DNA of 64,000 nt, taken from assembly GCA_046045965.1 (NCBI GenBank), contig JBJOKS010000005.1, forward strand, positions 64,001 through 128,000, given 5' to 3'. This document shows, in pieces, positions 1-64,000 of the stretch. The position numbers and the translations under genes were made by a program. The notes below the pieces were generated by a model. That model was not told where the DNA came from and ran no database searches. It was given only the letters and a program-made list of their open reading frames with translations. Numbering within the stretch: the first letter of the stretch is position 1; each line of letters begins with the position of its first letter. This DNA is from Cyanobacteriota bacterium (GTDB lineage Bacteria; Cyanobacteriota; Cyanobacteriia; Cyanobacteriales; Nostocaceae).

Positions 1-107
1 CCATCAAAATTTTTGTCAATCACATACAAATTCATGTAAATTTAATCATGTCAAGGCATTAAATTTTTTCTCGACTTAGAAACCTAGTTTAGTATAAAAT
101 AAAAAAC

Positions 108-1802
108 ATGAAAGAATATGATGTTGTAATTATCGGCGCAGGACACAATGGTTTAGTGTGTGCTGCTTATTTGCTCAAAGCTGGCTATAGCGTCCTGCTA
201 CTAGAAAAGCGTTCTGTTCCCGGTGGTGCGGCTACAACAGAAGAATGTATACCAGACAAAGCACCAGGGTTTAAATTTAATCTCTGTGCTATTGACCATG
301 AATTTATTCATCTCGGTCCAGTCGTTCAGGAATTAGAACTGGAAAAATATGGCTTAGAATATCTACAATGTGATCCCGTTGTTTTCTGTCCCCATCCTGA
401 TGGTAAGTATTTTTTAGCTCATAAATCATTAGAAAAAACCTGTGCAGAAATAGCGAGGTATAATGAAAGAGACGCTAAAAAATACGCCGAGTTTACCCAA
501 TATTGGCAACGGGCAATTAACGCCATGATGCCCATGTTTAACGCTCCACCTAAATCAATTATAGACATTTTTGGTAACTACAACCTGCAAAAATTCAAAG
601 ATTTATTTTCTGTCATTGGATCTACCCAAAAAAGTTTAGATTTTGTGCGAACAATGCTCACCAGTGCCGAAGATATTTTAAATGAATGGTTTGATGAAGA
701 ATTTCTCAAAGCACCTCTTTCTAGACTAGCATCAGAACTAGGAGCGCCTCCATCACAAAAAAACCTGGCCATAGGTGTCATGATGATGTCCATGCGTCAT
801 CATCCGGGAATGACTAGACCCCGTGGAGGAACAGGTGCATTAGTCAAAGCATTAGTGAATTTAGTCACAGCAAAAGGTGGCGAAATTCTCACAGATCAGC
901 AAGTAGAAAAAGTCTTAATTGATGATGGTCAAGCCGTAGGTGTGCGGGTTGCTTCTGGTGAAGAATATCGGGCAAAATGTGGAGTAATTTCTAATATTGA
1001 TGCCAAAAGATTATTTTTACAATTAATGGATGCTCAAGAAGTTGATCATGCTGATCCAGAATTACGAGAAAGATTAGAACGGCGCATAGTTAATAATAAT
1101 GAAACTATCTTAAAGATAGATTTAGCATTAGATGAACCCTTGCGTTTTCCTTACCATGAACATAAAGACGAATATCTCATTGGTTCAATTTTAATTGCAG
1201 ATTCCATGAATCATGTAGAACAGGCGCATAGTAAATGTACAATCGGAGAAATACCTGATAGTGATCCCTCAATGTATGTGGTAGTTCCTAGTTTTCTTGA
1301 TCCGACTTTAGCACCACCAGGAAAACATACAGTTTGGATTGAATTTTTTGCCCCTTATCAAATTGCTGGTGCGGAAGGTACAGGTTTAAAAGGTACAGGT
1401 TGGACTGATGAATTGAAAAATCAAGTTGCAGATAAAGTAGTTGATAAACTAGCAACTTACTCCCCCAATGTGAAAACCGCAACCATCGCTAGAAGGGTAG
1501 AAAGTCCAGCTGAATTAGGAGAAAGATTAGGGGCTTATAAAGGCAATTATTACCATATTGATATGACATTAGATCAAATGGTATTTTTCAGACCTTTACC
1601 AGAATTAGCAAATTATAAAACCCCCATTGATAATCTATTTTTAACAGGTGCGGGAACTCATCCCGGTGGATCAATTTCAGGAATGCCAGGACGTAATTGT
1701 GCGAGAGTATTTTTGCAGTCCAAACACCCAATTACTCAGACATTAAAGGATGCTGGAAATTCAATTAAGTCTACTGTGGGATCTGTATTTGGCATTAGTT
1801 AA
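108..1802 (+). CDS. crtO: Beta-carotene ketolase CrtO (FAD-dependent, phytoene dehydrogenase-like family)
   Basis: 564 aa; N-terminal FAD motif IIGAGHNGLVCAAYL, C-terminal LFLTGAGTHPGGSISGMPGRN; size and sequence match cyanobacterial CrtO as I recall it. Confidence 0.82.
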   Translation: MKEYDVVIIGAGHNGLVCAAYLLKAGYSVLLLEKRSVPGGAATTEECIPDKAPGFKFNLCAIDHEFIHLGPVVQELELEKYGLEYLQCDPVVFCPHPDGKYFLAHKSLEKTCAEIARYNERDAKKYAEFTQYWQRAINAMMPMFNAPPKSIIDIFGNYNLQKFKDLFSVIGSTQKSLDFVRTMLTSAEDILNEWFDEEFLKAPLSRLASELGAPPSQKNLAIGVMMMSMRHHPGMTRPRGGTGALVKALVNLVTAKGGEILTDQQVEKVLIDDGQAVGVRVASGEEYRAKCGVISNIDAKRLFLQLMDAQEVDHADPELRERLERRIVNNNETILKIDLALDEPLRFPYHEHKDEYLIGSILIADSMNHVEQAHSKCTIGEIPDSDPSMYVVVPSFLDPTLAPPGKHTVWIEFFAPYQIAGAEGTGLKGTGWTDELKNQVADKVVDKLATYSPNVKTATIARRVESPAELGERLGAYKGNYYHIDMTLDQMVFFRPLPELANYKTPIDNLFLTGAGTHPGGSISGMPGRNCARVFLQSKHPITQTLKDAGNSIKSTVGSVFGIS

Positions 1803-1842
1803 GTAGATGGGATAAAAAAATACACTAACTAAATAATAACCT

Positions 1843-1880
1843 GATCCCCGACCTCTTTGATCTTTGAGAAGTCGGGGATC
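1843..1880. repeat. Palindromic dispersed repeat, possible terminator after crtO
   Basis: GATCCCCGAC...GTCGGGGATC inverted repeat; related copy at 51964-51996. Confidence 0.6.
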
Positions 1881-2030
1881 TAGATTTTGGGTGTTTATCA
1901 TTGCTCAACTCCTACTGACTTCTGACTCCTAAATTGTGCTGTAAGTATTTAATCAGACATGGTATGATTAAGATTGTGATTATCAAGAGTGAATGTATAT
2001 TCACCAAAAAAATACATTTAGGAAAAAAGT

Positions 2031-2936
2031 ATGGAAAACGAAAAGCAGCAATGGTTTCAACTTGCGTTCCAGATTAAAGGATCTGTAATTACCTCAATTT
2101 ATAAAAGAGTTATCGGGTGTGGAATATTTGGAATATTAATTTCCGTTCTTTACTATTTTAAAGTACCAGTTTCTCAACCAATTTTAGGGAGTGTTATTCC
2201 CAGCATTGTGTTAGGTTTATTATTAGTTTTTAGAACCAATACAGCTTATGAAAGATTTTGGGAAGGAAGAAAAATTTGGGGTTCAATAGTTAATACAGTC
2301 CGCAATATTGCCCGACAAATTTGGGTATCTGTGGATGAAATTGCTATTGAAGATAAAAAGAAGAAAATTGAAGCATTGAAATTATTAATAGCTTTTGCCG
2401 TAGCTACTAAACTGCATTTAAGAAACGAACCTGTCAATAAAGAGTTAGAAGAATTAATGCCAGCATCTTATTATATTAACCTCAAAACAATGAATAATCC
2501 ACCCCTTGAGGTAGCTTTTTGGATTAGTGATTATTTACAAAAGCAATACAATCGTAATTGCATCAATAGCTATCAGTTATCGGCAATGCAGCAATTAGTC
2601 AATATTTTAGTAGATAATTTAGGAGCTTGTGAAAGAATTTTGAAAACGCCCATTCCTTTAGCTTATGCTATTCATCTCAAACAATTGTTATTACTGTATT
2701 GTTTATTATTACCATTTCAATTGGTTGCAAGTCTGGGTTGGTGGACAGGGTTTATTTCTGCTTTAGTTAGCTTTACTTTATTGGGTATTGAAGCCATTGG
2801 GTTAGAAATTGAAAATCCCTTTGGTTATGATCCTAACGATTTACCATTAGATAAAATTTGTGACACCATGAAACGGAATCTTGATGATTTAATTAGTTTG
2901 ACTCCTAGTGTGCATTCAAGGCAAGAAGATGTATGA
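2031..2936 (+). CDS. Bestrophin-family (YneE-like) ion channel
   Basis: LLVFRTNTAYERFWEGRKIWG, CERILKTPIP and EIENPFGYDPNDLPLD motifs with hydrophobic segments. Confidence 0.9.
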   Translation: MENEKQQWFQLAFQIKGSVITSIYKRVIGCGIFGILISVLYYFKVPVSQPILGSVIPSIVLGLLLVFRTNTAYERFWEGRKIWGSIVNTVRNIARQIWVSVDEIAIEDKKKKIEALKLLIAFAVATKLHLRNEPVNKELEELMPASYYINLKTMNNPPLEVAFWISDYLQKQYNRNCINSYQLSAMQQLVNILVDNLGACERILKTPIPLAYAIHLKQLLLLYCLLLPFQLVASLGWWTGFISALVSFTLLGIEAIGLEIENPFGYDPNDLPLDKICDTMKRNLDDLISLTPSVHSRQEDV

Positions 2937-2977
2937 GGGTAATATTATGAGACAGGATATTTTCAATCAACAGCAAT

Positions 2978-4774
2978 TTACCTGACTAAAGTGTAAGCGA
3001 TCGCTCGATCTCTTCCTTTATTCTTCGCTGCATAAAGCGCCTCATCTGCTTTAGCAATTAAATCCTCTAGGCTAATTTCTGCCATCGGAATTAAACTAGC
3101 TACACCTAAACTCAATGTCACATAATTACTTACCTCTGATTTAAAATGAGGAATAGCCAAGGAAGCGATCGCTGTTCGCATTGACTCTGCAACTATTAAG
3201 GCTCCTTCAGTATTAGTATTAGGCAAAATCACCGCAAATTCTTCACCACCATAACGCGCAACCAAATCTGTAGGACGTTGGGGAACTTTCGCAAGAGTTT
3301 GAGCTACTTTTTCTAAACATTCATCTCCTCCTTGATGTCCATAATAATCATTATAACCTTTAAAATAATCAATATCTGCAAGAATTAAAGCCAGAGGTTT
3401 TTGTTCACGCAGATGTCTTTGCCATTCTGTTGCTAAATAGTCATCAAAGCGACGACGATTAGCAATTTGCGTTAAAGAATCTAAATTATTTAGTCTTTCT
3501 AAACTAGAATTTGCTTTTTCTAATTCTTGATTAATATAAATCAATTTTTGCGCTTGTATTTTAGAATTCTCTAAAAGTTCTGAATGTTCTAAAGCTACAC
3601 TAAATTGAGCCGCCAATTGTTTAACAAATTGCACTTCCTCTGTTTGCCAGATGCGTGGAGAACTACATTGATGCACACACAAAAGCCCCCATAGTTTATT
3701 TCCTTTGAGCAGTGGAACTAAAATTTGAGCTTTAATTTCAAATTGCTGGAGTATTTGCAAATGACATTCTTGGAGATTCGCGTCATCAACATTGTTAATC
3801 ACTTGAGAGCTTCCTTGTTGATAAAGTACAGCATAACTCTCGCCAAAACAACTATCTTTAACTTTGACATCTATGGCTGAATCATAAATAGGTAAAACAC
3901 TTTCAGCCATAAATTCACCACAACAAAAGTTAGATTCTGGATCAAATTTAAAAATACCCACCCTATCGACTTGTAGAGCTTTCCTGATTTCTCTAACTGT
4001 AGTGTTAAATAAAACATTCATATCTAGGGATTCTCTGATTTCTGCCACTAAATCAAATAAAATCTGTTGTCTTTGACTTGCTTGATTTAATTCATTAACT
4101 TTTCTTTCCATTGCTGTTAAAAATTCTGCCTGTTGCAAAGCAAACCCTAATTGTGATGCAACTTGAGTTAAAAAGTGAATGTCTGATTTTTGCCAATTAT
4201 ACGGTTGAGAATGTTGATATGCTGATAATATACCCCATAATTTTTGTCCAATGAAAATTGGTGCAGTAGCATAGGCTCTAATGTAAAACTGCTCTAAAAT
4301 TTCTATATGACATTGTGATAAATTGGCTGTATAAATATCAGAAACATACAAAGTTTCATTTTGGCGATATCTTCCCCCTTGATGTTGTTGCAGATAAGAA
4401 TCATTCCAGATAGTATTCTTACCTATATTTTCAATATGATCAACATCTGGTTCAACAAACTCAAAATCGCTGACAAATTCTCCACCCCAATCTTCATTAA
4501 AACGATAAACCGCTATTCTCTCAACACGCAGTAATTTACAAGTTTCTTTGGTAGTAGTTCTAAAAATAGTATCTACATTTAAAGAGGCGCGTATTTTGCT
4601 GATCACTCGATATAGTGCTTTTTCTTTTTCTTCTTTTTGCTGTAATTCTAGATTTTTGTGATTAATTTGTGATTGTAATTCACTAATAGTAGGTAAATTT
4701 AGCAAAGTACAAATTAAATCAATAAATTTTTTAGAGATGACCTTTACAGGCGATCTGGAATTGTGAGGACACAT
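2978..4774 (-). CDS. Cyanobacteriochrome diguanylate cyclase (GAF-GAF-GGDEF)
   Basis: GAF1 has WNDSYLQ...CH; GAF2 has DSCF...CH; C-terminal GGDEF domain with RPTD I-site and YGGEEF active site. Confidence 0.88.
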   Translation of the reverse strand: MCPHNSRSPVKVISKKFIDLICTLLNLPTISELQSQINHKNLELQQKEEKEKALYRVISKIRASLNVDTIFRTTTKETCKLLRVERIAVYRFNEDWGGEFVSDFEFVEPDVDHIENIGKNTIWNDSYLQQHQGGRYRQNETLYVSDIYTANLSQCHIEILEQFYIRAYATAPIFIGQKLWGILSAYQHSQPYNWQKSDIHFLTQVASQLGFALQQAEFLTAMERKVNELNQASQRQQILFDLVAEIRESLDMNVLFNTTVREIRKALQVDRVGIFKFDPESNFCCGEFMAESVLPIYDSAIDVKVKDSCFGESYAVLYQQGSSQVINNVDDANLQECHLQILQQFEIKAQILVPLLKGNKLWGLLCVHQCSSPRIWQTEEVQFVKQLAAQFSVALEHSELLENSKIQAQKLIYINQELEKANSSLERLNNLDSLTQIANRRRFDDYLATEWQRHLREQKPLALILADIDYFKGYNDYYGHQGGDECLEKVAQTLAKVPQRPTDLVARYGGEEFAVILPNTNTEGALIVAESMRTAIASLAIPHFKSEVSNYVTLSLGVASLIPMAEISLEDLIAKADEALYAAKNKGRDRAIAYTLVR

Positions 4775-4942
4775 AAAATGTAGTATGATATTATGATCAT
4801 GTCTAAACTTGTTAGTTTAATAAACATTGATTATATCGTATATTTTCGTATTTTTAATACGAATTCGAGATAAAGTATTAATAATAAGATTAGCGAATTC
4901 ACTAACAATTAGGATATTTTTCGTTTAAACTTTTATTCAACT

Positions 4943-5791
4943 TTACAAAAGCCTAATACCGCTTTCTAAACCCTCACAAACACCAGTCAGAAAATCTAAA
5001 TCCAAACTAGCAATAGTATCACTCGGTTTGTGATAATTAGGATTTCTTAAAAATGCCGTATCTGTCACCATAATTGCTGGATAACCTTGATCCCAAAAAG
5101 GTGCATGATCACTTAGTCGAGTTTGGGGAACCAGTAAACCCCGATTAGGTGCTGGTAGCCATTGACTAGGTACACCGACTTTACTAATACTGCGACTGAG
5201 ACTAATTAAATCTCCTAAAGTCCGTAAATTACCAATTAAACCAATAAAATCGCCGGTATTGGGGTAAAACTTATCTAAAAAAGCTGGATATCTTTGCGAA
5301 CCAGGACTAGAATCACGATATCCCAACATCTCCAAAGAAATCATTAAACGTAGACGTTGCTTTTGTTGGTGTAGCAAAGCTGCATAATCAGCACTACCCA
5401 ACAAACCATATTCTTCCATATCAAAAGCAACCAAGCGCAAAGGATATCTAGCAGGTGCTTGGGCGAAATTTCTGGCAAATTCTAATAAAACTGCCACACC
5501 CGTAGCATTATCATCAGCGGCCACAGTACCAGGTACACCATCATAGTGAGCGCCAATTAAAATAGGTGGTAAATTAGATTTTTGTCTTTTTGGTTGGGAG
5601 GGTAAATTTAAAATCAGGTTATTACAACTTTTACTCCCCACTTTAAAGGTGTGGATTTCCACACTTCCCCATTGTCCTAATTGGTGGCGGATGTATTCTT
5701 GAACAAAGAAATGTCCCGCACTGGCCATATAGGGATCGCGTTCCCGTGCGATTTCTTGCAGATGATTTTGTAATCTTTGTTTTAAAGTCAA
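4943..5791 (-). CDS. M28 family metallopeptidase
   Basis: GAHYD, ADDNATGVA, FDMEEYGLLGS, SDHAPF and YHKPSD motifs; start moved to TTG at 5791 because the ORF-track N-terminus is translated STRR repeat. Confidence 0.85.
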   Translation of the reverse strand: MTLKQRLQNHLQEIARERDPYMASAGHFFVQEYIRHQLGQWGSVEIHTFKVGSKSCNNLILNLPSQPKRQKSNLPPILIGAHYDGVPGTVAADDNATGVAVLLEFARNFAQAPARYPLRLVAFDMEEYGLLGSADYAALLHQQKQRLRLMISLEMLGYRDSSPGSQRYPAFLDKFYPNTGDFIGLIGNLRTLGDLISLSRSISKVGVPSQWLPAPNRGLLVPQTRLSDHAPFWDQGYPAIMVTDTAFLRNPNYHKPSDTIASLDLDFLTGVCEGLESGIRLL

Positions 5792-5794
5792 GAT

Positions 5795-5930
5795 GGTGAT
5801 TGGTGATTGGTGATTGGTGATTGGTGATTGGTGATTGGTGACTGGTGACTGGTGACTGGGAAAATACAAATTATTTCCCCCTGCTCCCTGCTCCCTGCTC
5901 CCCTGCTCCCCTGCCTCTCTCCCTGTTCCC
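5795..5930. repeat. STRR-type heptamer tandem repeats (TGGTGAT/TGGTGAC and CCCTGCT)
   Basis: Tandem 7-mers visible directly; typical of Nostocales intergenic DNA. Confidence 0.85.
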
Positions 5931-6113
5931 TCTCTACAAATGCTATCCTAGTTTGGCAAGTAGCACCTTAAGCTAAAATTTCTCTAATTATGGAATTAAT
6001 GATGATAATTATACCATTGGGCGGTTTTCATCATTGAGCAGCAAGCTAGAGACAATGCTACCCAATAATAATATATAGATGTAGTAAGACACGCAGCAGG
6101 AGAAGAGGAACGC

Positions 6114-8192
6114 ATGGGCAAGGTAGTCGGCATCGACTTGGGTACAACCAACTCAGTAGTCGCCGTGATGGAGGGTGGCAAGCCGGTGGTGATTGCCAAT
6201 GCAGAAGGTATGCGAACCACCCCCTCTGTTGTCGGCTTCAGCAAAGAAGGGGAAAGGGTGGTTGGGCAGATGGCCAGACGGCAAACGGTTCTGAATCCCC
6301 AAAATACCTTTTTTGCAGTTAAACGCTTCATTGGGCGCAGGTACGCTGAACTTAACCCCGATTCCAAGCGTGTACCCTACACTATTCGTAAAGATGAAAT
6401 GGGCAATATTAAAGTTGCCTGTCCTCGGTTAAATAAAGAATTTGCCCCGGAAGAAATTTCAGCAATGGTGCTGAAGAAATTAGCGGCTGATGCGAGTCGT
6501 TATTTGGGTGAACCTGTCACCGGGGCTGTAATTACTGTTCCGGCTTATTTTAATGATTCTCAACGTCAAGCCACCCGCGATGCTGGCAGAATTGCTGGTT
6601 TAGAAGTGCTACGCATTCTCAATGAACCCACAGCCGCTTCCCTCGCTTACGGATTGGATCGAGGTGATTTAGAAACAATCCTCGTTTTTGACTTGGGTGG
6701 TGGTACTTTTGATGTTTCGATTTTGGAAGTAGGTGACGGCATCTTTGAAGTTAAAGCCACTAGTGGAGATACCCAGCTAGGTGGTAATGATTTTGACAGA
6801 AAAATAGTTGATTGGTTAGCGGAACAATTTTTAGAGACAGAAGGGGTAGATTTAAGACGCGATCGCCAAGCTTTGCAGCGTTTAATGGAAGCCGCAGAAA
6901 AAGCCAAAATCGAACTTTCTGCCGTCAGCGTCACTGATATTAACTTACCCTTCATCACCGCTACAGAGGATGGTCCAAAACATTTAGAAACTCGCCTCAC
7001 CCGTTCCCAGTTTGAAGGCTTGTGTACTGATTTAATTAGCAGAATACGCACACCAGTAAAACGGGCGCTCAAAGATGCCGGACTCTCCCCTGTAGATATT
7101 GAAGAAGTTGTATTAGTAGGTGGTTCCACTAGAATGCCAATGGTGAAACAGCTAGTACAGGATTTAATTGGCATCGAAGCCAGCGAAAACGTCAACCCTG
7201 ATGAAGTGGTGGCCGTGGGTGCAGCAATTCAAGCGGGCATTCTGGCGGGGGAAATGAAAGATGTACTACTCTTAGATGTCACACCTTTATCCTTGGGATT
7301 AGAAACCATTGGTGGCGTGATGAAAAAACTAATTCCCCGGAACACAACAATACCCGTAAGGCGATCTGATATTTTTTCTACCTCGGAAAATAACCAAAAC
7401 AGTGTAGAAATTCACGTTGTCCAAGGGGAAAGGGAAATGGCAGCTGATAACAAATCCTTGGGACGGTTTAAGCTGTATGGTATCCCCCCAGCCCCTAGAG
7501 GTATACCCCAAGTTCAAGTATCTTTTGATATAGATGCCAACGGGATTTTACAGGTAACGGCTTTAGATCGCACCACTGGCAGAGAGCAGAGTATCACAAT
7601 TCAAGGCGCTTCTACCTTGAGTGAATCAGAAATTAATCGCATGATTCAGGATGCTCAGAAATATGCTGATATTGACCGGGAACGGAAAGAAAGAGTAGAA
7701 AAACGGACTCGTTCAGAGGCTTTGATTTTACAAGCAGAACGGCAACTGCGGGAAGTAGCCTTAGAAATGGGTATGCAGTTTGCCCGTAACCGTCGTCAGC
7801 GCATTGACAATATTTGCCGCGAATTGCGAGAGAGTTTAAAAGATGATGATGATCGGGGCATTGATCAGGCTTACTCTGACTTGCAAGATGCTCTCTATGA
7901 GCTAAATCGAGAAGTCCGTGAGTATTATGCTGAAGATGAAGACGAAGACTTATTTGGTGCTATCCGTGACATCTTCACTGGTGATAAAGAAAAGGAACGA
8001 GATTATTCTCCCAGAGAAACTTATCGGGAACGCGATTCTTATAACAGAGACTACAGCCGGGACTCTGGTAGAGACTATGGTAGAGACTATGGTAGAGAAA
8101 ATCGTTCTTCACCCTCCTATGATAGTCCTCCACCACGTCGCAGCCGTCCCAGCTACCAGGATAACTGGGATGATGACGATGATTGGCTCTAA
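6114..8192 (+). CDS. dnaK: Chaperone DnaK, cyanobacterial DnaK3 type
   Basis: [32 protein letters not shown] linker; acidic WDDDDDWL C-terminus and downstream dnaJ are characteristic of DnaK3. Confidence 0.93.
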
Positions 8193-8212
8193 GGTAATTT
8201 TAGATTTGAGAT

Positions 8213-8375
<163 letters not shown>

Positions 8376-9374
8376 ATGCAAAATTTGCAAAATTTCCGCG
8401 ATTATTACGAGATTTTGGGAGTAACGAAAGAAGCCTCTAGCGAAGAAATTAAAAAAGTTTATCGCAGGTTAGCAAGGCAATACCACCCTGATCTTAATCC
8501 AGGTAACAAAGAAGCAGAAGAAAAATTTAAGACTATCGGTGAGGCTTATGAAATTCTTTCCGATCCGAGTCGGCGATCGCAATACGACCAGTTTAGCCGC
8601 TACTGGAAGCAAAAAGGTTTTGCCGGTGGTGGTAAACAGTCACCTAAACCAAAGGGTTGGGGAGATAATCGCACCAACACCCGTACTAGTCAAGAAGTAG
8701 ATCCGAGCGAGTTTCCTGATTTTGAAAGTTTTATTAATACAGTCATCGGTGTCAGCAGTCGCAAAGATACCAGAACTACCCCAGGAAATACAGCCACTAG
8801 CGACCCGTTTCGCACTCCTAGAACTAAAGTTGCTTATACAGTTAACACCCCACCCCGTACTAATCGCAGGGATATAGAAGCGAGGTTAACTTTACCTTTA
8901 GAAAAAGCTTATCAAGGTGGTAATGAAAGAATACGTTTAGAAGATGGGCGATCGCTCGAAGTAACTATGCCCCCAGCTATGGTGACAGGTCAAACCATCC
9001 GCTTGCGAAATCAAGGCATTGGTGGTGGAGATTTATACTTAAAAATTACCGTTGACCCTCATCCGTTATTTAAATTAGAAGGTGCTAATATTTTCTGTCA
9101 AATTCCTGTAACTCCTAGTGAAGCGGTTTTAGGAGGACAAGTAGAAGCACCTACTTTAGATGGTCCTGTAAAAATGACCATTCCTCCCGCAGTTAGATCC
9201 GGTCAAAGGTTTAGATTAGCTAATAAAGGTTATCCTGGTGAAAACGGGAAACGTGGTGATCAATTAGTGGAAATTCAGATAGTTACACCGAAAAATATTA
9301 CAGATGAAGAAAGACAGCTTTATGAAAAATTGCGGGAAGTTGAAAGTTTTAAACCAAGGGCTGATTTAATTTAA
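8376..9374 (+). CDS. dnaJ: Class II DnaJ (CbpA-like) co-chaperone
   Basis: J-domain DYYEILGV...YHPDLN; DnaJ C-terminal domain (GDLYL, GDQLVEI); no zinc finger. Confidence 0.9.
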
Positions 9375-9461
9375 TTAATAGTCAGAATCAGGATGTCCAG
9401 GATTTTCAGGATTAACAGGATGATAGAGATTTGTGCGTAAATTAACCACATCTTGATTAAA

Positions 9462-9700
9462 TTATTCTTCTACGTTAAAGTCAACTTTATCGTAGATATC
9501 ACCTAACGAAATTTGACAGATAATAGATTTATTATCACCAATTTTGCAGTATTGCTCAACGTGCATTGAGTCTTGGTAAATTAAAATATATTCTTGAAAA
9601 GTGGTAATAGTGCGATAAGCAGCAAATTTTTCGTCTTGATCATAACTTTTGCTTGAATTTGATAATACCTCAGTAATCATTACTGGATTAGTAATAGGCT
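9462..9700 (-). pseudogene. Uma2-family endonuclease fragment
   Basis: NPVMITEVLSNSSKSYDQDEKFAAYRTITTFQEYILI resembles the C-terminal half of Uma2; N-terminal half absent, internal deletion apparent; 5' boundary approximate. Confidence 0.65.
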
Positions 9701-9900
9701 GAAGGCTGATAACTGAACTGCTAAGTCGGCGGAGCGTCGGCTGAATGCTTACGTAATGGCTTTCCGTCCGATTCATAAAAATTTATACAAACTTTTGAGA
9801 AAAAGCAAATTAAAACATGGCTGTTGTGGTAAATTACATCTAAATTATCTCAACTAATTACTACATCTAAATACCAATCTTCAATACTCTATTTTTTCCT

Positions 9901-10581
9901 ATGGATGAACAACTACAGCAACTACTTCAAGCATTCTTGACAACAGCGAGTGGTAGTATAGAAGATCAACAAGTTATAGCCAAAATACTGAAATTAATTC
10001 CTCATTTACCAGGAGTTCGCAAACACAATGATCCTCGGATTGATTATGAAGAAGCTTTTAATCTCTCATTGCAGGGGGTTTGGAAAGGAATAAGAAGATT
10101 TGCTGAGAACTCTTCCGAAAGGATTCTTAACAAAAGCGCAGAAATTAATCGGCGATTTTTTGTAGCTTGGTTCAACAGAATTTTAATGAACAAAATTTAT
10201 GATATGTATCGTCAGCAGGGAAACCAACCCTTCAGCTTAGATGCAAATATGAATGATGATAATACATTTTTAGATAATTTAGCAGATAACATCAATATAA
10301 ATACTATTGATAAATTAATTGAACAAGAAAATTTGAAAAAAAATCAGGAAATAGAAAATAAAATAAAATCTGATTTAGAAAAAAATTTAGAACAATTAAA
10401 CTGTCATCCAAGAAATTGCCCTGAATGTACCTGTCGAGAACTGATTAACAGGAGATTGTTAAAAAAACCTCCAGAAAGATGGCAAGATATTGGTGAATAT
10501 TTCCAAATCAAGTGGAAAGCTATTGAATCACATTGGAGAAGAACTTGTTTACCACTTCTACCACAATTAGGAAATATTTAA
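9901..10581 (+). CDS. Sigma-70/ECF-like (HetZ-like) factor
   Basis: Region-2-like DYEEAFNLSLQGVW...FVAWFNRIL, FSLD, and C-terminal HTH-like WQDIGEYFQIKWKAIESHWRRTCLPLL; this type usually precedes DUF1822 genes in cyanobacteria. Confidence 0.7.
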   Translation: MDEQLQQLLQAFLTTASGSIEDQQVIAKILKLIPHLPGVRKHNDPRIDYEEAFNLSLQGVWKGIRRFAENSSERILNKSAEINRRFFVAWFNRILMNKIYDMYRQQGNQPFSLDANMNDDNTFLDNLADNININTIDKLIEQENLKKNQEIENKIKSDLEKNLEQLNCHPRNCPECTCRELINRRLLKKPPERWQDIGEYFQIKWKAIESHWRRTCLPLLPQLGNI

Positions 10582-10613
10582 AGTTTTTTAATATTAAATC
10601 AGGAGCAAATGAA

Positions 10614-11564
10614 ATGACAACAAATGCCGAACTATTTTTATTAACCGTTCCTCTCACCGCAGCGAATCATGAATGTGCTAAAAGATTTGCGTCTGAACAA
10701 TCTTCTCGTGAGAAATTTAAACAAGTATATCTCAACACTTTGGCGGTTTTAGCAGTAGATAGATTTTTACGTTGGATGGAATTTGAAACAGACTTAAATG
10801 CAGCCGATAGTTGGAATCCCATAATTCGTCGTTTTAATAATGTAGCAGATTTAATGCTTCCTGAATTGGGAAGAGTAGAATGTCGTCCTATTTTACCTAC
10901 AGAAGATGTGATGATTTTACCTCCTGAAGTAATAGGAGATAGAATTGCTTATATAGCTGTAAAATTTGCTGAGAATTTAAAGCAAGTTGAATTACTAGGA
11001 TTTTTACCTGCTTCGGAAAGTATAGAAGAATCTGATATTATTGATCTTGCTGATTTGCAACCGTTAGAAGAATTAACAGATTTTTTGCTAAATTTAGATC
11101 CTATTTCTGAGGATGATTTTGAAGAAGAAGAGGATGATGAAACAGAAGGGAATAATTTGTCAATAGAAGTTTTAAGACGTTGGTTAGAACAAAATTATGG
11201 AGAAGGTTGGAAAGCTTATGAAGAAATACAGGGAGAGGGAGGATATCGTAGTGATGATAATTTTGAAGAAATCCGCCGTCGTGCTAAAGTTATAGAAATA
11301 GAAGATTATTCAGTTGTTTTATCAGTTTTATTTACTTCAGAACATAGAGAAGATTTTCGGTTAATATTTAAACTAGAGCCAGAAAAATTTGAATATGAAC
11401 TGCCAGAGGGTGTTGAACTACAATTATTAGATCAAAATGGACAATTAATACAAGAAGATAATTCAGAAGAACCTGAAATTGAATGGAATGCAAAAATAGG
11501 TACTTTGTTTAATATACAAATAATTCTTGGAGAAGCTAGATTTATAGAACAGTTTCAAATTTGA
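10614..11564 (+). CDS. DUF1822 family protein (candidate anti-sigma factor / protease substrate)
   Basis: KQVYLNTLAVLAV, ADLMLPELGRVECRP, DRIAYIAV, ELLGF motifs; AGGAG RBS at 10601 supports ATG 10614. Confidence 0.82.
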   Translation: MTTNAELFLLTVPLTAANHECAKRFASEQSSREKFKQVYLNTLAVLAVDRFLRWMEFETDLNAADSWNPIIRRFNNVADLMLPELGRVECRPILPTEDVMILPPEVIGDRIAYIAVKFAENLKQVELLGFLPASESIEESDIIDLADLQPLEELTDFLLNLDPISEDDFEEEEDDETEGNNLSIEVLRRWLEQNYGEGWKAYEEIQGEGGYRSDDNFEEIRRRAKVIEIEDYSVVLSVLFTSEHREDFRLIFKLEPEKFEYELPEGVELQLLDQNGQLIQEDNSEEPEIEWNAKIGTLFNIQIILGEARFIEQFQI

Positions 11565-11608
11565 TTTCAAGATTGTGTATACAATTTATAGCCAAAGATT
11601 TAGATATT

Positions 11609-14600
11609 ATGCAACCAGTAATAGTTCTATATTTTGAAACAGGAAATTTTGAACAAGGATTCGTCATTAAATTACAGAGTATAAATTTCAACCAAGAATT
11701 AGTAGGAAGATTGTCAGCAAATCCTGAAATTGAAGAAGTATATCGAGAAATAAACTCTCTATATGAGGATTATCGTAAAATAAAGAGCAAATCTTTAAAG
11801 CAAAAACTTAATGAAAAATATAGTTATTTTGAAAACCAATTAAATGAATGGTTAAACTCAGAGTCATTTCAGATTATTCGTTCAGAAATAATTCAAATAT
11901 TTACTCATAATCAAAATTCCAGATTATTTATTCAAGCAACCCATCCTGTTATCTGGCAGTTACCTTGGCATCAGTGGAATATTTTGCGCGAATTAGAAAG
12001 TGTAGAAGTTACTTTATGCTTTCCTATAACTCAACAAATTAAACTATTTACACCTTCTCCATTACGAAACCGAGTGAGAATTTTAACAGTAATTGGTAAT
12101 ACTAAAGGAATTAAGGTTGAAGATGATATTACAGAAATAAATAATATAATTATTGAAAATAAAACTGAAATTAAAATAATTCCAGAACGAAATCCACAAG
12201 AATTAAATGAGATAGAACAAGATGCATCACACAAACAACAAATACAACTTTCTCGCAGAGAATTATATGATGTACTTTGGGAATATCAACAATCAGAGAT
12301 TAACGAAGATTCAGAAAAGCAGGTAAATGAAGAATCTTTTCATCCAAAAGATGTTAAATTTAACAAGAATAACATAGGATGGGATATCTTAATATTTACT
12401 GGACATAGTAAAACTGAATGGTTTAAAGATAGAAAGGGAGTTTTACAAATAAATTCTCAAGAATGGTTGAGTATAGCAGAATTACGTTCAGCAATAAAAT
12501 CAGCATTAGCTTTTGGTTTAAAATTCGTTATTTTTAACTCCTGTGATGGTTTGGGTTTAGCTAAAAATTTGGCAGATTTACAAATTCCTTATGTGATTGT
12601 GATGCGTGAGGAAGTTCATGACAACGTAGCTTCAAATTTTATCAAGAATTTCTTAAAAGAATTTGTCCAAAATGGTGAACCAATTCATATAGCATTAAGC
12701 AAAGCAAGAACCGAATTAGCAAAAATTGAAAAAAATTATCCTCTAGCTAGTTGGCTACCTGTTCTCTGTCAAAGTTCACCAAATATAACCTTAACTTGGG
12801 AAGAATTATCACAGAGTATTAATAAAAAACCTGATTGGTCAGGATGTTGTTTAACATTATTTACGTTAGATGCTCTACAACGGTTACAAAATAATATTCT
12901 GACTAAAAATAAAGGTGTAGAGATTGAAGATATTTATGTTGCACCGAATTTAGGATTACTGCAAAAATTAAAACCAGGGGATTTACAAACTCAAGTCCAA
13001 AAGCAAGTACAAATTCCTATTTATGGTGATTATCAACTTACTCAAAAGTATCAACTAAAAGAGTTTTTAGAAAAAGTAGTTCGTCGTAGAAATAGCCCTG
13101 TTAGCCAAGGTAAGCGACTAGCAATTATTGGTGAAGCTGGAGCAGGTAAAAGTTTATTGTTACAAAGGATTGGAGATTGGATTTATTGGGATTTAAACAG
13201 GCTGGTAATTTGGGTTTCTTTAGCAAGTGTCAATCGAAAACAAACATTAGATAATTATTTACTAACAACATGGCTAAACAGAGTCAAAACAGAAGCTAAA
13301 ATGTCCTGGGTTAATCAGGAACAAATAGTAGATTTATTTGCTAGTGGAAATGTCTGGCTGTTGCTAGATGGAGTTGATGAAATGAATACTAATTTTGGTG
13401 AGCCTTTAGGAGAAATAACACGCCAGATTAGTCAGTCTAATTTCATATCTCAGTCAAATATTATTTTAACTTGTCGTCTTAATGTATGGGAAGCAAATAA
13501 AAAGATATTGCAACAGTTTGATGTATTTCGTGTTTTGGACTTTACCACAGACGATACCAGCAATATGTTTAGGACAGAAAATGGTCAGGTAACTTTTTTC
13601 ATAGAACGTTGGTTTGCTAGTAATCCCAATAAAGGACAAGAACTAATTCAAAATTTGAGAATGGATAGTAATAAACAAATTAGAGATTTATCTACGAATC
13701 CTCTGCGACTATCTTTATTATGTTTAGTTTGGGAAACAGAAACTAATACAAAGGAAAAATCATTTGAAGTTTTAGAAGAACCAGAAATTTCAAAGAATAC
13801 AGATGAAGAACAAAAGTCAGAAAAAGATAAAAGATTATCAGATTTTTTAAATTCTAGAGCGGCTTTATATGATAGATTTGTACAATCCATTTATGAATGG
13901 AAAGAGAGATTATTTCGTAAAGAAAGTAGCATTATTGTTAGAACTAATGAACGTTTAACTTTAGATCAGGGTAAAATAGAACAACTAAATCGAGATTTAG
14001 CTATTTTAGCCAAAAAAGCATTTGAACATAAACTAATCCATAAATTTACATTATCCGAATTAGAAAAAGTTGCCGAAACTCAACATCCAGTTACCAAATT
14101 TATCTTACCTGTAATTAAGAATGTAGTCGCTAAAAGTGGTATAGAACAATATGATTCGCCATTTCATATTCCTCATGTGATGGCTAGTATAATCTTAAAA
14201 TCTAATTTAAATTTAGCACTGCAATTAGGTTGGCTTAACCAAGTGGGAACATCAAGATATAACTCAAATGAACCAATTTATGCTTTCTTCCATCCCACAT
14301 TTCATCAATACTTTGCTGCTAAAGCAATTGATGAAGATGAATATCAATTTTTTATAAAACACAGTACCGTTTTACCCCCACCTTATGGAACTTATCGAGC
14401 GTTTGATGCTAAATGGCAAGAAGTAATGTTGTTATGGTTTGGGAGAGAAGATGTTTTAGACCTTTATAAACAATTGTTAATTGAAGGATTATGGAAATTT
14501 AAAGATGGATGTGGTGGTTTTTATACATATCAAGCAAAGTTTTTAGCAGCAGCAGCATTGGCTGAATTTAAAAATTGTGGTGAGTTAGAAGAGCAATTAA

Positions 14601-17140
14601 CAGACAATTATGAGAAGACTAAAGTTACGGTTGGTGAAATTATAGATGAAATTGGTAAAACCAGTTTTGTATATGAAAATGAGGCAGATGAGGATGATTT
14701 GTCTTTACCATTTAAGGCATTTCAAAAACGAGCAAAAATAGCATTTGCAAGAACTAATTCTGAATTAGCTGAAAAATGGTTAATCAATTTAATTAATAAA
14801 ATTACACTAGAATCTAGTATTGCTCCTGCATTATTTTTAGATAATCTAGCTCCTGCACATAAATCAGTTATTAAGACCTTGCTAGAAGATTTTAAACAAA
14901 CTTTTGATGAAGAGTTAAACGATAACAATAAGAAAGATGCTACAGAAAGATATAAATATAATTTAATTATAAATTTAATTTTCAATGCCAAAGGTAATAA
15001 AGAAGTAATTAATCAATTGATTAAATTTCTGTCAAATCAAACCAATGAAGAGACACAGATTGAAACATTATTAGTTTTAGGCTGTATTGCTAATACTGAC
15101 GACAGAATGACAATTAATGCAACTAAATCAGTATTAGTTATAATTGAAGCTATTGATAAAATAATTCAGTTTTTTGAAAAAAATCTGATCGGTAGCGATA
15201 GTACATCTTCCAAAATTAGCAAATATAGTAGTTACTTTGGAATTATGGCTGAAGAAAATCCAAATATTGTTAATTATTTAATTAATAAACTTACTCAACT
15301 ATTGGAGAAATTATTACAACAAACTGACAAAACAGGTTATGAACAATACATAATTTTGGAAAATAAATTACATATTGCTCAAGAATTATTAGAAATTTCC
15401 CCAGTTAATCAACTGGCAATGAATACCTTAATTGAGCTTGCTTTAACTTATACTGACTACGATAGTGACACTCTAGTTTTTGGGTGTTGGAAAAAAGTTG
15501 GTAAAGATAATCCTTTCATGATTCATTCCCTCTGTAGTTATATTCAGGAATTTGATGAAACAAAGGGAACATATCGTTTTTTCTCGAAAACTTTTGATGT
15601 TTTGGGAGAAATTGGTTTTGGTGAACCTATCGTCATTGATTTTCTAAACCACCATTTAGAAATTACAGAAGATGATTCACTGCATTTTACTATTGCTAAA
15701 AATTTATTAAAAATTGATCCAGATAATATCAAAGCTATTAATACTCTCCAGGATTTAATGAAAAATGCTCCTAGTGTAGATTCGCGTGTAAGAGCAGCAA
15801 AATTATTAGCAGAATTATCTGAACAACATCGGGAAGAAGTAATTAATACTTTAATTTCTTGGCAAAAACAATATTATCAAGAAGTAATGGAATTTTTAGC
15901 CAAATCATCTATTAATACAAACGATATAGATAAATGTCTATCTAATTTAGCAAAAGAATCTGAAGCAGAATACGGGAGAGATGCAGAAAAAAGTTTATAC
16001 TTGAGAAATCTACAGCGCAAGTTTTTCTTGATTAGTGATATTTTTGGTAATTTTACTTTCCAGAAAATTGCTCGTAATTATCCACAAGTAATTGCTGCTT
16101 TAACTGAATTAATTTTGAATATTCCTGCTTCTTACACTCAATATTCTTTAGTCAAAAGTTTAGGAATGATTGATCCTGGGAATCCTTTTTGCATTAAGAT
16201 GTGGATGCAGTTCTATGATAATGAAGTAAAAGAAGATGAGCGTAAACACATTGCTACTAGCTTTTGGTCTAGAGTTTATCATGAGTGGGTGACAGAAGTA
16301 GGGGATAGAAACCGTCGTCAAATGATTATTGACGCATTAACTAAAATTATTCAATCTACAGAAGATAAAAAATTACAGTTGGATGCTGCAAAAACATTAG
16401 GTAAGTTTGATTCTGGCAATTCGTTAGCAATTTCTACATTAATTGGCTTGGTGCTTGATGGATATCCTGGGCATTTTTCCCATCCAGTAGCAGCATTACA
16501 AGAAATTATTCAGGGTGAAAAGGCAGAGATAGTTGCTATAGAAATTGTGAGAAATTTGCAGGAATTACTCAATGAAACTCATGATAATTTGGCTAAAGAT
16601 GATAATTATGATCGGCTTGAATATTTACTGGAACTATTTTGGGTTTGTGCTGAAACTTTACCATATCCTGAGTTTTATAGGGTTTGGCGAAATCTGCCTA
16701 AAAATTATCACCTTAAACCAATATATGTGGGTCTTAGTCAGTTCATGTCTGCGGCTAATTTTGCATTTGGTATTACTTATTATATTCTCCATCCTCGTGA
16801 TTTACTAATTAAGATATTCTCGATTATATTGAGTATATTGAAAGGCTTATTTTTATTGGTTGTCAATAGCTTTTCATTTCTGATTCTAGTAATCATTGCA
16901 GTAACATATCCTATATCTTGGTTTGCTAACAAATATTTAAGAATTAATATAAAACGAACTTTAATGAGCGTATTAGGTTTATTTATAGGTATTATAGGAG
17001 GCAGTATTATTTATATTATTTTACCAGCTATTGTAATGCTTGTATCGCTACCTTTAGTATTAGGATTAGCTGTAATTGCTATTCCTATAGGTTTAATTGT
17101 AATGGCAATTATTTGGATTTGGAAAAAATTTAGACGATAA
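11609..17140 (+). CDS. CHAT protease - NACHT NTPase - HEAT-like repeat protein with C-terminal transmembrane segments
   Basis: CHAT dyad FTGHS (His codon 12404) and FNSCDG (Cys codon 12542); Walker A GEAGAGKS (~13130); Walker B LLLDGVDE; NPLRL and FFHPTF motifs; HEAT-like LGxIDPGN repeats; about 4 hydrophobic helices at the C-terminus. Confidence 0.85.
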   Translation: MQPVIVLYFETGNFEQGFVIKLQSINFNQELVGRLSANPEIEEVYREINSLYEDYRKIKSKSLKQKLNEKYSYFENQLNEWLNSESFQIIRSEIIQIFTHNQNSRLFIQATHPVIWQLPWHQWNILRELESVEVTLCFPITQQIKLFTPSPLRNRVRILTVIGNTKGIKVEDDITEINNIIIENKTEIKIIPERNPQELNEIEQDASHKQQIQLSRRELYDVLWEYQQSEINEDSEKQVNEESFHPKDVKFNKNNIGWDILIFTGHSKTEWFKDRKGVLQINSQEWLSIAELRSAIKSALAFGLKFVIFNSCDGLGLAKNLADLQIPYVIVMREEVHDNVASNFIKNFLKEFVQNGEPIHIALSKARTELAKIEKNYPLASWLPVLCQSSPNITLTWEELSQSINKKPDWSGCCLTLFTLDALQRLQNNILTKNKGVEIEDIYVAPNLGLLQKLKPGDLQTQVQKQVQIPIYGDYQLTQKYQLKEFLEKVVRRRNSPVSQGKRLAIIGEAGAGKSLLLQRIGDWIYWDLNRLVIWVSLASVNRKQTLDNYLLTTWLNRVKTEAKMSWVNQEQIVDLFASGNVWLLLDGVDEMNTNFGEPLGEITRQISQSNFISQSNIILTCRLNVWEANKKILQQFDVFRVLDFTTDDTSNMFRTENGQVTFFIERWFASNPNKGQELIQNLRMDSNKQIRDLSTNPLRLSLLCLVWETETNTKEKSFEVLEEPEISKNTDEEQKSEKDKRLSDFLNSRAALYDRFVQSIYEWKERLFRKESSIIVRTNERLTLDQGKIEQLNRDLAILAKKAFEHKLIHKFTLSELEKVAETQHPVTKFILPVIKNVVAKSGIEQYDSPFHIPHVMASIILKSNLNLALQLGWLNQVGTSRYNSNEPIYAFFHPTFHQYFAAKAIDEDEYQFFIKHSTVLPPPYGTYRAFDAKWQEVMLLWFGREDVLDLYKQLLIEGLWKFKDGCGGFYTYQAKFLAAAALAEFKNCGELEEQLTDNYEKTKVTVGEIIDEIGKTSFVYENEADEDDLSLPFKAFQKRAKIAFARTNSELAEKWLINLINKITLESSIAPALFLDNLAPAHKSVIKTLLEDFKQTFDEELNDNNKKDATERYKYNLIINLIFNAKGNKEVINQLIKFLSNQTNEETQIETLLVLGCIANTDDRMTINATKSVLVIIEAIDKIIQFFEKNLIGSDSTSSKISKYSSYFGIMAEENPNIVNYLINKLTQLLEKLLQQTDKTGYEQYIILENKLHIAQELLEISPVNQLAMNTLIELALTYTDYDSDTLVFGCWKKVGKDNPFMIHSLCSYIQEFDETKGTYRFFSKTFDVLGEIGFGEPIVIDFLNHHLEITEDDSLHFTIAKNLLKIDPDNIKAINTLQDLMKNAPSVDSRVRAAKLLAELSEQHREEVINTLISWQKQYYQEVMEFLAKSSINTNDIDKCLSNLAKESEAEYGRDAEKSLYLRNLQRKFFLISDIFGNFTFQKIARNYPQVIAALTELILNIPASYTQYSLVKSLGMIDPGNPFCIKMWMQFYDNEVKEDERKHIATSFWSRVYHEWVTEVGDRNRRQMIIDALTKIIQSTEDKKLQLDAAKTLGKFDSGNSLAISTLIGLVLDGYPGHFSHPVAALQEIIQGEKAEIVAIEIVRNLQELLNETHDNLAKDDNYDRLEYLLELFWVCAETLPYPEFYRVWRNLPKNYHLKPIYVGLSQFMSAANFAFGITYYILHPRDLLIKIFSIILSILKGLFLLVVNSFSFLILVIIAVTYPISWFANKYLRINIKRTLMSVLGLFIGIIGGSIIYIILPAIVMLVSLPLVLGLAVIAIPIGLIVMAIIWIWKKFRR

Positions 17141-17210
17141 AGATTGAGTAATTGAACAATAACATCCCTAACTTCTTGAATATCCGGTTTCCAAAACCCT
17201 TGTATATACT

Positions 17211-17250
17211 TTTTATGAAACATTTATACGTTTTATGAAATATTTATACG
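17211..17250. repeat. 20-bp tandem direct repeat
   Basis: TTTTATGAAACATTTATACG followed by TTTTATGAAATATTTATACG (1 mismatch). Confidence 0.8.
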
Positions 17251-17804
17251 TTATTGGTCAGAAATATCCAAAATTACAGTATAAGTATAAAAAAATACTT
17301 TGCATAACTATTTTAGTTTTTCCGTTGCCTAACCTAATTATATCAATTCCCCATTCTCAAACCTGATTTTACCATAGGTATTAACACATAAAATCATCAG
17401 GTTGGAAGTAGAAAACAAAAGAAAAAATAAAAATTATGCCAAGGTTTTATAAAAATGATTTATGCTGCTAACATAGAAAAAAAGAGAAGTTGATCATCTT
17501 CTCTGAAACTACAGTTTGACACCAACCAAATAACTGTTATTATTTATTAATATCTTTGCGTCTCATCTCAATTCATACTTCTGAATCTTTGCGATTACTA
17601 TTATTATCTAAATACTTACTAACGAATTAGTAGGTATAGGAAAGTGAATAGCTAATTTTCGCAACATCAAAAATTTTTCCAGTAAATGAATAAAAAGAAA
17701 ATATTAAGCCAATAGCTATCTTAATGGTTTATATATTTTCGCTGACTTAATTTTTACTATCTGAGTCGCTACCAACCAACAAACAACATCAATTATCAGG
17801 ATAA

Positions 17805-18173
17805 ATGCCAATGAATATCACAGGAAAAAAAGCCCTGTTCAACAACCAAAGCATCTTACAAAATTTTGCTTTTGGTGAAGAAATTGACGAACAGGCTGCG
17901 GAAATCATTTCTGGTGGTGTGGAGAGATTCACTCTGAAAAATGCCACACAACAAGCGATTATTTACACAGTAGATGACGTTGCATGGATCATACAACCTG
18001 GCGAAGAACATAGAGTTAGTACCGACATGGGGGGGAAAATAAGATTTGATGGAGATACTCGAGACAATAGATTAAGCGCAAAAGGATATAACCTCAGAGA
18101 TTCTGGAAGATATGTATTTTACAACTCTTCCCAGAATAATTCTAATAGAATTGACTTATATCGTGAAGCTTAA
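17805..18173 (+). CDS. Double-glycine-leader secreted precursor 1
   Basis: Leader ends EEIDEQAAEIISGG (aa 38); 84-aa core; upstream of a C39 ABC exporter. Confidence 0.8.
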   Translation: MPMNITGKKALFNNQSILQNFAFGEEIDEQAAEIISGGVERFTLKNATQQAIIYTVDDVAWIIQPGEEHRVSTDMGGKIRFDGDTRDNRLSAKGYNLRDSGRYVFYNSSQNNSNRIDLYREA

Positions 18174-18291
18174 TCTTCTGGAAAAATTGCCGTTGGTTTT
18201 TGATTAAAGCCAACATCATTTATTTCATTTGTTTGCAACCGACCGAGAAATATTGACCAATAAACTCAACTAGATTTCAGGAGTAACTGAA

Positions 18292-18657
18292 GTGAGTATT
18301 ACTATTGCCTCCTCTTTTTTACACAACCAAAGAATTTTAGAAAATATTGCTTTGGTAGAAGAAATTGACGAACAAGCAGCAGAAATCATTTCTGGAGGTC
18401 AATCTGCAAATTTGCTGAGTAAAGAAATATATGCTTTGGATGATGGAAACGAGGAACCAAAATTATACAATCCCAATAATCCCAATAATCCCAATAATCC
18501 TGAAGAACGTGAAGATCCTGAAGACCCTAATCAATCTGCTTCACAACTATTGGGAGGATCTGTGCAGCAAGCTAATTTTGGATTTGGCCAGGACAGAAGA
18601 GGGAGAAGAAGATACGGATACAGAGATAGAAACAGAAACAGAAATCGTTACTGTTAA
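18292..18657 (+). CDS. Double-glycine-leader secreted precursor 2
   Basis: GTG start after AGGAG; identical EEIDEQAAEIISGG leader end (aa 36); low-complexity core with Arg-rich tail. Confidence 0.75.
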   Translation: MSITIASSFLHNQRILENIALVEEIDEQAAEIISGGQSANLLSKEIYALDDGNEEPKLYNPNNPNNPNNPEEREDPEDPNQSASQLLGGSVQQANFGFGQDRRGRRRYGYRDRNRNRNRYC

Positions 18658-18781
18658 TTAGGGTTTGTTTATAACGATCAACCCTCAAGTTCTACAGATT
18701 CATAACAGCCAATAATCACTTTTTTGACTGCGTAAATCCTCTTCTTTCACTGTATTTTCGCTTCCAGAATTACGCCAGTCA

Positions 18782-20938
18782 ATGAAATATCAAATTGTCT
18801 TACAACACAGTGAAGAAGACTGTGGTGCAGCTGCTTTAGCTACAATTGCCAAATATTACGGACGCACTTTTACCCTCAACCGTGTACGTGAAGCTGTGGG
18901 TACTGGTGCAAGAGGAACTACTTTATTAGGATTAAAGCGGGGTGCGGAAACATTAGGATTTCATACCCGACAAGTTAAAGCTACTCCTGAACTCATTAAC
19001 CAATTAAATCAAGCGCCTTTACCTGCTATCATTCATTGGAAAGGCTACCATTGGGTAGTATTATACGGACAAAAGGGCAAAAAATATATCATTGCTGACC
19101 CTGGTGTGGGTATCCGTTACCTGACTCACCAAGAGTTAATCACAGGTTGGAGTAATGGGGTGATGTTGTTACTCCTTCCTGATGAAAGTCGTTTTTATCA
19201 ACAAGAATCAGATAATATTGGCGGTTTGGGGCGTTATTTGCAACGGGTTTATCCCTATCGGTTTATTTTAGCCCAGGCGATCGCCATGAATATCGCCATC
19301 GGTATGCTTTCTCTCGCATCACCTTTTATGATGCAGTTACTCACCGATGATGTTCTCGTGCGGGGAGATACCCAACTATTAACTACCGTCGCTATCGGTG
19401 TAATTACCCTCAATTTAATTAAAAGCGCCATTAGTTTAGTACAATCTCATTTGATTGGTCATTTTGGACAAAGATTACAATTAGGATTAATCCTAGAATA
19501 TGGACGTAAACTCTTACATTTACCCTTAGCTTATTTTGAAGGAAGACGTAGTGGAGAAGTAGTAAGTCGCATTGCAGATGTTCACGCTGTAAATAATTTA
19601 GTTTCTCAAATTGTCTTAGGATTACCTAGTCAATTTTTTATTGCTATAGTTTCCTTGGGTTTTATGCTTTTTTACAGTTGGGAATTAACTATAGCTTCCA
19701 TATTTGCATTTATGATTATTACTGGTATTAACTTATTATTCTTACCAGCAATCCGCAGAAAAACTCGCAATATGATTGTTTCTGGTACAGAAAATCAAGG
19801 TTTTTTAGTAGAAACATTTAGAGGAGTACAAGTTTTAAAAACCACCCAAGCTACACCCCAAGCGTGGGAAGAATATCAAGGTAATTTTGGTCGTCTTGCT
19901 AACTTGGGTTGGAGTACGATGCAATTAGGACTTTATAGCAGTACAATCACAAATATTCTTTCTACATTTATTAATATCGGTATTCTTTGGATTGGTAGTT
20001 ATTTAGTCATTAATCGTCATTTAACTATCGGACAATTGATTGCTTATAATAGCATGAGTGGCAATTTTCTCGGCTTTTTAAGTTCGGGAATTGACTTAGT
20101 AGATGAATTTATCACTTCTCAAATAGTTATTCAACGTCTGACAGAAGTTATTGAAGCTACCCCAGAAGATGAAAATGATGTCAAAAAGCAATGGGTAGAA
20201 ATTCCTGAAAATGCAGATATTACTTGCACGGAAGTTAATTTTCATCATACAGGTAGAGTAGATTTATTGCAAGATTTTTCTGTAATTATTCCCGGCGGTC
20301 AAGTAATTGCTTTAATTGGTAAATCTGGATGTGGTAAAAGTACCTTAGCTAAATTGATTACAGGATTATATCAAATTCAATCAGGCAATATTCGTTATGG
20401 TTGTTATAATCAACAAGATTTAGCTTTAGAATGTTTACGAAATCAGGTAGTTTTAATTCCCCAAGAACCCCATTTCTGGAGTCGTTCAATTTTAGATAAT
20501 TTCTTATTTAGTTATGCTCATATTAGTTTTGAGGAAGTTGTAAAAGCCTGTCATATTACGGGTGCTGACGATTTTATCAGCGAATTACCAGATAAATATC
20601 AAACTGTTTTAGGAGAATTTGGTGCTAATCTTTCTGGGGGACAAAAGCAAAGATTAGCCATAGCGAGAGCGATAGTTACTGATCCACCAATATTGATTTT
20701 AGATGAATCTACTAGCGCCCTTGATCCAGTGAGTGAAGCACAAATATTAGACCAGCTTTTAGAGTATCGTCACGGTAAAACTACTATTTTAATTAGTCAC
20801 CGTCCGCGAGTCATTCGTCGTGCAGATTGGATTGTGTTTTTAGAAAAAGGACGTTTAAAAATTCAAGGTACACCAGGAGAGTTGTCTAAAGTTGCTGGTG
20901 AACATTTAGATTTTTTAGATGATGTTATTTTGAGATAA
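18782..20938 (+). CDS. Peptidase-containing ABC transporter (C39 peptidase-TMD-NBD)
   Basis: QHSEEDCGAA catalytic Cys, HWVV His, Walker A GKSGCGKST, LSGGQ signature, ILDEST. Confidence 0.95.
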   Translation: MKYQIVLQHSEEDCGAAALATIAKYYGRTFTLNRVREAVGTGARGTTLLGLKRGAETLGFHTRQVKATPELINQLNQAPLPAIIHWKGYHWVVLYGQKGKKYIIADPGVGIRYLTHQELITGWSNGVMLLLLPDESRFYQQESDNIGGLGRYLQRVYPYRFILAQAIAMNIAIGMLSLASPFMMQLLTDDVLVRGDTQLLTTVAIGVITLNLIKSAISLVQSHLIGHFGQRLQLGLILEYGRKLLHLPLAYFEGRRSGEVVSRIADVHAVNNLVSQIVLGLPSQFFIAIVSLGFMLFYSWELTIASIFAFMIITGINLLFLPAIRRKTRNMIVSGTENQGFLVETFRGVQVLKTTQATPQAWEEYQGNFGRLANLGWSTMQLGLYSSTITNILSTFINIGILWIGSYLVINRHLTIGQLIAYNSMSGNFLGFLSSGIDLVDEFITSQIVIQRLTEVIEATPEDENDVKKQWVEIPENADITCTEVNFHHTGRVDLLQDFSVIIPGGQVIALIGKSGCGKSTLAKLITGLYQIQSGNIRYGCYNQQDLALECLRNQVVLIPQEPHFWSRSILDNFLFSYAHISFEEVVKACHITGADDFISELPDKYQTVLGEFGANLSGGQKQRLAIARAIVTDPPILILDESTSALDPVSEAQILDQLLEYRHGKTTILISHRPRVIRRADWIVFLEKGRLKIQGTPGELSKVAGEHLDFLDDVILR

Positions 20939-21114
20939 ATTAATTTTTACATTACTTTTTACATCTGCGTATTTTATGACTCCTCATTTTCAAACATTAG
21001 CCAAAAAATCAACAGATTATAAAATGTATTAAATATATTAAATATATTTTTTGTGTATCTATCTAATTTTGTTGTTTAATCATCATTAAAATTTAAAATG
21101 ATTGAGTTTCTGAT

Positions 21115-21235
21115 AACCAATAACTAATAACAAATAACCAATAACTAATAACTAATAACCAATAACCAATAACTAATAACTAATAACTAATAACTAATGA
21201 CTAATGACTAATGACTAATAACTAATAACTATAAT
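21115..21235. repeat. STRR-type heptamer tandem repeat (TAACTAA/TAACCAA/TGACTAA)
   Basis: Directly visible upstream of the HlyD gene. Confidence 0.85.
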
Positions 21236-21236
21236 T

Positions 21237-22739
21237 ATGGCTAAAGACTCTGACTCATTAAACCCCATTCAAACCGATGAATTTCTCCCACCTATTAGTC
21301 ATTGGACTACCTATGGTGGACTTTTTATTCTCTGTGTTTTAATATTAGCAATTCCCGTATCTGCACTGACAAAATATAAAGTCACAGTTAAAGGACAAGG
21401 AGTAGTTCGTCCATCAGGAGAATTGCGAATTGTGCAAGCGGCCACCGAAGGTCAAATTAGGCAAATTTATGTCAAAGAAAATCAAGTTGTGAAAACTGGA
21501 AATGCAATAGCTATTATTGATGACTCTCGGTTACAAACTAAAAAAAGTCAATTACAAACTAATATTCAACAAGCGAATTTACAACTTGTACAAATTCATG
21601 CTCAAATTCAAAATTTAAACTTGCAAATTAACGCCGAACTTGATAAAATTAATCGAATTATTAATGCTGCTGAAGCTGAATTGAGCGATCGCCTCCGTCA
21701 ATATCAGGATAAAAAAATTACCACAGATTCTGAACTTCAGGAAGCTCAAGCAAACGTTCAAATTGCTCAAGAAGAATTAAAAATAGGACTAGCCAGATTA
21801 AAAATAGAACAAGCAAATTTGCAATCAGCCGAAGCAGTTTTGAATACAGCAAAATCCAAGCAAGAAAGATATGAAAGCGTAGCGCAAGCAGGAGCATTAT
21901 CGAAAAATCAAGTAGAAGAAGCACAACTAGCGACTAAACAGCAAGAACAAGCAGTAAAAGCCCAAAAATCAGTAATTGAAGCCCAAAAACAAACAATTAC
22001 CAAACTAGAGAAAGCTGTATATGTTGCCATCACCAGAAAACAGCGTGCTAAAGCAGCTATTAATCCCAGTCATGCAGAAGTAAAAATCGCCATTGAACGT
22101 ATAGCCCAAGAAAAAGCAGCAGGAGAAAGTAACAAAGCAGCCTTAGAAAAAGAACGTCAAATGACAATTAAACAAAAAGTAGAAATTGAAAAACAGCTAG
22201 AACGGGATATTAGAGAACTCAAACAAGTAGACATAGAAATAAATCAGACCACTATTACCGCAACAGCGGATGGTATAATTACGCAAATAAACCTGCGTAA
22301 CCCTGGACAAACCGTGCGAACTGGGGAAGAAATATTACAAATAGTCCCCAGTGATGCGAAACAGATCATCAAAGCAGCAGTAGCATCAGAAGATAAAAAC
22401 AAACTGAAAATTGGTCAACCCGTGCAGATGCGAGTTACCGCTTGTCCTTACCCGGATTATGGTACACTTAATGGTAAAGTTGAAGCAATTTCACCAGATG
22501 CCATTGCACCGCCAAAAAAATCAACAGAGGAATCAGTTACTAATAACACCAGTCCCAAAGCCACAGTACCAGGTACAATTTATGAAGTGACCATTGAACC
22601 ACAAAACCTAGTTTTAGGTACAGGTAAAAATTTGTGTCACATTCAACTAGGAATGGAAGGAAGAGTAGATATAATTTCCCGTGAAGAAAGCGTACTGCAA
22701 TTTTTCTTGAGAAAAGCCAGATTAATAGCAGATTTGTGA
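21237..22739 (+). CDS. HlyD-family membrane fusion protein of type I secretion
   Basis: N-terminal TM, long coiled coil, ACPYPDYGTLNGKVEAISPDA and GMEGRVDII motifs. Confidence 0.92.
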   Translation: MAKDSDSLNPIQTDEFLPPISHWTTYGGLFILCVLILAIPVSALTKYKVTVKGQGVVRPSGELRIVQAATEGQIRQIYVKENQVVKTGNAIAIIDDSRLQTKKSQLQTNIQQANLQLVQIHAQIQNLNLQINAELDKINRIINAAEAELSDRLRQYQDKKITTDSELQEAQANVQIAQEELKIGLARLKIEQANLQSAEAVLNTAKSKQERYESVAQAGALSKNQVEEAQLATKQQEQAVKAQKSVIEAQKQTITKLEKAVYVAITRKQRAKAAINPSHAEVKIAIERIAQEKAAGESNKAALEKERQMTIKQKVEIEKQLERDIRELKQVDIEINQTTITATADGIITQINLRNPGQTVRTGEEILQIVPSDAKQIIKAAVASEDKNKLKIGQPVQMRVTACPYPDYGTLNGKVEAISPDAIAPPKKSTEESVTNNTSPKATVPGTIYEVTIEPQNLVLGTGKNLCHIQLGMEGRVDIISREESVLQFFLRKARLIADL

Positions 22740-22765
22740 TAGTGTTTTCTCATCATCAGGAAAAC

Positions 22766-22925
22766 GGCAGCATCCCAAATGTGTAAGTTTATTTTTTTGA
22801 ATCTTGCAATTGCTACAAAGCTTGATATGAATGAAGCGCAAAGAACGCAAAGAACACAAAGTTAAGAGGGTTCAAAAGAGTTTTTGGTGTTGCTGTGGTT
22901 ATGTTTTCAAAATTGGGATGCTCCC
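22766..22925. mobile_element. MITE (160 bp)
   Basis: Imperfect TIRs GGCAGCATCCCAAAT / AATTGGGATGCTCCC; flanking 8-bp near-duplication AGGAAAAC / AGAAAAAC. Confidence 0.7.
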
Positions 22926-23020
22926 AGAAAAACATTATCTGCGTTTATCTGTGTTTATCTGCGTTTAATGCCAAATTTCTGCACCTCACTAGGACGGGAA
23001 AAGTAGTCATAATTTAAAAT

Positions 23021-23453
23021 TTGACACTCCCCGACCTAAACGTGCGGGGATTCTTGGTTCAACGAGTCCACTTAGATTAGAACCCTTGCGGTGTCTAAGC
23101 CAGAGGTGGTTCTCTCCCCAAGCGTTACTTTCCCTCTGCCCGAAGGTAGTTGTATTGCTACAAATTTTGCTTGAGTTAATTCTGTGTCGTCTAGTACCTG
23201 TAAATCTTTTACCTACTTCCAGGTGATACCAGAACTACGAAGTAGAACCCCATAGATTTAGTTGTCAAGGTACAGATTGCCGTTAGGCAGTTAGGTTTTA
23301 TACAGGTTGATTACCGTTCCTGTTGAGATAATTATAGCATAGGTGACTGAGGCGTAAACGCCTCAACTGGTTTTCATCCCTGCTATCAAGGAAGGTTAAG
23401 TTTTGGAGCGTGGCGGAAAAACTTAACCTCAAGGGTTTTCAGCCTATTTTCTT
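23021..23453 (-). mobile_element. Non-autonomous IS200/IS605-family derivative retaining left end and TnpB omega-RNA-like right end
   Basis: Minus strand starts TTTAT|AAGAAAATAGGCTGAAAACCC; carries TnpB-tail-like remnant TFGQRESNAWGE (23112-23147); ends GAATCCCCGCACGTTTAGGTCGGGGAGTGTCAA; no tnpA or tnpB ORF. Confidence 0.72.
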
Positions 23454-23488
23454 ATAAAATAAAGATGTGATCAAAGTAAATCAAAACC

Positions 23489-24025
23489 GTGAGTCAAACT
23501 GAGACACAGCCACAAAGCAGTAACACTACAACATATTACACCCTCTTGGGACTGCATCCCTCAGCGTCAGTCATAGATATACGTCGCGCATATCGGGAAC
23601 TGAGTAAACAGTATCACCCAGATACCACAGAATTACCTGATACAGTTGCTACTGCCAAATTTCAGGAAATTAACGAAGCCTATGCTACTTTAAGTCATCC
23701 AGAGCGCCGTTTAAGTTATGATTTAAAGATAGGTTATTCTCGATTTGGGGTAATTCAAACACCAACGGATTTAAATCATCCTGTGAATAAACCCTATGAT
23801 TACTCAAAATCAATGTATTTGGATGCGAGCGATCGCCCCCTATCATCTGGAGAAATCTTTGTATTATTTGTGTTAAGCTTAACCCTTGTGGGTTGTTTAT
23901 TACTAGCGATCGCTGTCGCTGTTATACGTGGTGAACCTAGTTTACAAAACCAACTCACCCAACCGCAAATTACCCATATTTCTCAATTCCCACTCCCTAA
24001 AGAACCCAAACTCCATCTTTTTTAA
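23489..24025 (+). CDS. Small J-domain protein with C-terminal TM helix
   Basis: YYTLLGL...YHPD J-domain; hydrophobic helix IFVLFVLSLTLVGCLLLAIAVAVI. Confidence 0.85.
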   Translation: MSQTETQPQSSNTTTYYTLLGLHPSASVIDIRRAYRELSKQYHPDTTELPDTVATAKFQEINEAYATLSHPERRLSYDLKIGYSRFGVIQTPTDLNHPVNKPYDYSKSMYLDASDRPLSSGEIFVLFVLSLTLVGCLLLAIAVAVIRGEPSLQNQLTQPQITHISQFPLPKEPKLHLF

Positions 24026-24051
24026 TTTTAATTATTAATTTTCAGCTGCTT

Positions 24052-24318
24052 ATGCTTCCTTCGTACACACCACTATATAATCACCCTTTGCCACAAATTG
24101 AACAGTGGCTCAAAGACCAAGGTTGTCAACAAGATGAAAAGGAACTACATTGTTGGCGAATACAGCGACCTAGTTGGGAAGCAGAACTATGGCTGGATAT
24201 CGAGCAAATTACAGTTAGATATATCCAACTCGGAGAAAACAGTCAAGAAATCCAACGTTCCTTTAAATATTCTCTGAGTCGGGAAGATATTCAAGCAGCA
24301 ATTTTTGCAGGTCCATAA
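24052..24318 (+). CDS. DUF3143 family protein
   Basis: TPLYNHPLPQIEQWL...FKYSLSREDIQAAIFAGP; commonly follows this J-domain gene in cyanobacteria. Confidence 0.75.
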   Translation: MLPSYTPLYNHPLPQIEQWLKDQGCQQDEKELHCWRIQRPSWEAELWLDIEQITVRYIQLGENSQEIQRSFKYSLSREDIQAAIFAGP

Positions 24319-24379
24319 ATCCAATTTCAGCATCGCTTTTGCATCCTAATAAAACAAACTCATGACAAAAATATTCAGC

Positions 24380-24820
24380 TTAATCATGCTCCCAAAAGTT
24401 AGAATTTAGGAGTATTTCTAAATCCGATGAATACGGCCATTCCGAAGGAAAATTGACTGATTTATACTCACTGCTGACATTAGCTAAACTTCGTCGCCAA
24501 GCGTCCTGAAAACTCGTATCCCATAGAGACTTGAGACTGGGTACTTGGGTAATTAATACATCAAGTTCAGTTCGTTGGGTCCGAATTGTGCGTTCCCAGC
24601 CATTATAATCGTAGGGTAAGTCAACATATAATCGCTTGAGTAAATGTTCTAGTAATACAATTAAACGACTCAGTAGTTCTCTTTTTTGCGAAGTTCCCAA
24701 AGCCTCTACTTCCTCAATCAGATTTTCAATATCCAAGGTTTCAAAATCCCGTGCTTTGAGCTTCGCAACAGTATCTTCAACCCAGAGTAAAATATCTTGA
24801 TCATACAGAGATGGTGTCAT
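24380..24820 (-). CDS. DUF29 family protein
   Basis: LYDQDILLW, LDIENLIEEVEALG, LLEHLLK, GWERTIRTQR motifs. Confidence 0.85.
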   Translation of the reverse strand: MTPSLYDQDILLWVEDTVAKLKARDFETLDIENLIEEVEALGTSQKRELLSRLIVLLEHLLKRLYVDLPYDYNGWERTIRTQRTELDVLITQVPSLKSLWDTSFQDAWRRSLANVSSEYKSVNFPSEWPYSSDLEILLNSNFWEHD

Positions 24821-24976
24821 ATTTAATTTTTCTCCCAAATCTTACTATGGCAGGAGGCAGGAGGCAGGAGGCAGAGGGCAGGAGGCAGTAGGGAAAACCT
24901 GATCCTGTATGATTTTTAATTTTCAGTTTGTATCTCATTCAACTGCATACCGCTTTATTGAATATAGCATTATTTC

Positions 24977-25726
24977 CTAAACCTTACCAAACCGCCGTTC
25001 TCGTTGTTGGTAAGCACATAAAGCGCGGTGAAATTCTTTTCTATCAAAATCTGGCCAGAGAGTATCAGTAATATAAATTTCTCCATAGGCCATTTGCCAA
25101 AGTAAGAAATTCGATAACCGCATTTCTCCACTGGTGCGGATCAGTAAATCTGGATCGGTTATTCCGGCCGTATATAAATGACTTTCAAATAATTCTTCAG
25201 AAATTTCATCAGGATTTAATATACCTTGCTGCACCTTTTGCGCGATCGCCCTACAAGCTTGTAAAATTTCCTGTCTACCACCATAATTAGTAGCTACTGT
25301 AAACTTAATACTTTGATTATTCTTAGTTTCTGCCATTGAGCGAGAAATTTCTTCTTGCAGGGATTTTGGTAAAGCTTGCAAATTACCCACAAACTGAATC
25401 TGCACATTCTCCTCTACCATTTCCCGTAATTCTTGCCGCAAAACCCGCTGAAACAGACTCATCAAAAACTCCACCTCTTCCTGTGGCCTTTTCCAATTTT
25501 CCGTAGAAAAAGCATAAGCAGTTAAAGCCTTAATACCCCAATCCTTACAACAGCGTAGCAAATCCTTGAGAGCATCAACACCCCGCTTATGCCCCATAAT
25601 TCTGGGTAGACCTTGACGTTTAGCCCATCGGCCATTGCCATCCATAATCACCGCAACGTGCTGGGGAAGTAATTCTTGTTTTAAATCAGGGGGCAAATAT
25701 TGCAGTTCAGTATGTTGTGTTGTCAT
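24977..25726 (-). CDS. uppS: Undecaprenyl diphosphate synthase
   Basis: [41 protein letters not shown]. Confidence 0.96.
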
Positions 25727-25735
25727 TTTTCGGTC

Positions 25736-26662
25736 TTATTTTTTTGGCGAGAAGCGATCTGATGCTAATCTGAGTAAACGTAAAACAAATGCTAGTGTCT
25801 GATCCCTAATTTGACGAATAAAACTGAAAAGACCAGGTGCGACTGCTTCCCGATCTACAGTTGGCGAAAATCGAGCCTCTAAAGACTCTTTTAACTTTCT
25901 AATCGTCAGTGGTCTATATAAAGTTCCTCTTTCCGCTAGAGAAATAGAACCCGTTTCTTCTGATACAACGACACAAATACAATTTTCGACCCGTTCAGTA
26001 ATTCCCATTGCTGCCCGATGGCGTGTACCCAGCTGGCGAGAGGCTGTGCGTCCCGAAAGTGGTAAAATTATACCCGATGATACAATCCGCGAACCACGGA
26101 TCAAGGTTGCCCCATCATGCAATAAAGTTTTTGGCTGAAAAATTGTCTGGATCAGTTCTTTTGAAACTTCCGCATTTAACTTTACTCCAGGTACGGAAAA
26201 ATCTCGCTCATCAATTGGACCGGAAGTTTCCAAAATCAGCAAAGCGCCAATCCGATTTTTTGACAGTTCTTTGACGGCATCGACAATTTCATCAATCACG
26301 CTATCAGATTTAGGCACTGCCAAACGGTTGGGTTGAAATAACAGTCTGAACTCACCCCGTCCCAATTGCTCCAAAAATCGGCGAAACTCTGATTGCAGTG
26401 CTACGGCCATAGCTACAGCACAACCAATTACCAGCTTTTCCAGAACGAAATTGAGTAGAGGTAGTCCTAAAGTGCCACTGAATGCTGAAGCCAACATCAA
26501 AAGTATGAATCCCCGCACCATCCACAGCGTTCGGCGTTCACTAATAATCACCAGGATCATGTATGTCAACGCCAGCACTAACAGAATATCCAGAGTCCTA
26601 AGCAGCAAGGACTGTGACCATCCCATGTTTGTCGTCAGCCATTGCTTCCACCAATCTCTCAT
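25736..26662 (-). CDS. cdaA: Diadenylate cyclase CdaA
   Basis: Three N-terminal TMs; LHDGA and GTRHRAA motifs; lysA-cdaA-uppS order. Confidence 0.94.
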   Translation of the reverse strand: MRDWWKQWLTTNMGWSQSLLLRTLDILLVLALTYMILVIISERRTLWMVRGFILLMLASAFSGTLGLPLLNFVLEKLVIGCAVAMAVALQSEFRRFLEQLGRGEFRLLFQPNRLAVPKSDSVIDEIVDAVKELSKNRIGALLILETSGPIDERDFSVPGVKLNAEVSKELIQTIFQPKTLLHDGATLIRGSRIVSSGIILPLSGRTASRQLGTRHRAAMGITERVENCICVVVSEETGSISLAERGTLYRPLTIRKLKESLEARFSPTVDREAVAPGLFSFIRQIRDQTLAFVLRLLRLASDRFSPKK

Positions 26663-26751
26663 GACATCTGGATTCTAATAGTCATTTGTCATTTGTCATT
26701 TGTCATTAGTCATTGGTTCTTAGCTAATAACTAATGACCAAGGACTACTGA

Positions 26752-28143
26752 CTATTTAAGTCTTTCTGGTAGGCAATCTTGGCGAATGATGTCTTGATAA
26801 GTTTCGCGCTGCAAAATTAAATTCGCTTCGCCATTTGCCACTAGAACAGCTGCCGGTCGGGGCAAGCGGTTGTAGTTAGATGCCATACTGTAATTGTATG
26901 CACCAGTTCCCATAACTACGAGAATATCGCCTGGTTCAGTTTTCGGTAGTTGAGCGTTTTTAATCAGGATATCTCCTGATTCGCAATGTTTACCCGCTAA
27001 TGTGACTGTTTGGGTCAAAGGAGCGGACATTTTATTAGCCACTACTGACCTATAAACTGATTGATATGTTATGGGGCGGGGATTATCAGACATTCCCCCA
27101 TCAATTGTGACATAAGTACGAATATCGGGAATGGTTTTCGCTGAACCAATAGTGTAGGCAGTAACGCAAGCTGTGGCAATGAGCGATCGCCCTGGTTCAC
27201 AGAGTAGTTTGGGTAGAGGCAAATTTTCAGCCGCACAAGCTTCTTGTACTACTTCACAAATTGCCTTTGACCATTCTTCAATGCTTGGGGGATCGTCTGA
27301 TTCTGTGTATTTAATACCTAATCCACCACCAACATTTAACTCTGTCAATTCTAAATTATATTTAGCTGCATCCCGCAACCACTGTACCATTACAGCGGCT
27401 AAATCACGATGGGGTTGACGTTCAAAAATTTGTGAACCAATATGAGCGTGTAAACCCACACAGTTTAAACCTGGTTGTTTACTGACAAAGGCAAATACCT
27501 CTTCTAAATCATTGGGGTCAAAACCAAATTTACTATCTAAATGTCCAGTGCGAATATACTCATGGGTATGGCATTCTATCCCTGGAGTTAACCGCAGCAT
27601 AATCCGGATGGCTGCATCTGTGGTTGCCAGTTCTACCAAAGTATGTAATTCATACCAGTTATCAACAACAATGGTACAACCTGACTCAATCGCCAAAATT
27701 AGCTCATCACGAGATTTATTATTGCCGTGGAGGTAGATTTTATCTGGACTTACACCGGCTTCTAAAGCTGTGTAAAGTTCACCACCAGATACTACATCTA
27801 TTCCTAAACCTTCTGAGGCGACAATGGCACAAACTGCTAAACAATTCCATGCCTTAGAAGCATACAATATTTGAGATTCACCTTTGTAGTATTGTTTAAA
27901 TGTATCCCGGTATTGTTGGCAAGCTGTCCGCAGTGTTGCTTCATCCAAAATATATAGAGGTGAACCAAACTGCTGAACCAGCGTTGTGACATCACACCCA
28001 CCGATTTCCAGAAAATCATGACGATTCACTCTAGCAGTCAAGGGTAAGAGTTCTTGATTTGGAGAAATATTTGTACTACTGGGGCTTTGAGATAGATATT
28101 GATTGCCAGAAGGTTGAACCTTGACGGGGTGAGTCGATACCAT
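26752..28143 (-). CDS. lysA: Diaminopimelate decarboxylase
   Basis: YASKA PLP lysine, HIGSQ, EPGRS, CESGD, GAYNYSMASNYN. Confidence 0.96.
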   Translation of the reverse strand: MVSTHPVKVQPSGNQYLSQSPSSTNISPNQELLPLTARVNRHDFLEIGGCDVTTLVQQFGSPLYILDEATLRTACQQYRDTFKQYYKGESQILYASKAWNCLAVCAIVASEGLGIDVVSGGELYTALEAGVSPDKIYLHGNNKSRDELILAIESGCTIVVDNWYELHTLVELATTDAAIRIMLRLTPGIECHTHEYIRTGHLDSKFGFDPNDLEEVFAFVSKQPGLNCVGLHAHIGSQIFERQPHRDLAAVMVQWLRDAAKYNLELTELNVGGGLGIKYTESDDPPSIEEWSKAICEVVQEACAAENLPLPKLLCEPGRSLIATACVTAYTIGSAKTIPDIRTYVTIDGGMSDNPRPITYQSVYRSVVANKMSAPLTQTVTLAGKHCESGDILIKNAQLPKTEPGDILVVMGTGAYNYSMASNYNRLPRPAAVLVANGEANLILQRETYQDIIRQDCLPERLK

Positions 28144-28361
28144 AACTAATAAAATCTGTCCTTGTTAAATTTACGAACGTGAGTTAAACTCCCGATTCTA
28201 AGTTTACAGCTTTGCTGGTAATGGGTAATGGGTGATTGAATTTTGGATTTTAGATTTTGGATTTTGGATTTCGGATTGTATTTAAAGAACTTCAATCTCA
28301 AATCTACAATTTTCCTACCCTGTTCCCTGTTAAGAGTTCCCTGTTAAGAGTTCCCTAAACC

Positions 28362-28919
28362 GTGAAACCATTAGATTTAAAAATCCAATCCTTGACTTTA
28401 GAGCATTTAAATGATTTGCTGGAACTTGACCAAGCTTGTTTTAATGGTTGGTGGACTATAGAAGGCTACCGTCGAGAGTTAGAGAGTCCCAACAGTCATT
28501 TTTTGGGTTTATTTTCCCCGTTTTCTAGCTCGGGTTTGCTGGGAATGGGTTGTTTTTGGTCAATTTTAGAAGAAGCGCATATTACAATTTTGGCGGTTCA
28601 TCCTGAATATCACCGTCAAGGTTTGGGACAGGCTTTATTGTATGCTCTATTGAAAACAGCAAGCGATCGCGGTTTGGAGAGAGCAACCCTCGAAGTCCGA
28701 GTTTCCAACCAGATGGCAATTTCTCTATATCAAAAATTTGGCTTTAAAACTGCTGGCAGACGACCCCGTTACTATAAAGATAATGATGAAGATGCCCTAA
28801 TTCTGTGGCTTTCTGACTTACAACAGCCAAATTTTCTCAAAAATTTAGATGATTGGCATAGTGTTGTTAGCGATCGCCTCAGTCAATCTTGTTGGTTATT
28901 AGAAGCAGAAAAAAGATAA
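28362..28919 (+). CDS. rimI: Ribosomal protein S18-alanine N-acetyltransferase
   Basis: EAHITILAVHPEYHRQGLG, ATLEVRVSN, RPRYY. Confidence 0.88.
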   Translation: MKPLDLKIQSLTLEHLNDLLELDQACFNGWWTIEGYRRELESPNSHFLGLFSPFSSSGLLGMGCFWSILEEAHITILAVHPEYHRQGLGQALLYALLKTASDRGLERATLEVRVSNQMAISLYQKFGFKTAGRRPRYYKDNDEDALILWLSDLQQPNFLKNLDDWHSVVSDRLSQSCWLLEAEKR

Positions 28920-29344
28920 ATATCCTCCCCCATCTCCCCACCACCAGTTCTCCCCTAATGAGAAAAAATGCAATTTTTATGTAACTAAATTTTCATCAAG
29001 ATTCATGAGAATTTTAAAAGTTTTCTAGCATTTCGATAAAGCTAAATTATAATTAGCCCAATTTCTTGACAATGTAGCAGTCTCTATGATATTTATGTCG
29101 ATTTGGGATCAGATCAACAAAATCTCAACATCAATAGTCTATTGTTTGTGATTAGTCCCACAGAAGCTGGTAAATTCGACCTCCTCAGCACACTAGCTAC
29201 ACAAAAAGTAATAAAAATTTAGAAATTAACCCATCAACTTGTCTGGTGGCTAAAGGGTGTCTATATTCTTGATACAGATACCCAAAATTTTAGCCTGTGC
29301 TAAAATCAGCATACCGGCACGACGCAGGTGATGGGAAAAATGCC

Positions 29345-31816
29345 ATGTTTGAACGCTTCACAGAAAAAGCCATTAAGGTAATCATGCTGGCCCAAGAAGA
29401 GGCCCGCCGTTTAGGTCACAACTTTGTGGGAACCGAGCAGATCCTCCTGGGTCTGATCGGGGAAGGCACAGGAGTAGCCGCCAAGGTTCTAAAGTCAATG
29501 GGTGTCAATCTTAAAGATGCCCGCATTGAAGTTGAAAAGATCATAGGCCGAGGTTCCGGCTTTGTGGCCGTGGAAATTCCGTTTACACCACGGGCAAAGC
29601 GGGTTTTAGAACTATCCTTGGAAGAAGCACGCCAACTAGGGCATAACTACATTGGCACCGAGCATCTGCTGTTGGGCCTCATCCGCGAAGGGGAAGGTGT
29701 AGCAGCCAGGGTGCTAGAAAACCTGGGTGTAGATTTGTCTAAGGTGAGAACCCAAGTGATTCGGATGTTGGGAGAAACTGCGGAAGTTACTCCTGGCGGT
29801 CCTTCGGGTCGCACTAAAACCCCAACTTTGGATGAATTCGGCTCTAATTTGACCCAAATGGCCGTTGATAACAAGCTCGATCCTGTGGTGGGACGCGCCA
29901 AGGAAATCGAGCGTGTAATTCAAATTTTGGGTCGCCGGACTAAAAATAATCCAGTGCTGATTGGTGAACCTGGGGTTGGTAAAACAGCCATTGCTGAAGG
30001 TTTAGCCAGCCGCATCGCTAACAAAGATGTCCCGGACATCTTGGAAGATAAGCGTGTTGTCACTCTCGATATTGGGCTGCTAGTAGCAGGAACTAAGTAC
30101 CGGGGTGAATTTGAAGAACGCCTAAAGAAAATCATGGATGAGATCCGCCAAGCGGGTAATGTCATCCTGGTAATTGACGAGGTTCATACTTTAATCGGTG
30201 CTGGTGCGGCTGAAGGGGCGATTGATGCAGCGAATATCCTCAAACCAGCTTTGGCCAGGGGTGAGTTGCAATGTATCGGTGCGACTACTTTGGATGAGTA
30301 CCGCAAGCACATTGAACGGGATGCAGCGTTAGAAAGACGCTTTCAGCCTGTGATGGTGGGTGAGCCTTCCGTTGATGAAACAATTGAAATTTTATATGGT
30401 TTGCGCGATCGCTATGAAGCACACCACAAGTTAAAAATCTCTGATGAAGCTTTAGTAGCAGCGGCGAAATTGTCTGATCGATATATTAGCGATCGCTACC
30501 TCCCAGATAAAGCCATCGACTTGGTTGATGAAGCAGGTTCTCGCGTCCGCTTGATTAACTCCCAACTACCCCCAGCAGCGAAGGAGTTAGACAAGGAACT
30601 GCGGCAAATCTTAAAAGAAAAAGATGATGCTGTCCGTTCTCAGGACTTTGACAAAGCCGGTGAACTGCGCGACAGAGAAATGGAAATTAAAGCGGAAATC
30701 CGCACCATTGCTCAAACTAAAACCAATGCAGCTGGTGGTGATGGTGTTGAACCTGTGGTGACAGAGGAAGACATTGCTCACATTGTGGCTTCTTGGACTG
30801 GTGTACCAGTGAACAAACTCACTGAATCTGAATCCGAGAAGTTGCTGCACATGGAAGACACCTTACATCAGCGCCTCATCGGTCAAGATGACGCTGTGAA
30901 GGCTGTTTCCCGCGCTATTCGTCGCGCTCGTGTGGGATTGAAGAATCCTAACCGACCCATTGCGAGTTTTGTCTTCTCCGGGCCAACTGGGGTAGGTAAA
31001 ACCGAGTTGGCTAAGTCCTTGGCTTCTTACTTCTTCGGTTCTGAAGAAGCAATGATTCGCTTAGATATGTCCGAGTACATGGAGCGTCACACCGTCAGTA
31101 AGTTGATCGGTTCTCCTCCAGGTTACGTTGGTTATAACGAAGGTGGTCAGTTAACGGAAGCTGTACGCCGTCGTCCTTACACTGTGGTGCTGTTTGACGA
31201 AATCGAAAAAGCGCACCCTGATGTTTTCAATATGCTGCTGCAAATTTTAGAAGATGGTCGTTTGACTGATGCTAAAGGACGCACAGTAGACTTTAAGAAC
31301 ACTTTGTTAATTTTGACTTCTAACATTGGTTCTAAGGTAATTGAAAAAGGCGGTAGCGGTATTGGTTTCGAGTTTGCTGAGGATCAAACTGAGTCTCAAT
31401 ACAACCGGATTCGTTCTTTAGTGAATGAGGAACTGAAGCAATACTTCCGTCCTGAATTCTTGAACCGTTTGGATGAAATTATCGTCTTCCGTCAGTTGAA
31501 TAAGGCTGAAGTTACCGAAATCGCCGACATTATGCTTAAAGAAGTGTTTGGTCGGTTGACAGAAAAAGGCATTACTTTAGAAGTGAGCGATCGCTTCAAG
31601 GACCGCCTAATTCAAGAAGGTTACAGCCCCAGCTACGGTGCAAGACCATTACGTCGGGCAATTATGCGCTTGTTAGAAGATAGTTTGGCGGAAGAAATTC
31701 TGTCTGGACGCATCAAAGACGGTGATATTGCTTACGTTGATGTGGATGAAAATGGTGTTGTCCAAGTTACTGCTCAACAGCGTCGGGAGTTGTTAACCCC
31801 TGGTGTTGAGTTGTAG
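29345..31816 (+). CDS. clpC: ATP-dependent Clp protease ATPase subunit ClpC
   Basis: MFERFTEKA start; two AAA+ modules ([16 protein letters not shown]); UVR-like middle domain. Confidence 0.97.
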
Positions 31817-31842
31817 TTAGGACTTTTTTAAATTGTTAATTG

Positions 31843-31878
31843 AACGGTGGAGGATGTAGGTTCTCTGCCGTTTTTTTT
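31843..31878 (+). terminator. Rho-independent terminator of clpC
   Basis: Stem AACGGTGGAGGA / TTCTCTGCCGTT followed by a T-run. Confidence 0.75.
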
Positions 31879-31879
31879 G

Positions 31880-31938
31880 TTTCGCGCAATCTCTCTTAGA
31901 GATCCCGCAGGGTAGACGCTAAGGAGCAAAGGCGCAAA
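31880..31938 (+). repeat. Dispersed repeat TTTCGCGCAA-AGACGCTAAGGAGCAAAGnCGCAAAG, interrupted by a 24-nt insert
   Basis: Uninterrupted second copy at 33282-33317. Confidence 0.75.
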
Positions 31939-32070
31939 GAGGAGGAAGGGAAAAGATCAAAGTTGAAATAAACTGAGTAATGATATAATGTAAGATCGGT
32001 ATAATAAGTTTTCGCGTTTTCGGATAAAAGTTATAATATAGATGTACTACACTGCTTCTCAAGGATAATT

Positions 32071-32628
32071 ATGTCTATCCAGTTTCGGTTTCACCCAGAA
32101 AAAGCTGTAGAAGCAGCAGCTATACTTATGAAGCTGCATGGTAAGCCTATCAAGTATTTAGGCTTGCTAAAAATGCTCTATATAGCTGATCGTATTGCAT
32201 TAGAAAGAATAGAACAGCCAATTACAGGTGATCACTATGTATCAATGGATTATGGACCTGTTCTTAGTGGTGTTTATGATCTAATTAAAGGAAAACCTAT
32301 TGATAATGCTCTACCTCTGTGGTCTGAGTACATTTCTCCTGGTGATAAGAACTTTGTTTACTTAGTCAAAGATCCAGGAAATGATGAACTATGCGAAGAG
32401 GAAGAGGAAATTCTGCAAGAAGTATATCAAACCTTTGGACATCTTAATCCATTTGATGTTGCTGAATGGACTCATGATTTACCAGAGTGGAAAGATCCTC
32501 ATGGTTCTGCTATTCCCATTTTAGTAGAAGATATTCTGAAAAATGTTGGTAAAAGTGAGGAAGAAATTGAGGAAATTAGACAAATAGCACTAAGGGAAGC
32601 ATATTTAGATGAGGTGCTAAGTGTCTAG
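32071..32628 (+). CDS. Panacea-domain (DUF4065/SocA-like) antitoxin
   Basis: LLKMLYIADR, YVSMDYGPV, WTHDLPEW motifs. Confidence 0.85.
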   Translation: MSIQFRFHPEKAVEAAAILMKLHGKPIKYLGLLKMLYIADRIALERIEQPITGDHYVSMDYGPVLSGVYDLIKGKPIDNALPLWSEYISPGDKNFVYLVKDPGNDELCEEEEEILQEVYQTFGHLNPFDVAEWTHDLPEWKDPHGSAIPILVEDILKNVGKSEEEIEEIRQIALREAYLDEVLSV

Positions 32629-33013
32629 TATTTCTATAAACATAGGAGATGTATTTTTAATTGATACACCTCCTAATGTCCAACATTTTTATGTCGCAAT
32701 TGCAAAAACTTCTGATAATAAATATTTATTTGTTAATTTAACCGACAAGAAAAATAACTCTGAAAGAGTTTGTGTTTTAGCACCAGATCCGAGTTTACCA
32801 AGTTTTATTAAAAAGGAATCTGTTATAGCTTACTATTTTGCTCGTGAAATGGATGCAAATGATCTTGCTATTTGTATAACTTCTGGTAGTCCTATTCCCA
32901 AAGATTGTTTATCTGCTGATATTGTTTCACAAATTCAACAGGGTGGATTGATTTCTAAGAAGTTGAAGAATAAATATAAAACTGCATTGAAAAAATTTTT
33001 AGGAGTTGATTAA
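32621..33013 (+). CDS. Putative toxin, PemK/MazF-like fold
   Basis: Overlaps the antitoxin by 8 bp; IGDVFLID...HFYV...FVNLT...FIKKESVI pattern resembles PemK-like proteins. Confidence 0.5.
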   Translation: MSSISINIGDVFLIDTPPNVQHFYVAIAKTSDNKYLFVNLTDKKNNSERVCVLAPDPSLPSFIKKESVIAYYFAREMDANDLAICITSGSPIPKDCLSADIVSQIQQGGLISKKLKNKYKTALKKFLGVD

Positions 33014-33017
33014 ATTA

Positions 33018-33281
33018 ATGTTAGTAATGGAAAAGGTTTATTTGAAAATCAAGAATAATTGGGAATTTACAGAAGTATGGATAGATCCGATGTTATCACC
33101 TCCATACATTCTGTTATTACTTTGTGACAGTGAGGGAAATTGTCAAATTTATGATCCTAAACAGGGTGATAAGGTTGTATTTTCTAGTAATAATTATGAA
33201 GCAGCTAAGTTATGGTTATTGGAAGATGAGTATGAACCGGTTGAAGGTAGGATCTTAGCTGGGGAATTAGTAAATTTTTAA
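33018..33281 (+). CDS. Small hypothetical protein
   Basis: Directly after the toxin with AGGAG at 33001; protein-like composition; start uncertain (33006, 33018 or 33027). Confidence 0.6.
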   Translation: MLVMEKVYLKIKNNWEFTEVWIDPMLSPPYILLLLCDSEGNCQIYDPKQGDKVVFSSNNYEAAKLWLLEDEYEPVEGRILAGELVNF

Positions 33282-33386
33282 TTTCGCGCAAAGACGCTAA
33301 GGAGCAAAGTCGCAAAGAAGGAAGAGGATTTAACCACGAAGACACGAAGGACACGAAGGAAGAAGAGAAAGATTTGCAGAAGTCTC

Positions 33387-33507
33387 GCAAGGAAATGAAT
33401 TTCCTTGCTAATAGCTAAAGTCATCTAAAGATGACTAAATAACTGGAAAATTTTTTTAGTAAACTTTAGTTTACTTTGGTTATTAGCCCGGAAATTCATT
33501 TCTGGGC
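33387..33507. repeat. Multi-hairpin palindromic element (REP/REPIN-like)
   Basis: Four hairpins: GCAAGGAAAT/ATTTCCTTGC, AGTCATC/GATGACT, AGTAAAC/GTTTACT, GCCCGGAAAT/ATTTCTGGGC, arranged symmetrically. Confidence 0.7.
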
Positions 33508-33543
33508 GGGTGTGGAAGAAAACAGATAACCCCGGAATGAACA

Positions 33544-33753
33544 ATGAATTTAGTTAATTATCAAGCAATGACTCTGAAAGAATTACGTCGTTATGTTCTC
33601 ACTCACAGAGAAGATATTGCAGCTTTTCAGGCTTATGTAGATCGTTCAAAGTCTGAAGGAAGGATGATTACTATTAACCCCAGTGATGAAAATTGGGAAG
33701 AGAAGGTAGAACAGATTATAATTAAAAATGAAATCTTGAAAAATCAAGAATGA
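33544..33753 (+). CDS. DUF6887-like small protein
   Basis: NYQAMTLKELRRYVLTHRED..AF motif. Confidence 0.65.
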   Translation: MNLVNYQAMTLKELRRYVLTHREDIAAFQAYVDRSKSEGRMITINPSDENWEEKVEQIIIKNEILKNQE

Positions 33754-33786
33754 TTGGCAATTGATAAAAATGAGATAAGGTGAATT

Positions 33787-34107
33787 ATGAGTAATACAAA
33801 ATCTGTGCGTCGTCGTCAACCAGGGAGAATTTTTCCAGAGTTGACAATACCACCGGAAGAATTAGCAAGAAGGGAAGCGGAAAGAAATGCGCGGGGAGAA
33901 AAAGCGCGGGTTGTTTTTAATCGAGTTCGTCCTGAATTAATTAATGATCATTACAATTGGTTTATTGTAATTGAACCAAATAGTGGTGATTATTTTATGG
34001 ATGTTGATGAAAGTGGAGCGGAGAAAAAAGCGAGGGAAAAATATCCTCAAGGTTGGTTGGTGACTTTTAGAATTAATGAAACGGGTGTTTGTGGGAGAAT
34101 ACGATAA
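33787..34107 (+). CDS. DUF5678-like small protein
   Basis: ELINDHYNWFIVIEPNSGDYF...FRINETGVCGRI pattern; AGGTG RBS. Confidence 0.55.
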   Translation: MSNTKSVRRRQPGRIFPELTIPPEELARREAERNARGEKARVVFNRVRPELINDHYNWFIVIEPNSGDYFMDVDESGAEKKAREKYPQGWLVTFRINETGVCGRIR

Positions 34108-34251
34108 CTGACATTAGGGTAAAATTAAGGTGACTAACTCTAAATTTCCTAATTTAAAACGATTAAAGAAAATGTAAATTTAGAAGCACGTTTTTGGAAA
34201 AGTTAGAGTAAAGCTATTCTTTATGAAGTTATGAAGAATTAACCGATTTTA

Positions 34252-35637
34252 TTAATCTGTATTTTTAAGAGAATTGAATAACGTATCTATTTTATTTTCA
34301 ATAGCATATAGTTTATGAGGAGGGAGTTTGCTGATAAATTCGTCGTAGTTCCAATCATTATCTAAAATCTCTCTTATTGTTTCTGCATAAGAGTAATATT
34401 TTTCAAATAATTTAATATCTTCTTCTGGGAAATTGAATGAAGCATTAAATGTACAGTCTATTTCTATAGATTGAAATGATTTATATAATTCATCTTCATA
34501 AATGACTGCGCCTGTTTTTAATCTATTTTCAATTATTGACCAAGCTGGATGACCATGTGAAATACCTGGTTGTACTGCTGAAGGTGAACAGGTAAAAATA
34601 AACTCGAATTTAAAATCTTTATTACTTAATATGAGTTTTGCTTTTGGAAAAAGATTATCTTCATATCGAATCAGTAACTCAGTATCTAACGGTACAGTGA
34701 AAGATGGATTGCCATCTCGATCAATACCATCAATTGCTAAATTCTTCACTTCTTCTCGCAAATCTCCATATAAAATTACATTTCCATATAAACTTGGTAT
34801 ATCATTTATAGAAATTTTTCTACAATTTTCTTTAAAATTAGCTTCTTGATAGTTAGATTTAACAGAAACATTTTTTTGATAAACAGGAGGTCTTCTTTTA
34901 ATATTTATTAACCAATAGTTCTGAAAATAAAAAGATAAGTTGTGTATCAACACATAGGGAGTGATTCCTAAAAAGAAAGATAGTCTTGATTTATTAAACA
35001 TATCATTAGTAAAGCTTGGTGTTTGAGAAATTTTTGATAAAATAGGACTTGTTACTGCATTATAGTTGTAATGGCATAGGGGTTGTTCTATTGGCGCGGA
35101 TACATTAAGAGAAACCTTATTATAGGTAATAAAAGTCCTACAATTATAAGTAAAATCTGCATCTTCTTGATGGGTAAATAACCATTGTAATTGGTAATCA
35201 CCCACAAGTCTTTTACCATGTCTAGTTCTAATATAATAAATCCTAGTTTTAATATCTATTCCTTCTTTTTTATTTATATAAGCATGAGGTATCTTGTGTT
35301 TTTTGGGAATGTTAATGATTAATAAATCACCTTCCTCTAATTCTAAAAAATTGATATTATATTCAATAATAGGACTAATTTGTGTATAACAAATATTATC
35401 TATCATTCCTTTATCTCTATCAATATCAAAAATATTCTTACCTTCAAGCTCTCCATTGTTTTTAGCACCTATTATTATCCTCCCACCTAGTCTATTGGCA
35501 AATGCTACAATTGCATAAGCTAAGTCTCTTCTTCCATCCTGATCTCTTAATATATCTGACTGTTTTAATTCATATTTTAAATTTTCTTTTTCGGGATGTT
35601 TTAAAATTTCCAAAACTTGTTGTTTGAGTGTTGACAT
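34252..35637 (-). CDS. Schlafen/AlbA_2-domain protein with unknown C-terminal domain
   Basis: ENLKYELK, AIVAFANRLGGRIIIG, IPH...YYIR motifs in the N-terminal ~150 aa. Confidence 0.8.
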   Translation of the reverse strand: MSTLKQQVLEILKHPEKENLKYELKQSDILRDQDGRRDLAYAIVAFANRLGGRIIIGAKNNGELEGKNIFDIDRDKGMIDNICYTQISPIIEYNINFLELEEGDLLIINIPKKHKIPHAYINKKEGIDIKTRIYYIRTRHGKRLVGDYQLQWLFTHQEDADFTYNCRTFITYNKVSLNVSAPIEQPLCHYNYNAVTSPILSKISQTPSFTNDMFNKSRLSFFLGITPYVLIHNLSFYFQNYWLINIKRRPPVYQKNVSVKSNYQEANFKENCRKISINDIPSLYGNVILYGDLREEVKNLAIDGIDRDGNPSFTVPLDTELLIRYEDNLFPKAKLILSNKDFKFEFIFTCSPSAVQPGISHGHPAWSIIENRLKTGAVIYEDELYKSFQSIEIDCTFNASFNFPEEDIKLFEKYYSYAETIREILDNDWNYDEFISKLPPHKLYAIENKIDTLFNSLKNTD

Positions 35638-35719
35638 TTTTTCCTTTATATTAATGTGACATACTGAATAGATAGAGTCACTAAAAATTATAGCTCTTTT
35701 CGGATAAAGCTAGTATAAA

Positions 35720-36694
35720 TCATTCCTCAATTAACCAACCTCGCTTTATTCCATGTTCAATTCCACCAGTCCAGTCCATTGTTAAATGCTTCCGTACCTT
35801 ATGAAATAAATGTTGTAATACAGTTGGATTAATTGGATTTTTAACATAAGTTTCTTCATACCTAAATTCTCGATCCGTATTTTTCTGCTGACGTAATACA
35901 TAAATCTGATCAACCTTGTACTTCCGAAGATTAACATCACTCGTCAACTTGATCCACTCCATTAATACAATATATAAACTATTTGGATTCCTGGCTTTTA
36001 AATCTTCTGCTGCTCTTGATGAACCTTCTAACATAGTCTTATCAAGATAAGTTTTACATTCAATGACAATAACTGGAATATCAAAAATATGAGTTTCTGT
36101 GTTACCTGTAACTGTAACATCTGAATAGTTGTCTGGTTCTTCTTTAATAATTGTCAGCATTTCACCTGAAGTTTCTTCTTCCGGTGGTGTAACTGCTTCA
36201 AATGATGCTTCAATAGTTGCACCAATCACAAAATCATGGTCTTTCTTTTCAATACGTGCATAGGGACGTTTCAACATTTCTGCATATTTGGGAGGAACAA
36301 AGAAAATATCTTTGAAAGTATGTGATTTCCCAATGAGCGCGTTTTCTCCAAAATCTTTTGCTAAATCTCGAAATAAATAATAGAGAAATTCCTCCAATAC
36401 ACTAGAGTGAAGATTGGAGCGAGAGTCAAACTTCTCAGCATAATGTTGTTGATCTAAAAAATCTTTATATGCGGATAAAAGTTCTACTCTTTGAGAAATA
36501 ATTGCATTATCATTTTCAGTAGGTGTTGATGTTGGTCCAACTAATTCAACGTTAGCTGAATGCCATTTATCATATTCAATTCTAATTTCTTGGAGAAATT
36601 TTCTGCTTTCAGCATCTCTATATTTTTTGCGGTGATTTTCTTTTTGTTCTAGATTTGAACCATGAACTAAAGGGTTTCTATCAGTTGTGGACAT
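35720..36694 (-). CDS. Bpu10I-family type II restriction endonuclease
   Basis: SSVLEEF, KDHDF, IECKTYLDKTML motifs; overlaps the MTase by 28 bp. Confidence 0.8.
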   Translation of the reverse strand: MSTTDRNPLVHGSNLEQKENHRKKYRDAESRKFLQEIRIEYDKWHSANVELVGPTSTPTENDNAIISQRVELLSAYKDFLDQQHYAEKFDSRSNLHSSVLEEFLYYLFRDLAKDFGENALIGKSHTFKDIFFVPPKYAEMLKRPYARIEKKDHDFVIGATIEASFEAVTPPEEETSGEMLTIIKEEPDNYSDVTVTGNTETHIFDIPVIVIECKTYLDKTMLEGSSRAAEDLKARNPNSLYIVLMEWIKLTSDVNLRKYKVDQIYVLRQQKNTDREFRYEETYVKNPINPTVLQHLFHKVRKHLTMDWTGGIEHGIKRGWLIEE

Positions 36695-37905
36695 AGCTCT
36701 AATTTTTCTTGAAGATGAATTGCAATTGCTTTAGCTAGAATGGGTGGTACAGCATTACCTATCTGATTGTACTGGCAAAGGAACTTTTCATTTAATCTAT
36801 TTTCCCTTTGTAATAACTTATGAGATACAACTGTTTTTTTTCCTAAAAAACGATAAGTATCAGGGAAAGATTGGACACGCGCACCCTCACGAGCGGTTAA
36901 ATTACGATGCTGGAAAGGGTGAATAAAATTTGCATAAAAGGACGCTGCTATCGTGTGTGCTGGTCTGTATGGATGTAACCTTCTATTGTTTTGATCGTAA
37001 GTTTTATTAGATAAGTCACCATTTCCACTACGACGTTTAGCACCATATTCTGTAGCAACATCTGAACTGGATTCACCCCATTTTATTTGTTTAAAACGTT
37101 CTACTAATCGCTGAGAATGTTCCATTGCTACATGATTGTAAAGAATTTTACTACCATTTCTAACCCAGTGCTGATATTGATTTTGAGATTCTGATATATA
37201 AGGTTGTTCTTCTTTACCTTCTCTTGCATTAAGTGGAGGTAAGTCTGATATTGCATCCCATAAGCTGATAGCAGGAAGTAAATGTATTTCTTCAAGGGAT
37301 AATTGCCATATCTTATTTTTTAATAAGTCTAGAGAATGGGTTTTTTGAAGACTACCTAATTTTTTACCTAGTTTGTTTCCAACAATAAAAACACGCTCTC
37401 TAACCTGTGGTACACCATATTCAGCAGAATTAAGTAACCATACTTCTACAAAATATCCAAGTTCTTCAAAAGTTTGTTTAATAATATCTATGACTTTTAA
37501 ACCTTCGCTATTTTTGCGTGAGAGTAAACCTTTCACGTTCTCTATCACAAATGCTTTAGGTTGAAGAAAACTTATCCACTGAGAAAAGTTAATGAATAAA
37601 GTATTTCTAGGATCATTTGGGTCTTTTCGTGCTGGACCAGCGACACTAAAACCCTGACACGGAGGACCACCAATAATAATATCCGGTTTGTATAAACAAA
37701 TTTCTTTAACACTACTTAAAGTATTAAAATTACGAATATCATCTTGAATTACTGTCATGTCAGGGTGGTTATAACGGAGAGTATCACACGCCCAAGCATC
37801 AATTTCAACAGAAAGGGGAATATTAAAACCTGCCATCGCAAAACCTAAACCAAATCCGCCAGCACCAGCAAATAAATCAATAGCAATAGGTTTGTTCATT
37901 TTCAT
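36667..37905 (-). CDS. DNA (cytosine-5) methyltransferase
   Basis: DLFAGAGG, GGPPCQGFS, ENVKG, QVRERV, REGARVQSFPD, QIGNAVPP. Confidence 0.95.
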   Translation of the reverse strand: MKMNKPIAIDLFAGAGGFGLGFAMAGFNIPLSVEIDAWACDTLRYNHPDMTVIQDDIRNFNTLSSVKEICLYKPDIIIGGPPCQGFSVAGPARKDPNDPRNTLFINFSQWISFLQPKAFVIENVKGLLSRKNSEGLKVIDIIKQTFEELGYFVEVWLLNSAEYGVPQVRERVFIVGNKLGKKLGSLQKTHSLDLLKNKIWQLSLEEIHLLPAISLWDAISDLPPLNAREGKEEQPYISESQNQYQHWVRNGSKILYNHVAMEHSQRLVERFKQIKWGESSSDVATEYGAKRRSGNGDLSNKTYDQNNRRLHPYRPAHTIAASFYANFIHPFQHRNLTAREGARVQSFPDTYRFLGKKTVVSHKLLQRENRLNEKFLCQYNQIGNAVPPILAKAIAIHLQEKLELCPQLIETL

Positions 37906-37987
37906 AAAGTTTTGATGTATTTAGCAATGAAATTATAAAGCAATTGTGGAGAAATTTCTTTAGCATAGCTTACCGAATGTATCGCTT

Positions 37988-38404
37988 TTACTCTTGAGAA
38001 ATATGAATTAACTCCCCAGGTAAAATCACTGGAATTTCTGAACCTAAAAATCCAGATAAATCACGAGTGACAATCACATCTACCATTGATTTCATAGCAC
38101 AAGCATACTGCATAGCATCTTCAAAATCTTGAAAATTTAAAGCTACTGCTGTTTCTAAAATATTTTTATCAACTGTGCAAATGTGTAAATCTGTGAGAAT
38201 TTGAGAAATTGCATCTTGAGCAACTGTTACACCTGCGGCTTTACGAATAATATAATAAATATTAGTAATTGTGGTAGCAGCAATAAACCCCGCAATCTCT
38301 CCAGCATCAATTTTAGCAAATAACCTTGCTGCGTCTTCTACAAAAGGTTCTCGTTCCAGTAAAAAATCTAGAACGATATTCGTATCAATAAAAATTCGCT
38401 TCAT
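37988..38404 (-). CDS. PIN-domain toxin (VapC-like)
   Basis: IFIDTNIVLD, DFEDAMQ, IVTRD. Confidence 0.88.
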   Translation of the reverse strand: MKRIFIDTNIVLDFLLEREPFVEDAARLFAKIDAGEIAGFIAATTITNIYYIIRKAAGVTVAQDAISQILTDLHICTVDKNILETAVALNFQDFEDAMQYACAMKSMVDVIVTRDLSGFLGSEIPVILPGELIHISQE

Positions 38405-38622
38405 TGGTATTTTTCAGTTAAATAAGTCGCATAATCTCCATTAATATTCTCATCACTAGAGGTATTTGCACCTTTAGCAATACCACGCAGTCTAGATAAA
38501 TTGCCCTTCTTTGATGCTGATATAGTTTCTTGTTGTATTGATTCTAATACAGTTTGTACCAATTGCCAGCGTTCACTCATTGGTAACTGTAATACTTGTT
38601 TTTGCAATTCTTGTAATGTCAT
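38401..38622 (-). CDS. Putative antitoxin of the PIN toxin
   Basis: 73 aa, ATGA overlap with the PIN gene; LRGIAK...YLTEKYQ tail. Confidence 0.75.
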   Translation of the reverse strand: MTLQELQKQVLQLPMSERWQLVQTVLESIQQETISASKKGNLSRLRGIAKGANTSSDENINGDYATYLTEKYQ

Positions 38623-38852
38623 GAGAAGATATCAAAAATTATTTATTTTCATTATATATCAATTTAGCTCGACTTTTTGGGATTCGTATTGGTTACAAAT
38701 TTGCTGTTTCTTTCTGTGGGGATATAGAGCTTGACTATCGGTGATAAAATTATGGTGTAAATGTGCGATCGCTCTTATTTTCTATCAACTAAAAAATAGC
38801 GATTGCTCGGAGCGCAGCGCCAGAGGCGATCGCCAATCCTAAATTTCCCCCT

Positions 38853-39605
38853 TTACTCCTCCACAGATGCTAACTTTAAAGGATACAATGGCTCAGATCC
38901 ATTTAATTGCCAAATCCTAAACACCAACGCAGAAGCAACCGTTAACCACACACAGGAGAAAGATAAAATCATTCCCGCTAAAGGAACGGTTTGCCAATAA
39001 ATTGCTGTGACAATAATTGCAGATAACCAGGGTCCTAAAATCACTACAGGAACAGCAGCACCTAATCTGCGTTCTACAGTAAAAATTGTATTCCAAGTAT
39101 CACCTACAGCTAAATGAATCACAAATAAAATGAAAGGTAATACTAAGAATTGATGATTTAATTCTTGCCAAATTAACACAGAAGAAATCACCCGTAAAAT
39201 AGCAATGAGCATCCAAACTATAGGAAATGCTAAAGGTGGGGGCGACCATCTAGGTCTAATTACTTGATCGTAAGTTGTTTGAGAACGGGTATTATCTAAC
39301 AGGGAAAAAATCCGGGAACGGATACTTAATAAAGCAAAAAATAAGGCAGTAACTACAGTGCTAACCCAACTAGGAAAGGAAGAATTACTATCAATTAAAT
39401 TGACTAATTTTTCCATTCCTAGTAATACTAAAATCATCGTTCCTATTTGCAGGATAGTTCCTAGTTTATAAACGATGACTGCTTTGATATCTAATTCTTG
39501 TGTAGCTACTGATGTATTTAGAGACTGTGCTGGATTTCCAGGTTTTACCCCCATCACTGTGTTGACAAACTGCTCAAGGATACTAATATTATTGGATTGG
39601 TTCAT
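38853..39605 (-). CDS. TspO/MBR tryptophan-rich sensory protein with N-terminal extension
   Basis: RPRWSPPPLAFPIVW, WNTIF, WLTVASAL motifs; multiple TMs. Confidence 0.82.
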   Translation of the reverse strand: MNQSNNISILEQFVNTVMGVKPGNPAQSLNTSVATQELDIKAVIVYKLGTILQIGTMILVLLGMEKLVNLIDSNSSFPSWVSTVVTALFFALLSIRSRIFSLLDNTRSQTTYDQVIRPRWSPPPLAFPIVWMLIAILRVISSVLIWQELNHQFLVLPFILFVIHLAVGDTWNTIFTVERRLGAAVPVVILGPWLSAIIVTAIYWQTVPLAGMILSFSCVWLTVASALVFRIWQLNGSEPLYPLKLASVEE

Positions 39606-39723
39606 AATTACAAGATTGCGAGTATTTGTTGATTACTAATAATAGGTTATTCTATATCCTTATAATGGTAAAGAAGAATAGTTTTTCATAGATATTAAAT
39701 AACTTAATCTTCCATTAATCTAT

Positions 39724-40656
39724 TCAATCTTTGCCAGATAAAAACCGACTTAATAAAGCAGCAATACCCAATGCTTTTGCCATTGATTTAGGATGAGAAT
39801 TATCGTGCTGTTGAATTTTCAGTATTTCTGCATATTTGAGAGCTAGAGGGTGCTTCGGGTTTAGTTTTAATGCTTGACGGATATAAACTTTAGCCATTCC
39901 TGTAAAGTTTTGTTGAAAATGTACCACTCCTAGTAAAGCGTAATGGTCACTGTTATTTGGTTCTAGTTTGATAGCATCCCGTAGTTCTTTGACAGCTAAA
40001 GTCCATTGTGCTTGTTGGTGATACTGAATAGCTCGTTCATAATGACGTTGCGCGTAGTTTATCCCAGCAGGTTGAGAATTGTTTTCTCCAGCTAATTTTA
40101 GTTCCGCTACTGGGACTTCTGGAAGAGGGACTATAGAAGTAGATTTATCTGTTGGTGTTTGTGTTTCCAGGAAATAATTTTTCTGCAACGATAAGTAAAC
40201 TAAATTGAGTTTACTGATCCGTTTAGTGATCTGATGTGATTGCTGAAGTGATTTATATTGGGCTGATGCGTAGGAAGTAATCGCTTTTTCATAAAATAAC
40301 TCGGCTTCTTGTGCAGACATTGACATAATATCCAGATTCAGGGCATTTTGAAAACTTAAAACCGTTTTCTCGTTCAAGCTTGCTGCTTTTGAGTGCAGTA
40401 TCCCTACTATGTTTTGTCGTTTTTTATCCTGCTTTAATTCCTGATAGGCTGGATTAATCAAACGTGTTAATATTATTCTTGCTAATTCTTTATCTGGGTT
40501 ATTTATATTGCTCAAATTATCAGGATGTAGTAGCTTGGCTAAAGTATGATAGCGTTTCAGAATCTGACGATCATCAGCATTCACAGAAACTCCTAACACA
40601 GCATAAGGGTCAACAAGTAATTCAAGTATTTCCGATGGCAGGGAGTTTTGTGACAT
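39724..40656 (-). CDS. J-domain plus TPR protein
   Basis: DPYAVLGV...LHPD; C-terminal TPR (AIKLEPNN, ALKLNP). Confidence 0.85.
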   Translation of the reverse strand: MSQNSLPSEILELLVDPYAVLGVSVNADDRQILKRYHTLAKLLHPDNLSNINNPDKELARIILTRLINPAYQELKQDKKRQNIVGILHSKAASLNEKTVLSFQNALNLDIMSMSAQEAELFYEKAITSYASAQYKSLQQSHQITKRISKLNLVYLSLQKNYFLETQTPTDKSTSIVPLPEVPVAELKLAGENNSQPAGINYAQRHYERAIQYHQQAQWTLAVKELRDAIKLEPNNSDHYALLGVVHFQQNFTGMAKVYIRQALKLNPKHPLALKYAEILKIQQHDNSHPKSMAKALGIAALLSRFLSGKD

Positions 40657-40943
40657 ATTTGTAATAATTGCAAATAAAAGCTTGAGGATACTATCAAAGA
40701 TAAATGCGGACTTTTTTGTAAATTTGGTTGCATGAATGCCAAAAGTTTGATTCTTATGTCTTTAGTTGGTTTTAGGGAATTTATCTAGCTGATCAGGGGT
40801 AGCTGAATGCTAGTAGCTAAAACCATACAATATATTGATATATGTGTTTTTGGAGCCAGATTTTACCATGATAAATTGATCTGAGTAATTTACTATTATA
40901 ACTGTTTGATTGTGGGAATTGTGATATTTGGAGATAGAGAGGG

Positions 40944-41321
40944 ATGATGTTAACCAAACACAAAAGTCGAAGCATTGCTGCTATTTTAGCCTTTTCTGGC
41001 ACACTGACAATTTCAGGATTACATAAATTTTACTTGGGACAGCCATTATGGGGAATTTTGTATGTATTGTTATCTTGGACACCAATTCCCAAAGTAGCTA
41101 GTGCTATAGAAGGGGTTTGGTATTTAGCGCAAGATGAAGAAGCTTTTAACCGAAATTTTAATTTTGGTGTATCAAAAGTGAAGATTTCTTCACATATAAG
41201 TGGTCAGGTGGAATCAGTAGCTAATGCTTTGCGTGAGTTAGATGCTCTGCGTCAAGATGGCTTAATTTCTGAGTATGAATTTGAGCAAAAACGTCGTCAG
41301 CTGTTAGACCAGATTTCGTAA
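40944..41321 (+). CDS. TM2/NINE-domain membrane protein with SHOCT domain
   Basis: GLHKFYLGQ; C-terminal LRQDGLISEYEFEQKRRQLL. Confidence 0.8.
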   Translation: MMLTKHKSRSIAAILAFSGTLTISGLHKFYLGQPLWGILYVLLSWTPIPKVASAIEGVWYLAQDEEAFNRNFNFGVSKVKISSHISGQVESVANALRELDALRQDGLISEYEFEQKRRQLLDQIS

Positions 41322-41329
41322 TTAATACT

Positions 41330-41860
41330 ATGACAAACTGGCTACCTTTAAATCTCAAATTGCAAAAACTCCGAGCCAAGCTGCTGAATGATCCCTACTA
41401 TCGTCTACAATCTGGGGAAGAAATTCAGATGGCCGCACAACTAGGTATGCGTATTGATGCTAATCAAGCAACTGTAGATGATTGGTTGCGTTTACCGGGT
41501 TTGTCTATTCACCAAGGGCGATCGCTGGTAGAACTATCACACTCTGGTGTGAAATTTTACTGCATTGAAGATATTGCTGCGGCTTTGAGTGTTCCTGTAC
41601 AGCGAGTAGAACCACTGAAGCCTCTGCTAAACTTTAATTACTATGATGACGAATCTCTAGCTAATACTACGCAAGTTAATCCAAATACAGCGACGGTAGA
41701 GAGTCTGGCAAAAATTCCGTTTATAGATTTGTCTCTGGCCGAAGCAGTGGTACAGAATCGCCTAACTGCTGGTTCTTACCGTAACTTGGTTGATTTTCAG
41801 CAACGGTTAGGACTATCTGGTGAGGCGATCGCTCAGTTAATGTATTATCTGCGGTTTTAG
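41330..41860 (+). CDS. ComEA-like helix-hairpin-helix DNA-binding protein
   Basis: IDANQAT...LPGL and VNPNTAT...IPFI HhH repeats. Confidence 0.78.
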   Translation: MTNWLPLNLKLQKLRAKLLNDPYYRLQSGEEIQMAAQLGMRIDANQATVDDWLRLPGLSIHQGRSLVELSHSGVKFYCIEDIAAALSVPVQRVEPLKPLLNFNYYDDESLANTTQVNPNTATVESLAKIPFIDLSLAEAVVQNRLTAGSYRNLVDFQQRLGLSGEAIAQLMYYLRF

Positions 41861-41938
41861 ATAGGAGGCAGGAGGCAGTAGGAGGCAGAGCAGGTAGGGG
41901 AAGTAGGGGAGAATAACCCAGTCCCCAGTAAAGAGTCC

Positions 41939-42511
41939 CTAAATTAACCCGATCCGGTCTAAAGGCCAGAAGCGAAAGGTAGCATGACCGATGAGATTTT
42001 GACGGGGTAAAAAGCCCCAGTATCGGGAGTCATTACTATCGTTGCGGTTGTCTCCCATGACGAAAAATTCATCTTCTGGGATTTGTACGGATGGAAATGG
42101 CTGATTTGGTGGTTCAGCAATGTAGTCTTCTTCTATGGGTTTACCGTTGAGATAAACTTTACCATTAGCCACACTAATTACTTCTCCGGGGCGACCAATA
42201 ACGCGTTTGATAAAGGCTTGATCTTTGTCATAGCCACGACGTTGTAATTCTGGTGGGGTTTGAAAAACGACAATATCGCCTGTTTGGGGAGGGTGAAAAC
42301 GGTAGGATACTTTTTCGACTACCAAGCGATCGCCTGTGTGTAAGGTGGGGTACATTGATTCTGATGGGATCAATCGGGGTTCGGCGATAAATGTCCTAAT
42401 CAGCAATGCTAAAGTCAGTGCGATCGCTACTAAAATTAGATTTTCTTGCCAACCCCGCCATGTTTTTGAAGATGTGGAAGTTTCTTTAATATTACTTTCG
42501 TGAGGATTCAT
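41939..42511 (-). CDS. lepB: Signal peptidase I
   Basis: IPSESMYPTL, FIKRVIG, MGDNRNDSNDSRYWG. Confidence 0.95.
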   Translation of the reverse strand: MNPHESNIKETSTSSKTWRGWQENLILVAIALTLALLIRTFIAEPRLIPSESMYPTLHTGDRLVVEKVSYRFHPPQTGDIVVFQTPPELQRRGYDKDQAFIKRVIGRPGEVISVANGKVYLNGKPIEEDYIAEPPNQPFPSVQIPEDEFFVMGDNRNDSNDSRYWGFLPRQNLIGHATFRFWPLDRIGLI

Positions 42512-42638
42512 AGTATCTGGATGATTGTGTCTCTAAAGCTAAAATTATTCGTAATTTTGGTTCTGTACCAACCCATACAATTAATCTGAAGATTAATTTA
42601 TCAGAAAAGACGTTGAAAACCCTCTAAATTTTTAATTC

Positions 42639-43148
42639 TTAAGTTTCATCAATATTACCATCTAAAGTTAATTTTGCTTTAGCGGTAATTACTTCTGTAG
42701 GACGGAGAATTTTTTCACCCCACCGAAAACCCCGACGGACTATTTTAGTAATTGTTTGGTCTGGTACATCGGTTCTTTCTTCCCGATCAACTACACGACA
42801 TAAGTTGAAATCTGGTTCATTACCTACCAATTCTATAGGGATAAGTTGACGTTTTCCTAATACGCTGAGAAATTTACGATTAACTGCGGCTACAGACCGG
42901 GGTAAGCGTTCTATAAATTCTGGACTGGGGTGAGGGTTGTTTTCCAGATAGCTTAGTAAAGCGTCTAGAGCATCAGCTACTTCTAAAATTTCTAAAAATA
43001 AATCTTCGGTTTGGGCTGTATTTTGAGTTTCTTTTTCTCTTAAAGATTGCTTGAGGACAACATTTTCTTTTTCGAGAATGCCAAGTTTTTGGATGAGTAA
43101 ATCACGTAATTCTTGGTTGATAAAATAGGTTGGGGGTAAATCAGACAC
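42639..43148 (-). CDS. GrpE-like nucleotide exchange factor
   Basis: N-terminal coiled coil, LEVADALD, C-terminal KIVRRGFRWGEKILRPTEV. Confidence 0.8.
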   Translation of the reverse strand: MSDLPPTYFINQELRDLLIQKLGILEKENVVLKQSLREKETQNTAQTEDLFLEILEVADALDALLSYLENNPHPSPEFIERLPRSVAAVNRKFLSVLGKRQLIPIELVGNEPDFNLCRVVDREERTDVPDQTITKIVRRGFRWGEKILRPTEVITAKAKLTLDGNIDET

Positions 43149-43776
43149 GGGAATTCTCTTGAGATAATATTGCTAAGATTTTGTTAGCCCAAGTTTTGAC
43201 TTGGGGATGGGTGTGATTACTCAATGACTGACAAAGAGCGATCGCTCTGTCTAATTGTCCACCCATTTGGTAGGATTTAATCAAACAGATTATAGCTTGC
43301 AGATAATTCTTACTATTGCGTTCTTTACAGCCGTGGCAGTAGTCTTCTAAATATTTTATCGCTTTGGGGTAACGTCCCTCTTTACAAGCTTTAACCCCTT
43401 CGCTAAATAATTGTGATAAGGGGATGGGTAAAGGTTCTCGTTCTAAGTTGGCTTGTTGGGTAGCTTGTGCGATGCCTTCGGCGGGCGTAGCCATCGCATC
43501 ATCTAAACCGTCAAATTCTGATAATAAAGTTAGGGTAGGGGCTGGTTTATTTAATGCTGATAAATCATTGTACTTGAATTCCTTAATAGTTGGCAATATC
43601 GGACGCAAATAGTCAGCAATAATTCTTTCCTTTGACTTCATTAAGCTTTTTTGGGCTTTAGCAATTGCATCTACCGGATATTGTTTGCGCTTCATAGCTA
43701 AAGCCACAGCTTTGGTAATTTCCGCTTTCGATGCGGCTGGAGATACATTTAAAATGTCGTAGGGGTTATGTTCCAT
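43141..43776 (-). CDS. Degenerate J-domain-like protein (no HPD) with C-terminal TPR-like helices
   Basis: NPYDILNVSPAASKAEITKA start; RKQYPVD in place of HPD; TPR-like GRYPKAIKYLE. Confidence 0.7.
   Translation of the reverse strand: MEHNPYDILNVSPAASKAEITKAVALAMKRKQYPVDAIAKAQKSLMKSKERIIADYLRPILPTIKEFKYNDLSALNKPAPTLTLLSEFDGLDDAMATPAEGIAQATQQANLEREPLPIPLSQLFSEGVKACKEGRYPKAIKYLEDYCHGCKERNSKNYLQAIICLIKSYQMGGQLDRAIALCQSLSNHTHPQVKTWANKILAILSQENSRV
43472..43492. mobile_element. 21-nt small dispersed repeat inserted into a HIP1 site (SDR5-like)
   Basis: GCG|ATGCCTTCGGCGGGCGTAGCC|ATCGC; removing it restores GCGATCGC. Confidence 0.75.
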
Positions 43777-43787
43777 AATATTAAAGA

Positions 43788-43823
<36 letters not shown>

Positions 43824-43920
43824 AAAATTGGCTTTGTGTATAGGTTTCAATTTAGATTTTGTACCTCATTGATCTGCAATCTGCTGTATTCAAATATCAG
43901 GAATCAGGAGACTTGGCAGA

Positions 43921-46374
43921 TCAACATAAATTTAAATTGCGGTAAATTTCTTGAAATGTCGGTTCATGGGGGCAGATTTCATAAGCCCAGCGTCCTAGTT
44001 GTAACATTAATTCTGGATCTTTTAACCGCCCTTCTTTAATCCCGTTAATTAACATAGTGAGTAAAAATTCAGCTACAATATAGCGAACTCTATCACGCTT
44101 GGAAAGTTTAGCTTTATTCAGCATTGCTTCATACTGTCGAGCTTGAAACATTTGATTAATTTCTTTTAGTTCTAGGGAGAGTTCAACGTTTTCTATCATA
44201 TCAATGACGATAGGATTATTACTATCAATATTTTTAAGTTCTTGGAGTTTTTCTAAAGCTTGGTTTAAGGAAATTTGCTCATTAACAAGTTGTTGTCTAA
44301 TTGATTCGGCTTTGTACTCAGCAAAATAACTTTTAGCCGATTTACTATCTAGAATATCATACCAAAATTCAGCAAATTCTAAATGTTCTTTAAATTCTGA
44401 TATGGCTTGACGCTGTAATTCGCCAAGTCTATTTATTTCCTGTTGCCAATCTTGATGATGTTTAATTTCTGCCTTGACTGATTTTAAACTAATAATTGCT
44501 TTGCGCCATTTTTGTTGTTGTAGGTGATAACAACCTTCATGGTAAGCGACAAAATTCTGAGCAAATATTTCAATTTCAACAGTTGGGTTAGTTGTCGGTT
44601 TAATTTGCATTGCGCGTTGGCTATCTCCTTCTAAACAAGCAGCTACAGCTAATCCCCAAGGGGTATAAAGGGAACGGAGGATTTTTTTACTAGGATGTAT
44701 TTTATCTACTAGGTTATTTTGCCATTGCGAAAGAAATTGATCATAACAACCAGGGGTAATAAATACATCATTGACTTGCATTCCTGCGGTTGCTGGTTCT
44801 CCCATAAATCGCAGTGCGGCTAATTCCCGACGATAGCGATCGCGCAAATGCAAATAAGTATCTAAATTATTTTCAATATTACTGTTTTTAATATTCTCAA
44901 TTGCGGCTTCTAAGCGGCGTTTCAATTCTAAAGATACAGCAGGAAAATCAATAGTTTGGTTTTGGTCTTCCAGCCAAGGAATATTTTTTAAACTAGGATC
45001 GGCGGTTAAATTTGCTAATGAGGTTGATAAACCAATAATTAAATCAACCAGTTTGTTAGGATTAATTTGGGCATGATAATAAGTTGCTACTGTCCAATTA
45101 TGTAAGGTTTTAATATTAGGATTAAAAACCCAGTTATTTTTCATTTGATTGCTAATATTTGCCCAGTCAGAACTTTGCCAAATCTCTGCTTCTAAACTGG
45201 GTTCAATATATTCTTGAAGATTGGCTTCCACCAAAGCATCAGCACCAAATTTTTGCATGAATACTTTACTCGCCATTTTAGCTGCTGGGAGATTTTGCGC
45301 CTTGACTAAATTTTCAATTTTCTGCAAATATAGTAACCGTTGATGTTGAGCAATACTTTTAATAATTTCTTTTTGTTCAATAACTACTAAAGCATCTATT
45401 TCTTGCCATTCCCGATATGCTGACTGTAAATTACCTTGTTGGGCTAATACAAACCCTCGCAAATAAGCGGCTTGTTCTCCTGATAAATCTTGTAAATAAG
45501 ACAGTGCATTTTCCCAATCTTGCATTTTAATGGCTACCAAACTTAAGCGAATTTGGCAATCTGTAGCAGTGGGTAAAAATAATTTTGCGTTTTCATAGCA
45601 ATATTTAGCTGCGGGTAAATCACCAGCTTTTTCTGCTGCTAAACCTTGAAGAAATAGTTCTCTACCTTGGACTTTTGATTGAAGTTTTTGGAGTAAATCA
45701 AATCCATCACTGCGAGGAAAATTACTCACAGCAGAATCTAAGATGGCGATTGCTCCCCGTAATCTACCTTCTGATTCAAATTGTTGGGCTTTTTGCAGAG
45801 CAGTGTGATAACTTTCTTCCTGGGGAAGTAGGGCTTGAACATCGGAAATAGCCTGTTTTATTACTTCAGTAGGGTATAATTTTTCGGCTTTTTTGTAAAG
45901 AGCGATCGCATTTTTGAAAAACCGATTTTCGGCTTGTAATTTTGCCTGAGCTACTAATAATTGAAATTGTTTTCGCTCTTGCAGTAGCTGTTCACATTTT
46001 TCAATTTCTTGTGATATTGACTGATTACAGATAATTCTGGTATAGAGACGATAAAGAGCGATCGCATTCGTGAGGGCTTGAGTTTCTAAAGGATCACCAG
46101 CATCATTTTTGAGAATTATTTGGGCTTGTGCCGCAATTTTATCAGCTTCGGTGACTTGTTTACGCCACTCTAGTAATTGTTGTTCTAGCCTTTCTAAAAG
46201 ATTACCAATGAATAATTTACCCAGTAACCGTTCCCAAATACTCGGTTTTTCTGCCCAAAGATGCAATGCTGTTTCCGCAGTAGTAATAGCTTCTAGCAGT
46301 TGTTTTTTCTGGGCTAGTTGTTCTGACTTCTGGCTTGCTTCCTTTATACTATCTATACTATCAAGGATACTCAT
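43921..46374 (-). CDS. Large TPR-like alpha-helical protein
   Basis: 817 aa; repeated TPR-like units (AIALYKKAEKLYP, AKYCYENAKLFLP); ATGA-coupled to the LysM gene. Confidence 0.75.
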   Translation of the reverse strand: MSILDSIDSIKEASQKSEQLAQKKQLLEAITTAETALHLWAEKPSIWERLLGKLFIGNLLERLEQQLLEWRKQVTEADKIAAQAQIILKNDAGDPLETQALTNAIALYRLYTRIICNQSISQEIEKCEQLLQERKQFQLLVAQAKLQAENRFFKNAIALYKKAEKLYPTEVIKQAISDVQALLPQEESYHTALQKAQQFESEGRLRGAIAILDSAVSNFPRSDGFDLLQKLQSKVQGRELFLQGLAAEKAGDLPAAKYCYENAKLFLPTATDCQIRLSLVAIKMQDWENALSYLQDLSGEQAAYLRGFVLAQQGNLQSAYREWQEIDALVVIEQKEIIKSIAQHQRLLYLQKIENLVKAQNLPAAKMASKVFMQKFGADALVEANLQEYIEPSLEAEIWQSSDWANISNQMKNNWVFNPNIKTLHNWTVATYYHAQINPNKLVDLIIGLSTSLANLTADPSLKNIPWLEDQNQTIDFPAVSLELKRRLEAAIENIKNSNIENNLDTYLHLRDRYRRELAALRFMGEPATAGMQVNDVFITPGCYDQFLSQWQNNLVDKIHPSKKILRSLYTPWGLAVAACLEGDSQRAMQIKPTTNPTVEIEIFAQNFVAYHEGCYHLQQQKWRKAIISLKSVKAEIKHHQDWQQEINRLGELQRQAISEFKEHLEFAEFWYDILDSKSAKSYFAEYKAESIRQQLVNEQISLNQALEKLQELKNIDSNNPIVIDMIENVELSLELKEINQMFQARQYEAMLNKAKLSKRDRVRYIVAEFLLTMLINGIKEGRLKDPELMLQLGRWAYEICPHEPTFQEIYRNLNLC

Positions 46375-46853
46375 TTATTTTTCTCCTGACAGTTGGGAAT
46401 TTTTAATTTTTCCCCCACATCTAGAAAGTAGTTTGGCCGATTTTCTAGGTGAGAATTAGCTCTGGCTATCAGTCTCCAAGCACTAGCCCTACCGCAGACT
46501 TTTTCAGCAATTAACCCTAAGTTATCTCCCCGTTTTACAATATATATACTTCCCTCAGAAGTATTTGTTTCCGAGCTATTAACTACTGTTGAATTAGGAG
46601 CAGAAATAGCAGCATTATAGTTACCTTTGATGAGGACAAAACTACCTACTGCACCCAGTCCAATACCGATAATGAGCATCAATACAGCTAGGATCAAAGT
46701 CCAGGTGCTAATTTTTTTTGGGACTGCTGTTTTTTCTAAAGGTGCTAACTCTTGAAGTGTGCGAATTAAAGAAAGATCGGTATCACAATTAGGACAAGTT
46801 TTACCTTCTATTTCTTTATATCCACATACAGGACAGTTAAGTTTAGTATTCAT
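46371..46853 (-). CDS. Zinc-ribbon / TM / LysM protein
   Basis: CPVC...CPNC; one TM helix; LysM YIVKRGDNLGLIAEK...LDVGEKLKIP. Confidence 0.85.
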   Translation of the reverse strand: MNTKLNCPVCGYKEIEGKTCPNCDTDLSLIRTLQELAPLEKTAVPKKISTWTLILAVLMLIIGIGLGAVGSFVLIKGNYNAAISAPNSTVVNSSETNTSEGSIYIVKRGDNLGLIAEKVCGRASAWRLIARANSHLENRPNYFLDVGEKLKIPNCQEKNK

Positions 46854-49066
46854 CGTGTTAGTCCTGTCACAATGCTATTATTAGGTAAGTTTTGATTCAG
46901 CCAATGTTGTACCTCTGGTTGCAGTTCAGGTAACAAACGTTCAGCTTCGTTGACATCACCATGTTTCATAGCCATCAACAGCCGAGAAAGTTTATCCGAC
47001 AAAGCATTTGCGGCGGTAGGTGCAATAGCTCTAGCTTGTTGAATTGCCAAAATACAAGCTTGAATTACCTGTACTTCATCAGGTAGGTTATTCAGTTCCT
47101 TTCTGGCTTCTTCACTGTGATATTGCATCCCGGAGAGGTTATTGTTGTCCATAGCAGATTGCAATTTTTCAGTTAGTTGTTGCAATTTTTCTTGCTGAGG
47201 TTTAAGAAGCATAAAATCGCAAAGTTTGAGAAGGCGATCGCATTCAGTTACTAAAGACTCAGCTTCTAGCCTATCCGCAGACATATTCATCTGAAATGTT
47301 TTCAAGTTTTCCCCAGCAATATCCCAGAAGTCGCTGCGTTCTTCTCCGGTGATGGGATTAATAATTTGGTTAGCTGACTGCACAACTGGTACTGCTAATT
47401 TGAGTGCTTCTTCTACACCAAAAGCAGTTAAATGTTGATGATTAATTTCCTCTATTGCTGCTTCTAATTCCTGATATATTTTTTCATCAGCACGACCACG
47501 AGAAAAGATACAACTCACTCTCACAGCCGGGTCATTTTTTAAAGCTGCTGTCATTCGTAAATCGTTGTTTTGTTCATCCAACTCTAAATTTACTTGAATT
47601 TCTGTACCAGCTGGATATTTTTCATCTAAACCTAACCACATTTCCCCAATTCTTTCATCATCTTTGACTCCATCTAACTTTTCTTTGACTTTATCGGGGC
47701 TAAAAAATTGAAAATGAATCAATCTTTGTCCTTCAGCCACAGTTTTAAAAGTGTAAACTGGTGTCGTTACTGGCAAAATATCACCCTGACTAATTACTTT
47801 ATATTTGCCATCTGCTAATTGAATAAAATAATCACGGGATACTGTTGTGACTTTATCGGTTTGTCCAGCCGCAACAATTGCTGCACCTTCAGCCACTGCA
47901 TACATAGGACGGGGGTGCAGGATAACTTTATTAGCACCAAAAGCCTGTTGAAGTTGGCGTTGTACCAAAGGAATTTGGGAAGAACCACCCACCAACAGCA
48001 CTACATCCACCATTTCTGGCTGATATTCAGCATATTCTAAAGCTTGACGGCAAATTTGCAGCGATCGCTCTACCAAATCATTGATCATCTGTTCAAATTG
48101 CTGGCGGGTAATTTCTACCTCCATCGGAATTGCAATACCCAATTCGTCTAGTAATTGAGTACCAGGGATAATCCTCGCCACCGTATAACTACTTAATTCA
48201 ACTTTTGCCCTTTCGACTGCAATCTTCAAATCAGCATAAAAGCGTACCCGTTGATAATAGGGCATTTTGGCAATTAAGCCGTCAATATCACTGATTTTTT
48301 CTTGTTGGGAAACTTGCTCTTTCACAAATTTAATCAGCAGGGAGTCGATGTCATCCCCTCCCAACCACAAATCTCCGGCTTTCCCCTGTTCAATAAATGA
48401 AGTTCCACCAGCGGTAATTACTGAAGCGTCAAATGTTCCACCGCCAAAGTCATAAACCAAAATCGTCTTGACATCATCGCTATTAGGCGAAAACCCGTAG
48501 GATATCGCTGCTGCTGTGGGTTCTGGTAGCAGTTCCAAAGGAGTCAGTCCGGCTTTCAGCGCCGCAGTGCGGGTGGCGTAGCGTTGTTTATCATTAAAAT
48601 AGGCGGGGATGGTAATTACAGCTTGGTCAATATTTTCCCCACTTTGACCAAAGGCTTGAAAATACCCTTGGGCATTCTGCACCACTTTTTTGAGAATTTC
48701 CGCCGAAATATCCTCCGGTTGGTATTCTTTACCTCCTAACCACACCGCAATACTGTTATCTGTTCCCTGGGTCGGTTGGGTAATTTTATACCCCCATTCT
48801 GACTTTTGTTTCTGCACTGCTGCGTCACCAAAACCCCTACCCATCAAACGCTTGATGGAAATAATCACATTTTCTGGGTCATGACGTAGCTGGTTGTAAG
48901 CTTGGTCTCCTACCACAAATTTACCCTGGTCTTCAGCAACTACAGAACGGGTCAGTTTCCGGTCTGGGGGTGTATTATCGTTGGCTGTCACTACTTCCAC
49001 TTCTACCAATTTAAAAGCGGCTACGGAGTTAGTAGTTCCTAAATCTATACCAATTGCCTTGACCAT
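46850..49066 (-). CDS. Atypical Hsp70-family protein
   Basis: [39 protein letters not shown] ATPase motifs; canonical DVLLLD linker absent; long helical C-terminus. Confidence 0.9.
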   Translation of the reverse strand: MVKAIGIDLGTTNSVAAFKLVEVEVVTANDNTPPDRKLTRSVVAEDQGKFVVGDQAYNQLRHDPENVIISIKRLMGRGFGDAAVQKQKSEWGYKITQPTQGTDNSIAVWLGGKEYQPEDISAEILKKVVQNAQGYFQAFGQSGENIDQAVITIPAYFNDKQRYATRTAALKAGLTPLELLPEPTAAAISYGFSPNSDDVKTILVYDFGGGTFDASVITAGGTSFIEQGKAGDLWLGGDDIDSLLIKFVKEQVSQQEKISDIDGLIAKMPYYQRVRFYADLKIAVERAKVELSSYTVARIIPGTQLLDELGIAIPMEVEITRQQFEQMINDLVERSLQICRQALEYAEYQPEMVDVVLLVGGSSQIPLVQRQLQQAFGANKVILHPRPMYAVAEGAAIVAAGQTDKVTTVSRDYFIQLADGKYKVISQGDILPVTTPVYTFKTVAEGQRLIHFQFFSPDKVKEKLDGVKDDERIGEMWLGLDEKYPAGTEIQVNLELDEQNNDLRMTAALKNDPAVRVSCIFSRGRADEKIYQELEAAIEEINHQHLTAFGVEEALKLAVPVVQSANQIINPITGEERSDFWDIAGENLKTFQMNMSADRLEAESLVTECDRLLKLCDFMLLKPQQEKLQQLTEKLQSAMDNNNLSGMQYHSEEARKELNNLPDEVQVIQACILAIQQARAIAPTAANALSDKLSRLLMAMKHGDVNEAERLLPELQPEVQHWLNQNLPNNSIVTGLTR

Positions 49067-49314
49067 TGCTGAAATTTTACCCTGTTATGTAATTTTTTTA
49101 TGTAATTTTTTTACTATTTAGGTAGGCTACCACTTAATAACCCGCAATTTTAGAACAGAAGCCATTAACAAATTTTACCCATTTTTATTAATACATATTC
49201 TGTTCAGGATCTACTACCGAAAATTTACTTAATTTACGTAAGTATTTATAATACTTTGCCAGGACGGGCTAGAAGCCCATCTCACAAATAGGTAAATAGT
49301 TTAGTGTTCATTAA

Positions 49315-50499
49315 TTAATTCCCCAACTTCTCAAATAAATCTGCCAAAACTACATTAGAAAACAAAAAACCATCAGGATCAGTTAAACGCAATCTTTCCC
49401 CGACAATTTCCACCCAACCTTGAGGAAAATAAGGTTGCAAACAGCGTTTGATTTCCTCTACCTTTTCTGTTCCAAACTTATTCACTAACTCCGTTAAACT
49501 CAAACCTTCAGCTAAACGCAAACCCAGCATTAAAGTTTCTAACAATTCTTCCTCTAAAGGTGTGATTTCACAATCAATAATTGCACCATTTTCCAACCAT
49601 TGATAATATTCTTTGGTTTTGCGAGGACGGGTAAAGCGTTTACCTTGCACATAACTGGCCGCACCCATTCCGAAACCATAATAAGATAGATTTTGCCAAT
49701 AAACTCGATTATGTTGACATTGATGTCCGCTTTGAGCATAGTTGGAAATTTCATAATGTTCATAACCTGCACCAGTGAGGAATTTTTGCCCTAATTGGTA
49801 CATTTTGACAGTGGTTTCATCTGTCGGTAGGGGTTGATCTCCGGCTTGATAATAACGACCAAAAGCTGTACCTGGTTCTATGGTTAAATCATAAATAGAT
49901 ATATGAGTTGGGGCAATTTCTACCGCTTTAGTTAGGGAATTTTGCCACTGATCTAAAGACTGATGTGGCAAACCGGAAATTAGGTCTAAGCTAAATTCGG
50001 GAATCTCGACTTGGTGAATTAAATCAATAGCTGCAAAAATATCTTCAACTGAGTGCGATCGCCCTGCCATTTTGAGTAATTCATCTTGAAAAGCTTGTAC
50101 ACCCAAACTCACCCGGTTCACACCTGCATTTCTATAACCTGCGATATGTGCTAAGTCAAATGTACCGGGGTCCATTTCCATTGAAATTTCTGCACCCTCA
50201 ACAATGCCAAAACGCTTTTCTAACGCTGTTAATATCCTTTGTAACTGTTCCGTAGATAGCAGCGAAGGTGTACCACCACCAAAGAAAATGGTTTTTAGGG
50301 GTTGACTAAATACTGGTGCAATGCTGATTTCGTGACAAAGTGCCTCAATATATTGGGAAATTGTACCAGAAGTTTCACCCCGCGAGCTATCGCCTACCAC
50401 AAACACGGGAAAATCACAATAAAAACACCGTCTCCGACAAAAGGGAATATGTACATAAGCAGCAGTAGGAACAGGAACAGTAATATATTTTTGATTCAT
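49315..50499 (-). CDS. hemW: Radical SAM heme chaperone HemW
   Basis: YVHIPFCRRRCFYCDF, FFGGGTPS, YEISNY, HNRVYW. Confidence 0.9.
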   Translation of the reverse strand: MNQKYITVPVPTAAYVHIPFCRRRCFYCDFPVFVVGDSSRGETSGTISQYIEALCHEISIAPVFSQPLKTIFFGGGTPSLLSTEQLQRILTALEKRFGIVEGAEISMEMDPGTFDLAHIAGYRNAGVNRVSLGVQAFQDELLKMAGRSHSVEDIFAAIDLIHQVEIPEFSLDLISGLPHQSLDQWQNSLTKAVEIAPTHISIYDLTIEPGTAFGRYYQAGDQPLPTDETTVKMYQLGQKFLTGAGYEHYEISNYAQSGHQCQHNRVYWQNLSYYGFGMGAASYVQGKRFTRPRKTKEYYQWLENGAIIDCEITPLEEELLETLMLGLRLAEGLSLTELVNKFGTEKVEEIKRCLQPYFPQGWVEIVGERLRLTDPDGFLFSNVVLADLFEKLGN

Positions 50500-50857
50500 T
50501 ATGAACAAGAATTAATTTAATTAAAGAACAATTACAAATTATCAAAATGAGGTAAGCTATCAGCAAAAAAGTTAAGATCCAAAAAATTAAAAATAATAGC
50601 AAGCGTGTAAATTTCCTGAAATTAACACTTCTGAAGCTTTGCTATTTCTGATCTTAGCCGACCGCTGACGGCTGATAGCTGATAGCTTTTGTAAGAATAA
50701 TTATGGAGGGAAAAGTCTTTGGGTATAATGTTTGCATATATTGTCTTGACTGCCTAAACCTATAGTGTAAGTCCATATTTCTGAATCAATCTTACCGTTG
50801 AAATAAAAAATACCTTACTCTACTGGGTAAACACAGTTGTAGGAAAACCACAAAATC

Positions 50858-51934
50858 ATGCTTGATTTCATTATCATTCTCTCATTTATTTTTGCCGCAT
50901 CGGGAATAGGTTACTTTAGTACCGACCTACTCCCAGCAGGAACACTCAACGGGGTAACAAACCTAGACGCACTGCGGTTAGTCGTTGCTGTCTTTGCTGC
51001 TATCATCGGTGGTGCAATTGGTTTAAGCTTTCAAACCACCTATCGGCGTTTAGAAGCACAAGTCAAAGAAATGCCTCTAGAAGTCATTTTAACTCGTGCT
51101 ATTGGTTTAGTAATTGGGCTATTACTCGCCAATTTAATGTTAGCCCCGCTATTTTTATTACCCATTCCCCCAGATTTCAGTTTTATTAAACCTCTAGTGG
51201 CTGTTGTTGGCAGTATAATACTTTCCGTGACGGGTATGAATTTGGCAGATACTCACGGACGGGGTTTGTTACGCCTAATTAATCCTAACACTGTGGAAAC
51301 TCTGGTAGTAGAAGGAACTCTCAAACCTGCGAATACTAAAGTTTTAGATACTAGCTGCATTATTGATGGTCGCATTGAAGCACTGCTAGAAACTGGATTT
51401 TTAGAAGGGGTAATAATTGTCCCGCAGTTTGTTTTACAAGAACTGCAACAAGTAGCTGACGCGAGTAAGGATATCAAGCGAGTTCGGGGAAGAAGAGGTT
51501 TAGAAATTCTCAACCGCATTCGGGAAACTTACTCAGAACGGATTTTAATTAACCCGGTTGATTACGAAGATATTACCACAGTTGATGCCAAATTGGTAAA
51601 GTTTGCCCAAGAAATTAACGGTACGCTGTTAACTAATGACTACAATTTATCCAAAGTTGCTAGTGTGCAGAAAGTCCCGGTTTTGAATGTTAATGATTTA
51701 GTAAATGCGGTTCGTCCAAGTTATTTACCTGGGGATAATATTGATTTAAAAATCCTCAAGGAAGGTAAAGAACCAACTCAAGGTATTGGTTATCTTGATG
51801 ATGGAACTATGGTTGTTGTTGAGGAAGGTAGCGGTTTTGTTGGTGCTGAATTGCGGGTAGTTGTCACCAGTGCTTTACAAACTTCAGCAGGTAGAATGAT
51901 TTTTGCTAAACCTCAAGCTTCCGCATTAGCATAA
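50858..51934 (+). CDS. Membrane PIN/TRAM domain protein (YacL-like)
   Basis: N-terminal TMs, LDTSCIIDGRI PIN, GYLDDGTMVVVE TRAM. Confidence 0.9.
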   Translation: MLDFIIILSFIFAASGIGYFSTDLLPAGTLNGVTNLDALRLVVAVFAAIIGGAIGLSFQTTYRRLEAQVKEMPLEVILTRAIGLVIGLLLANLMLAPLFLLPIPPDFSFIKPLVAVVGSIILSVTGMNLADTHGRGLLRLINPNTVETLVVEGTLKPANTKVLDTSCIIDGRIEALLETGFLEGVIIVPQFVLQELQQVADASKDIKRVRGRRGLEILNRIRETYSERILINPVDYEDITTVDAKLVKFAQEINGTLLTNDYNLSKVASVQKVPVLNVNDLVNAVRPSYLPGDNIDLKILKEGKEPTQGIGYLDDGTMVVVEEGSGFVGAELRVVVTSALQTSAGRMIFAKPQASALA

Positions 51935-51963
51935 GGTCAATGGTGGGAAAAATAGCTGTTTTC

Positions 51964-51996
51964 AAATCCCTGATTTCTTCATGAAGTCGGGGATTT
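51964..51996. terminator. Palindromic repeat between convergent genes, probable terminator
   Basis: AAATCCCTGATTTC / GAAGTCGGGGATTT; same family as 1843-1880. Confidence 0.55.
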
Positions 51997-52016
51997 TGTT
52001 GTTTTTAAAAACTAAA

Positions 52017-52484
52017 TTACAAGTATTTTTCCATTAAAAAGTTTGTAAATAACACCCCTCTTCTTTCTACTTGTTGTTCCTTAACTACAATAAAATCATG
52101 CTTTTGAAAAAATGGTTTTGCAGTAATACTAACCTCAGCATAAAGACGTTGATTATTTCGTGTTTTAGCAATAGTTTCTATATGTTTTAACAGCTTTGAA
52201 CCAATTCCCTGATTTTGATATTTGCTATGACAATAAAAACAATCAATATGACCATCATTTTCTAATTCTGCAAACCCAACTATTTGATTATTAATTTCAG
52301 CAATATAAGGTAATTTAATTTGTAATCTTTTGTACCAAAATTCATAATCCATTGTTTCCCCAGTCCAAGCTTTAACTTGTTCTTGACTGTAATCACGAAT
52401 ATTGATTTGATGAACTGTATCATAAAACAAGTTCATGATCATTTTAGTGTCAGATTCATGATATTCTCTAATTATCATATTCAC
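52017..52484 (-). CDS. GNAT acetyltransferase (YafP-like)
   Basis: YQNQGIGSKLL acetyl-CoA motif; VSITAKPFF. Confidence 0.85.
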   Translation of the reverse strand: MNMIIREYHESDTKMIMNLFYDTVHQINIRDYSQEQVKAWTGETMDYEFWYKRLQIKLPYIAEINNQIVGFAELENDGHIDCFYCHSKYQNQGIGSKLLKHIETIAKTRNNQRLYAEVSITAKPFFQKHDFIVVKEQQVERRGVLFTNFLMEKYL

Positions 52485-52868
52485 TTAAACCTCATAAATT
52501 TCTAAAGGTAAATTATCAGAGTCTGGAAAAAAGGTAAACTTCTTACCTGTAATTTCATCAACTCTGATATTTTCAACTTCGATATGATGAGATTTTAAAT
52601 AACTCACACTTTCTTCAATATCCTCAACTGCAAAAGCGAGATGTCTTAAACCACAAGCTTCCGGTTTACTGGGTCTTTGGGGAGGGTTGGGAAAGGAGAA
52701 TAATTCAATTTGCGTATTTCCTACTTTTAAATCTAGTTTATAGGAATTTCTCTCGCTGCGGAAGGTTTCGTGAATAATGGAAAAACCGAGAATATCAACA
52801 TAAAAATGTTTTGATTTTTGGTAATTTGAACAGATGATAGCAACATGATGAATACTGGAAATGTTCAT
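52485..52868 (-). CDS. VOC/glyoxalase family protein (YaeR-like)
   Basis: IHHVAII, ELFSF, GLRHLAF, LPLEIYE. Confidence 0.88.
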   Translation of the reverse strand: MNISSIHHVAIICSNYQKSKHFYVDILGFSIIHETFRSERNSYKLDLKVGNTQIELFSFPNPPQRPSKPEACGLRHLAFAVEDIEESVSYLKSHHIEVENIRVDEITGKKFTFFPDSDNLPLEIYEV

Positions 52869-53050
52869 ATATAAGTAGGTGACAGTTTTTCAGAATTATT
52901 TTTGATAAATATCGCCATGAGAAAGAGTATAAAGGGTTGACAACAGCTTGGAAATTTGTTATGCTAAAATCGATAAGGAAGAACTATCTACAAATAAATA
53001 TGGTCAATAATGACCAGCGAGGGGTCTAGCAATGCTAAACCCCTACTAAA

Positions 53051-54331
53051 TTATTCCCTTAAAATGGTCTTTGATGCAATCCTGGTTTTCTTGCGTTCTG
53101 CTTCCGAAAGTTCTCCATTGGCTTGCAGACGTGTAGCGGAAGTTTGCAATACAGTTGCTGCACTAGTATCACCAATTTGCAAGGCAGTTTTAGCGGCTGT
53201 TTGCAACATAGTAACAGCACCAGTGCGATCGCCCTGTTCTAATTTTGCCTCTGCTACCTGAGTTTGGCGATACTTAGCTAATACCAAAATTGACTTTAAC
53301 ACCTGGGGACTAAGCGCAGGTTGGTAAACCTGAGTAATATTAGCATATATCGGCATCAGGGGAGAAAGTAAACCCTGTTGGTTAATAGCTGGATCATCGT
53401 AGCGAATTTGGATATGTCCAATGACCTGCTCACCTTCTGGCAGCTGTCCTAAATAAATATTAGCCAAAACTGCCCGTTCTGCATCTTTCATCAAATCTCC
53501 CAAGCGAATCACAAAGCTACCATTAGCTTCTGTGTCCACTGGTAACTCAATGGTTTCTGGAGCAACTTGGGCAATAGGTTTGAGTTCAGCTAACCGCACA
53601 CCAGGGACCAGAGACAGCAACAAATGGGCATTGGTTAAACCCACAGACTGAATACGCTTAAATAAGCGGCTAAATTGGTCTACAGCTTGTTTGGGAGTCT
53701 CAATATAAGCGAGAGTACCACCACCAGCATCGGCAATTTTTTCTAATAGGTCTTGGTTCCAGTCATTGCCAAAACCAAATGTGTTGATGGTGAGATTAAC
53801 CCTAGTGGCTTTTTGTGCCAATTCCAAACAACGTTTGTTGTCATTGGGTCCTATTTCCCATTTCCAGATTTTTAACCCGTTATCACCATGGCCATCTGTG
53901 AGTAGAAATGCTTGGGAAACAGCACCTTTTGTACCTTTGAGTAATTCTGTAATGCCCAAAGATAAACCTTCGGCAATGATAGTACCACCACCAGACTTGA
54001 GCTTTTTGTGTAACTGGGTTTTGATGGTTTCGGGGTCTTGCACAATTTGGTTAGGGATAATGACCTCAGCAGTACCCGCAAAAGCCACAATTGAGATCCG
54101 GTCTCCTGGCTTGAGTTGATCTAATAATTGTTCTACTGCCTGAATGACTGTATTCATGGGTTCGCCGTGCATAGAACCGCTTTTATCCAGCATCAGGCAT
54201 AAATTCAAGGGTAAACTTGGGTCAAGCTCATCGGCAATAGCCGAAATGGAGATTTCTAGTTGACGCTGGTTGGTTAATTGAGCTGCGTCAACGTTAGTAT
54301 CGTTGAGTGCCGATAATAATTGAACTTTCAT
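53051..54331 (-). CDS. vWA-domain protein (paralogue 2)
   Basis: MIDAS DKSGS, GGT, LTDG. Confidence 0.9.
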   Translation of the reverse strand: MKVQLLSALNDTNVDAAQLTNQRQLEISISAIADELDPSLPLNLCLMLDKSGSMHGEPMNTVIQAVEQLLDQLKPGDRISIVAFAGTAEVIIPNQIVQDPETIKTQLHKKLKSGGGTIIAEGLSLGITELLKGTKGAVSQAFLLTDGHGDNGLKIWKWEIGPNDNKRCLELAQKATRVNLTINTFGFGNDWNQDLLEKIADAGGGTLAYIETPKQAVDQFSRLFKRIQSVGLTNAHLLLSLVPGVRLAELKPIAQVAPETIELPVDTEANGSFVIRLGDLMKDAERAVLANIYLGQLPEGEQVIGHIQIRYDDPAINQQGLLSPLMPIYANITQVYQPALSPQVLKSILVLAKYRQTQVAEAKLEQGDRTGAVTMLQTAAKTALQIGDTSAATVLQTSATRLQANGELSEAERKKTRIASKTILRE

Positions 54332-55584
54332 TTAGGAGGAGCATCCTGCAACACAGTTTTTGAGACAATTCTGGTTTTCTTGCGATCGCTTGCGGATAAC
54401 TCTTCCCCAGCTTGCAGGCGAGTGGCCGAAGTTTGCAACACTGTTGCTGCACTGGCATCTCCCATTTGCAAAGCCGTTTTTGCTGCCGTTTGTAGCATAG
54501 TCGCCGCCCCAGCGCGATCACCCTGTTGTAATTTCGCTTCTGCTAACTGGGTTTGGCGATATTTGGCTAAAGCCAAAATTGACTGCTGCACGTGAGGATC
54601 GGTACTCGGTTGGTAAATGCGCTCCACATTCCCATAAACTGGCATATTCAGGGAAAATAAACCAGTTTGGTTAATTGCGGGGTCATCGTAGCGGACTTGC
54701 ACATTAGCGATCGCCTGTCTACCTTCTGGCAACTGTCCCAAATAAATATTAGCCAAAATCACCCGTTCTACATCTTTCATTAAATCTCCTAACCTCACCG
54801 CAAACCGTCCATCTGGTTCTATTTGTACAGGTAACTCAATGGTATCTGGGGCAACTTGAGCTACAGGTTTAAGTTCCGCTAAACGCACATTCGGCATCAG
54901 TGAAAATAATAGATAAGCATTAGTCAATGCCACTGTTTGCATCCGAGTAAACAGGCTATTGAATTTATCCACAGCTTGATCAGGGTGTTCAATATGAGAC
55001 AAATTCCCCAGTCCTGCATCAGCTATTTTTTCTAAAATATCCTGATTCCAATTGTCACCAAATCCTAAACTATTAAGAGTTAAATTATAACTGGCTGCTA
55101 ATTGGGCGAATTTCAAACAACGATTATTATCACCATGTTCATTTTCCCCATCTGTGAGTAAAAATGCTTGGGAAATAGTATCTTTTTTGCCCTTGGCTAA
55201 TTCCTCAATTCCCAACCGCAAACCTTCATCAATAGCAGTTCCTCCATCCGCTGTCAGACGATTAATTTGCTGTTTGATGTATTCTCGATCTGCAATCACC
55301 TGATTAGGCACTAAAACTTTAGCACGGTGGTCAAAAACTACTATACTCAGCCGATCCTCAGAACTGAGTCTATCAACCAACAAAGAAGCTGCTTTTTTCA
55401 CAGTTTCCAGCGATCGCCCATTCATGGAACCACTATGATCTAAAATCAAGCATAAGTTTAATGGCGCACTGCGATCTAAAGTTTCCCCAATCGCAGAAAC
55501 AGAAATTGCTAACTGACGTTGACTACTTGGCTGATTTGCGTCTACATTAGCATCATTGAGAATAAGCTGTAAGTTAACTTTCAT
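54328..55584 (-). CDS. vWA-domain protein (paralogue 1)
   Basis: MIDAS DHSGS, GGT, LTDG; 4-bp overlap with paralogue 2. Confidence 0.9.
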   Translation of the reverse strand: MKVNLQLILNDANVDANQPSSQRQLAISVSAIGETLDRSAPLNLCLILDHSGSMNGRSLETVKKAASLLVDRLSSEDRLSIVVFDHRAKVLVPNQVIADREYIKQQINRLTADGGTAIDEGLRLGIEELAKGKKDTISQAFLLTDGENEHGDNNRCLKFAQLAASYNLTLNSLGFGDNWNQDILEKIADAGLGNLSHIEHPDQAVDKFNSLFTRMQTVALTNAYLLFSLMPNVRLAELKPVAQVAPDTIELPVQIEPDGRFAVRLGDLMKDVERVILANIYLGQLPEGRQAIANVQVRYDDPAINQTGLFSLNMPVYGNVERIYQPSTDPHVQQSILALAKYRQTQLAEAKLQQGDRAGAATMLQTAAKTALQMGDASAATVLQTSATRLQAGEELSASDRKKTRIVSKTVLQDAPPK

Positions 55585-56060
55585 AAGCCATTTTCCTAAC
55601 GAGATTATCTATTATCTATTTATAGATAACTTCAATCCCTAGTTCACAGAGTACGGAAAACAGATTTAACAAAAACTTTGTTGGGTAATTGGTCATTGGG
55701 TTATTTATTCGCCTGTAGCATCTTAGCGTCAGTTACCTTAACAATTCTTAACCCAATTTTCCCAAGAAAGTTAAAACAACCTTTTTTTGGGAAAAATTAT
55801 TGAGAATAGTATCAATAAGACCAACGTAGTTTCAAGGGTCTTGACTTCTGACAGGGTTATGTTATGATAGTCTTTAGAAAAATCCAAGGGTGTCTTATAT
55901 CTAAAATATAAAATTCCCAGGAATCAGAGAACGCAGATAAACGCAGATAAACGCAGATAAACGCGGATGAATATATAGTAGGGTGTGTTAGCTCAGAAAG
56001 CACAGCACCCCCTTTATTGTGAGATATCTATTGTGAGATATCTATTTGAGATATTGCGAA

Positions 56061-56726
56061 TTAATGCAGAGAGTTAATTTGTGCGAAATTGTGAGGACTC
56101 TTAAATGCTATTTGAGCATTGGTTTGTTGACAAGCAACCATAGTTTTAACGTGTTCCATTTCATCATCACGAATGGCCACAAACACATCATAAAGATTAT
56201 CAATTTTTGGTCGGCGTGTTTCTGGAGTTTGGGCAGTTTGGAACTCATCAAACATATACAAATCACCATCCCGATAGTAGCTAAGTGCTACAGTTGGTGC
56301 GGGTTGTAATTTCAGTTCTGCTTCGTCTTTGGTTAAGAACTTGTTATAGCTGCTATAGGCGTGATTTTCTACTAATTCCATGAAATGATAGGCAGAACTA
56401 GGAGAAAAAATATACAAGAAAACAATAATCCAATAATAAATCAAAGCTGTTGTTCTGGCTAATATGCGATCGCCCCAAAATGCAGCACCTCCCAAAGATT
56501 CCATGATCAATAGGTGATGCAATTCGTTCCAAGATTCGGCAAAATGCACTTTTAACCAATCTGCTTTTCTCCAAAATCCTAAAGTTTCGTAAAGATGCAA
56601 AACTGAAAGGTAGGAAAAATAAGGAACTCGTGCTACAGTTTCTAGGACATAAAAGCGAGGATAGGGGCGATCGCGATAAATTGTATTAATCACAAATACG
56701 AGAATTCCCACAAGTAATTTAATCAT
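56061..56726 (-). CDS. ptox: Plastoquinol terminal oxidase (alternative oxidase family)
   Basis: LETVARVPY, ESWNELHH, ENHAY, DEMEH di-iron ligands; AAGGAG RBS. Confidence 0.9.
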   Translation of the reverse strand: MIKLLVGILVFVINTIYRDRPYPRFYVLETVARVPYFSYLSVLHLYETLGFWRKADWLKVHFAESWNELHHLLIMESLGGAAFWGDRILARTTALIYYWIIVFLYIFSPSSAYHFMELVENHAYSSYNKFLTKDEAELKLQPAPTVALSYYRDGDLYMFDEFQTAQTPETRRPKIDNLYDVFVAIRDDEMEHVKTMVACQQTNAQIAFKSPHNFAQINSLH

Positions 56727-56881
56727 TTTTCATCTCCTTTAAAGATCATTTTCCCCGGTATTACTCGAATTTCTGGCTTTTTGTTGCCACTTTCCAAACT
56801 AAACACCAAAGTTGAGGATCTTGTGAGCATTACTGAAAAAAACTATAAGTAATTTGTATAAGTAAGTTCGAGGCGACTTAC

Positions 56882-57430
56882 TTAATCTTGACTTGATTTT
56901 TGCATTAACAAAGAGGCGATCGCTTCATCACACCATTCAATCCACATAGTTTCGTAGCGAATACCACACCGCAGAGTCAGATAAATGTGTCTTTGCGGGC
57001 GAGACAAATGAGCCAGATCGCCAAATTCTAGTTCGCGGGAGCGATAGGACTCCAGTTTCTGCTGATGGAATTGCTTGCGTCGTTCAATTTCACGGATGAG
57101 GATATCTTCAGAAACGATAAACCCACTGCGTACTTTCACCAGTAATTCTTCCCGGATTGCAGTTGCTTCCGAGGGTTCAGCAATCCAAGAAATTAGTTCT
57201 TGTCTACCTGTATCGGTGAGAGAATAGATTTTTTTGTCGGGACGAACCGATTGTGGTAATACTTCCACTTCTACCCAGTCCTTCTCCTGCATTCGTGCCA
57301 GTTCTCGATAAATCTGCTGAGAGGTGGCTTGCCAGTAACAACTTACTTTTTCATTAAATTCTTTGCTCAAATCATAACCCGTCCGAGGTGACTGAAGCAA
57401 GATGGTGGCGATCGCATGGGCTAAACTCAT
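56882..57430 (-). CDS. PadR-family transcriptional regulator
   Basis: TGYDL, SQQIYREL, PDKKIYSLTDTG; C-terminal YLTLRCGI...WIEWC. Confidence 0.9.
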   Translation of the reverse strand: MSLAHAIATILLQSPRTGYDLSKEFNEKVSCYWQATSQQIYRELARMQEKDWVEVEVLPQSVRPDKKIYSLTDTGRQELISWIAEPSEATAIREELLVKVRSGFIVSEDILIREIERRKQFHQQKLESYRSRELEFGDLAHLSRPQRHIYLTLRCGIRYETMWIEWCDEAIASLLMQKSSQD

Positions 57431-57439
57431 AATTCTTTC

Positions 57440-57493
57440 TTGACATAGACAACTAGTTGCATATACCCTTTAGTGTATACAACTAATTTTATA
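57440..57493 (+). promoter_or_regulatory. Sigma-70 promoter of the RND operon overlapped by two candidate PadR operators
   Basis: TTGACA (57440) - 18 nt - TACCCT; palindrome CAACTAGTTG (57450-57459); second copy TATACAACTAATTTTATA (57476-57493). Confidence 0.55.
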
Positions 57494-57501
57494 ACAATTA
57501 G

Positions 57502-58893
57502 TTGAATATGGCAACGCTTCTTTCTTGTCAACGTAGCACAAAAATGAGTGGTCAGCTTATGGAAATCCAAGCTTGGGAGATAGAGGTACAGGTGGGAGTG
57601 GAGGAGACTGCCTCAGCTTTGAAGCATCCCAAAAAGATCAGGGTCAGGAATCTGCTAATTGTGAGTGGAATGGTGGCAGCGATCACCTTCGGGATGTATG
57701 AACGCTTATCGGTTCAACAGGAAGTTGCTGTTTCTGCCCCATTAACAGTGCAAGTCGTCAAACTCAAACCTGTACAGTCATACCAAGTGACCCGCTTTTA
57801 TACGGGTGAAGTAGTGGCCACTCGCCGCAGTGAATTGGGCTTTGAACGAGGGGGAAAAGTCATTGAAATCATCTTTAATCGTGGACAAACCGTAGAAAAA
57901 GGCGCAGTGATTGCCCGGTTAGATACGCAAAATCTTAAAGCACAATTAGCACAATTAGCAGCACAAAAATTGCGTGCAGTTGCACAATTAAAAGAATTGC
58001 AGAATGGACCACGGAGAGAAACCATTGCTGCGGCACGTTCTCAAGTGGCAGATTTAGAAAATCGGTTGCGGCTGGAAAATATTCGTCGCGATCGCCGCCG
58101 TTCTCTGTACGAAGAAGGAGCAATTTCCCGTGAACAGTTGGATGAAGTAGCATTTAATCGGGATGCCCTGGCTGACCGCCTAGCCGCTGCTCAGAGTGAA
58201 TTAGAAGCATTGCAAAACGGAACCCGCAAAGAACAAATCGCCGCCCAAGCCGCTACGGTAGCTCAACTTCAAGCCAGTATGAGCGATGTGGAAATCAATA
58301 TTGAAAAAAGCACCCTCCGCGCTCCCTTTCGTGGTGTAGTCGGGGAACGGAATTTGGATGAAGGCACTGTGGTACAAGCAGGACAGCCGATTATTCGCCT
58401 AGTGGAAAAACTCACCCCGGAAGTAGAAATTGGCGTACCTCCCCAACTTGTACAGACCATCAAGGTGGGAAGTCGTCAACAAGTGCAGGTGGGCAATCAA
58501 ATTTATCCTGCCCAAGTGCTGGCACATAAACCAGAGATCAACCCGCAAACCCGGACTCGGACAGTAGTTTTGCAATTGGTTTCTACAGGTCAAACCATGC
58601 CAGCATCAGGAGAAATTGCCCGTCTGCAAGTGCAACAAATGGTATCTACCGAGGGATTTTGGTTGCCAATAACCGCTTTAATTAAGGGAGAGAGGGGATT
58701 ATGGTCTTGTTTTGCGATTGCTCCAGAAGCAGAAACCTATCGCATCGAACGGCGGGATGTGGAAGTGTTGTATACCGAAGGCGATCGCGTTTTAGTGCGC
58801 GGCACAATTGTTGCTGGGGAAGAAGTTGTCAACAGTGGTACTCACCGCTTGGTTTCTGGGCAAGTTGTGAAATTAGTGGACAGTGAGCAGTGA
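57502..58893 (+). CDS. RND efflux periplasmic adaptor subunit
   Basis: TM anchor, ELGFERGGKV, LRAPFRGVV, long coiled coil; true start may be 57544 or 57559. Confidence 0.9.
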   Translation: MNMATLLSCQRSTKMSGQLMEIQAWEIEVQVGVEETASALKHPKKIRVRNLLIVSGMVAAITFGMYERLSVQQEVAVSAPLTVQVVKLKPVQSYQVTRFYTGEVVATRRSELGFERGGKVIEIIFNRGQTVEKGAVIARLDTQNLKAQLAQLAAQKLRAVAQLKELQNGPRRETIAAARSQVADLENRLRLENIRRDRRRSLYEEGAISREQLDEVAFNRDALADRLAAAQSELEALQNGTRKEQIAAQAATVAQLQASMSDVEINIEKSTLRAPFRGVVGERNLDEGTVVQAGQPIIRLVEKLTPEVEIGVPPQLVQTIKVGSRQQVQVGNQIYPAQVLAHKPEINPQTRTRTVVLQLVSTGQTMPASGEIARLQVQQMVSTEGFWLPITALIKGERGLWSCFAIAPEAETYRIERRDVEVLYTEGDRVLVRGTIVAGEEVVNSGTHRLVSGQVVKLVDSEQ

Positions 58894-59065
58894 ACAGTGA
58901 TCACGCCAATTATTTAAAGAAACGAACCACGAAGAAACGAAGAACACGAAGGAAAGAGAGTTTGAGAGATATTTTGCGTTAGGTGGTTAAGTGTTTTTTA
59001 TTTGGAAGTCCCTGATCTCTCTTGACTGATAACTGATAACTGATCACTGATAACTGATCACTGAT

Positions 59066-62000
59066 ATGGCACAGCTATTTTTTCGCAACTTGCGCTTATT
59101 ATTGTTGGCAATTTTTCTGATTGTGGCTTGGGGAACTGTCACCTTTCAATCTCTACCTCGATTGGAAGACCCCGAACTCACTTCTCGCTTTGCCTTAGTT
59201 ACTACTTTTTTGCCAGGAGGAACAGCCGAACGCACGGAATCACTGGTTACTGATCCCATTGAAGCGAAAATTGCCGAAATTCCAGAAGTGAAAACTTATG
59301 AGTCCACATCACGCGCCGGGGTTTCTACCATTTCAGTAGATTTACTCGATAGTGTGGGTAAAAATCGTGTACCCTTGGTGTGGTCACGGGTGCGGGATAA
59401 ATTGCGGGAAGTACAAGGAGAATTACCCAGAGAAGCCAGTGAACCAGAATTAGATGAGGGAGATGTGCGTGCTTATGCCCTCCTAGCAGCCCTGACTTGG
59501 GAACAGTCTGATGCACCAAATTACGCCATTTTACAGCGACGGGCAGAGGTGTTAAAAAATGCCTTGCGATCGCTATCTGGCACAGATGAAGTGGAGATTT
59601 TTGGCGCACCGCAAGAAGAAATTACGGTGAATGTGAATACCGAAACCCTTGCCAGTTTAGGAATTACCGCCTCAGAATTAGCAGGGCAAATTCAACAGAG
59701 CGATGCGAAAACTTCCGCCGGACAGTTTCGCGGTGACAATACTCTGCTTTATGAAGTCCAAGGAGAATTGGATACCCTGAACCGTTTGCAGGAAATACCC
59801 GTGCGCTGTTCTAACTGTGCATCTAACCGGGAATTTCGCCTTTTAGCAGACATCGCCACCATTGAAAAAGGAATTGCCACACCACCCACAGAATTAGCAT
59901 TTACTGCCGGTAAAGCTGCGATCGCTGTTGGTGTTTATGTTCAGTCCCAATATCGTCTGGATCGCTGGGCTGTAGACGCACAAAAGACGATTGATAGCTT
60001 TCGGGCTGATTTACCCAAGGGGATACAGTTAGAAATTGTCTTTGATCAGAGTCTTTATGTAACTGCACGATTAAATAATCTGATCGGTAATTTGCTGTCT
60101 GGGGCTTTGATGCTGTTCGTGATTTGCATTATCATGATGGGCTGGCAACAGGCATTAGCTGTACAAATGGCACTGCCGCTTTCAGTCGCGATCGCTCTCA
60201 TTGTCATGGGCTTGTTGGGTATTCCCTTACATCAAATGTCGGTAACAGGGCTAATTGTAGCTTTGGGTATTCTGATTGATAATGCGATTATTCTCGTAGA
60301 TGAGATGAATGTTCGCCTGAAAACGGGAATGTCTTTAGAAACTGCCATTGCAGAAACGGTGCAGTATCTCCGCGCTCCTTTGTTTGGCGGAACATTAACT
60401 ACCGTATTTTCCTTTGCACCTATTGCTTTACTTCCCGGTGCAACTGGTGAATTTGTCGGGACGATTGGTTTAAATGTAATTGTGGCAGTGTTGGCTTCGC
60501 TATTGGTAGCATTAACGATTTCCCCAGCCCTCACCGCGAAAATTTATCAGTGGCATCATCGTCGCTCCCTCACCTCTAAAGGCACGATGAGCAAACAAGG
60601 ATGGTGGCAAGCCGGATTTTCTCATCCTGGACTCACGGACTGGTATCGTCGTTCTTTGCAATGGTCGTTGCGTTATCCCAAACGAGCGATCGCCCTGACG
60701 CTAATTTTACCAGTAATGGGGTTTACCCTCATGACTACTTTAAGTTTACAATTCTTTCCGGCTGCTGACCGCGAACAGTTCATAGTGGAGTTAGAATTGC
60801 CTCCTGCTAGTTCTTTAGGGCAAATTCAGCAATTGACACAAGAGGTAGAAACTACCTTACGCAGTCATTCTCAAGTTCAAAAAGTGTATTGGTTTTTGGG
60901 GAAGAGTGCGCCGAAAGTCTATTACAACCAACTCAATAATCGGGAGAACGAAAGCAGTTTTGCTGGGGCAATTGTGCAGATAAATGGCATTGCAACTGAT
61001 GGCCTCATTCGCCAACTGCAAACGGAATTTAACAGCGCCTTCCCTAATGCTCGTGCGTTGGTGCGTCTGTTTGAACAGGGACCACCTTTTGAAGCCCCAA
61101 TTGAGTTACGAATTTACGGCTCTGATGTTGACCGCCTCCAACAATTAGGTGAGCAACTCCGGGCTATTTTGGCAGAAGTTCCCACTATTACGCACATTCG
61201 TACTCGCCTTAACGATGTGCTGCCCCAACTGTCCCTAGATATTGATGAACCAGAAGCGCGATCGCGGGGTTTAAGCCGTCGAGAAATTGCTCAACAATTG
61301 CAAATCATCACTGAAGGGGTAAACGGTGGCACGATTTTAGAAGATACGGAAGAAGTTCCTGTCCGAGTCCGTTTGAGTGGTAGCGATCGCTCTGACTTAA
61401 GCCGATTACAATCAGTGAATCTCCTACCAAGCAATCGTAACGGCTACATTCCCTTAGAAACCGTTGGTAAACTCAGTGTAATTCCCAAAAATGCCGCCAT
61501 CACTCGCAAAAACGGTCGTAGAGTCAGCACAGTGCAAGGCTATCTCACCGCAGGAACGTTACCTGCTAACGCTCTGGCTGATTTTCGCCAACGTTTGCAA
61601 AAGTCTTTTTCGTTGCCTCAAGGCTATAGTTTAGAATTTGGTGGTGAAGAAGCAGAACGTAACAGCGCCACTGGTGGACTACTCGGTTACGGTATTGTGC
61701 TAGGAATTGCCCTGGTGGTAACTCTTGTACTTTCGATGAATTCTTTCGCCCTTGCGGGTTTGATTGGCATGGTGGCGATTCTTGCTATCGGTTTGGGCGG
61801 ATTATCGGTTTGGCTGTTCGGCTATCCCTTTGGCTTTAATCCCATCATCGGCACGGTAGGATTGATTGGGGTGGCTGTGAATGATTCAATTACTGTTCTC
61901 ACTGCCCTCAAGAGTGATACCTTAGCACAGACAGGCGATGGATCAGCGATAGTGGAAACTGTTATTCATACTACGCGCCATGTCCTCACAACTACGTTTA

Positions 62001-62179
62001 CCACTATGGCAGGTTTTATCCCCCTGATCCTCGGCGGCGGTGGATTTTGGCCTCCTTTGGCTGTGGTGATTGCAGGTGGTGTGGGTGGTGCAACTATTCT
62101 CGCTCTGTACTTTATTCCCCCTGCCTATTTATTATGGCGAGCGCCAAGCGATCACCTGAAAACTCGCGGAGTTCGATAA
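59066..62179 (+). CDS. RND efflux permease (AcrB/AcrD/AcrF superfamily)
   Basis: 1037 aa; LPRLEDP, GILIDNAII, FFP, PLAVVIAGG. Confidence 0.93.
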   Translation: MAQLFFRNLRLLLLAIFLIVAWGTVTFQSLPRLEDPELTSRFALVTTFLPGGTAERTESLVTDPIEAKIAEIPEVKTYESTSRAGVSTISVDLLDSVGKNRVPLVWSRVRDKLREVQGELPREASEPELDEGDVRAYALLAALTWEQSDAPNYAILQRRAEVLKNALRSLSGTDEVEIFGAPQEEITVNVNTETLASLGITASELAGQIQQSDAKTSAGQFRGDNTLLYEVQGELDTLNRLQEIPVRCSNCASNREFRLLADIATIEKGIATPPTELAFTAGKAAIAVGVYVQSQYRLDRWAVDAQKTIDSFRADLPKGIQLEIVFDQSLYVTARLNNLIGNLLSGALMLFVICIIMMGWQQALAVQMALPLSVAIALIVMGLLGIPLHQMSVTGLIVALGILIDNAIILVDEMNVRLKTGMSLETAIAETVQYLRAPLFGGTLTTVFSFAPIALLPGATGEFVGTIGLNVIVAVLASLLVALTISPALTAKIYQWHHRRSLTSKGTMSKQGWWQAGFSHPGLTDWYRRSLQWSLRYPKRAIALTLILPVMGFTLMTTLSLQFFPAADREQFIVELELPPASSLGQIQQLTQEVETTLRSHSQVQKVYWFLGKSAPKVYYNQLNNRENESSFAGAIVQINGIATDGLIRQLQTEFNSAFPNARALVRLFEQGPPFEAPIELRIYGSDVDRLQQLGEQLRAILAEVPTITHIRTRLNDVLPQLSLDIDEPEARSRGLSRREIAQQLQIITEGVNGGTILEDTEEVPVRVRLSGSDRSDLSRLQSVNLLPSNRNGYIPLETVGKLSVIPKNAAITRKNGRRVSTVQGYLTAGTLPANALADFRQRLQKSFSLPQGYSLEFGGEEAERNSATGGLLGYGIVLGIALVVTLVLSMNSFALAGLIGMVAILAIGLGGLSVWLFGYPFGFNPIIGTVGLIGVAVNDSITVLTALKSDTLAQTGDGSAIVETVIHTTRHVLTTTFTTMAGFIPLILGGGGFWPPLAVVIAGGVGGATILALYFIPPAYLLWRAPSDHLKTRGVR

Positions 62180-62247
62180 CTTCATCTCAACCTGTAGGAG
62201 ATCCCCACCAAATCTTTACTCACATTGGTGGCTGGAAGAATGGAGGC

Positions 62248-62383
62248 CAATACTGTTCGGTTAAGAGTTTTCGTTGGTTGGGTTGAACAAACTGAAACCC
62301 AACAAACCCTTGTAAATGTTGGGTTTCCTATCGTCAACCCAACCAACATCATGATATTTTTTGGGCTTAACCGAACAGTATTG
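62248..62383. mobile_element. MITE (136 bp) with 18-bp TIRs and 10-bp target-site duplication
   Basis: TIRs CAATACTGTTCGGTTAAG / CTTAACCGAACAGTATTG; GAATGGAGGC at 62238-62247 and 62384-62393. Confidence 0.9.
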
Positions 62384-62451
62384 GAATGGAGGCGGCGAAA
62401 TCTGGGACAAAGCCTACTCCGCATTTGGTACTCCGAATCGGTGTAGGTAGT

Positions 62452-64000
62452 TTACTCCATCGCTTCATTGACAGGGAACCGATCAATTAACTGCATAGCC
62501 CGTTGAGCATTCCGCCGCAAAGATTCCTGTACATAGGGAACATGAGGAATCTGAGATAACAGATCCAATGTGCGACGTAACAGCCTGACTACATCACCTT
62601 CATCTAAAGTCGTGTTTGCACACAGTTGTAACCAGTCCATTCCTAAGGCCCATTGTTCTACAACTGCAATGAGTTCAAATTCTAACCATATAGGTAAAGC
62701 TACATGATGACGGTGTTGAATTTGGAATAATTTACGACGAATACCGCGCAATTTTGCTAAAGCGTCCGCTACTTCATTACTGAGGTCAAAACGTACTTTA
62801 CTATCTGGACGTGGTGTTTCTGTTACCAAAGCCGCAGCAGCAGCAGCTAAATGATGGGGATCTAAATTATCCAGTTCACCACTAGCGATCGCTAAACCTA
62901 ACCATAATTCATTTTCACCCCGAATCGCAGCGGCCATTTGTCCCAGTTCCGTAGGTGCTAAATTATCCAACCCGCCAAAGTGTTGCAATATCTGAATTAA
63001 ATTTAGAAACTCTTCCCAATGTTGTTGGGAGTGTTCTTGTACTTGCTCTTCTAAACCTTCCAGTTCGGCTTCCAGTTCCACACACCGCGCTCTTTGTTTA
63101 AATATATTGGCAATATTTCCTGATTGATGCAAAGGATGATTTTCTATTTGTGCTTGGACAGCGTTAACCCGGCTTAGTTGTGTAGCCACTTCCGGGGGCA
63201 TATACATAAACTCACTCGGATCTGGTATGCTTTGAGCGATCACTGCCGTTTGTGCATTACCACGTACCGACTGACCGCGTTTTAAACCCAATTCTGATGG
63301 TGGTAAAATATCCTCTGGAACTTCCACCCTGGGCATTTCTGCATATAAATCAATTACATCAGCGGACGTAGCTACATACCAGCGGTTATCCTGTCCCAAA
63401 CAGACCAAGTAAGAAAGTGGACCTACTTCTGGAGCTTTACCAACTAATATCGCTGTTAAAGGTAAAGTCGATGTCATGTTTTTATCCTTTAAACTTAACA
63501 GCGTCCCCGTCACAGCAAAATCTAACATCATTGACAATTGCTCTTGTCTGTCTTCCCGTGCTTGTTCTTGTAGAGTCTTAAAAATATGCCGTTCTACTTT
63601 TAAACGTTGTCGTAATTTTTCATATAATGCAATTTCATTTTCATCAACTGCGGCCAGCTCTGCCTGAATTTTTCCTAATTCTGCTTTAATTTCCGCTATT
63701 TCGTCATATTCTGGCTTTAAATACAAAGTCGCCATGTACTGTCCAAAACTGCGTTCTATCAGTTCCCTGGCTTGTTCTATCGTATGGGTTTGCAGTAAGT
63801 TCAGCACCATGCCATAGCTAGGAGTAAACTGACTCACTAGGGGATCTGCTGGGGATGTAGCTAAATAAGCAGCTTCTTTCGCGCCTTCAAAGGGAGTTTG
63901 TAATGTCACGACGTGACCTTGTAAATCCATGCCCCGACGACCAGCACGCCCGGACATTTGCAAAAATTCCGAAGCTTTTAATAAACGATGTCCATTATCA
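62452..64000 (-). CDS. Ski2/HelY-like DEAD/DEAH-box RNA helicase, C-terminal part (5' end outside the window)
   Basis: Motif VI QMSGRAGRRG, SFGQY, DSHCT-like DEGDVVRLLRRTLDLLSQI; frame open to the window edge. Confidence 0.9.
   Translation of the reverse strand, partial: DNGHRLLKASEFLQMSGRAGRRGMDLQGHVVTLQTPFEGAKEAAYLATSPADPLVSQFTPSYGMVLNLLQTHTIEQARELIERSFGQYMATLYLKPEYDEIAEIKAELGKIQAELAAVDENEIALYEKLRQRLKVERHIFKTLQEQAREDRQEQLSMMLDFAVTGTLLSLKDKNMTSTLPLTAILVGKAPEVGPLSYLVCLGQDNRWYVATSADVIDLYAEMPRVEVPEDILPPSELGLKRGQSVRGNAQTAVIAQSIPDPSEFMYMPPEVATQLSRVNAVQAQIENHPLHQSGNIANIFKQRARCVELEAELEGLEEQVQEHSQQHWEEFLNLIQILQHFGGLDNLAPTELGQMAAAIRGENELWLGLAIASGELDNLDPHHLAAAAAALVTETPRPDSKVRFDLSNEVADALAKLRGIRRKLFQIQHRHHVALPIWLEFELIAVVEQWALGMDWLQLCANTTLDEGDVVRLLRRTLDLLSQIPHVPYVQESLRRNAQRAMQLIDRFPVNEAME

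Follow-up and report, generated by a model that had tools for sequence, protein, structure and literature searches.

Related systems

Neighbourhoods in which the gene of an EACC2-caspase protein is accompanied by genes for an ECF sigma factor and for a DUF1822 protein were described in silico by Kaur et al. (eLife 2021, PMC8195603), who suggested that activation of the peptidase ultimately elicits a sigma response. In Anabaena PCC 7120 the protease HetF cleaves PatU3, the inhibitor of the unusual ECF sigma factor sigmaHetZ, whose ChIP peaks include hetC, encoding a peptidase-based ABC exporter (PMC9457339, PMC13342950). Bacterial NACHT proteins, common in cyanobacteria, confer protection from phage (bioRxiv 2022.07.19.500537). 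C39 exporters that handle proteins with double-glycine (GG) leaders are also known from cyanobacteria (Wang 2011; Parnasa 2016).

Both halves of the locus presented here, located in a 64,000-nucleotide stretch of Nostocaceae DNA (the window), are of these already known kinds: a caspase/ECF-sigma/DUF1822 neighbourhood and a C39 exporter of GG-leader proteins. The first-pass annotation of the window did not recognise the combination, but the triad of sigma-like, DUF1822 and CHAT genes is already contained in the in silico survey of 2021. The open-access main texts searched yielded nothing on a link between triad and exporter and no experimental study of CHAT/DUF1822/sigma triads.

Gene content of the locus

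Seven co-oriented ORFs, all of them real genes, lie on the + strand at positions 9901–22739 of the window, as initially annotated. The absence of a RiPP-modifying enzyme and an immunity gene was also borne out: in Pfam and NCBIfam searches the hallmarks of RiPPs and bacteriocins (modifying enzyme, immunity gene, known precursor family) were missing from the seven ORFs. The triad, with a GC content of 30–32%, is separated by 664 bp from the first precursor gene of the export half, with 36–37%.

The first gene (9901..10581, +) encodes a short divergent ECF-like sigma factor of 226 aa, assigned on weak profile and structure matches: TIGR02937 (E 6e-5, below cut-off), Pfam Sigma70_r2 (E 0.015) and NF041236 (E 0.001, below cut-off). 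The AF2 model of the protein consists entirely of helices arranged in two lobes, and the top Foldseek rows are mostly sigma factors with E>=0.014, so none reaches E<=0.001. The DUF1822 protein (10614..11564, +; Pfam E 1.4e-56) has 316 aa from its ATG, the ORF being open from a TTG at 10533; it is a candidate anti-sigma factor and protease substrate. Alignments of the sigma and DUF1822 proteins, searched against PDB sequences, returned no significant match, and an Atlas feature match of the DUF1822 protein to a 'putative PatU' cluster (0.83) is a lead only. DUF1822 matches are present in 38 of 41 related genomes.

The third and largest gene (11561..17140, +; likely ATG start 11609) encodes, according to domain matches, an N-terminal domain followed by CHAT, NACHT, HEAT and NCC-H domains and C-terminal membrane segments. 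The CHAT domain (residues 116–398) has a caspase-like His-Cys dyad, His282/Cys328, near the N-terminus of the protein; Walker A and B motifs are found at 524–531 and 600–607, and hydrophobic segments at 1747–1857. The roughly 110 residues ahead of CHAT can be aligned with CHAT-CHASE2 proteins and matched no EACC2 model in Pfam or NCBIfam, the EACC2 label resting on architecture. The C-terminal sensor part is made up of NACHT, HEAT and NCC-H in the window and of WD40, kinase, PBP or CHASE2 domains in relatives. The sigma-like and DUF1822 genes adjoin the CHAT-NACHT gene as in the EACC2-caspase/ECF sigma/DUF1822 systems. None of the five proteins scanned matched the PADLOC 2023 library, which is incomplete.

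In the export half two small GG-leader ORFs, precursor 1 (17805..18173, +; likely start 17811) and precursor 2 (18292..18657, +; GTG start), together with the gene of an HlyD-family adaptor recognised by profile matches (21237..22739, +), adjoin the gene of a peptidase-containing ABC exporter (18782..20938, +) which combines a C39 peptidase with Cys14/His90, a membrane domain and an ATPase with ABC motifs in one chain. The precursors have the common leader EEIDEQAAEIISGG, and a loose leader pattern matched no further small ORF anywhere in the genome. Its ISGG is invariant in 34/34 aligned relatives; the cores are variable. Neither precursor matches any Pfam or NCBIfam model. The 84-aa core of precursor 1 is predicted to be an eight-stranded beta-sandwich. 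No family could be assigned to it, by Pfam, NCBIfam or PADLOC or by Foldseek at E<=0.001, and comparison with the PepT1 extracellular domain gave a best VIA Z of 7.8, the common sandwich level. The core of precursor 2, 78% identical to its orthologue in the relative G376, is of low complexity, acidic and Asn-Pro-containing, with an Arg-rich tail. The cargo of related exporters includes folded beta-domains, namely beta/gamma-crystallin.

Distribution of the triad and the export operon

The triad lies within a 7.9-kb low-GC segment (9416..17327, ends approximate), also holding a short fragment of an Uma2-family, restriction-endonuclease-like gene (9462..9776, −; Pfam PF05685, E 2e-8, partial model), which BLASTN and gene maps show to be missing from the syntenic locus of G376 and from that of G001. 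In the complete genome G376, where a DUF29 gene occupies its slot, the same operon stands in the same place without the triad, the C39, HlyD and dnaJ products being 98%, 97% and 96% identical to those of the window, and the only two DUF1822 matches are both more than 2 Mb away from it. G001 (C39 86%) likewise carries the operon in the same place without the triad. The triad genes fall in the 2nd–7th percentile of GC among 2309 long ORFs and the exporter genes in the 31st–38th; no convincing terminal repeats were found around the segment. A triad was found at 0/15 sister exporters in the DNA fetched, several of these loci having short flanks. The 80 exporter loci compared, most of them titled Nostoc, comprise 13 of the window's exporter subclade (SH-aLRT 100) and 67 others; no DUF1822 gene occurs at any of the 13, 9 of which have both flanks of at least 9 kb, and neither a short sigma gene nor a CHAT-NACHT gene is paired with an exporter at any of the 80.

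The closest triad orthologue, and the only close one, is that of G172 (56/58/57%, sigma 56%). Its sigma and DUF1822 genes are intact and conserved, and no exporter is present in the 15 kb upstream or in the 8.3 kb that remain downstream before the contig ends; the C39 exporters of G172, 59–60% identical to the window's, are located on other contigs. No C39 gene was seen near the other close sigma/CHAT-NACHT relatives (L186-194, L199-202, L205-212) in the stretches fetched, nor in the 20-kb stretch around the source genome's second triad; conversely, the 20-kb stretches around that genome's two other related exporters contain no triad. G000 is 92% complete. The self-contained seven-gene circuit initially proposed is therefore not conserved: in the stretches fetched, the window's triad and its exporter subclade are unlinked elsewhere, at the sister exporters as well as in G172.

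The region upstream of the export operon (17328..17804, +) is about 92% conserved in the triad-less G376 and can be aligned with 14 triad-less sisters; at 17516–17543 it contains a sigma70-like match (11/12) with an extended -10. The operon probably has its own promoter, one that predates the triad. A search of the interval from the CHAT gene to precursor 1 gave no terminator-like site on the + strand, so read-through from the triad into the precursors is possible. The DNA upstream of the sigma genes (window and G172) shares no motif with that upstream of the precursors (local alignment scores 24–37), and neither of the two motifs of relatives described below occurs in the window. A look-alike at 17301, obtained with a loose pattern relaxed post hoc, scored −3 bits against 20–35 for the training sites. 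A target site of the window sigma may have been overlooked.

Exporter-linked triads in sister lineages

At the 67 other exporter loci the situation is different: 46 have a DUF1822 gene alongside those of a long sigma factor, passing TIGR02937, and a CHAT-CHASE2 protein. Triads lie within 25 kb of 9 of the 16 window-clade exporters, with 0.97 expected, and of 5 of 74 paralogues, with 3.1 expected. The exporter-adjoining DUF1822 proteins derive from several lineages, and the orientation of triad and exporter varies (divergent, convergent, tandem). The precursor genes of these relatives are preceded by an ECF-like motif, TGCATAA-N13-TCGTA, refined by seeding. In exporter-less loci of independent genomes the motif stands beside 7 of the 9 closest sigma genes, 110–503 bp away and mostly ahead of RTX-repeat proteins, and beside 0 of 35 weaker ones; L034 has it although its exporter sits on a distant branch. 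Each of two triad types has a motif of its own that excludes the other: the first is present in 30/31 versus 0/23 loci, the second in 0/31 versus 20/23. The first motif also occurs in 3/30 other loci in which the matching sigma type was not seen, and genome-wide its exact form is about as common as a reversed control (33 versus 28 in 40 genomes). A third candidate motif, TAGGTAGC, proved not specific to any triad type, and an unseeded search of masked upstream regions returned only AT-rich patterns little above shuffles.

In these sister lineages the long-sigma/DUF1822/CHAT-CHASE2 triad is likely to drive the adjoining secreted-protein cassettes, whether the GG cargo of this exporter or RTX-repeat proteins, using a promoter specific to the sigma type. 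In the subclade of the window's exporter this link seems to have been lost. The first-pass notion of a CHAT/DUF1822/sigma module driving GG-leader export thus survives for the sister lineages, with a different triad and type-specific promoter-like motifs, and not for the window's own triad and exporter.

Origin of the locus and alternative explanations

The locus is, with good probability, a composite in which a recent sigma/DUF1822/CHAT-NACHT triad stands beside an older export operon, the two having separate histories. The operon, comprising the precursors, the C39 exporter and HlyD, would be the older resident. By analogy with PteB/EbfG, the exporter would cut the GG leader and export a small beta-sandwich protein along with a peptide of low complexity, through an outer-membrane channel presumably encoded elsewhere; a role of this cargo in surface, matrix or adhesion is more likely than that of a bacteriocin. 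The triad would have been acquired recently into a variable slot after dnaJ, its loss in the sisters, G376 and G001 included, being the less parsimonious alternative. The NACHT-HEAT part may sense an intracellular or membrane cue, e.g., phage, oligomerise and activate the CHAT protease, which would cut DUF1822 and so free the sigma factor; this chain, modelled on HetF-PatU3-HetZ and Csx29-Csx30, is somewhat favoured. The export operon of the window is probably not its target.

It is doubtful that CHAT/DUF1822/sigma modules use the exporter family as a plug-in output and that the NLR-type triad took over this operon through a new promoter or read-through, which would make the initially proposed circuit lineage-specific. 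The landing of a new triad directly upstream in the same orientation may not be chance, because DUF1822 proteins of several lineages adjoin these exporters and triads are enriched at them at clade level, and the gap has no terminator-like site. However, the operon upstream region is the same as in the triad-less G376, no motif is common to the sigma and precursor upstream regions, the look-alike at 17301 scores far below the training sites, and the orthologous triad of G172 has no exporter. An equally doubtful extension of the idea is a sensor swap: with the C39 exporters as interchangeable output of such triads, a NACHT-caspase would have replaced the ancestral CHASE2-caspase and would free the sigma factor for beta-domain export, so that in a filamentous cyanobacterium the sensing of intracellular danger would lead to a secreted signal or matrix.

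A little less improbable, though still unlikely, is that the triad stands alone as an NLR-like module for phage defence or cell death, with the CHAT protease as main effector and a minor or decayed sigma branch. The NACHT-HEAT-NCC-H architecture, the phage protection by bacterial NACHT proteins (bioRxiv 2022.07.19.500537), the patchy distribution and low GC, and the CHAT-NACHT relatives L205 and L211, beside which no sigma gene was recognised, are consistent with it; the intact, conserved sigma and DUF1822 genes of G172 and the lack of PADLOC matches speak against it. It is about as improbable that the linkage in relatives reflects nothing but a common location in variable secretion islands and descent within closely related Nostoc, regulatory coupling being absent throughout. 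The predominance of loci titled Nostoc, the variable orientation, the motif occurrences without their sigma type and the near-equal count of the reversed control would fit this view, but the motif tracks the sigma type and not the exporter, both in L034 and beside the closest sigma genes, and the motifs of the two triad types exclude each other.

The composite reading makes the window a cautionary case, in which two modules of separate history are linked through their co-orientation in a single genome. From the loci of relatives come a promoter candidate for one clade of sigma factors and possible targets: GG-leader beta-domain proteins that are secreted, proteins with RTX repeats and, in one case, the gene of the receptor itself. 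Where a sister module adjoins an exporter of this family and has a promoter-like motif of its own, there is a way to test what such modules switch on. If this holds, the triads would act on the cell surface or matrix as paralogues in logic of HetF-PatU3-HetZ, and folded domains such as beta/gamma-crystallins would be among the cargo of C39 exporters.

Comparison with known systems

The triad resembles the three-gene unit of Kaur et al. (PMC8195603), in which a constant N-terminal module and caspase are joined to a C-terminus that varies (both STAND NTPase and CHASE2 are named); an export module, target genes and a promoter are absent from section 9 of that paper, which proposes autopeptidase activation, not DUF1822 cleavage. 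The likeness to HetF-PatU3-HetZ includes the weak PatU-cluster feature match, with homology a lead only; the HetF system has no fused NACHT or CHASE2 sensor, and the sigmaHetZ promoter consensus, TCCGGA-N16-17-TGNAN, differs (PMC9457339, PMC13342950). In the Csx29-Csx30-CASP-sigma system of type III-E CRISPR (PMC10028731) a CHAT protease likewise cuts a sigma inhibitor, and the weak NF041236 match of the window's sigma-like protein is a further likeness, but the trigger there is RNA-guided, and no CRISPR gene is among the window's seven ORFs. NLR-related bacterial NACHT proteins have a similar make-up, in which NACHT is accompanied by HEAT, NCC-H, a peptidase effector and membrane segments; in the accessible text of the preprint describing them (bioRxiv 2022.07.19.500537) no coupling to sigma and DUF1822 was found. 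The export half corresponds to PteB/EbfG1-4 of Synechococcus elongatus and to group III of Wang 2011, with GG-leader precursors, a short C39 exporter, HlyD and no modifying enzymes (PMC4997328, PMC3140520, PMC12267927); no CHAT or DUF1822 link was found in the accessible text of these papers. Unlike in PteB/EbfG, the precursors of the window do not match the CTB-family model, and the cargo is predicted to be a beta-sandwich in the window and beta/gamma-crystallin in its relatives.

Gene content of the window locus

All seven open reading frames described in the first-pass annotation are present: a triad of sigma-like, DUF1822 and CHAT protease genes (9901–17140) is followed, across a gap of 664 bp, by an export operon with two GG-leader precursor genes, a C39 ABC exporter gene and hlyD (17805–22739). 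Domains were assigned as DUF1822, CHAT with NACHT, HEAT and NCC-H, C39-ABC, and HlyD; the assignment of the sigma-like ORF to sigma is weak. The CHAT-NACHT protein has an intact catalytic pair in its sequence (His282 and Cys328), both Walker motifs and C-terminal hydrophobic segments, and the exporter keeps Cys14/His90. The two precursors share a common leader, whose ISGG end is invariant across 34 aligned relatives, and their cores are variable. A short AT-rich tandem duplication lies 3' of the CHAT-NACHT stop codon (17211–17250); it is probably due to chance or a junction scar.

Two probable modules with separate histories

The complete genome of a relative, G376, is syntenic with the window from dnaK to lysA (identity of 98% for the C39 exporter, 97% for HlyD, 85% for precursor 1 and 96% for dnaJ), and its triad slot is filled by a DUF29 gene. 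Positions 9416–17327 have no counterpart there; the adjoining 17328–17804 are ca. 92% conserved. The congener G001 likewise carries the export operon without the triad, with three precursor genes immediately 3' of dnaJ, and two other congeners, G002 and G003, lack the operon at that place. The triad genes are GC-poor (2nd–7th percentile among 2309 ORFs). The DNA upstream of precursor 1 can be aligned with the same region of 14 triad-less sisters. Of the two sigma70-like matches that score best within 9300–23500, one lies here; taken together, sigma70-like matches do not exceed those in shuffles. Downstream of the operon, a multi-copy element (23021–23460), found on many contigs of the window's genome and of congeners and missing at the corresponding place in G376, resembles the remnant of a mobile element; a second short multi-copy repeat directly 3' of hlyD (22771–22924) is also not there in G376.

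The window exporter belongs to a subclade supported by an SH-aLRT value of 100 in a tree of 51 of the 105 exporters, FastTree having been run on the full set. Within the DNA fetched, none of the 15 other subclade members (13 exporter-survey loci, nine of them with at least 9 kb on both flanks, plus G001 and G376) carries either DUF1822 or a CHAT triad. Among 389 genomes of the family, with two candidates scored per genome, a close CHAT-NACHT orthologue was found only in G172, whose triad is 56/58/57% identical to that of the window. No exporter lies in the 28-kb stretch around it, which extends to the contig end, and the C39 exporters of G172, 59–60% identical, are located elsewhere. Among 401 sampled genomes of the order, a set that does not include G172, the best sigma relatives are 41% identical and come from other families, with no C39 gene in the stretches fetched around them. 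The window's genome has a second short-sigma/DUF1822/CHAT triad, with a gene for a CAAX (Rce1-like) protease downstream of it (L001, contig C2, 8365–12918). Its two other related C39 exporters lie beside CTB-family precursors (L002, contig C15, 9724–13706; L003, contig C8, 7083–12483), and no triad is present in the 20-kb stretches around them.

With 15 subclade exporters triad-less in the DNA fetched and an exporter-less triad in G172, the seven-gene locus is not a conserved circuit. The triad and export halves have separate histories, and the seven genes are quite probably two modules joined recently. A working NLR-to-export circuit at this locus is conceivable but improbable, and unsupported.

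Triads and exporters in relatives

A link between CHAT/DUF1822/sigma genes and export does exist in relatives, albeit not for the window's own triad and exporter subclade. Among 93 exporter matches in 41 genomes, three of them, from the window's genome, being left out, and 169 DUF1822 places (176 match rows, split matches merged by hand), DUF1822 lies within 25 kb of 9 of 16 exporters of at least 74% identity (0.97 expected) and of 5 of 74 paralogues (3.1 expected). With the distance set to 10 kb, one of four tried, the counts are 5/16 and 2/74; because kin are not independent, the P values overstate this linkage. A survey covered 80 exporter loci, most of them titled Nostoc, with gene labels from custom HMMs spot-checked against Pfam. 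Of the 67 loci that lie outside the window's subclade, DUF1822 is present at 46, a full triad at 42, CHASE2 at 43 and a TPS exoprotein at 41; this is the sister system, a long sigma/DUF1822/CHAT-CHASE2 triad beside the same exporter family. Pairing with a short sigma or CHAT-NACHT occurs at none of the 80. The DUF1822 proteins beside exporters form several lineages, and that of the window clusters with exporter-less ones. The window's exporter subclade is nested, with moderate support (86.9), among triad-linked exporters, which suggests that an ancestral triad link was lost in it. Some distant exporter paralogues (62–63%; L035, L036, L037) lie near triads with other DUF1822 lineages, hinting at repeated pairing.

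Promoter-like motifs

ECF promoters have a two-box form, which is also that of motif 1, TGCATAA-N13-TCGTA. It is present in 30 of 31 loci whose DUF1822 is of the 383-aa type; there all 58 sites are on the strand of the precursors, and most lie 150–260 bp 5' of a small ORF. It is also present in 3 of 30 other loci, and in none of the 23 loci of the 393–415-aa type, the six short-type loci or the 18 stretches of the window's exporter subclade. Motif 2, TGAATAA-N9-12-YGCTAC, frequently in tandem copies, marks 20 of the 23 loci of the 393–415-aa type and 0/85 others; the locus counts for both motifs are partly circular, since the motifs were discovered in the same loci. In L018 (14160–16090), L022 (13966–16700), L096 (7883–8900) and further 393–415-aa-type loci, conserved elements that contain TGAATAA...GCTAC stand in tandem, ca. 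72 bp apart, 5' of crystallin-type GG precursor genes; possibly they are multiplied promoters for the cognate sigma.

In an independent test on 40 genomes exact motif 1 was found 33 times and its reversed control 28 times. It lies 110–503 bp from seven of the nine best-scoring sigma homologues outside training, one further sigma among the nine having a variant one base longer, and within 1.5 kb of none of 35 weaker homologues. The 20-kb stretches at these loci hold no C39 gene; here motif 1 points at RTX-repeat or PPC proteins, and once at a CHAT-CHASE2 gene. It is thus the sigma clade that the motif tracks, with the GG export cassette as one among several secreted outputs. In L216–L224, clusters of long-sigma, DUF1822, TPR-CHAT, TPS, CHAT-CHASE2 and DUF928 genes, motif 1 points at divergent RTX-repeat protein genes.

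The window contains neither motif. A loose motif 1 match at 17301 scores -3 bits and was rejected, and no motif was found in common between the DNA 5' of the sigma genes and that 5' of the precursor.

Predicted exported proteins

The core of precursor 1 has a confidently predicted eight-strand fold (block pLDDT 81–94), with structural likeness to generic beta-sandwiches only; in the Atlas similar domains form part of CAP, M10 peptidase and esterase proteins, and every one of these matches is below the naming bar. Among 24 small proteins scanned at loci of relatives, nine have beta/gamma-crystallin domains above the cut-off and one has such a domain below it, and one has a CVNH domain; further small proteins at these loci are Gly-rich or of low complexity. 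These features favour a role in surface, matrix or binding functions over classical bacteriocins. At L030 three near-identical precursors stand in tandem (14795–15901), one with GC replacing the GG motif.

Proposed mechanism and comparison with known systems

The GG leaders would be cleaved and the cores exported, the CHAT protease would be activated under control of NACHT, and DUF1822 is a candidate anti-sigma factor and protease substrate; its likeness to PatU is a single feature match (score 0.83). Motifs 1 and 2 of the relatives would be recognised by their sigma factors. The first-pass reading of a protease-controlled sigma factor driving export is partly supported: its triad-export link is seen in relatives, and at the window locus two modules are the more probable reading. 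The testable novelty is the sister CHASE2 system with its candidate promoter, which was not found in the literature searched; supplementary data to Kaur 2021 and Wang 2011 may bear on this.

Caspase proteins in which a constant EACC2 module is combined with variable C-termini (CHASE2, kinase, STAND NTPase), and whose genes are adjoined by ECF sigma and DUF1822 genes, are described by Kaur et al. 2021 (PMC8195603), who propose that the response is mediated by sigma. Wang 2011 catalogues clusters in which GG-leader genes accompany a short C39 exporter and HlyD, and a tested case of GG-leader export, PteB/EbfG of S. elongatus, serves biofilm formation. As to the protease and sigma logic, HetZ is described as an ECF sigma inhibited by PatU3, which is cut by HetF, and the CRISPR parallel is Csx29/Csx30/CASP-sigma.
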